DNA of 33,534 nucleotides from Cystobasidiomycetes sp. EMM_F5. Taxonomy: Eukaryota. The notes beneath the pieces were generated by a model. That model was not told the DNA's origin. It searched no databases and saw nothing but the letters and a program-made list of their open reading frames with translations. How positions within the stretch are numbered: position 1 is the stretch's first letter; each line of letters starts with the position of its first letter. Positions 1 through 33,534 of this stretch are shown piece by piece. The DNA lies in NCBI GenBank assembly GCA_051047955.1, contig JBPGPT010000013.1, forward strand, positions 496,001 through 529,534, written 5' to 3'. Position numbers and translations under genes: made by a program.

Positions 1-1612
1 CATGTGCCTCGGTACTGCGCTAGGAGTTCCGTTGTTGATGGACGAAGGGGCATTCGTGTCAGATACGACAGACTCGGTGTCTCCGTCAGCTGCGGCGCCA
101 GCAAATGAGGAGAAGAAGCGAGACCATAGTGGTCCACCAGCAGCGTCCCCGCCCGCTTCGGCACCAATTGATGAGACCTGGCGCGTTGTGAGCCCAGGAT
201 GCAATCGATAAAGTACACGCAGACATACCTGCTCCAGAGTGGCATAGGTCAATTTGAGCACATCTACACAGCCCACGAGCGTCCCGTCTTCTTCCAAGAC
301 TGGCAGATTCAGGAAACGGCCATCTGTAAATGACGTGGAGCTTAGCAAGCTTGCCATATTACATTGGCTGCCGTGTTGCTCACCGTTCATCTTGCGCAAA
401 GCTTGCTGTATGCTCAGAGTAGGCAGACCGGTGTCTGGATGAGGGGTCATGACCCGCACGACCGAGCATGTCCTTGCTTCCAAGCCCGCTGCAATCACAC
501 GCAGCACGACGTCCTTGCTCGTAAAGATGCCGGCCAGCTTGCCGCCATCCTCCACGACACATACGGCAGTGGTGCGGTTGTCTCGCATAAGTTTAGCAGC
601 TTCCCGTACCGAGGTCTTGACGGATACGGTAACAGCTCTTGTACGGGCGTCGAGAATGCTGCCGAGATCAGGAAACGACATTTTTTCGCGTAACGCTTCG
701 ACGTAGCTCATCAGACCGTGTGCGCCACCAAATCCACCAGAGTTGTTGGGTCCCCATTCGGACTGGACGCCCTCGAGTGCGCTGTATAGCTTCTGCGATG
801 ATCCGTATGCCCTTTCCAGCTTCTCGAGGGATTCGTGAAAGACTTTGGTGATATCGAGTAGTCCAACGACGTCGCCTTCCTCGTTGCATACTGGCTGTTG
901 ATGGCCTGTCAGACATGATTTGGGAACATTCAACACACGCTAGGAATGCCCACCAAATGCCTGAAGTGCTTTTGCACCATTGTTTGCAGCGCATCCGTCG
1001 CAGACGTTGTGTCTCGCGTGACCATGGGATTCGGCGTCATGATCTGGCTGACGGGTGTGTTACGGGGGTCCAGACCCTCGCCGACGACTCGGAACGCGAG
1101 ATCCTTTGCAGTGAAAATCCCGCAGAGATGTTCGTCGTCGTCTACTACCAGTACGCAGTCTGTCCGCTTTGCCGCACACAGCTGCGACGCGTCTGCGACT
1201 GAAATGTGCTGGGGAACGGTAAGGGCCGGTGTCGGCCGCAGTGCGGATACTGTCCCGGCTTGACGTGCGCTTGAAGATCCACCAACACCACCTGCTCCGC
1301 GTCTGCTGGCATTGCCGGGCGTTGCTGAGCCTCTGGACTGCGGTGGATCTGGACGCTTTGGTGTTCCGCCTCGTTTTCTCTCCAAGTCGGCAGCAATCTT
1401 CTTGCGTATGGCCTGGATGGCACCTCATACGTTAGCACTACTCGTCGTCGTCGTTGGTTTCAGCTTGTCCCGGTCTCTTTTGCCCACCTCATCGCGGCGA
1501 GTCTGCCTCTTTCGACCATCCTAAAGTCGTCGAATAGGGTATATTCCATGCTCAGTTGTGCTCTACAGCCTCGTCTGCCATCGTCCATCCAACTCACAGA
1601 CAGCGTAGACAT
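1..1612 (-). CDS. CBS-domain protein (fungal tandem-CBS, probably CBS/PB1 family); 3' end runs off the window start
   Basis: Spliced model: exons 1612-1598 (MSTLS), 1520-1488 (DGRKRQTRRDE), 1412-954, 894-~229 and ~177-<1. CBS-type motifs seen: 'ASQLCAAKRTDCVLVVDDDEHLCGIFTAKDLAFRVV', 'IMTPNPMV', 'HFRHLPVCNEEGDVVGLLDITKV'. The PB1 domain is not seen and would lie outside the window. Confidence 0.85.
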
Positions 1613-1832
1613 TGTTGCAGGTCGACTTGGTTGGAGCTGATCCACGTCTCAGGAACGCGGAAACGATAAACAGGATATCATTACATGGTTCAAGACAACG
1701 CTGAAATGACTATGTGAAGTTAAGCCTGCTCAAAAAAAGGTTGTGAATAGTCTGACGAAGGGATATACTCTGGACTAATCTCCGGTTAGACTGAAGTGAC
1801 TGCCAGTTGCGGGGAATCGGGACACCGGACCA

Positions 1833-2409
1833 TCAACGCGACATCGTCACCATTCGTCTCTGGCCGTGGACAGTAGCCGTAGAAGACGGACATCCTTGTA
1901 TGGTGACAGTTTGAGCAGTTGCCGTGGTATTTGGCGGAACACGGAAGCCAGTGGCCCATCTGTACGATATGATTAGGTATACAGCTACTGATGAACACTA
2001 CATCCAGAACACTCACCCGTTGGCATCATATGCAAAGACAAATGCGCACACGGGCTCTTTGAAACCGGTGTCGCAGCACATACTGTTTGTCAATTGGAAC
2101 AGAAAGATCAGCCATATCCAGTCAAGACGGTGATCCCACCGCACGTCTGGCACAAATATAAGTCAGCATGTATCGAGATCTCGCACTTCAGATCAGCATG
2201 CTCACATCCTCAATGACGCCGCAAGCATCCCCCGTATCTTCGTCCTTTAGCCAATGTTGGCAAGTCACGCTGTCGCCGTTACCGAGGTGGCCGAGACCGC
2301 GGTCTGTCTGGCCCGATGTATAACAATACTTGTCTGCTCGGCTGAGCTGTGTCAGCATGGTGATGCAGCCCACAAGCAAGACGGAGATGAATCGCATTCT
2401 GGAGAGCAT
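1833..2409 (-). CDS. Small secreted cysteine-rich protein, paralog A (~132 aa)
   Basis: Exons 2409-2206, 2146-2145 (AC), 2082-2017, 1959-1833. Signal-peptide-like start MLSRMRFISVLLVGCITMLTQLSRA; core C-x20-C-x12-C-x7-CC-x8-C; Thr-rich tail. All introns are GT-AG. Confidence 0.75.
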
Positions 2410-3258
2410 TGTGTTCCGTGTAAGAGCGTGTGCGTTGTGCGAGAAGAAGGCGAGGGGTGTGCTGTATAGTGTGCGTGATTCCCTGTCTTGGTGAATGCGA
2501 TGAAAGAAGAAGCAAGACTCCGTGACTGCCATGCATATTTGGAGGCTGGCCACATGTTGTCATAGACGATTGCAATGCTCGGAAGACGAGCGATATCTGA
2601 AGATGCTGTACAAAGGACAGTGTGAAAAGTCGCGTGAGCACCGACTGCTTGCCATACCGTTGTCCAGTCTTGTGAAATCCTTACGGAGCTGAAACAAGGG
2701 AGCCAGATCCTGCGGTGAAACATTGAACAGAGGGTGATGTTGAGGCCGCACACACCCGCATTGACTTGGAGGAGAATTGGAAGTGTCATGGAAAGAGTTC
2801 ATCATGAAATTAATATGTCTGCATGAAAATTTGACTCCAGCGCCAAAATCAACAACTTTCGTCATACTGCTCACGCACACGCCAACGTATACGTTCATCA
2901 CAATATCGGAATCGCAAGCGGTACAAAGGAACAGCAGGATACTTGCAAGACTGCCCCTAGTCCTTGTTGGGCGCAAAAGTCTCGAAGCCGAACCAGTGCT
3001 ACGGTCCAGAGCCCGAAAATGGACGGGGAAAGGATCGGTTGGGTTGAAACGATGTGTATTGGCATTAGAGTCTCAGTAAGTGTGTATCTATAATGCTAGT
3101 GAATCTCATATCAGTTCAATGCAGCCCCGTAAGGCGCACTAGCCAGTGGGCGTCCTTCATGGAATCTACTGCGTGATTTTTAGGCTCACGAAGCTTCCCT
3201 CGACATTCGATCGCTCTAAGCCTCCCTGCTCCGTGCACAGCACCGACAGGTGGAAGAG

Positions 3259-3919
3259 CTAGTCATCAGCGTCCAGACGCTTCTTCCGGTTTCTCGATCC
3301 GCAGCACGCGGCCGTAGTCGTTTTCGTTACTGTAGTAGTCGATACGATCGTCGTCCCTGGTAATGTTGTAGTAATCGTAATCGCTGGTAGTGTCTTCGTA
3401 ACTTCTACGGGCTTGGGCGCTGGGAAGTGTGGACCGTCGGCCCACCTGTGGTTCTCTCAGACGATGTGACGATCGACGCAGTATCATGACTCACCCATCA
3501 GCATTGAAATGGAAAGCAAGGAAGCAATACGGGTCTTTGCTGGCTCTATCGCAGCATAGCCTGGGGCCAAACTTCCCAATTCAGCCCATGGATCAATCCC
3601 ATAAGTGCTTATTGCAAGACGCTCACGTCTAAGAGATCTAGTCAGCACATACGCATGCATGACTTCGCGTTGTTGAGCTTACATTGCCATCCCCATTACA
3701 GCTTCCCTGAATGTCGTTGTCGAACAGAAAATGCGTACAAGTCACGGGCTTACGCGTGTCGTGATTGAGCCATCCATGTCCACCGTCTTGATCGTTTGTT
3801 CTATCGAAGCAGTATCTGTTTTGTCCAGGATTATCATCACCGTACGCCGAGTGCGTCAGAAAGCTCAAAGCTGACACAAGGACGCAGGCGAAGACACGAG
3901 TCGAGCCTCGGTAGAGCAT
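3259..3919 (-). CDS. Small secreted cysteine-rich protein, paralog B (~163 aa)
   Basis: Exons 3919-3683, 3628-3627 (AC), 3560-3495, 3445-3259. Signal peptide ending ...HSAYG, then NRYC...TC...SCNGDGN-T-LCCDRASKDPYC, a Thr-rich stalk and the tail CCGSRNRKKRLDADD*. Confidence 0.8.
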
Positions 3920-4432
3920 TCCAGGGCAGTGGGCTAGTGAAGGTGTGGGGGTTATGTGATGTGATTGTGATTATGATTATGATTGTGCGTGTACGTGTAG
4001 TGTCAGTGAGCGTGGAGTACTGGGCGCGTAGGTGCGAGTCCAGACTGAAATTCTTTGCGCGTTTGCAAAAAGCAAAGCTACAAGGACATCCTGACGCTCA
4101 GTCATGGCAGATGACTGGTACGAGTAGCAGTGTAAGCTGTGCAAAAGTCTTGAGAGATGCCGGCGCCACTCCGCATGTCTCATTTGCCTTTGTTGACTCG
4201 AGAGGCCGGACACCGCACATGGCCTCATGACCAGATGCGGGGTGGAGTGATGTGAATCGATGATGTGAGGGAGTCAGCGACATGATCAGCAGTGTGTGTA
4301 CGCGCAATGAGTCAACGTGGCAACGCGCAGTGAGACAATGTAGCCAAACCCATTCCGAACGTTGCAAAAGCCGCAGAAACTGACGCACTGTCCGTGTATC
4401 GATTGTGATTATGTTTACTCACAAGTGAAAAG

Positions 4433-5092
4433 TTAGGAATCAGCGTGCATACGGTTTTTCTGGTTCCTCCGTCTACAGCACGCTGCAGTAGTCGTTTTCG
4501 TTACTGTAGTAGTCGATACCATCGTCGTCCCTGGTAATGTCGTAGACACCGTAACCGCTGGTAGTGTTTTCGTGACTTCTACGGGCTTGGGCGCCGGGAA
4601 GTGTGGACCGTCCGCCCACCTATGGCGCTCTCAGATGGGTTGACGATACTTCAGTAATTATCACTCACCCATCTGCTTTGAAATGAAACGCAAGGAAGCA
4701 ATACGGGTCTTTGCTGGCTTGATCGCAGCATAGTCTAGGGCCAAACGTCACAATTAGCCTCAAGTTCGATCTCCTGAGTGCTCATCGTCAGACGCTCACG
4801 TCTGAAGACGCTAGTCAGCACATGACCATACATTGCGGTGAGTTCCTGAGCTTACATTACCTTCCCCATTACAGCTTCCCTGAACGTCGTTGTCGAACAG
4901 AAAATACCGACAAACCGCGGGCTTACGCGTGTCGAAATTGTAGTATCCGTGTCCACCGTCTTGATCGTTGATTCGAGAATAGCAGTAGCGATTTTGCACG
5001 ACACTATCGTCTCCGTACACCGAGGGCGTCAGGAGGCCTAGAATTGCAGCGAGGACGCAGGCGACAGCACAGGGCGAGCCTCGGTGTAGCAT
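4433..5092 (-). CDS. Small secreted cysteine-rich protein, paralog C (~163 aa)
   Basis: Exons 5092-4856, 4801-4800 (AC), 4734-4669, 4619-4433. Exon lengths are identical to paralog B (237/2/66/187) and many differences are synonymous; ends CCRRRNQKNRMHADS*. Confidence 0.8.
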
Positions 5093-5771
5093 GTTAGGGG
5101 CGTGAGATAGTAGTAGTGAGTGGGTTATATGTGTGTGACTGTGCGTGTACAAGTGCTGCTAGGGAGCGTGGAGTGTTAGGCTGGCAGGTGAGAGTTGCGA
5201 CCAAAGATTATTGCGCGTTTGCAAAAAGAAAGCGACAAGGAGATATTGACGCTCGCAAATGGTAGATGAGTGGTGCGGGTAGCTGTGTAAGCTGTGCAGG
5301 AGTCTTGAAAGATGCCGGCGCCACTCCCCACGTCTCATTTTGCCTTTTCTTTGACTCGGGAAGTCGGACACCGCACATGGTCCCATGACTAGATTCGGTG
5401 TCAAGTGGTGAGAAATTGGTAAGTATGAATTGTCAGTGAGACGATGAGGAGTGCGTGTATGCGCGATAAGTTGACGTGGCCACGTGGAGTGAACTAACGT
5501 AGCCAAACCCCTTGGTAACATTGCAAGAGCCGCAGGACTCTATTCTACTGTCCGCGTATCGATGACGATTGTGCATGATCACAAAGACCATTCATCGGAA
5601 GCAGCCCGCAACTTTGGAAATGTGCAACGCTGCCCACAGAGAATACAAATCCTTTGACAAACTTAGCGTACAAGATGCAGGGAAGAAGTCTGCCGCAAGC
5701 GGATAGCAAACAAAGCCGAAAGTGGTGAAAGTGGTACGGCTATCAGACTTGCAACGCAGGCGTCCTGTGCC

Positions 5772-6478
5772 TTAATCGTTGCAACGATGACATGGTGTAG
5801 ACGATGTACGAAGCTTCCTGAATCTGGTGGTAGTCGTCGTCTTAGTACAGAAAGTTGTCGTTGTCGAGATAGCGCTTGTTGTGGTGACCGAGGTCGTGGT
5901 CGCCAGGACCGTGGTAGGAACAGTTGTGATGATAGTCTTTTCCACATTTGCTGCCGTGTGTAATGGCCCTGTGGCAGCACCGCTGAATACGGAGATCAGC
6001 GCATTTCATCTATCTAGCAGCATGGGAGTTCCGCCTACTTGTTGTCAAAAACATAGAGCAATCGGCAGAAGTCTACTTCGGGTGCTTGGTCACAGCAGAG
6101 TGTCTGTGCACATGAACGTCAGCGTTGGCACACGACAACGGCGCATTCAATGTACGTCGCCAGTATCCTTGTCGCTGTTATTCCCGAGACATATCACTGC
6201 TGGGTTCGGCGCGTTGAAGTTCTTGAAGAGCGGAAATCGGCAGACTGCGGATGCTTTGCTATATAGTGTACCCTTGCCCCCGTCTGCGTCACTATGGGCG
6301 AGTTGATGTTACAGCAGGACTACAAAGTCAGCTTAGAAAGACGTCCGATCATCAGTGCAATTTACGAATTGCGTGTATAACAATAAACGTTGGCAGCGGA
6401 TGCCAGTGGCAGGAAGTACCCAACTAGACCAGCTAGAATGGCTGCGCGGATGGCATGAGAGTCCGAGCCAAAAGGCAT
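5772..6478 (-). CDS. Small secreted cysteine-rich protein, divergent paralog D (~174 aa); absent from the ORF track
   Basis: Exons 6478-6366, 6291-6156, 6103-6039, 5982-5772 give MPFGSDSHAIRAAILAGLVGYFLPLASAA-NVYCYTRNSDADGGKG...AVCRFPLF...IC...TLCCDQAPEVDFC...Thr-rich...PCHRCND*. Shares the YC, DGG.G, AVCR..LF and TLCCDQA motifs with paralog C. Confidence 0.75.
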
Positions 6479-7982
6479 TGTGGAGACAGAGGCGAATAGT
6501 GGTATGCTTGCGGCTGAGGCGGGCGAACTTGAAGATGACTATGGAGACAAGGAGACCTAGCACTGCTGGGCGACTTTGCAGCTGGTTTCGGGCGGGGCGA
6601 GGTTTGTGCGCTGCAGACCGCTGCAGGGCGCTGACCGTCACGCGGATGCTGGTCACGCGGCGGAGTGTCGCCAAGACATCTGAGAGGCAGGCTTTGTGGG
6701 CTTATTCTTTACCGTCCGGGCAAGCGTTGTTATTATCCTCTCCGCCTAACAAGTCAGCCGTACCCATCCAGTAACGGAGTTAGTTGACACGCAGGCGCTT
6801 AGTCGAGTCAGGTCAGCTTTTTAGTGATATATAACAACCAAATCAGACGTTAGCGATGCCATTAGTTGTTAACACGGTTAGCCGTGCCTTCATATTTTGC
6901 AAAAATTTCCGCCAATAGGCTCTGATCTGCTCAACTCCACGCCAGAGTCGGACAGAGGGCCAACTTACGATATAGAATCGTGCACACACAGGAAGCACAG
7001 AGCTGCGACAGGGTTGCGACTGCGACCCATGCTGCGGCCTTCGCTGTCCTCTATGGATTCTGGAAAAGTCCCCCGACAAATCCTTAACCCTACAGGCCAG
7101 CGCAGCGAGAGGAGTGGATATCGAGGCTGCTAAAGTGACTTGCAGTCAAAGGAAAGCGCCCGTCCGTTATAACGACGAGGTTTGCGAGCACCGACGCAGC
7201 CTACGGTCCACTACTCGCAAAATTCGTTTACGAGGGCAGCGGGGTCTAACACGCCACGACGAGCGACTCTCCGCAGTGATGAGAGACGCTTAGACTGCTG
7301 CACCCGCTTTCCCTCGTTCGCGCTGGTCTTTGGCAATCTGCCGTCTGCCGAATAGCTCCGAATCGTGTCCAGTCTTTGATGCTGCCATATCCCTTCGACG
7401 AGCGAAGATACGAGCTGTGGACATTGAAGGAGGCGGTATCGAGCTGGACGGCATAGGCAGTGTGGGCTCGCACCATCCGCCAATGCAAGATTCGATGAAG
7501 CCGGACGTTTAGTCGATGTTGGCATTCGTGTCGAGGTCGGCTGATGCAAGCAAGACATTCCGTTCGTCATAGCCGAAACGAGTCATTCTTGCGAATGACC
7601 AGGCAACAGCATAGTTATGTTGGCCGGCACCAGTGTCTGTCTATGACAGACGGTGTGTCATCTCAAGGGGGCTTATTCCTGCTCGACTCTGGGTGGAGCC
7701 TGAGTGGGCATAGAGACAGAGCATCGACTTGCTGGCTGTCTGAGGACGTTTAGCCCAGCGTATCCGATACTACACACGCTCGGTGTGCTGCGACTACAGT
7801 GTCTATGGGCAGCTGCAGTCGTTTGTTTATCCTCTCCTCTCCTCTTTCACACCTCCCACACCACACGATGAAACCAATTGACAACATTATGAATTTCTTC
7901 ATCCAAGAGGGCTGTAACACGCTCCTCTATGCGGATTAGAACATTTCAGAGCTTTTTAATCCTGATTGGCGTCTCTCCCTTT

Positions 7983-8017
7983 CCCCGCTTTCCCCAGACT
8001 ACCCCACATTTCCCCGC
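7983..8017. promoter_or_regulatory. Four phased SYGGRG-like (CreA/Mig1-type) boxes upstream of the hydrophilin gene
   Basis: CCCCGC (7983), CCCCAG (7992), CCCCAC (8002) and CCCCGC (8012) are all reverse complements of SYGGGG and start 9-10 bp apart. Confidence 0.4.
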
Positions 8018-8182
8018 GTCCAGACGTTGACCGATTCCCAAGTCGCGTCCAACGCGACATGACGCGACGCGACTGTTTGGGCTGATTTGTCATCCGTTAG
8101 TGCCATCGACGATGCGGAGTTTTCCAGATCGAAGGGGGAATGACGCGACGGCGATCCATGTAAATGATTAGTCATCATGATG

Positions 8183-8190
8183 TATATAAA
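8183..8190 (+). promoter_or_regulatory. TATA box
   Basis: TATATAAA about 110 bp upstream of the ATG at 8299. Confidence 0.55.
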
Positions 8191-8298
8191 CACCAAAGTC
8201 TGCTTGAATCGCTTCTTGCTTCTGTTCTTTCCAGACGAGCAACAAGCAATCAACAATTGCATTTGAAGACTACTCCCAATCCATTACAACACTCCAAC

Positions 8299-8782
8299 AT
8301 GTCCTCCAACGCAGACAATATCCAAGACGGCAAGCACGTCAAGTCTGACGGTGAGGACTGGTTGGATGAGGCATATCGACGCGTTGCTGATGAGTACTAT
8401 GCACACAGGCACCCCAGACATGCGATACAAGGAAAACAGAGACGACAGCACCGTCGACGAGTCTTCGTCCGCCGGCGAGGGTCAGGGCAAGCCAGCTGGA
8501 CAAGGCACTGGCACCAACGAGCACGGCGAGGAAGTCCCTCTGACGAAATCGGGAGAGCCAGACAAGGTATGTCGTGATGATGACATATTGCGGAAAGGGT
8601 CTATCCTGACCCCTTTTGCCACACAGCGCTACTCGAGCAAGCATGGGTGAGTCCAACATACGCTCAAGTACTCTGGCACGACACTGACATGGTGCTACAG
8701 CTTTGGAGGTGACCGCGAGGAGGCATCACGCCAGGGACAGAAGGGTGGAAAGACTGGCAACAATGACGATGACGACGAGTAA
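8299..8782 (+). CDS. Small hydrophilic stress/spore protein with a KGG motif (Con-10/GsiB/LEA-like hydrophilin), ~103 aa
   Basis: Exons 8299-8350, 8409-8566, 8627-8646, 8701-8782 give MSSNADNIQDGKHVKSDGTPDMRYKEN...LTKSGEPDKRYSSKHGFGGDREEASRQGQKGGKTGNNDDDDE*. F..DRE.AS..GQKGG is a KGG-repeat signature; the protein has no Cys or Trp. Confidence 0.8.
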
Positions 8783-9140
8783 ACCCTCTCACATCCATCG
8801 CAAATACCCAAGCAATCATGAGGCGCTGTAGACTCACATACGTTGTCATCAGCTTGAGCTTAATCATCATCAAACGCATCAATGCAGTAGTGTCGTTCAC
8901 TCATTCCGCGTGGTTTTGGCTTGTTTTTGCAACCTTCCCAGCGTGCCTTTCGCAAAGCAACTGCGTCAACACTGTTTGGGGAGTGGGTGAGCCACGAACC
9001 GCAAGTGCTGCAACAGACTTCGTACGTGAGATTGGCAAGACAACAAACCTTTACTACGATACCCAAAGTCCAGCTTCGGTGGCAATTCTCCGCTTTTCCA
9101 AGGTCACCATGTCTAGCAAGAAAATATCTGTGTAGAGATC

Positions 9141-10360
9141 TCACGAATTGACTTTCCAGGTTGCGTAGTGACACTGAATATGAGGAAATGACGCCATCAG
9201 CGCCAATTGTTTCGTAGTCATGACGGACACTTACTCCGTTGCCAGCGACACCTCCCATCTGTGCCCATAATTCGGCGGAAAGATCAAGGCTAGGTGCCTT
9301 TTGTCCTGGGTTTGGCACGTTGCCTGATGTATGAAGGTGTCAACCACTATCCATCTCGCTGAATTTCGATTACAGCACACTGAAGACTCACGAGATGCAA
9401 TCACCGCCTGATATGTGCCTTTGGTCAACCCGTCAGAGCCATCAATAGAGATGGTTATAATTTGACCGCAGAGAAAGTTGGCGTACCCTGTGCACGACAT
9501 GGTAAGATGAGGTGGAAATGGGTCAGAAATGTGCATACGACGGCAAGGCGTTTGCTCACCTGTACCGCCAACGTCCATTGCTGTGTCAGGCATAGCGAGG
9601 GGCAACAGCGATGCGTCGTACGTAGGATATTTATTCATGTTGCCCGGCGCTTTGAGCCCGCACGACCCGACGGTAAACAGGTCGTTGGATGTTCCAGCAT
9701 AAACCGAGACTGTAAATGCATTTGCAGCAGAAAATGACGGGAAAGGGTTCTTTGTCATTGGATAAGTGCACCCGTTGCATACGCTGACACTACCACCACC
9801 TGTAGCAGTACCCGTAGTAGTAGATACGGCACTGCTGCTCGTACTGCTGCTCGTACTGCTGCTGGCTATCGCTGCTCCGACGCTGGACGTGGTGGACGAT
9901 GCCAGCCAGGAAGTTTGCCAGTTCGATGTGCTAGAGGTGCTAGAAGCGGCCGCTGCCAGCCATGTTGACTCCCAATGCGTAGTGCTAGAGGTGGCTGTCC
10001 AAGCTGTCGTGGAAGGCTGCCATTGAGCCAAAGCGGACACAGAGGTACTCACACCAGCTGGCACGGTAGTTGTAGCCCACGAAGTGACGGTGATATACTT
10101 TGTCTTTGGACGCTGGTGATGATGGTGATGATGTGGCCGCTTCCTGCGGGTAGAGCCACTCTGCGTCACAGTCACGATTTGCCTGGCAAGCGAAGTCAAA
10201 CGACCCTTTCGCATCGTATCATAGAACGTGGTGCTCACGTCTCAGTAACCACAGCAGCATCCCTCGCTTGCATACGTTCGTCGCTCGGATCGCCCCCGCG
10301 ACCTTTTACCAAGCTGAACGTCCCTGCAAGCAGCGCTAGTACTGATATTGGTCTGGTCAT
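9141..10360 (-). CDS. Secreted Ser/Thr-rich protein with a C-terminal RlpA-like/DPBB (expansin-D1/loosenin-like) domain, paralog 1 (~320 aa)
   Basis: Exons 10360-10239, 10182-9560, 9487-9392, 9323-9235, 9173-9141. Signal MTRPISVLALLAGTFSLVKG, a long S/T linker, then GSCG...AMP...CGQIITI...LDLS.ELWAQMGG...W. Domain call is from motif resemblance only. Confidence 0.7.
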
Positions 10361-10758
10361 AGTGAAAGAGTGTTAGAAAAGAATGTGAGGGTGTGCTGAG
10401 GTGCTAGCATATGTGCGTGTTGCCGAGACCCCTAATGCGGCATTTCGTGAAACAGATCTGTAGGAATGGGTTCATAGCCCAATCGGCGGTGCAGGTGGCA
10501 GAGCCATCAGGACAGCGTCTGTATAGCTTCCTTTATTGTCAAGCAAGTTGAACCCATTCTTGATTTGATTGCCGCAGTTCTTGTCCGATGCTGAAAATTG
10601 CCTGCTGCCTCTTCAAAGGTGTCAAAAGCGGATACTCCAGCATGGCTATGATTAGTGATGGTTATGCAGAAAGTCCGAGAAGGTTCCATTCCTTTCATGT
10701 AACAACAGGCTTAGGAGAAGCACCTCGGTCCCCTCACGGCCGGCGATTTTGTCGATAT

Positions 10759-11756
10759 TCACTCATCCAGCCGCCACGTGATATAGTGACACCCATTGCC
10801 AGCTTCTCCTCCGAGCTGGCTCCATAGTTCGCTAGCCAGGTCAAGACTCGGAGCCTTTTGTGCCCTGTTATACACGTCTGAAACTGCATTTTTAGCGACT
10901 CCTTCTTGTCTTGCAAATGCGAACGACGGACTTACTCCTCGAGGCTATCACTGCTTTCACGCTCATGGGTTTCAACGTGTCACTTCCGTCAGATTTGATT
11001 GTGATAGTCCGCCCGCACCTGCTTGAATTTGTCAATCGACTTCGTTTATAAATTCTAGTAGTTATCTCACCAAGGATTCGACCATCCTGTGGCGGCCATT
11101 ACTGGCTTGCCATCCATCCCTGCATCCGGCATTGCCACAGCGAACAAGCTGCGGTCGTATGTTGGATATTTGTTCGTATTGTCAGGATTCGTCAAACCGC
11201 AGCTTCCATCGTGATACAGCTCTGCATTAGAACCGACAAAAACAGTCGCAACGAATTCGCCTTGCTTCGTAAAATTGGGTTGAGGGTTGGACGTTAAGGG
11301 GAACGAGAGGCCAGAATTATCAAGTGAAGCAGTTGATGTCGTCTCACGCGAAGAAGAAATCGTTGAGGATTGCGAGTTATGCTGGATTTTCGTTTTCGTC
11401 GATGTTTGTGGCCTAGTCGTGGACTTTGGCTTGGCTTTGGCCTTTGCTCTCCTGGTTGAAGACCGACTTTGGCCATGATGAACAGCAGAGGTCGAAGTTC
11501 GGGTAAGACTTGTTGATGTTGGAGGAACGAAGGCCGCGATTCGATCACTCTGTGAGCTAGGGTGGCGAGACTTCGAAGTCTTTGCTGTGTGTCGACCAGA
11601 GGCCCAAGTCGAACCGCCATATGTGAAGGCTTCAATACCTGGAGCTCGTTCGTTCATATATATGTTAATTGATGAATCTACCGGCATCGAGCCGATACCA
11701 TTAAAGGCCCAGCCTCCTACTAGTAGAGTGAACCAGCACCAGTGCCAGCGGATCAT
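10759..11756 (-). CDS. Secreted Ser/Thr-rich RlpA-like/DPBB protein, paralog 2 (~295 aa)
   Basis: Exons 11756-11071, 11018-10936, 10877-10759. Shares GSCGL, NKYPTYD.SL, AMPD..MD, AVIASRNV, QKAPSLDL and GNGCHY with paralog 1. Confidence 0.7.
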
Positions 11757-12189
11757 AAACCTGCAGATCGTGGTTTTGTAATAAGAGGGATGTCAAATAG
11801 TATGCCTGAGCATGTTGGCGCTTTTGGCAACGGATGACATCGTTAGCGAGCGTGTATCAAGCCAGTAAATGTTGACATCGCCATTGCACGGCCTGTCCGA
11901 TGCTGCCAACGCTGCCTATGTGCTTCGATGTGGTGCTGCAGGTTCGAGGCACGGCAGGATTTCAGAAGAGTCAGTGTGATAGCAGAATGGCTTGCCAAAT
12001 GCACGGTCTAGGATCGCGATCCATGGCGATGAACAGTGCCGACAACGAAATCATATCATGCAACGAGTAATTGCACGACAGCGATAGCTGCACGGTTCCT
12101 GCGCTAATATTTCTCCTCAATTTAGAACATTTTCATTTTGTCGATGAAGTCCGTTCTCGAGGGAGGCTTGAGCATAAGCATGAAACAAT

Positions 12190-15100
12190 TCAACTCTCTT
12201 CCTCGATGTTCTCAAAGGTCAAGGGCGTGAACATTGTTCCAGCGCCAGAGTAGAACTTTCCATTGAACTCGACCCAGTGGAGGCGGAGTGCTGTGAAAGT
12301 GAGTTAGCCTAAAGATGCAGAATTTCGAAGCAACGTCGGGATACCGTGGAGAAACGCAGAGAGACCTTTGCGACAATCATATTAGCAACGGTATGACTCA
12401 ATGAGAGGGGCGGACGAACCTTCCGTTACAACCAAAGTGGCGACAGTAGGGGTGAAGCGTGACGGCAAACACGATTAGCAATAGTAGGAGTAAGGTAGAT
12501 GGCTGTAATAACAGACCTTCCATTACAATCAGAATGGCAACAGAGAGAACGAACCATGCCGCAAACATGACCAAAAGTGTGGCAATGCCAGAGATGCCTT
12601 GTCCTTCGAAACCATTGCGAATGGTCATTTCCCAGAGAACTTCACTAAGTTGCCCATGCGCCAAAGATAATGCTGCGTTGCGTAGCGTTGTTGTTATTGT
12701 GTCTAGACGTCAGCCCGGAGTCCTGAGAGTCCGCAGGGGCCGCCACTCACCCCAGAGACGAAGATAGGAAGCCGTGTTGGAGATACAACCCAGACAGAAC
12801 TCGATAGTGTGAATGACTTGATGTATAGCAATCTCGCCAAATTCAAACTCGTCCTTGTGTTCCTCATTCATCTGTTCCTGTCCGCCGTTTGCGCCACCAT
12901 TTTGAGAGACGCGATTGTTGGCATTTGTGGATCCATCGCGATCAGGACCGTCTTCACCAGCATCGTAATCGTCGTCGTATGCTCGACCTCCAGAAGCTCC
13001 GCCCAGATGTGTGTAGCCTTGCTCGACAATTTTCTTGTTGTCTCTCCACAGAATGTACGGCTTGACGCACAACATCCAGGGGACACATATCAATGCAATC
13101 ATCAGAAGAACAGTCTGGATGAAAGCTTGTCCGGGATAGAGCGGCACATCGATGGTGCCGGGCGAAAGAAACATGTACTGGAAAAGGGTCGGCTACAGCA
13201 TGGCGGGTAAACAATGTTATACTCACAATCAGCATGTTCAGTAGACTTGGTGCGGCTCGCCCTTCGGCTGCCCAGTCAATCGACCATTTGTAGACGATTG
13301 TGATGACCAGGTAGCCAAAAATGCTCTCCATAAAGAGAATCTGTGGTAGCCATTCTGCCCAGATCGAGAACTTCTTGCCGAAATGTATAAAGTTGGGAAC
13401 TTGCAGGCAGATGGCAAAGGACATCTGGAAACGATGCGGGTAAGAGATGAATTTTGTACCGGTGGCAAAGAACATACATGAATGACACCGAGAATGACAG
13501 ACATCTTCATCTTGAGGGAGTTGGTAAAGATGAGAGCATTGTCTGTACCGTGCCATGCAGGATCAATACCAAATGGATAGACGTATCCAGTCGGAACAGC
13601 CGATAAAGCCCCCGTGCCGGACGGCCAGGACCATCCCGAGGGAGCAATAGTCAAATTGAGAGAGAAAATGTCATTGTACAGGAAGCCAGTGTAGATAGCA
13701 AACAGTCCCATGAGGAAGATGATGTACTGCATGGCAAGGCTCAGTCGGAGATGTTGACCGCAAGTGGCAAACTTACGCGACCAAAGTAGAAGGTGTCTGG
13801 GATTTCGCTACCGAAACCCTTTCCAATACGCTTCTCAAAGAGAATGAGCATTCCCGCTGCCAGTGCCGTTATGAAGCCATGCCCGATATCGCCAAACATG
13901 ACTGCAAACAGGAAGGGGAAAGTGATGACGGTGAAGAGACCTGGATTGATCTCTTGGTACGAAGCAACACCGTACGCATCAATGATTGCTTGGAATCCTT
14001 GAGTAAACTTGTTTGTCCGGTGGAAAGTCGGCGGATCTTTGGTAGTGGCGGTCAACTCGTGGAGAATAGCTGGCATGCTACCACCGCTGGTCTCGGTAGC
14101 AGATCGGAGTGCCAACTGTACTCTGGGCAAATCTCTGGTCGGTACCCATCCTTCTGCGATGAGTGTTGACCGACCCTGATCGTACTGGAAGTTGTTCATG
14201 GCGTTGTAAATGATCTTTTCCTTTCGGACGCAGGTCCACCAGGCCGAGATACTCTCTGCGACTTTGGAGAGTTCTGCACGACGGGTAGTCTCCGTCTCGT
14301 GAGTGATCTGAGACATCTCCTCGATGCGTGCATTGACTTCACGGAGCTTTTCGGCACGCTTGTCAGGATCGCTGTCGATGTTGTAGAGGGTACCACCCAA
14401 GGACTCGCTGATTCTGCGAATCTTGTCGAGGAGTTCGCTGCCGTGTGCAAATATGATGAAGACGTTCTTGTAAACGTGCCTTGCGCTGGCTCCCGACCCT
14501 TTGACTGGCTCAATGAAGGGAGTGTCGATCCTGTGAAGCGTAATCAGCATTTGTATGTGAGCTGTACACTGCAAGTACACACTCTGCGTAGTTCATGTAG
14601 AGATTGCCCCGCAAGACTCGCCAGAGTACTCGCTCAAAGTTGCCCATTCGAGCCCGATCTATCGTTCCAGACACGAATCTGCGTATAAAAGACGGTCAGG
14701 ACGGTGAAGGCAGTATACAGACTCAATGCTAGCCCACTCTAGACTCATGCTGCCTAGATCGCGGCCCGAAAAGCCAGCTTCAGCGTTGTCCAATGCATTT
14801 TCGAGCAACGGCGCTGTTGGCTCGTCAAAGCTCGCCCGGGCGTCGTCCATGATGGAGCTGGCGTTAGTCTCTGCCTGTCGGAAGAATACGCCCGTCTCGA
14901 GGAGGACATGCCTTGCTTCCTCGAGCTCCAGCGCTCTTCCTCTGATGCTATCCCACGAGTCTCTCAGCTGACGCAGCCTGGCCTCCAGGGTCGCAAGTCT
15001 CGGATCCAGCTCCGCGACAAAGTCACTCGCATCCCGCTGGTCCAAGAGATACCTCGTCTCCTCGAACGGGCGCACTGGAATGGCAGCATCTTCAATCTCA

Positions 15101-15385
15101 GCCTGGACAAAGCGGAGGGAGCGTTCGATATTGTCGAGCTGGCGGAGGTTGCTGATGTAGGCCCGCTGGAACGGATTGAGGTCTGGATTGAGCTACAAAG
15201 ATGTCGATAATCAGCCTTGCTCGCCGTTTATAATGGCTCACCCAGCCCACATCGTCAAACGATATCCGCTCGAGCATTCCGAGCTGCTCGACGACGTTTC
15301 GCACTGATTCCGTGGGCAAGAGTAGCTGGACTCGCGACATTTGCGCGCTCCGAAGCAGCGACTCGCTGTTGCCGTGCCCCGCCAT
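12190..15385 (-). CDS. VPH1: V-type proton ATPase V0 subunit a (Vph1/Stv1 family)
   Basis: Multi-exon gene with motifs [80 protein letters not shown] and [11 protein letters not shown]; stop at 12192-12190. Confidence 0.96.
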
Positions 15386-15679
15386 GGTGCAGGTTTGCTG
15401 AGTTTTGGTGGTTGTCAAAGGCGAAAACGGCAAATAATAACGGTAAATGGTAATGAAAATGGTCACGAATGGGCAGACATTTACGGCAGTCTAGCTGCCT
15501 CGCTCGAATTGTTACCTCTGCCCCGCCAAACCCTCAAAGAACCAGCCAATTTGCATGATTAATGAGTGAACTTGCATGAAGACCAGCGATGGATAGTTAT
15601 GACGACAACAGCGAGCTCGTACTGCATACTGACACTCACAGTCTTGTGTGCCTCAGACTTCGTCACAGTGCCAGACCCC

Positions 15680-18600
15680 TCACACCGAATCTTCCAGCGC
15701 AAACCGCATGGCTATGTTCATCGCCATCAATTCTTGCGATAGTAGCTTGGCCGCGTATCTGTACAAACACCATCATGTAAGCGTTGGAAGGTAATCAGCA
15801 CCTTGAAGAGTCAGCAACTCACGGGATGACAATCTTGGCCGTCGTACCCGACTTGCGACATCTCACGCAATACCCATCATGACCAATGAATCCGCAGACA
15901 GAACAAATGTCCACATTGAATGCATCTGACGGCATCTGCAGTAAGCCTTCATTATCTGATATGAGGGACAAGGCGACGCACCCGATGAGATGCTCATCCG
16001 CTCCGTCAAAAGGTTGGATACGCCGTGCGAGATTAGACAATCTCGCTCCATCTCTCCTAGTCGCAGCCCGCCATCTCGGGATCGCCCTTCAGTCGGTTGC
16101 CGCGTCAAAACAGCACGTGGACCGCGAGCCCTTGCATGCATCTTGTCGAGGACCATATGCTTCAATCGCTGATAGTAGACCGGTCTGTGGCAAACGATAA
16201 GTACGAGAATGTACCTGCATAACTGAGTCTGGGACTGACCCCATGTAAACGTAGTACTCCATGGCCTCTCCTGTAATACCTGACGTAAGGTAATCCTTGC
16301 CTTGGTAGTTGAAGCCATGCTCGATCAGCAAACGAGACATGTCTTCCGCCTTGCTGCCGCCAAATGCAGTGCCATATTGAAAACTGCCGTCCAGAACGCC
16401 AGCTTTGCCAGACAGCCACTCTAGCAGTAACCCAACCGTCATGCGACTTGGAAGACCGTGAGGGTTGAAGCAGCTGTAAGAGAAAGATCAGCAGAATTCG
16501 GTAATCGCGATTAATGTCGCCACAACCCACATATCAGGACAAATACCCAAATCACTGAATGGCATATCGGCTTGTTCAACGATAAGTCCGCACACGCCTT
16601 TTTGACCGTGTCGCGACGAGAACTTGTCACCAAGCTCTGGACGTCTTGTCTGTCTCATGAGTACCTTGATAAGAGTCTGCTCATTGTCCGTCTCGCTGAG
16701 CATGACTTTGTCAACGTAGGATGGCACGGGACCACGATACATCATGGCGGCATTCTTCCATGATGTCGTCGTTGCAGCACTCGCGTTGAGACTGTTATCA
16801 TTTGCATTGGAAGGCGTTTGCTTATTGATGTAGATTTGGCCAGGCTGGACTTTCTGCCCAATTCCAGCCAGACCGTCTCCTTCCAGCGCTTTGTATTTGT
16901 CAAGAACGTTGCCATTTTGATCACGCAGTGGATCAGCAAGGCGATCGTGCCTGAGATAAAATCGAGCTGTTAGCACGCTCTCTCCCTAAAAGATCTGAAA
17001 TACTCACGTTCCGTTATTGTACTTCTTCAGCACCGTTGCATATTTGCGGAACACTTGAACTCTTCCGAATCCTCGATCTATACTAGCCTTGTTGATGATT
17101 AAGGCATCTTCAATATCGTAACCGGAGTAGGACATGACTGCAACTGTTGCATTCTGTCCAGCTGGTAATCGATCGTACCCGGTCAATTCGATTGTGCGTG
17201 TCCGAACTAGGGGCGTTTGCGGGTATACCATGAGGTACAATAAGGTATCGATGCGATGAAGCTGATTGCTTGCTATGGCTCCGATCGCTTGCTTACCCAT
17301 AGCACATTGGTACGTGTTACGCGGAGATTGGTTGTGATGAGGATAGGGAATCAAGCCAGCGACAGCTCCGAGAATAGTGAAAGGTTCGATTTCAAGATGG
17401 GTGGTTGTGGGAGATATGCCATGTTCATACAGTGCAATATTTGCATCATTTTCCTCATTTACATCGAGGTACTCTACCAGGCCATGTATGAGAAAGTCGT
17501 CGAATGCAAGTTTGCCTGCCTTCAGCAACTTGATGTGATCCGATGTTACCATTGGTCGGCCGTTCTTGACAATAATGATGGGTCGACAAATGCGTCCAGA
17601 ATCCCCAGCGATATGTACTGCTCTCTGATGTGTGTTGACGTGTATACTTACGAATTCTGAAATATGACCATTTCGTCGCAAATCTCTGAATTTGCGGACG
17701 AAGGTTTCAGGATCTCTTGTTAAGCCAAGCAAGGAACCGTTGAGATGCACAACAAAAGAGCCTTCGTCGTACAGCTCCGTCCCTGTCAGAGTGTTGAAGT
17801 CTTCGAGCCCAAGCATGAACGCGGCGTTCCATAACGGATCCTCTTGGGCGTCGGTGGTGATGTGCGTCATCAAAGCCAAATTCTTGACCAGACCGCAGGC
17901 TTCCCCTTCTGGCGTATCAGACGGACAGAGTACACCCCATTGACTCGGTTGCAGCGCTCTTGGTCCAGAGACTTTACGTGTCTTTTCGAATTGCGACTGA
18001 ATCCGAGTCATCATACCCAGGGCAGAGATATAGCTTAGGCGTGAGAGGACGTGCGTAACACCGGCCCTTTCCATCTTGAATCGCTTGAGCGACCAGTTGC
18101 CTGTTGAGATAGCCCGAACAAATCCAGCTGCGATATGGTTACCGTGCATCCGGAATTGGGTGTATGCGTCAAACTCGTTTGTCCGGGCAGGCTTCTTCAA
18201 GACTTTATCGATGTTGAGCTTCAGGTCGTGATTGAATTTCTTGAACAAATCCTCGAAGAGCAGTGACAGCAGCTGCCCAGCCAATTCTAAACGTTTGTTA
18301 CCAACGTAATCTCGGTCGTCTACTTGACTCTCGTCGTGCATAGCCATGAGGACGCGTCTAGCCATACTGGCTACGTAGATTGCTTTCGGCCGGAAGTTGA
18401 GGTTGTGCACCGGGACGTGAGCGAGGATGACTGTCGCCAATGCTTCAATGGCCTCTTCAGCAACTGGCCGTCGAGCACCCCATGTATTGCCTGATCCCGG
18501 TGTGGTCTTACGAATAACCTTGACTTGCTTCCCGAGAAGCTCCAGGGCCTGAGCTCGAGTGTGAATGCCGAGTTTGTGTATTTCCTCGACGTTGCTGGCG

Positions 18601-19707
18601 AATAACTGTCTGTATACTTCGTCATTGCCGCACACCAATTGCATGATCTCAAAGTCGGCCACGATGCCCATGCTATGGGAAACGACTCAGTTGATATGAC
18701 ATTGGACTAAATATGAATGATTGCCGACTTACGCCTTCAGGACTACTACTACGGACACATCCTCGTGAAGCGAGTTGTGTCTGAGCAGTATCCGCCCATA
18801 CTTGCAGATGACATACGACTTTGACTTTCTCTCGTGCGTAGAACTGGTGACACTGGCCTGCACAGAGACACCAGCTCCCCGTCCGTCCATTTCCACAATG
18901 ATACGATTCTTGCTGAGCTGTTCCTGAACGAGAATGACCTTTTCCGTGCCCTTTACGATAAAATACCCGCCTGGATCTAGCGGGCATTCCATCATATCTG
19001 CCATTCCTTCGTCTGACTGCCCATTGAGGTGGCATTTATTGCTCCGCAGCATGATGGGCAGTCTTGCGATTTCGATATGCCTCACGACTTGCAGAGTCTT
19101 GCCTTTCGTATAGCGAATGTCGACGTAGACTGGCGCTGCGTATGTCAGATCTCGAAGGCGACATTCGTGAGGCGTGATGAACTTTTGGTGACTGGAGTTT
19201 GCGTCTGAGCGTTCTGGCGTTCCTACGTAAATGTTTGTATATTCCAGCAGAAACTCGGGATCAATGTCGGAGGTGATTCGCGAGTTTGCGCGAAGCTGCC
19301 AGGGACAAGGTTGTAGCATTAGCTGATGTGCGAACAGGTATTCGCATTCAGCGTGGCGACATACAATATTCATCAGCTCTACGTCGACAAAATAATTAAA
19401 CGAATCCAAATGCTGCTTGACGAGACCTTTTACGGCGAGGAAAGCGGGAAGGAGCTGCCATTTGTCCTGACGATATCGTGTAAGCCATAATAAATTCCAA
19501 CAAAACCAAACCAACCCAACCTACCTCGATGGTCTTTACTGGATCCGACAAGCCCGTCCCCTGGGCGTCGACTCCCATCTTGCCCCACAGCATCGAGTCC
19601 TGCGCCGCCCAGTCTGCCATCGCGACGTCGTCCAGGCCATTGTCGAGCTTTTTTGGCTTCTTTGACGGCGAAGCTGAGCCTGGCTCGAGTTTTGGTCGCA
19701 CGGCCAT
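15680..19707 (-). CDS. RPC2: DNA-directed RNA polymerase III second-largest subunit
   Basis: Motifs [91 protein letters not shown] and [10 protein letters not shown]. The N-terminal and [11 protein letters not shown] motifs are Pol III type (Ret1/POLR3B). Confidence 0.97.
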
Positions 19708-19883
19708 GGCGACAAGACTGGCGGGTCAGTCTGAGTGTCCTGTATCAGAATATGCTACGAAATATCCAGACTTTGCATGGTTTTGTTGCAGGAATTGGAT
19801 TAATTTCAAGGGCTGCTCGACGATGAAGACGGGTCTCTTCCAATCCAACCCGTCAAATATGCGCAATATGTTTAAATGACAGC

Positions 19884-20760
19884 ATGAGAGGCCCGCAGGA
19901 TGACCGCAAACATGCTAACCCCGCTCCCTCGTCCTCGGGCGTCGTTACCGCAGCTCCAGCGTCCAAATGGCTCCACGATCCTGCAATTTCCATTCCAATC
20001 ACCGTAGCGACCCTCCTCGGCGTATCCTTCGTCTACAGGCGTTATCTTCGTCGAATCCCCTCCGCAGCTTACATTACTCCTGCGACCCTCGCTCGCCGGG
20101 CGAGAATACGAGCATTCGTCGTAAACGTCAACGACGCAGACGGTGTGCGAGTGCTCCATACCCCAGGAGCGTGGCCTTTCAACAAGCTGTGGAGAATACC
20201 GACAGACAAGAAGCTTCTAAAAGACAAGACTATCAACGTCCGAATCGCAGGCGTAGACGCTCCAGAAGTGACTATGTGACTAGCTAACCCACACCGCATT
20301 AGCTGACGCTGAAGACACAGCTCGCTCACTTTGGAAAAGCAGCACAGCCCTTCGCTGCAGAAGCAAAGAGCTTCCTGGAGTCGCTCGTCCTGCAGCGTCA
20401 TGTATCCATCGACATGCTGTCCAAAGACCACTACGGCCGAATTGTCGGTCATGTGTGGATACGCAAACCCTTCTGGTGGCCTACAAGATCCAACGTATCT
20501 CTCGAGATGGCAAAGGCCGGCCTAGCTACAGTGTATACGGCTGGAGGGGCAGAGTACGGTAGCGTAGGAAAGGAGAAGCTCGACGCAGCCGAAGCAAAGG
20601 CAAAGTGAGTGTGGAACCCGAGACAGAAAGTAGTGTCCCCTCTGTCATACCTTGCTGAGGTTGTCTTGGAAATAGACGCAAGCGCCGCGGCATGTGGGCT
20701 CTGTCGGCAGCCAAGTACGAGTCTCCAGGAGCATACAAGAAGCGCGTTGCCAGCACGTAG
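19884..20760 (+). CDS. LCL3: Staphylococcal-nuclease (SNase) family endonuclease, Lcl3-like
   Basis: Exons 19884-20267, 20321-20604, 20676-20760. N-terminal hydrophobic segment, YRRYLRRIP, V.DADGVRVLHTPG, VRIAGVDAPE-LAHFG, D.YGRIV, GLATVY...GAEYG, AK..RRGMW and YESP..YK. Confidence 0.88.
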
Positions 20761-21202
20761 TAAAATGTGACTCTTGGGTGCACGTGTCAACCTGCCGCCT
20801 CTTTATGGTCGTTCATGTCGCGCATCGCCCGTGGTACTTCTTTGATTTAGCTTCAACACAATGGCAAAGGGTAAACGCGGCTTTAGAACGTCGGAAGGTA
20901 AATGGCATTAATGTAGAGCGCTCAGGCCAAGGTACAAGAGCTGCAAGCTACGAGGGGTATACGAGCTATTCCCGCATAACTGGCAAAAGAAACAATTAAG
21001 CGCAATCGAGCGCAGGATGAAAAAGAAATGGACGTCCCAAATGCCCGCAGGCGGCCAACTGAATAGACTACAGAGAAACTGAAAGTAGAGTCGTGAAGAT
21101 CGTCTCGCTCATCGTGGCAAGCGTGGAATGGCTGCTGCGGAGGCGTGCAGCAGGAGCTCACCAGTCGTAGCCGAAAGAAGAGAAGCGCTCGGTATTGCGG
21201 GC

Positions 21203-22630
21203 TCAGATTCGCTTGGTCCGGGCAGCGCGAGCGACACTGGGAGACTTGGTGTCATAATACGACACGGACTTGACGAGTTTCGGTGGTTGCAACTCAATCG
21301 AGTCGGCAGAGCTGGTGGGTGTCATGGCATGGCTCAAGCCGTATCCAGACTGACGATGCTGAAGATTGATGTGCGACGCAGACACGCTTCTGAAGGGCTG
21401 TATGCGTGCCGTGGCGAAACGAGGCTTCAAGTACTTGACTTGCTTGACGTACGGTGCCTCGTCGTCGCTGCTCAGCTGTTCTGCTGGAGAAACGTCGCTA
21501 TCGCTGCTGGATGCATCATCGGTCAACTCTGTCCCAGAAGAGCTGCCCTTCGAATTGCCAGACATGCAGATGCTGGCCGGCGAAGGAGGACCGCGAACAG
21601 CGGCCCGCTCTGGCGTGACTGGGAGACGAGGCTCGGAAACGCTGTGCGGCAGGTTCATGCGTAGAGAGGCTCGTTCTGGCGTAATCTTGCTCGAGTAGAA
21701 GACGTCATCGTGTGCTGGAGAGACAGGCGTGCTGCGTGCAGGAGTGACAGGCTGTGGCTTGGCAATGGGGGTAACTCCGGTTGGGACAAGCGAAGTGCGA
21801 GGGAAGAATGGCGCGAATTGATGGACAAGTTCGGCCTCCTCGATGCGCAGGTCAAAGTCCAGAAGGTAGAGCAGCTGGCATTCCATGAGGTCTGTGGAAC
21901 AGCGCCATTAGTTTCAACAAATATCAAGATACTCGCTGGCTTCGTGTGCTTCGACTTACTGGTCTCGCTTGCGGCAAACAATCCTGCATAACGGTTCCAG
22001 TACTTGTTCTTCGGGCTTGAGTCGTTCAGATACTTGGCTGCTACAATCAGAGCAGCAAGGAAGATGCGATGCTTGGTGCAAGTCATTCCCTTTGCAATCT
22101 TCGGCAGACGATGCTTAAGGCGCTCCAAATAAATGAGTGTGCATAGAAGAGTCGGGACCTGGACGTTGCTCTTCTCGACGAGCACGGTAATGAAGGCTTC
22201 CAATGAAGGAAGGCTGGCATCATCAATGGGCGACTTGGGTCCAGCACCGTCCGTCGACGTGCCGTCTGGCGACAAATGTCCGTCGCTGATGGCGGAGGCC
22301 GGCGGTAGAGAAATATCGCCGTGAGTCGCCTTGATGGGCGTGGCTGGTGGAGAGATCGGCATAACAGGGCCAGGACCGCAATCGATGACCTCACAAGTTC
22401 GGGCGGCGAGGTGGGCTGGGAGAGGACAATAAACGTCAGCGACGAGCGTGTCATGTTGTGCCAAAGCAAGCCCCATTTCCCTCACCAATCATTGGCTTTG
22501 TGACTCGGCTCTTGACCAAGTCCAACAATTGCGGATGATGCATATACTTTGGCAGCAGGGAGCCTGGGTGGCGTCTCATCATGTTTGGGGCGTATTCTTG
22601 AGTGGCAGCCATTGGTGCAATGACTGACAT
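21203..22630 (-). CDS. Pho85-type cyclin (Pcl1/Pcl2-like)
   Basis: Exons 22630-22486, 22415-21960, 21891-21203. Cyclin-box motifs [48 protein letters not shown] and [15 protein letters not shown], followed by a S/P-rich tail. Confidence 0.9.
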
Positions 22631-23922
22631 AAGGCTGGGTGTCGTAAGGGTTGATGTCGATTCTTGAGGCTGACGATGAGATCAAATGAGCGTAGGTTGA
22701 TTTCCTGTGCAGGGGGCGTGTACGAGGATAGGCGAGGCGTTAGCTGACTGAACGAGTGTGTGCTATAAACGAGAGTGGAAAGAGTATAGACGAGAACTGA
22801 GACGTGAAATCGGAACGGGAAAGGACTGAGTTGTCAGATGATGAGCGAGAGGGAAGAGGGCAAGACGAGTCGTATGGCCGGAAGCGAAATTTGAGACTGA
22901 CGAGAGGCAAAACACCGCCGAGAGTTCAGGTGTGCATCCCTCGCGCTAGCTGGTAATCCACGCTACCCGAGCCCCTGGCTGTTGTTTTGCTCAGGAGGGG
23001 CGAGGCGCGTCAGGGGCAGGTAGTCACAACCTGGTGCGCAGACTTGCGAGAGGCGAGATATGGCCTGCAGCTGTAAGGCGGGTTACGCATTTACCAAATT
23101 GTGCATGTATACCCGACCTGCCGGCCCGTCCAGTGTTTCGAGTGTAGGGAGCAGCGGAACAGGTATGGCGGAAAATGGTGATAAATACTTCAGAAACGGG
23201 AGCAGGACTTACGTGAGTGCGAGCGGACAGGGATGGCCAAATCCGGCTGGCGTGTCGTGTCCTTTCGATATTCGTGTTGATGATGCCAGACGTAAGGCTG
23301 AACCTGCGCAGAGAGACGGAAATCCAAGGCAGTAGAATCACACAAAGACAGAAAAGTAGTGGTATACCGTTAGAATAGGAGCGTCGCTCGAAAAGCGTCG
23401 CAGCTCGCCTTGCCAGGCGGTTCGAGAGGTGTTTTGAGCGGTGGCAGTATTTCTGTCGCAGATGCAGCAGGCTTGACGACCTGACTTGGTACGGTATTCC
23501 TGTGTTCAGGACAGTGGGAGTAAACAAGCCAACCTGCGAGGTGCGGCGAGCCGGGAGGCTTTCCGTCGAGGAGGCAGGACAGAGTGGGCTTGCATAATTG
23601 TGGGTCACGGGCGTAGAAGATGACGTGAACGACGTCGAGCCAGTAGAAGCTGAATGCGTTACGGTGTCGTTCGATGTTCTGCGCACAGTAATAAGACGCG
23701 GCGTCCTTAAGAGTATATATGCACAAATCCGACGACACAATTGGCGACGGTCATGACGAGCTACCGCGGAATCAGTCACTCAGTCAATTAGTCGAGAAGG
23801 TTACATTCCTTCTTGGATCAGCCCATGTCAGTATGGATGGTTTCCGTCTTCGCCCCGCAAAGCTTTTCAAATCAGCATATCTGATGTCCAGCTTCAAGCC
23901 CGTCAGCCTTTCTCAGCATCCA

Positions 23923-25004
23923 ATGACCACGCCCAATTCTGCGCGTATACGAGCTGTTCTCTTTGACGTCCGCTCTAATCCTCCCATACCTTACTTGCTG
24001 ACGCTGACTTAGCTGTCCATCGCTGACCTTGTAGGCGTTCGGGACGCTGTTTCGCCCTCGACAGCCCATACACGTCCAATATGTGCGTCTCGAGGAACCT
24101 TTCCGGATCATTCCTAGTGATATGACTGAAGTGTACGCTTTCCGTTATTGTCACTCCCAAGCAGGCTCAGGTCGCCCAATCCTACGGGCTCGTTGTGACG
24201 CCCGAAGAAGTAAAGGTCGGTTTCAAGCAGGCCTTCTCTGAAGTCAACGCCGAGCATGCGCTGTACGGCAAGTACTCGACGCCTCCGTTGCATTATAACG
24301 AATGGTGGTCGCAAGTCATCGAAAGGACCTTTCGATACGCCAACGTTGCAGAGTCTGGTACATCGATTCCCCGCACAACAAGCAAGTACGCTCTGTTAGC
24401 TGATGAGTCTACTCCGCATACTCTCCGTGTCAAGATCTGCAAGTCACACTGCCAACACTGCTTCCTGCGCTCCTCCATCGCTTCTGGTCTGACGAGGGAT
24501 ACATTCTGCATAACGACACTATGGACTGCCTTCGAGAGATCAAAGCCCAAGGTCTATCAATGGGGGTAGTAACGAATTCGGATCCGCGCATCGTTGACGT
24601 TCTGAAATCACTAGGAATCACTCCGGAATTCGTGAGTGAGAAACGGTAGGTTTAGCTTACAGCTTGCTGTACATCGCGTTGGAGCTGAAGCATCGTATGC
24701 TCTCAGTGTGACAGTCTCGTGGGATGTTGGAGTCGCCAAGCCATCTGGCAGAATATTCATGGCTGGCTGCGACAAGCTCTCAAGCAGAGCTCAAGAAACG
24801 CTGATGGTCGGAGACGACCTCGAGGAAGACGTCAATGGCGCCGCGAGTATCGATATGCCCTCTGTTCTACTCAAACGCGTGCCGCACGAAGCGTCCTATG
24901 TGCGCAAGGAAGTAAACGACACCGATCTGGCACATGTGAATGTCCTCAACAGCCTGAATGATCTTCCAGACTGGATCTCGCATTTCAATAGACGACACGA
25001 ATGA
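23923..25004 (+). CDS. HAD-superfamily hydrolase (HDHD3-like)
   Basis: Spliced motif I RAVLFD|AFGTLF, motif II GVVTNSDPR, motif III VGVAKPSGRIF and motif IV MVGDDLEEDVNGA. Confidence 0.88.
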
Positions 25005-25064
25005 GCCGAGTAATGTCAACAACATTGCACTTCACTAGGAGCGACACTCAAATCGCCATTCGTT

Positions 25065-27826
25065 CTACGCCATCTGCTCATCGGCCACTACCTCGGCTGC
25101 CTCGGTTGCAGCCGCACTGCCATTACGAACAGAGGACATAAGCTCAGCAGGTTTTCCCCATTTCGGGAAGCATCGTTTGTATAAGTTGAGGCAGATGGTG
25201 TCCATCTGATCGATAGGGCCATCGAAGCCTGCCTTCAGGTAGCCATGCGTACCGAGAGATTCGTGAATGTGACCGACGCGGCCTTTCTTTGTACGAAGCT
25301 CTACCGGCTTGAAGTAGTCGACATCGGCTTGGTTGAAGAAGAGATATCTGATAGTTGCCGTCTTCTTGTGCACTTTGTACGGATGTCCAGTCAAAATGAT
25401 GCGTTTCGCGACAATGCGGGTGGGATCTGCACCGAGCAATGTACCAGTAGAGACCAAATCGATGATTCCGCTTTTTTCATTCGACTGTCTGAATACGATA
25501 GCGGGTACGTTGGTACCGAAAGTGATTGGCAAGTACGCTGAGCCGACCGAAGCGGAAGGACCAGGATGAAGGTACCGCTCAAACTTGTGCACGTTGTTGG
25601 AGCCCTTCCCGCCATTGCCGTGTGTATGTTGCGACCAAATCGGATTGATAGCGTACCGCCTGCAGCCGAGCTGGAGAATCAAGGGGTCTTTGGATCGAAT
25701 ATCGGCAGTGAACTCGGTATTCCTGATAGCGGTGAAGTGGACTACAGAGTACTTGTGCTCATGCTTGAGCAAGCCAAAGAGAACGAGAGGAGCTGCATCG
25801 ACTGGGCGTTGGGCTATGCTGCGCGGCACGTTTCGAAGGTATATCGTGACACGCGTGCCAGGCTGCGCAAGCCAAGCCGAAATTGTCAGCACATACCCTG
25901 AAGGTGAACAACCTGGAAACGCTCACCTCTACGCCGTCCTCAGCTGCCCTCTGTGCCAGTCGTCTACCCATCGTCTTCCAATTCTGAAACATAAAGATGC
26001 GCGAATACTCTTTCGGTAGGTTTTCGTAGGGATCCCACGCAGAAGTGCGAAAGCTCTTGAGGCCTCTGTAGCGAGCAAAGCGTTCTCGAGCGGGAATATC
26101 GAGCGGGGTGTCCACCTCGTCTGGGAACTCTGCATCGTCCTTTGCTTCCTTTCGACGATCTGCGTCTGCATCTCGCTTTGCAGCCAGGTAATCTGCATAC
26201 TGCGCTTCTTCAATGTCATTCGGTAAATCACGGAATGATACGCCAGTGCCAGTAGCGTTGGAAAAGCCATTTGTCGAAGGCACGGAAGCTGACAGACGGA
26301 CACTGTCTGCATCTGGGTCGACATATTCATATTCCTCCTCGTCTTCTTCGGGTTGATGTGAAGGTTCAGCAGCATCGCCGTCTTCATGCATGTTGCCTTC
26401 GTCATCGCTGTACTCTTCGTCCTGTTCGTCGTCGTCTACGTCCACCAGCCAAGCTGCTTGGTACGAGCTGGTTCCCTTCGGCACTCTGACCAACCTCCGG
26501 CTCTGTGCAGACGTCCCATTCCCGGTGACGCTCGTCAGATTGGCCGGTGCAGAAGCAATCTCCTCCTCGGTCGGCCAAGTCTGTTCGGCGAGAAGATCGT
26601 TGCCTTCGCTGGGAACATTTGTCGAAGCCAAGTCGTCTGCGTCGTCCAAGTCCGGCCTCGACAGAACCTGGTCTACAACATCGCGAGCTTCATCCATTGC
26701 GGCATCGATGCCTTTCTGACTTTTAGAAGGATGACTGCTGCGTCTAGGGTGTGAGGATGACGCTGAGACGATTCGGTCAATCTGAAAGTCGCCGTAGCCT
26801 TGCAAATGTACCAGTCTGTTGGCCGACAGGTGTGATCCTCTTACGAAACCGGTGATTGCCAGCATGCCAGTGGAGTCGGACGAGGCGTCTTTGCTGTCAT
26901 TGTTGATGTTGATGTTGATGTCGATGTCCTGCCCTTGCCATTCTACCTGCTCTGCCAACACTCTTGGCCGAGTCTCTCTCCATGAAACACTCCTGGGAAG
27001 ACGGTCACCGAGGCTGCGGAGTAGGTTTGCCGACTCGCTCGGTACGCTGGGTGCGTGTATGCGGTCGAGGGCGGGAAAGAAGTGCTTGACAAAGGACAGC
27101 AGGGATTTGCGTACCTGCTGACCTGCTACGTGATTCTCTGGCATTGCCGATACGACTGCCCTGACTGCCCCTTCGCCTACGCCGAGCGAGGCGAGTGAGC
27201 GTATGCACGTCTCTCCCCATTCGTCTACTTCTGTTGTGCCAGACAGGGATAAGACTACGAAATCTGCGACGGCGACTGCGTCGAGCACTGCCAGGAGGTT
27301 GCCGTGAGCGGGCGAGAGGAATTGGAGGGTAGCTCGGGGTTGTGCGAGGCTGCGGAAATGATTATCAGACGTTAGTCGATGCCCATCATCAGCTGCGAGT
27401 CGTCTATTTGCCAATGTCAGAATCTTGAGCTCACTCGACCTGCTGGACGTTACTTGCACCCGACGACGACTGGAGCTTTTGGATATCATCAGTAGCCGTC
27501 AGGAGCTCCTCTACGACGTCGTTGGCCGTCACATCAGCGCACAGTGCGACCACTGCGACCACTCGGGGTGCTCTCCCCTCCAGCCCTCGTGTGAGCCTCC
27601 CCTGCTCTACGACTGCCGCTCTCTTTGCGTTCTTTAATTGTTTGGCCGTGTTCCTCCTGTCCGCCTTGCTCGTCGCCGTCCTCGCTATCGTCCGCTGCTT
27701 TCCCCCCTCAGCTCCCCCAATCCTCCCCTTGGCCGCTGCCTTCAGGCTCCCCTTGCTCGCATGCCGACTCTTGAAGCCCTTGTTGGCCTGCTTGAGCGAC
27801 GGGCGGTGGTGGTGGGGTGTGGTCAT
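25065..27826 (-). CDS. TSR1: Pre-40S ribosome biogenesis protein Tsr1
   Basis: Motifs HHHRPSLKQANKGFKSRHASKG, LSANRLVHLQGYGDFQI, EQTWPTEEE, PKGTSSYQAAW, FPDEVDTP...ARERFARYRGLKSFRTS.WDP and ESLGTHGYLKA.FDG. Confidence 0.95.
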
Positions 27827-28365
27827 GTTTTGGTATCGGGTTGGAGGGGAAGAGAGCGAGAGCTTGGCAGAATTATCGCAAAATATGGCATTAAGTATGG
27901 CAGATTGCAAGTACAACGTAGTAGTCTAATCATTCACTACGCTACACTGCGCTAGTTCACAGCCCGTCGCCGAAAGATTGCCATTCTTTGGATAGATGAT
28001 CAGATATATCCACGTCTGATCAGTTGTGCCTTTGGTCTACTGCCCGCCCAAGTACTGCGCCCTCCATTCAGAACACTCTCCAGATTATGTGTTCACTGCG
28101 CGTTGTCGTTGAAGTGCCTTTACTTTGACAGATTGTGCACGTCCATGCGGTACTGTATACATCGAACGATGACGAGGGGTGCATGAGATGTAAGGCTACG
28201 AAAAAGATGCCTGCCAGAAGGAGATGGCCGTGTGCAGTTATCGTGTGGTTTGCGTATGATCTGCCAATGACCCCGTCGTCCCTCGAAGGTTCGGATCAGA
28301 TAATGCTAGGACAGGGAGGTCTATCAGCCGGCAGCAACGTCCATGCAGCCCGGTCAACCTACCCC

Positions 28366-28789
28366 TCACTGACTCAGTCTACTTTGCACTGCCATGGCTT
28401 CTACTTTCGCTCTCGTCCAGGCATCTTGCGCGACTTCTCCCCACCTCGTCGTGTACAGAGCGTGCATTCCTCGCATTAGCTGGTCATTCCACTGCGGGAA
28501 AGAATAGAACAAACACATCATCACGGATTAGCCTACGTAAATGCGCATACTAGCTCGCTGCGCCCACCTGAACTTTGATTTGCTCGCCGAGACTGAGCTT
28601 GCTCCACGGCTGCGGGGCTGTCGGGATTTCCTCGACTTTGGACTGAATTCTAAGTCCATCCAAGTCCCTCGAGAGGTTAGTGAGTGCCCGTCTGAGCGTG
28701 TCACTCGTAGAGTAGATTTGCTGATTGTAGGCTATCGTCGCAGCTCCAGCAATCCCAAAGCCAGTCAGAAGACCGCGAATAACGCCCAT
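28366..28789 (-). CDS. Small membrane protein, probably mitochondrial, resembling MICOS subunit Mic12 (~115 aa)
   Basis: Exons 28789-28568 and 28491-28366. Gly-rich N-terminal TM segment (GLLTGFGIAGAATIAY) and a later 'EQIKVQWNDQL' (K..WN) motif. The family assignment is by recall only. Confidence 0.55.
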
Positions 28790-29043
28790 CTTTTACGAGT
28801 GTGATTTCAGTATTCAGCGGAGTGATTTCCCAGCTTGCTCGCTGTTGTAGCAGCAGTTTGCAGTGAAAGATTTGGTTGATCCGGAGTCAACCTGGAGAGA
28901 AACGCCTTGGAACAGGACAACTCGACTGAAATGAGACTGAAAACATCAACGAAGAGAATCTAACCATTCCAAGCTGCTCTATACCCAGCTGAGAATTAAA
29001 CATCGAAAGAAGCAAGCCGCTACGACGGTCCTGGGGTTACAAC

Positions 29044-29890
29044 ATGGTCCTTGAAGATATATCACCCGAAACGGTCAGGAAACCAGCGAGGAAGAAGCGG
29101 CGCAAGGATAGGGAAGCGGAAGCTGCTGCTGCAAAGGAAATCGACGAGACGGCGACCGGATTGCTCAATTTGGCCTACGTTCCAGGCAAGGATATGACGC
29201 TGGACGAGTTTGGTGGGTCACCAGCTTGAAGGATGGGTTACGTTGGTGTAACCATGTCTGACTCTCCAAATGATATGCCTCACTAACTCTAGCCAACGCA
29301 TTCTGGAAACACCAGTTTGATACGGCTGAAACTATCGTCGAAGACTTCAAGACGCCAGAATTACCGTTGGCGAGGGTCAAGAGGGTAATGAAGACTGATC
29401 CGGATGTCGCTGTTGGTTCAAACATCAGCTTGCACCGAACGAACAATTCGCTTACTTTGATAAACCCAGATGATTGCATCCGAAGTGCCAGTCATACTTG
29501 AAAAGGCTTGCCAGAGTATGTCGCGTCCACCAAGACTTACACGTCCACTAACAGTGCGTCTCCGCAGTCTTCATCTCGGAATTGACAGCCCGAGCGTTCA
29601 TCGACTCTACAAAACGGAGAACCCTGACAAAACTCGATGTAGTTCTGGCTACTACCCGCAGCGACATGTTTGACTTCCTCATCGACATTGCTCCGAGGGA
29701 CACGCTCGATCCGTCAGACCTACAGACACAGTACGGAGAAGAGACTGTCAAGATGGACCTTACAGCAAGCACATCGTCTCGAGCGAGTGCCGGAAGAGGG
29801 TTGAGCCTTGACGATGGCAAAGCGCGGAGAAGGATAGGCAAGTCTTTACAGACTTCGGACGGCGACGGCGATGAGGAGGAGGAAGAGTGA
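29044..29890 (+). CDS. Histone-fold protein, NF-YC/Hap5-like (divergent)
   Basis: Four exons give [49 protein letters not shown]...KRRTL...SDMFDFLIDIAPR. Confidence 0.82.
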
Positions 29891-30181
29891 GAGCTGTGCC
29901 TCTCTAATGTCAAGATCAGTTGGTACGTGTAGCTTTCGCACGCTTGTTGTTGTGATTATGGGACAAACTCGTAGCGCGTTTCTTTCGAGCGTGTCAATGT
30001 CTTTATTGTGACGTTGTGGAATGCTTCTATGTGCTCTTGCAATCCTTACTGCTCTTTGCTGCAATTTGCTCCACATCCCTTTGACGTTCTTGATATCCCT
30101 TTCGGACCTGGACCAACTGAAGCAAAACCAGCCAGGACTTGGCCAGCGAGCTGGAAAGTTATCCGGACTCGGACATCGACC

Positions 30182-31487
30182 ATGGTATCGATACTCGTTC
30201 CGCTGGGCTGTGAGTTGGGAAAGAATGGCCCAAAACGGAGCACGTTGGCTGAAAAAGACGGCGACCATTTCTCCTCCAGACGTGATATTCCTGCTGGGGT
30301 CTCTGGCAGTGTTTAGCAGAGTATGGAAGAGGAAACAGAAGGGTGAGGCCAGACTCGTCGTCGTTGCGCGAAATGGCTGTACTTTGCGCGTTTCAAATGG
30401 CTGAGTTGATTCCAATTACCAGCCAAAGGGAACCGCGAACCATGGTTTCCGCCTCATACGACCCGCGACATCTACGTCTCGCTCCTCGAATTGAACCCTC
30501 CCCCGTCCAGGCCAGTCCTCATTGGCGCGCTCATTCGACGGGCAATTACAGACGTCCAGCGTATAATGGCAGTCCGTGACTCAAAGGTCGCGCTGCAGAC
30601 ACTGCTGAGCAAGGGGCAGATTGGTGACGATACGTGGAATCATCTCCTCGAGACGGAAAAGGAGCTCGAGGCAGAATTGCTCGAAGTCGTCGGAGAGGCC
30701 AACCACTTCAGACCAGGCTGGGGCAACATCATCTTTGCCCACGCTAGCGATATGCTGCAGCACGAGAAGAACAAGAAGATATACGAGGTGCTCGAGCAGG
30801 ATAGGGTAAAGGCCCGTGAGTCGGAGTGTACCAGTCGAGTCTATTGTTTTATAACTGAACCCGTGTCACTATTGCAATACAGGCGCAAAGTACTCTTCAC
30901 CACCTCCGGCGTACTCTCCCGCGCCGTTCGTCGGTATCGCTGCAAGCAATCCGAAAAAGCGTACCCTTCCCTCGTCTGTGCCTACGAGCGCTCAGATGCC
31001 CTCTAGCAAACCTGGAACTCCCGTACCTCCAAAGATCCAACCCAAAGCAACTGGGACAACACCGTCAGGAAGTGCGCCAAAGCTGGCCGGACAGCAACAG
31101 GCTGGTCAGGCCCAGAAGCCATTACAGCCAGTGCAGTCTGCGCCACAGCAAGGCAGTGCAAACGCCAGAACAGGGTCTCCGATGAAGTCTGGCGCTACTA
31201 CTCCAGCCTCAAACTCGCCTGTAAAGTCATTGAACGGCAACAACGGGGCCGTCTCACCGGCCAAAGGGCGCGTGTCTCCAGCAAAGAATGGCACGCCTAC
31301 CCCGCAGGCGCCTAGCCTGCAACATACCCTGTCGTCCATGTCTACTGCGACAGTGTCCAGTGGCGTGGAGAGTGATGCAGACGACGATGCAGACGGCGGT
31401 GCAAGCCATCCAGGCAGCTCGGTGACGAGTCCCAACAAGCAGACGCCTAGCAAGAAGAAGAAAAAGGGCAAGAAGGGCAAAAAGTAG
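30182..31487 (+). CDS. SEC66: Sec62/63 translocation complex subunit Sec66 (Sec71) with a low-complexity C-terminal extension
   Basis: Spliced N-terminal TM MVSILVPLGYVIFLLGSLAVFSRVW, then PWFPPH..RDIY.SL, ALIRRA, LL.KGQIGDD.W and EAN.FRPGWG..IF..A. The 3' exon boundaries are less certain. Confidence 0.85.
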
Positions 31488-32013
31488 ATATGCCAACTAT
31501 GGCAGAGCCCTGAAGGAGGTTTGACGGCAGTGTAGTGATACTTCGATGAAGCGAGATGAAGCAGGCAACTCGCTCGCTTCTTTTGCGCAAGCTTGGCAAC
31601 ATGCAAGGCCCTTCTGCTTGAAGGGCATGCAAAGTAATGCAACACCATCCTTCGAGCATTGTGTGCGTATGATGCACACGCTACTAACGGCTAACAACAA
31701 GATATCAGACCTCGCTGAATCGTTTCGGAAGCTGATGAATGACCATATAAATCCTCGAACTTGGGATTCACCGCGTCCACAAACGCAACAAGGCTACGAC
31801 TATCGTAATGACACACTGTTTGACATCCTGCTGTCATCCGTTTCAGAAATCATGCGGGGCCGAGGAGACTGTACGCACGACCCTTTGGTGCAACAGCTTC
31901 GTAAAGATGTTGGCGTAAGACTACACCGAAAGATGTTGGCGTAAAGCCGCATCAAATCGCCTGTGACGGCTGGGGCATCCTCTACAGTAACCGCGACTTT
32001 GCTTGTACATTCT

Positions 32014-32661
32014 CTACAGGCCCTTTTCATCACCGCGATTGCTGTCGAACCTCGACTTGTCTGGCGTAGGCGTCGCTTCTTCATCGTGATGGGGAGGTTG
32101 CCAGGCCAGACTCTCGCCACTGGCAGCGTACACATTGCTATAGCCTAGACCGGGATTTAGACGATTAGAGTAATCCTCCAGGCCATCCGCACGCGATTGG
32201 TTCCGGCTATTGTAATTTAGATCCATCATTGATACATTGTTGCTGGGCGACAGGTCGAATGCATCGTCTTCGGAGGGATCTTGCGCGTGCCTTGTTGAGC
32301 GATCTGTTGTTGTTGAGTTAAACATTGCAGATATCCTCTTTGCGGCTGATGAGCTGGCTACACGACGCCTCTGCCGTCTTCTCGAGTACAGCCACCACCC
32401 GCCAGCGAGTAGGGCGACAAAGACGAGGAAGGCAATGACGATGACGACGATGAAGGAGGTGCGTGATCCGTTGATGGCTGCAAGATTCATCAAAAGGTCA
32501 GCAATAATCTGTCCTGAAACGCGTTCAAAATGTATCCCAGCCGTACTTGTATGAGCGGCGTACGTCGTCTGCGGAGGCCCGGACGCTATCGGACCATCGT
32601 ACGCATCACCACCACCTCGGCGTACCATTCTATACTGCCGTTTGAGCTGCCGCGCTGGCAT
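32014..32661 (-). CDS. Hypothetical single-pass membrane protein
   Basis: Strong TM segment FIVVIVIAFLVFVALLAGGWWLY followed by a basic stop-transfer run SRRRQRRR. Probable in-frame 69-nt intron at 32546-32478 (GTACGG...GCTGAC...TGCAG). Confidence 0.65.
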   Translation of the reverse strand: MPARQLKRQYRMVRRGGGDAYDGPIASGPPQTTYAAHTSTAGIHFERVSGQIIADLLMNLAAINGSRTSFIVVIVIAFLVFVALLAGGWWLYSRRRQRRRVASSSAAKRISAMFNSTTTDRSTRHAQDPSEDDAFDLSPSNNVSMMDLNYNSRNQSRADGLEDYSNRLNPGLGYSNVYAASGESLAWQPPHHDEEATPTPDKSRFDSNRGDEKGL

Positions 32662-33318
32662 AACACGATATTCAAAGCTGGTTATGCCGTGACGTCCTAT
32701 AAATACGTAGAGACTTGGAGGAAATTGTCAGAGATGAGCCTGGGAGGGCTGTATTCACTTCAGTGTCGGCGTATTGTCTTTGACGTTTAATTCCTGACCA
32801 GCACTTGGAGTTTGTTGACGGCCAGCTTTATTGGATCTTGACGTCCAGGTTATAATGAATTGAAGCTTGAACTCCCGACAACCAGGAGCAGCTCAGCAGT
32901 GCGGGTATTGGGAGCAGTAATGGATTAATGGAGCAGGCTGGACTGTAATAAGACCTTGGGTTGGGTCAATACAACGCTGACGGGCTGATGTGCTAATGAT
33001 GGGTTCAAACTGATGATCATGATTGGAGACGGCTATAAGATTACTGTCTACTGATGTATATCACCGCAAAGATTACTGACGAGGACGCGCTGATTAGCTG
33101 GGTACCCTTAGCGAAGAGCTCGCTTCAAGCTCGCCGTGAATATCCGGCAATCCGTGGGGGCTGTCAGACTCGCTTTCAAGCTGATGGAGAGTGCTTCGCC
33201 TAAGTTCGTGCTTTGGCTCTGTTCATTCCTTATCCTCGCATAGATTGAACGCTCTCCGCTCCCTCCTCATCTTCACATACATTACACCAATCCTCTTTCT
33301 GCCATCTAGACGCTCAAA

Positions 33319-33534
33319 ATGTCCATCCAAGTCAAGAAGTCTGCAGCGACGGAAACACCTCTCGTCTCGCTAGGCAAGGGAGCAGAGATAGGTGTGTATT
33401 ATTGATACCGTGTGATGGTGTCAGCACTCAAAATACTTCCCTGCCAGACGATGTATGGTCTACCGACGATCTTGACTCGGAGAAACCCATCTCTGGCGGT
33501 ATATTCGTTCAGAAGGCTGCTAATGAGCCATTTG
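33319..33534 (+). CDS. EutQ-like cupin protein, 5' part (runs off the window end); absent from the ORF track
   Basis: Exons 33319-33391 and 33448->33534 give MSIQVKKSAATETPLVSLGKGAEIDDVWSTDDLDSEKPISGGIFVQKAANEPF. 'DV.S....EKPISGG.F' resembles, from recall, the N-terminus of fungal EutQ-like cupins. Confidence 0.6.

Follow-up and report, generated by a model that had tools for sequence, protein, structure and literature searches.

The locus and its gene family

The window analyzed here, a single stretch of 33,534 nucleotides, carries on its minus strand four tandem paralogs (A–D) of an orphan cysteine-rich protein with a signal peptide:

1833..2409, minus strand: paralog A gene, 132 codons, modelled from coordinates; exons 2409-2206, 2146-2145, 2082-2017 and 1959-1833
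3259..3919, minus strand: paralog B gene, 163 codons; exons 3919-3683, 3628-3627, 3560-3495 and 3445-3259
4433..5092, minus strand: paralog C gene, 163 codons; exons 5092-4856, 4801-4800, 4734-4669 and 4619-4433
5772..6478, minus strand: paralog D gene, 174 codons; exons 6478-6366, 6291-6156, 6103-6039 and 5982-5772

The reading frame of the paralog A model is open and encodes a hydrophobic leader at the N terminus, and the products of A, B and C are predicted to be small, secreted Cys-rich proteins with a Thr-rich tail. No paralogs beyond A–D were found in the window by tblastn. In exon 1, the A and B proteins are 34–37% identical, and B and C differ by a dS of 0.38. Because B and C are recent duplicates, the number of independent lineages is two (A and B/C), with D as a control in addition. 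The window grouped with the Pucciniomycotina (SH-aLRT 97) in a quick single-gene tree of RPC2.

Family searches were carried out with single exons as queries. A profile of exon 1 from A, B and C retrieved no proteins at E values up to 0.001 from 1.84 billion representatives, and Pfam returned no family at E values up to 1 for exon 1 of A, B and C or for exon 2 of D. Exon 4 of B gave one Pfam match, far below the cut-off. A metagenome scan produced 136 pattern matches, none of which was confirmed by tblastn, and the best hit in a protein atlas (score 0.76) was to a bacterial hypothetical cluster and is not meaningful. Judged by single-exon queries, A–D lie outside the known Pfam families of secreted proteins and effectors.

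A two-nucleotide segment that restores the reading frame

Exon 1 of A (204 nt) and of B and C (237 nt each) ends in phase 0, whereas exon 3, the Cys-Cys exon of 66 nt in all three genes, opens on the third base of a codon. The phase mismatch described in an earlier note on this DNA is therefore seen in A, B and C. The two exons are separated by a gap of 121–123 nt, and their frames are joined only by the addition of 2 nt (mod 3). Within each gap, the dinucleotide AC is flanked directly by a canonical AG acceptor and GT donor, in the arrangement YAG/AC/GTG (slashes mark splice sites):

2145..2146, minus strand: candidate micro-exon AC of A, first two bases of Thr codon ACT; ...tgccag/AC/gtgcgg
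3627..3628, minus strand: candidate micro-exon AC of B, Thr codon ACG; ...tcttag/AC/gtgagc
4800..4801, minus strand: candidate micro-exon AC of C, Thr codon ACA; ...cttcag/AC/gtgagc

The sequence agrees with the earlier note at each of these positions (2146-2145, 3628-3627 and 4801-4800). Joined to the first base of exon 3, AC specifies Thr in every copy, as had been claimed, and this conserved Thr sits in a T-[LM]-C-C-D motif. Read-through from AC into the following intron meets a stop in all three copies, again in line with the claim, after 12 codons in A and after 1 codon in B and in C. The pattern YAGACGTRMG matches four times on the two strands of the window, and three of these matches are the A, B and C sites.

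The six flanking introns

Taken as an exon, AC divides each gap into two introns:

2147..2205, minus strand: A intron 1, 59 nt, gtgagc...CTGAC...ccag; donor score 7.5, branch-like motif 16 nt from the 3' splice site
2083..2144, minus strand: A intron 2, 62 nt, gtgcgg...CTGAT...acag; donor score 1.8, branch-like motif at 25 nt
3629..3682, minus strand: B intron 1, 54 nt, gtaagc...CTGAC...ttag
3561..3626, minus strand: B intron 2, 66 nt, gtgagc...CTGAA...ccag; contains the B-only acceptor gggaag/, last intron base 3572
4802..4855, minus strand: C intron 1, 54 nt, gtaagc...CTGAC...tcag
4735..4799, minus strand: C intron 2, 65 nt, gtgagc...CTAAT...ctag

For calibration we used 16 introns of the RPC2 and V-ATPase-a housekeeping genes in the window, mapped by protein homology. 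These range from 49 to 151 nt with a median of 57 nt, and 14 of the 16 fall within 49–69 nt. The half-gaps of A, B and C span 54–66 nt, compared with 121–123 nt for the undivided gaps; the lengths given previously for these pairs (59/62, 54/66 and 54/65 nt) match ours and are indeed normal for this locus. A CTRAN motif lies 13–25 nt before its own YAG in all six half-gaps, and likewise occurs in 12 of the 16 calibration introns. The second donor of B and C, gtgagc, scores 7.1, which places it in the 97th percentile among all GT sites and above 9 of the 16 true donors. The second donor of A, gtgcgg, is weak by the local matrix (1.8, with one true donor of the 16 scoring lower), and the acceptors are mediocre, at 0.6 to 3.4 before AC and −1.6 to 0.4 before exon 3. 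Each flanking intron is thus complete, with a donor, a branch-like motif, an acceptor and a typical length, although the second donor of A and several of the acceptors score low.

Conservation, selection and the paralog D control

Between A and B, the introns do not align above the level of shuffled sequences (z 0.6–2.1), yet YAG/AC/GTG is retained. In the B–C comparison, the islands of conservation within the gap are the first donor, the branch motif, AGACGTGAGCGTCT and the final acceptor. From ATG to stop, the sole indel between these two genes is a single nucleotide within intron 2. We also looked for similarity between introns 1 and 2 and found none above shuffles (z 0.4–1.6), and an origin of intron 2 as a duplicate of intron 1 was rejected.

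Downstream of the micro-exon, B and C differ by 15.0 synonymous changes over 62 sites and 16.0 non-synonymous changes over 190 sites, giving a dN/dS of 0.31; the exons beyond AC are under purifying selection. Exons 3 and 4 of A, B and C are open in the AC-restored frame and align with those of D, including the CCD motif and a G-W-A motif at the next junction. These observations bear directly on a reading in which each gap is one long intron of 121–123 nt, so that the complete protein would come from D alone, and the other three genes would be relics carrying a frameshift or would encode just the peptide of exon 1 followed by a short stretch out of frame. The outer donor and final acceptor are required in any model and could pair directly, the V-ATPase gene of the window does contain a 151-nt intron, and in C the frame that results from skipping AC stays open for 70 codons. 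In B and A, however, the same frame ends after 4 and 18 codons, respectively, and a frameshift as old as the split between A and B/C would have left stops and indels, whereas exons 3 and 4 are open in all three copies and, between B and C, the coding sequence is free of indels and constrained past AC. We consider this reading quite improbable.

Paralog D provides an internal ruler for the protein that the AC route predicts. At the position of intron 1, D has a single 52-nt phase 0 intron (6155-6104), directly followed by contiguous ACA CTC TGC TGT, such that the sequence from 6103 reads ...gcacag/ACACTCTGCTGT. The earlier claim that D lacks the second intron and encodes T-L-C-C without interruption is borne out, the motif continuing as T-L-C-C-D. 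The D control is itself a prediction, with atypical donors at two of its introns (gtaaat and gtacat). Within this one genome, homologs retain AC, and D, which lacks the second intron, shows the same bases without a break.

Alternative splice paths and chance

We enumerated splice paths exhaustively under two sets of rules. Under strict rules (GTNNG donor, YAG acceptor, CTRAY branch motif and introns of at least 45 nt), the AC route is the sole solution in A, and in C no other solution leaves exon 1 whole. B has no solution under the CTRAY rule because its intron 2 carries CTGAA. Loose rules, which permit GC donors, any AG acceptor and introns of at least 35 nt, admit 4, 6 and 12 in-frame single-intron paths in A, B and C, respectively, and 18, 71 and 78 in-frame two-intron paths.

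Chance was assessed with 20,000 shuffles per gap. In ∼10% of trials some middle exon, whatever its length, restored the frame, and in ∼2% a 2-nt exon bounded by YAG and GTNNG did so with both introns at least 45 nt long. An exon with these signals and the sequence AC was found in 0.10–0.15% of trials.

Among the loose paths, one runs in B from the donor at 3682 (or from gtatgt at 3652) to an AAG acceptor that would end the intron at 3572. From 3682, the junction would read ...GGCAAT-TTTGGCCCC and the product N-FGPR-LCCD, with F-G-P-R in place of Thr and no AC. The earlier note had pointed to this alternative in-frame acceptor, and gggaag/TTTGGC is present, in B alone. This route keeps an open frame, and no other AG comes between the CTGAA branch-like motif in intron 2 of B and AAG, whose acceptor score of −1.7 is close to the −1.6 of the CAG acceptor of exon 3. 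The V-ATPase gene of the window also seems to use an AAG acceptor once. The site is nevertheless specific to B: C has GAC there, and nothing comparable in A can be paired with a GT donor. Its use would break the T-L-C-C-D match to C and D and would leave the conserved AG/AC/GTGAGC island and the second branch motif unexplained. We regard the use of another in-frame path in place of the 2-nt exon, this one included, as very unlikely.

Further candidates were tried and rejected. Read-through, intron retention and non-canonical acceptors lead to stops in B and C, and the corresponding paths in A need GC donors. An 11-nt middle exon, beginning after the tag that closely follows the branch motif, has an internal stop in B and, in C, an acceptor only 3 nt from the branch motif. 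We also rejected an assembly or sequencing error, since three diverged copies share one phase mismatch and are all mended in the same way.

A predicted constitutive micro-exon

We judge it highly likely that AC is an internal exon of 2 nt in each of A, B and C, included constitutively and flanked on either side by its own U2-type intron of ordinary length. The tests behind this assignment are the enumeration of splice paths, the calibration of intron sizes and signals, the shuffles, the conservation of AC against unalignable introns, and the dN/dS downstream. The proposal in the earlier note that AC is a genuine 2-nt exon, with D as its intron-less control, passed all of these computational tests, and on the strength of the sequence the micro-exon is very probably real. 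The interpretation as a whole is supported in part; the expression switch that it also entertained fares poorly, as discussed below.

The productive mRNA would join exon 1, AC, exon 3 and exon 4, and inclusion of AC is what the reading frame predicts. With a mere 2 nt between the upstream 3' splice site and the downstream 5' splice site, intron definition is the most likely mode of recognition, and the two introns would probably be removed stepwise, one after the other. Once the first excision was complete, the remaining site would still be a normal YAG/ACN acceptor or a normal TAC/GTGAGC donor. The order in which the introns are removed is not indicated by the sequence.

Two extensions of this reading go beyond a constitutive exon. 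One, which we hold to be improbable, would treat AG/AC/GT as a long-lived near-twin-intron state, reached when a second intron was gained 2 nt from the first, or undone by precise loss in D (the four paralogs are unrooted), in which condition-dependent inclusion of AC gates a lineage-specific secreted Cys-rich family through frameshift and mRNA decay. The other, a switch in which inclusion of AC is regulated and skipping gives a frameshifted, probably unstable mRNA that turns the family down, we regard as most unlikely: the geometry would allow it, in that donor 1 and acceptor 2 could pair directly with a resulting shift in frame, and a regulated microexon has been reported in Trichoderma Xlr2 (PMC11121469), but in Coprinopsis cinerea such exons are reported as parts of normal gene models and not as switches (PMC12230235).

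Implications for annotation

An annotation made without the AC exon would call three of the four family members truncated, frameshifted or missing, and errors of this type hide candidate secreted proteins in fungal genomes. With three paralogs, a neighboring intron-less control and a local calibration of intron size, the locus is a clean textbook case and could serve as a test for micro-exon-aware gene finders. If the single-gene placement holds, it would extend 2-nt exons to a basidiomycete lineage beyond the mushroom-forming fungi. The result is a sound correction of gene models and leaves knowledge of splicing itself unchanged.

Comparison with known systems

The gaps in A, B and C share with stwintrons and recursive splice sites the presence of two canonical, probably successive, splicing reactions in one intervening region, with an AG that almost adjoins a GT. 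When both excisions are complete, a stwintron or a recursive site leaves no nucleotides behind. A stwintron is defined by an internal intron that interrupts a splice signal of the external intron. We considered this class for the A, B and C gaps and rejected it, as complete removal of the sequence between exons 1 and 3 shifts the frame; 2 nt must stay, and the defining feature of a stwintron is therefore lacking. Micro-exon wording has no occurrences in the stwintron papers PMC6616335 and PMC5639578, and recursive splice sites are treated in PMC6224609. A phrase search of the literature for a 2-nt exon returned no natural fungal case among the matches listed, as far as their indexed text goes.

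Closer parallels come from ultra-short exons that remain in the mRNA. The single-nucleotide exon of Arabidopsis APC11 has been proven experimentally (PMC4674806); that gene is from a plant, and what it shares with the model for A, B and C is a constitutive exon of very small size without which the frame is lost. In ascomycetes, the CYP621A P450 of Fusarium contains a 1-nt exon that is confirmed by SRA reads and found in 20 orthologs, and the same paper reports that annotation pipelines miss such exons (PMC12940212). The argument made there is of the same kind as that used here: incompatible phases on the two sides of an intron about twice the usual length, an aligned AG/N/GT whose signals are conserved, and a relative lacking the intron that serves as a ruler. 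Whereas CYP621A has a 1-nt exon in a known enzyme family with support from reads, the present exon is 2 nt long, occurs in three paralogs of one genome that belong to no known family, and is recognized from sequence (PMC12940212).

The nearest system is that of C. cinerea, where a long-read annotation of internal microexons of 1–3 nt lists 57 exons of 2 nt in 50 genes, and where omission of microexons leads to premature stops (PMC12230235). The rarity of 2-nt exons implied in the earlier note was therefore overstated: such exons are already documented in fungi, and the A, B and C case adds to them. Both organisms are basidiomycetes with nuclear U2-type introns and 2-nt exons, although the C. 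cinerea exons rest on long-read cDNA and those of A, B and C on sequence logic (PMC12230235). C. cinerea belongs to the Agaricomycotina, whereas this window groups with the Pucciniomycotina in the single-gene RPC2 tree. In contrast to the exons described for C. cinerea, AC has been retained by three members of one orphan family of secreted proteins, whose adjoining fourth member lacks the second intron.

A tandem family of putative secreted-protein genes

Four tandem paralogs (A–D) of a Cys-rich protein span positions 1833-6478 on the minus strand, and no fifth copy is found in the window. Their gene models, assembled from coordinates, are as follows.

Gene models of the four paralogs (all minus strand)
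Paralog A: exons 2409-2206, 2146-2145, 2082-2017 and 1959-1833; 132 aa
Paralog B: exons 3919-3683, 3628-3627, 3560-3495 and 3445-3259; 163 aa
Paralog C: exons 5092-4856, 4801-4800, 4734-4669 and 4619-4433; 163 aa
Paralog D: exons 6478-6366, 6291-6156, 6103-6039 and 5982-5772; 174 aa

All four products have an N-terminal hydrophobic leader, six aligned cysteines that include those of a T-[LM]-C-C-D motif, and a Thr-rich C-terminal tail, and are putatively secreted. B and C arose by a recent duplication (dS 0.38), and A and B share 34-37% of their exon-1 residues. The B/C duplication also takes in ∼230 nt on the 5' side of the ATG, at 66% identity (3920-4150 and 5093-5330, both on the minus strand). 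Conserved blocks in this stretch, TTTTTGCAAACGCGCAA among them, are possible promoter elements common to both genes; an additional A/C-rich repeat insert sits immediately before the ATG of B. One D intron is absent from A, B and C. In the first D intron (74 nt; region 6104-6365, minus strand), CTGAC is followed by two decoy AGs that each lead to an early stop, and only the third AG (6292) holds the frame and recovers a D-x-D-G-G-x-G match to B and C. Two D donors, gtaaat and gtacat, do not have the usual G at +5.

Homologs were sought with single, unspliced exons, a type of query that may miss distant relatives. These searches gave no Pfam match, no homolog among 1.84 billion protein representatives, no confirmed family locus in metagenome contigs and no meaningful match in a protein atlas.

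The window is nuclear fungal DNA that also encodes the RNA polymerase III second-largest subunit (RPC2), Tsr1, V-ATPase subunit a, a cyclin and a CBS-domain protein. For an RPC2 fragment, identity to the proteins of a large collection does not exceed 77%, and a quick single-gene tree groups it with Pucciniomycotina (SH-aLRT 97) on a long branch of its own. In contrast, a V-ATPase a fragment (13741-14580) is 86% and 79% identical to the environmental proteins P0122 and P0123, indicating that relatives of the host occur in environmental data. Both look like transcripts because their contigs scarcely exceed the coding length.

A probable 2-nt exon between exon 1 and the Cys-Cys exon

The earlier note had proposed a 2-nt exon, AC, between exon 1 and the Cys-Cys exon (exon 3) of A, B and C, and all of its coordinates and numbers were correct when the sequence was re-read. 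Exon 1 ends in phase 0, the Cys-Cys exon (66 nt in each gene) opens on the third codon base, and YAG|AC|GT is located at 2146-2145 (A), 3628-3627 (B) and 4801-4800 (C), dividing gaps of 123, 122 and 121 nt into intron pairs of 59/62, 54/66 and 54/65 nt, respectively. AC plus the next base reads ACT, ACG or ACA, a Thr codon in each case, and read-through from AC runs into a stop codon in each of the three genes. Paralog D, the internal control without intron 2, has one 52-nt phase-0 intron followed by uninterrupted ACA CTC TGC TGT. Taken with the sequence tests below, this makes it very probable that A, B and C each have a genuine AC exon.

As a calibration set, we used 16 introns mapped by protein homology in the window (7 in RPC2 and 9 in V-ATPase a). 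These span 49-151 nt (median 57), and 14 of them fall between 49 and 69 nt. The half-gaps on either side of AC lie within the calibration range and the undivided gaps are about twice the norm; a study of a Fusarium 1-nt exon argues likewise from doubled intron length (PMC12940212). Each of the six half-gaps has its own CTRAN motif 13-25 nt upstream of its own YAG. When scored with a local matrix, the internal donor of B and C (gtgagc) reaches 7.1, the 97th percentile of all GT sites, that of A (gtgcgg) is weak at 1.8, and the acceptors are mediocre (0.6-3.4 for those preceding AC, -1.6 to 0.4 for those preceding exon 3). With donor and acceptor scores this mixed, and with the CTRAN motifs, the signals fit two introns but are not compelling alone.

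Just one of the 16 introns is long (151 nt, ending in AAG); it belongs to the V-ATPase subunit a gene, where it and a 54-nt intron flank a 21-nt exon (12365-12345, minus strand; region 12291-12516). Within the long intron, the upstream exon end and its donor recur in diverged form (GTTGTAACGGAAG|gttcgt versus ATTGTAATGGAAG|gtctgt), and a TTGCTAAT branch-like motif occurs for a second time. The arrangement looks like a tandem duplication and may provide an alternative 5' splice site.

Alternative splice paths, selection and chance

Under loose rules (donor GT or GC, any AG as acceptor, minimum intron length 35 nt), A, B and C have 4, 6 and 12 in-frame single-intron paths and 18, 71 and 78 in-frame two-intron paths, respectively. 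Under strict rules modelled on genuine introns (GTNNG donor, YAG acceptor, CTRAY at most 45 nt from the acceptor, introns of at least 45 nt), the AC path is the sole solution for A and one of six for C, where the other five all remove at least 14 exon-1 codons. B has no strict solution because its second intron carries CTGAA rather than CTRAY.

The A and B introns align no better than shuffled sequences, yet AG|AC|GTG is kept in both. When the B and C gaps are compared, the blocks that are conserved coincide exactly with the first donor, the branch motif, AGACGTGAGCGTCT and the final acceptor, and the only indel from start to stop codon is a single base within intron 2. The B/C dN/dS is 0.40 for the entire coding sequence and 0.31 downstream of the micro-exon in the AC-restored frame. 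Skipping AC leads to a stop after 4 codons in B and 18 in A; in C (4433-4734, minus strand) 70 codons of the shifted frame are free of stops, probably by chance, and that frame is not conserved. In 20,000 shuffles per gap that demanded YAG, GTNNG and a frame-restoring middle exon, ∼10% yielded any such exon, ∼2% one of 2 nt and 0.10-0.15% an AC exon. Because B and C are recent duplicates, the three copies represent two independent lineages, to which D is added.

The alternative acceptor that the earlier note had pointed out in B, an AAG whose last intron base is 3572, exists and keeps the frame when joined to the first donor, replacing Thr with F-G-P-R. This path is possible as a minor form of B, but the site is missing in C and A and therefore cannot account for the family. 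Regulated skipping of AC, with the frameshift switching the product off, is possible but unsupported. The downstream exons, which are open, aligned and selectively constrained, contradict the reading of a single long intron in genes that are dead or truncated. Assembly error was rejected, as were read-through and non-canonical sites, the latter two from the path enumeration and the stops met on read-through.

If the 2-nt exon is used, only 2 nt separate its acceptor AG from the donor GT that follows, so that factors on both sites would overlap, and the two introns are therefore probably removed sequentially under intron definition. Whichever intron went first, the leftover site would still be canonical; the sequence gives no order.

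Intron gain or loss

The unrooted tree of the four paralogs is ((B,C),(A,D)). With a root off the D branch, the two-intron state would be ancestral and intron 2 precisely lost in D; with a root on the D branch, gain and loss would be equally parsimonious. A similarity comparison of the introns gave no indication that intron 1 was duplicated to form intron 2.

Comparison with known ultra-short exons

In a long-read annotation of the basidiomycete Coprinopsis cinerea, the reported exons of 1, 2 and 3 nt number 13, 57 (spread over 50 genes) and 27, respectively; when the microexon is left out, 63 of the 89 gene models involved acquire an alternative stop codon (PMC12230235). Fusarium CYP621A genes are described as requiring a 1-nt exon, confirmed by SRA reads (PMC12940212), and a 1-nt exon is reported for Arabidopsis APC11 (PMC4674806). 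Given these precedents, the AC exon would join an already known kind of ultra-short exon. The A–C gap resembles stwintrons and recursive splice sites in that two splicing reactions occur in one region, but those leave nothing behind after excision, a defining feature that the gap does not share. What distinguishes the AC exon is its conservation in three paralogs together with the built-in control provided by D.
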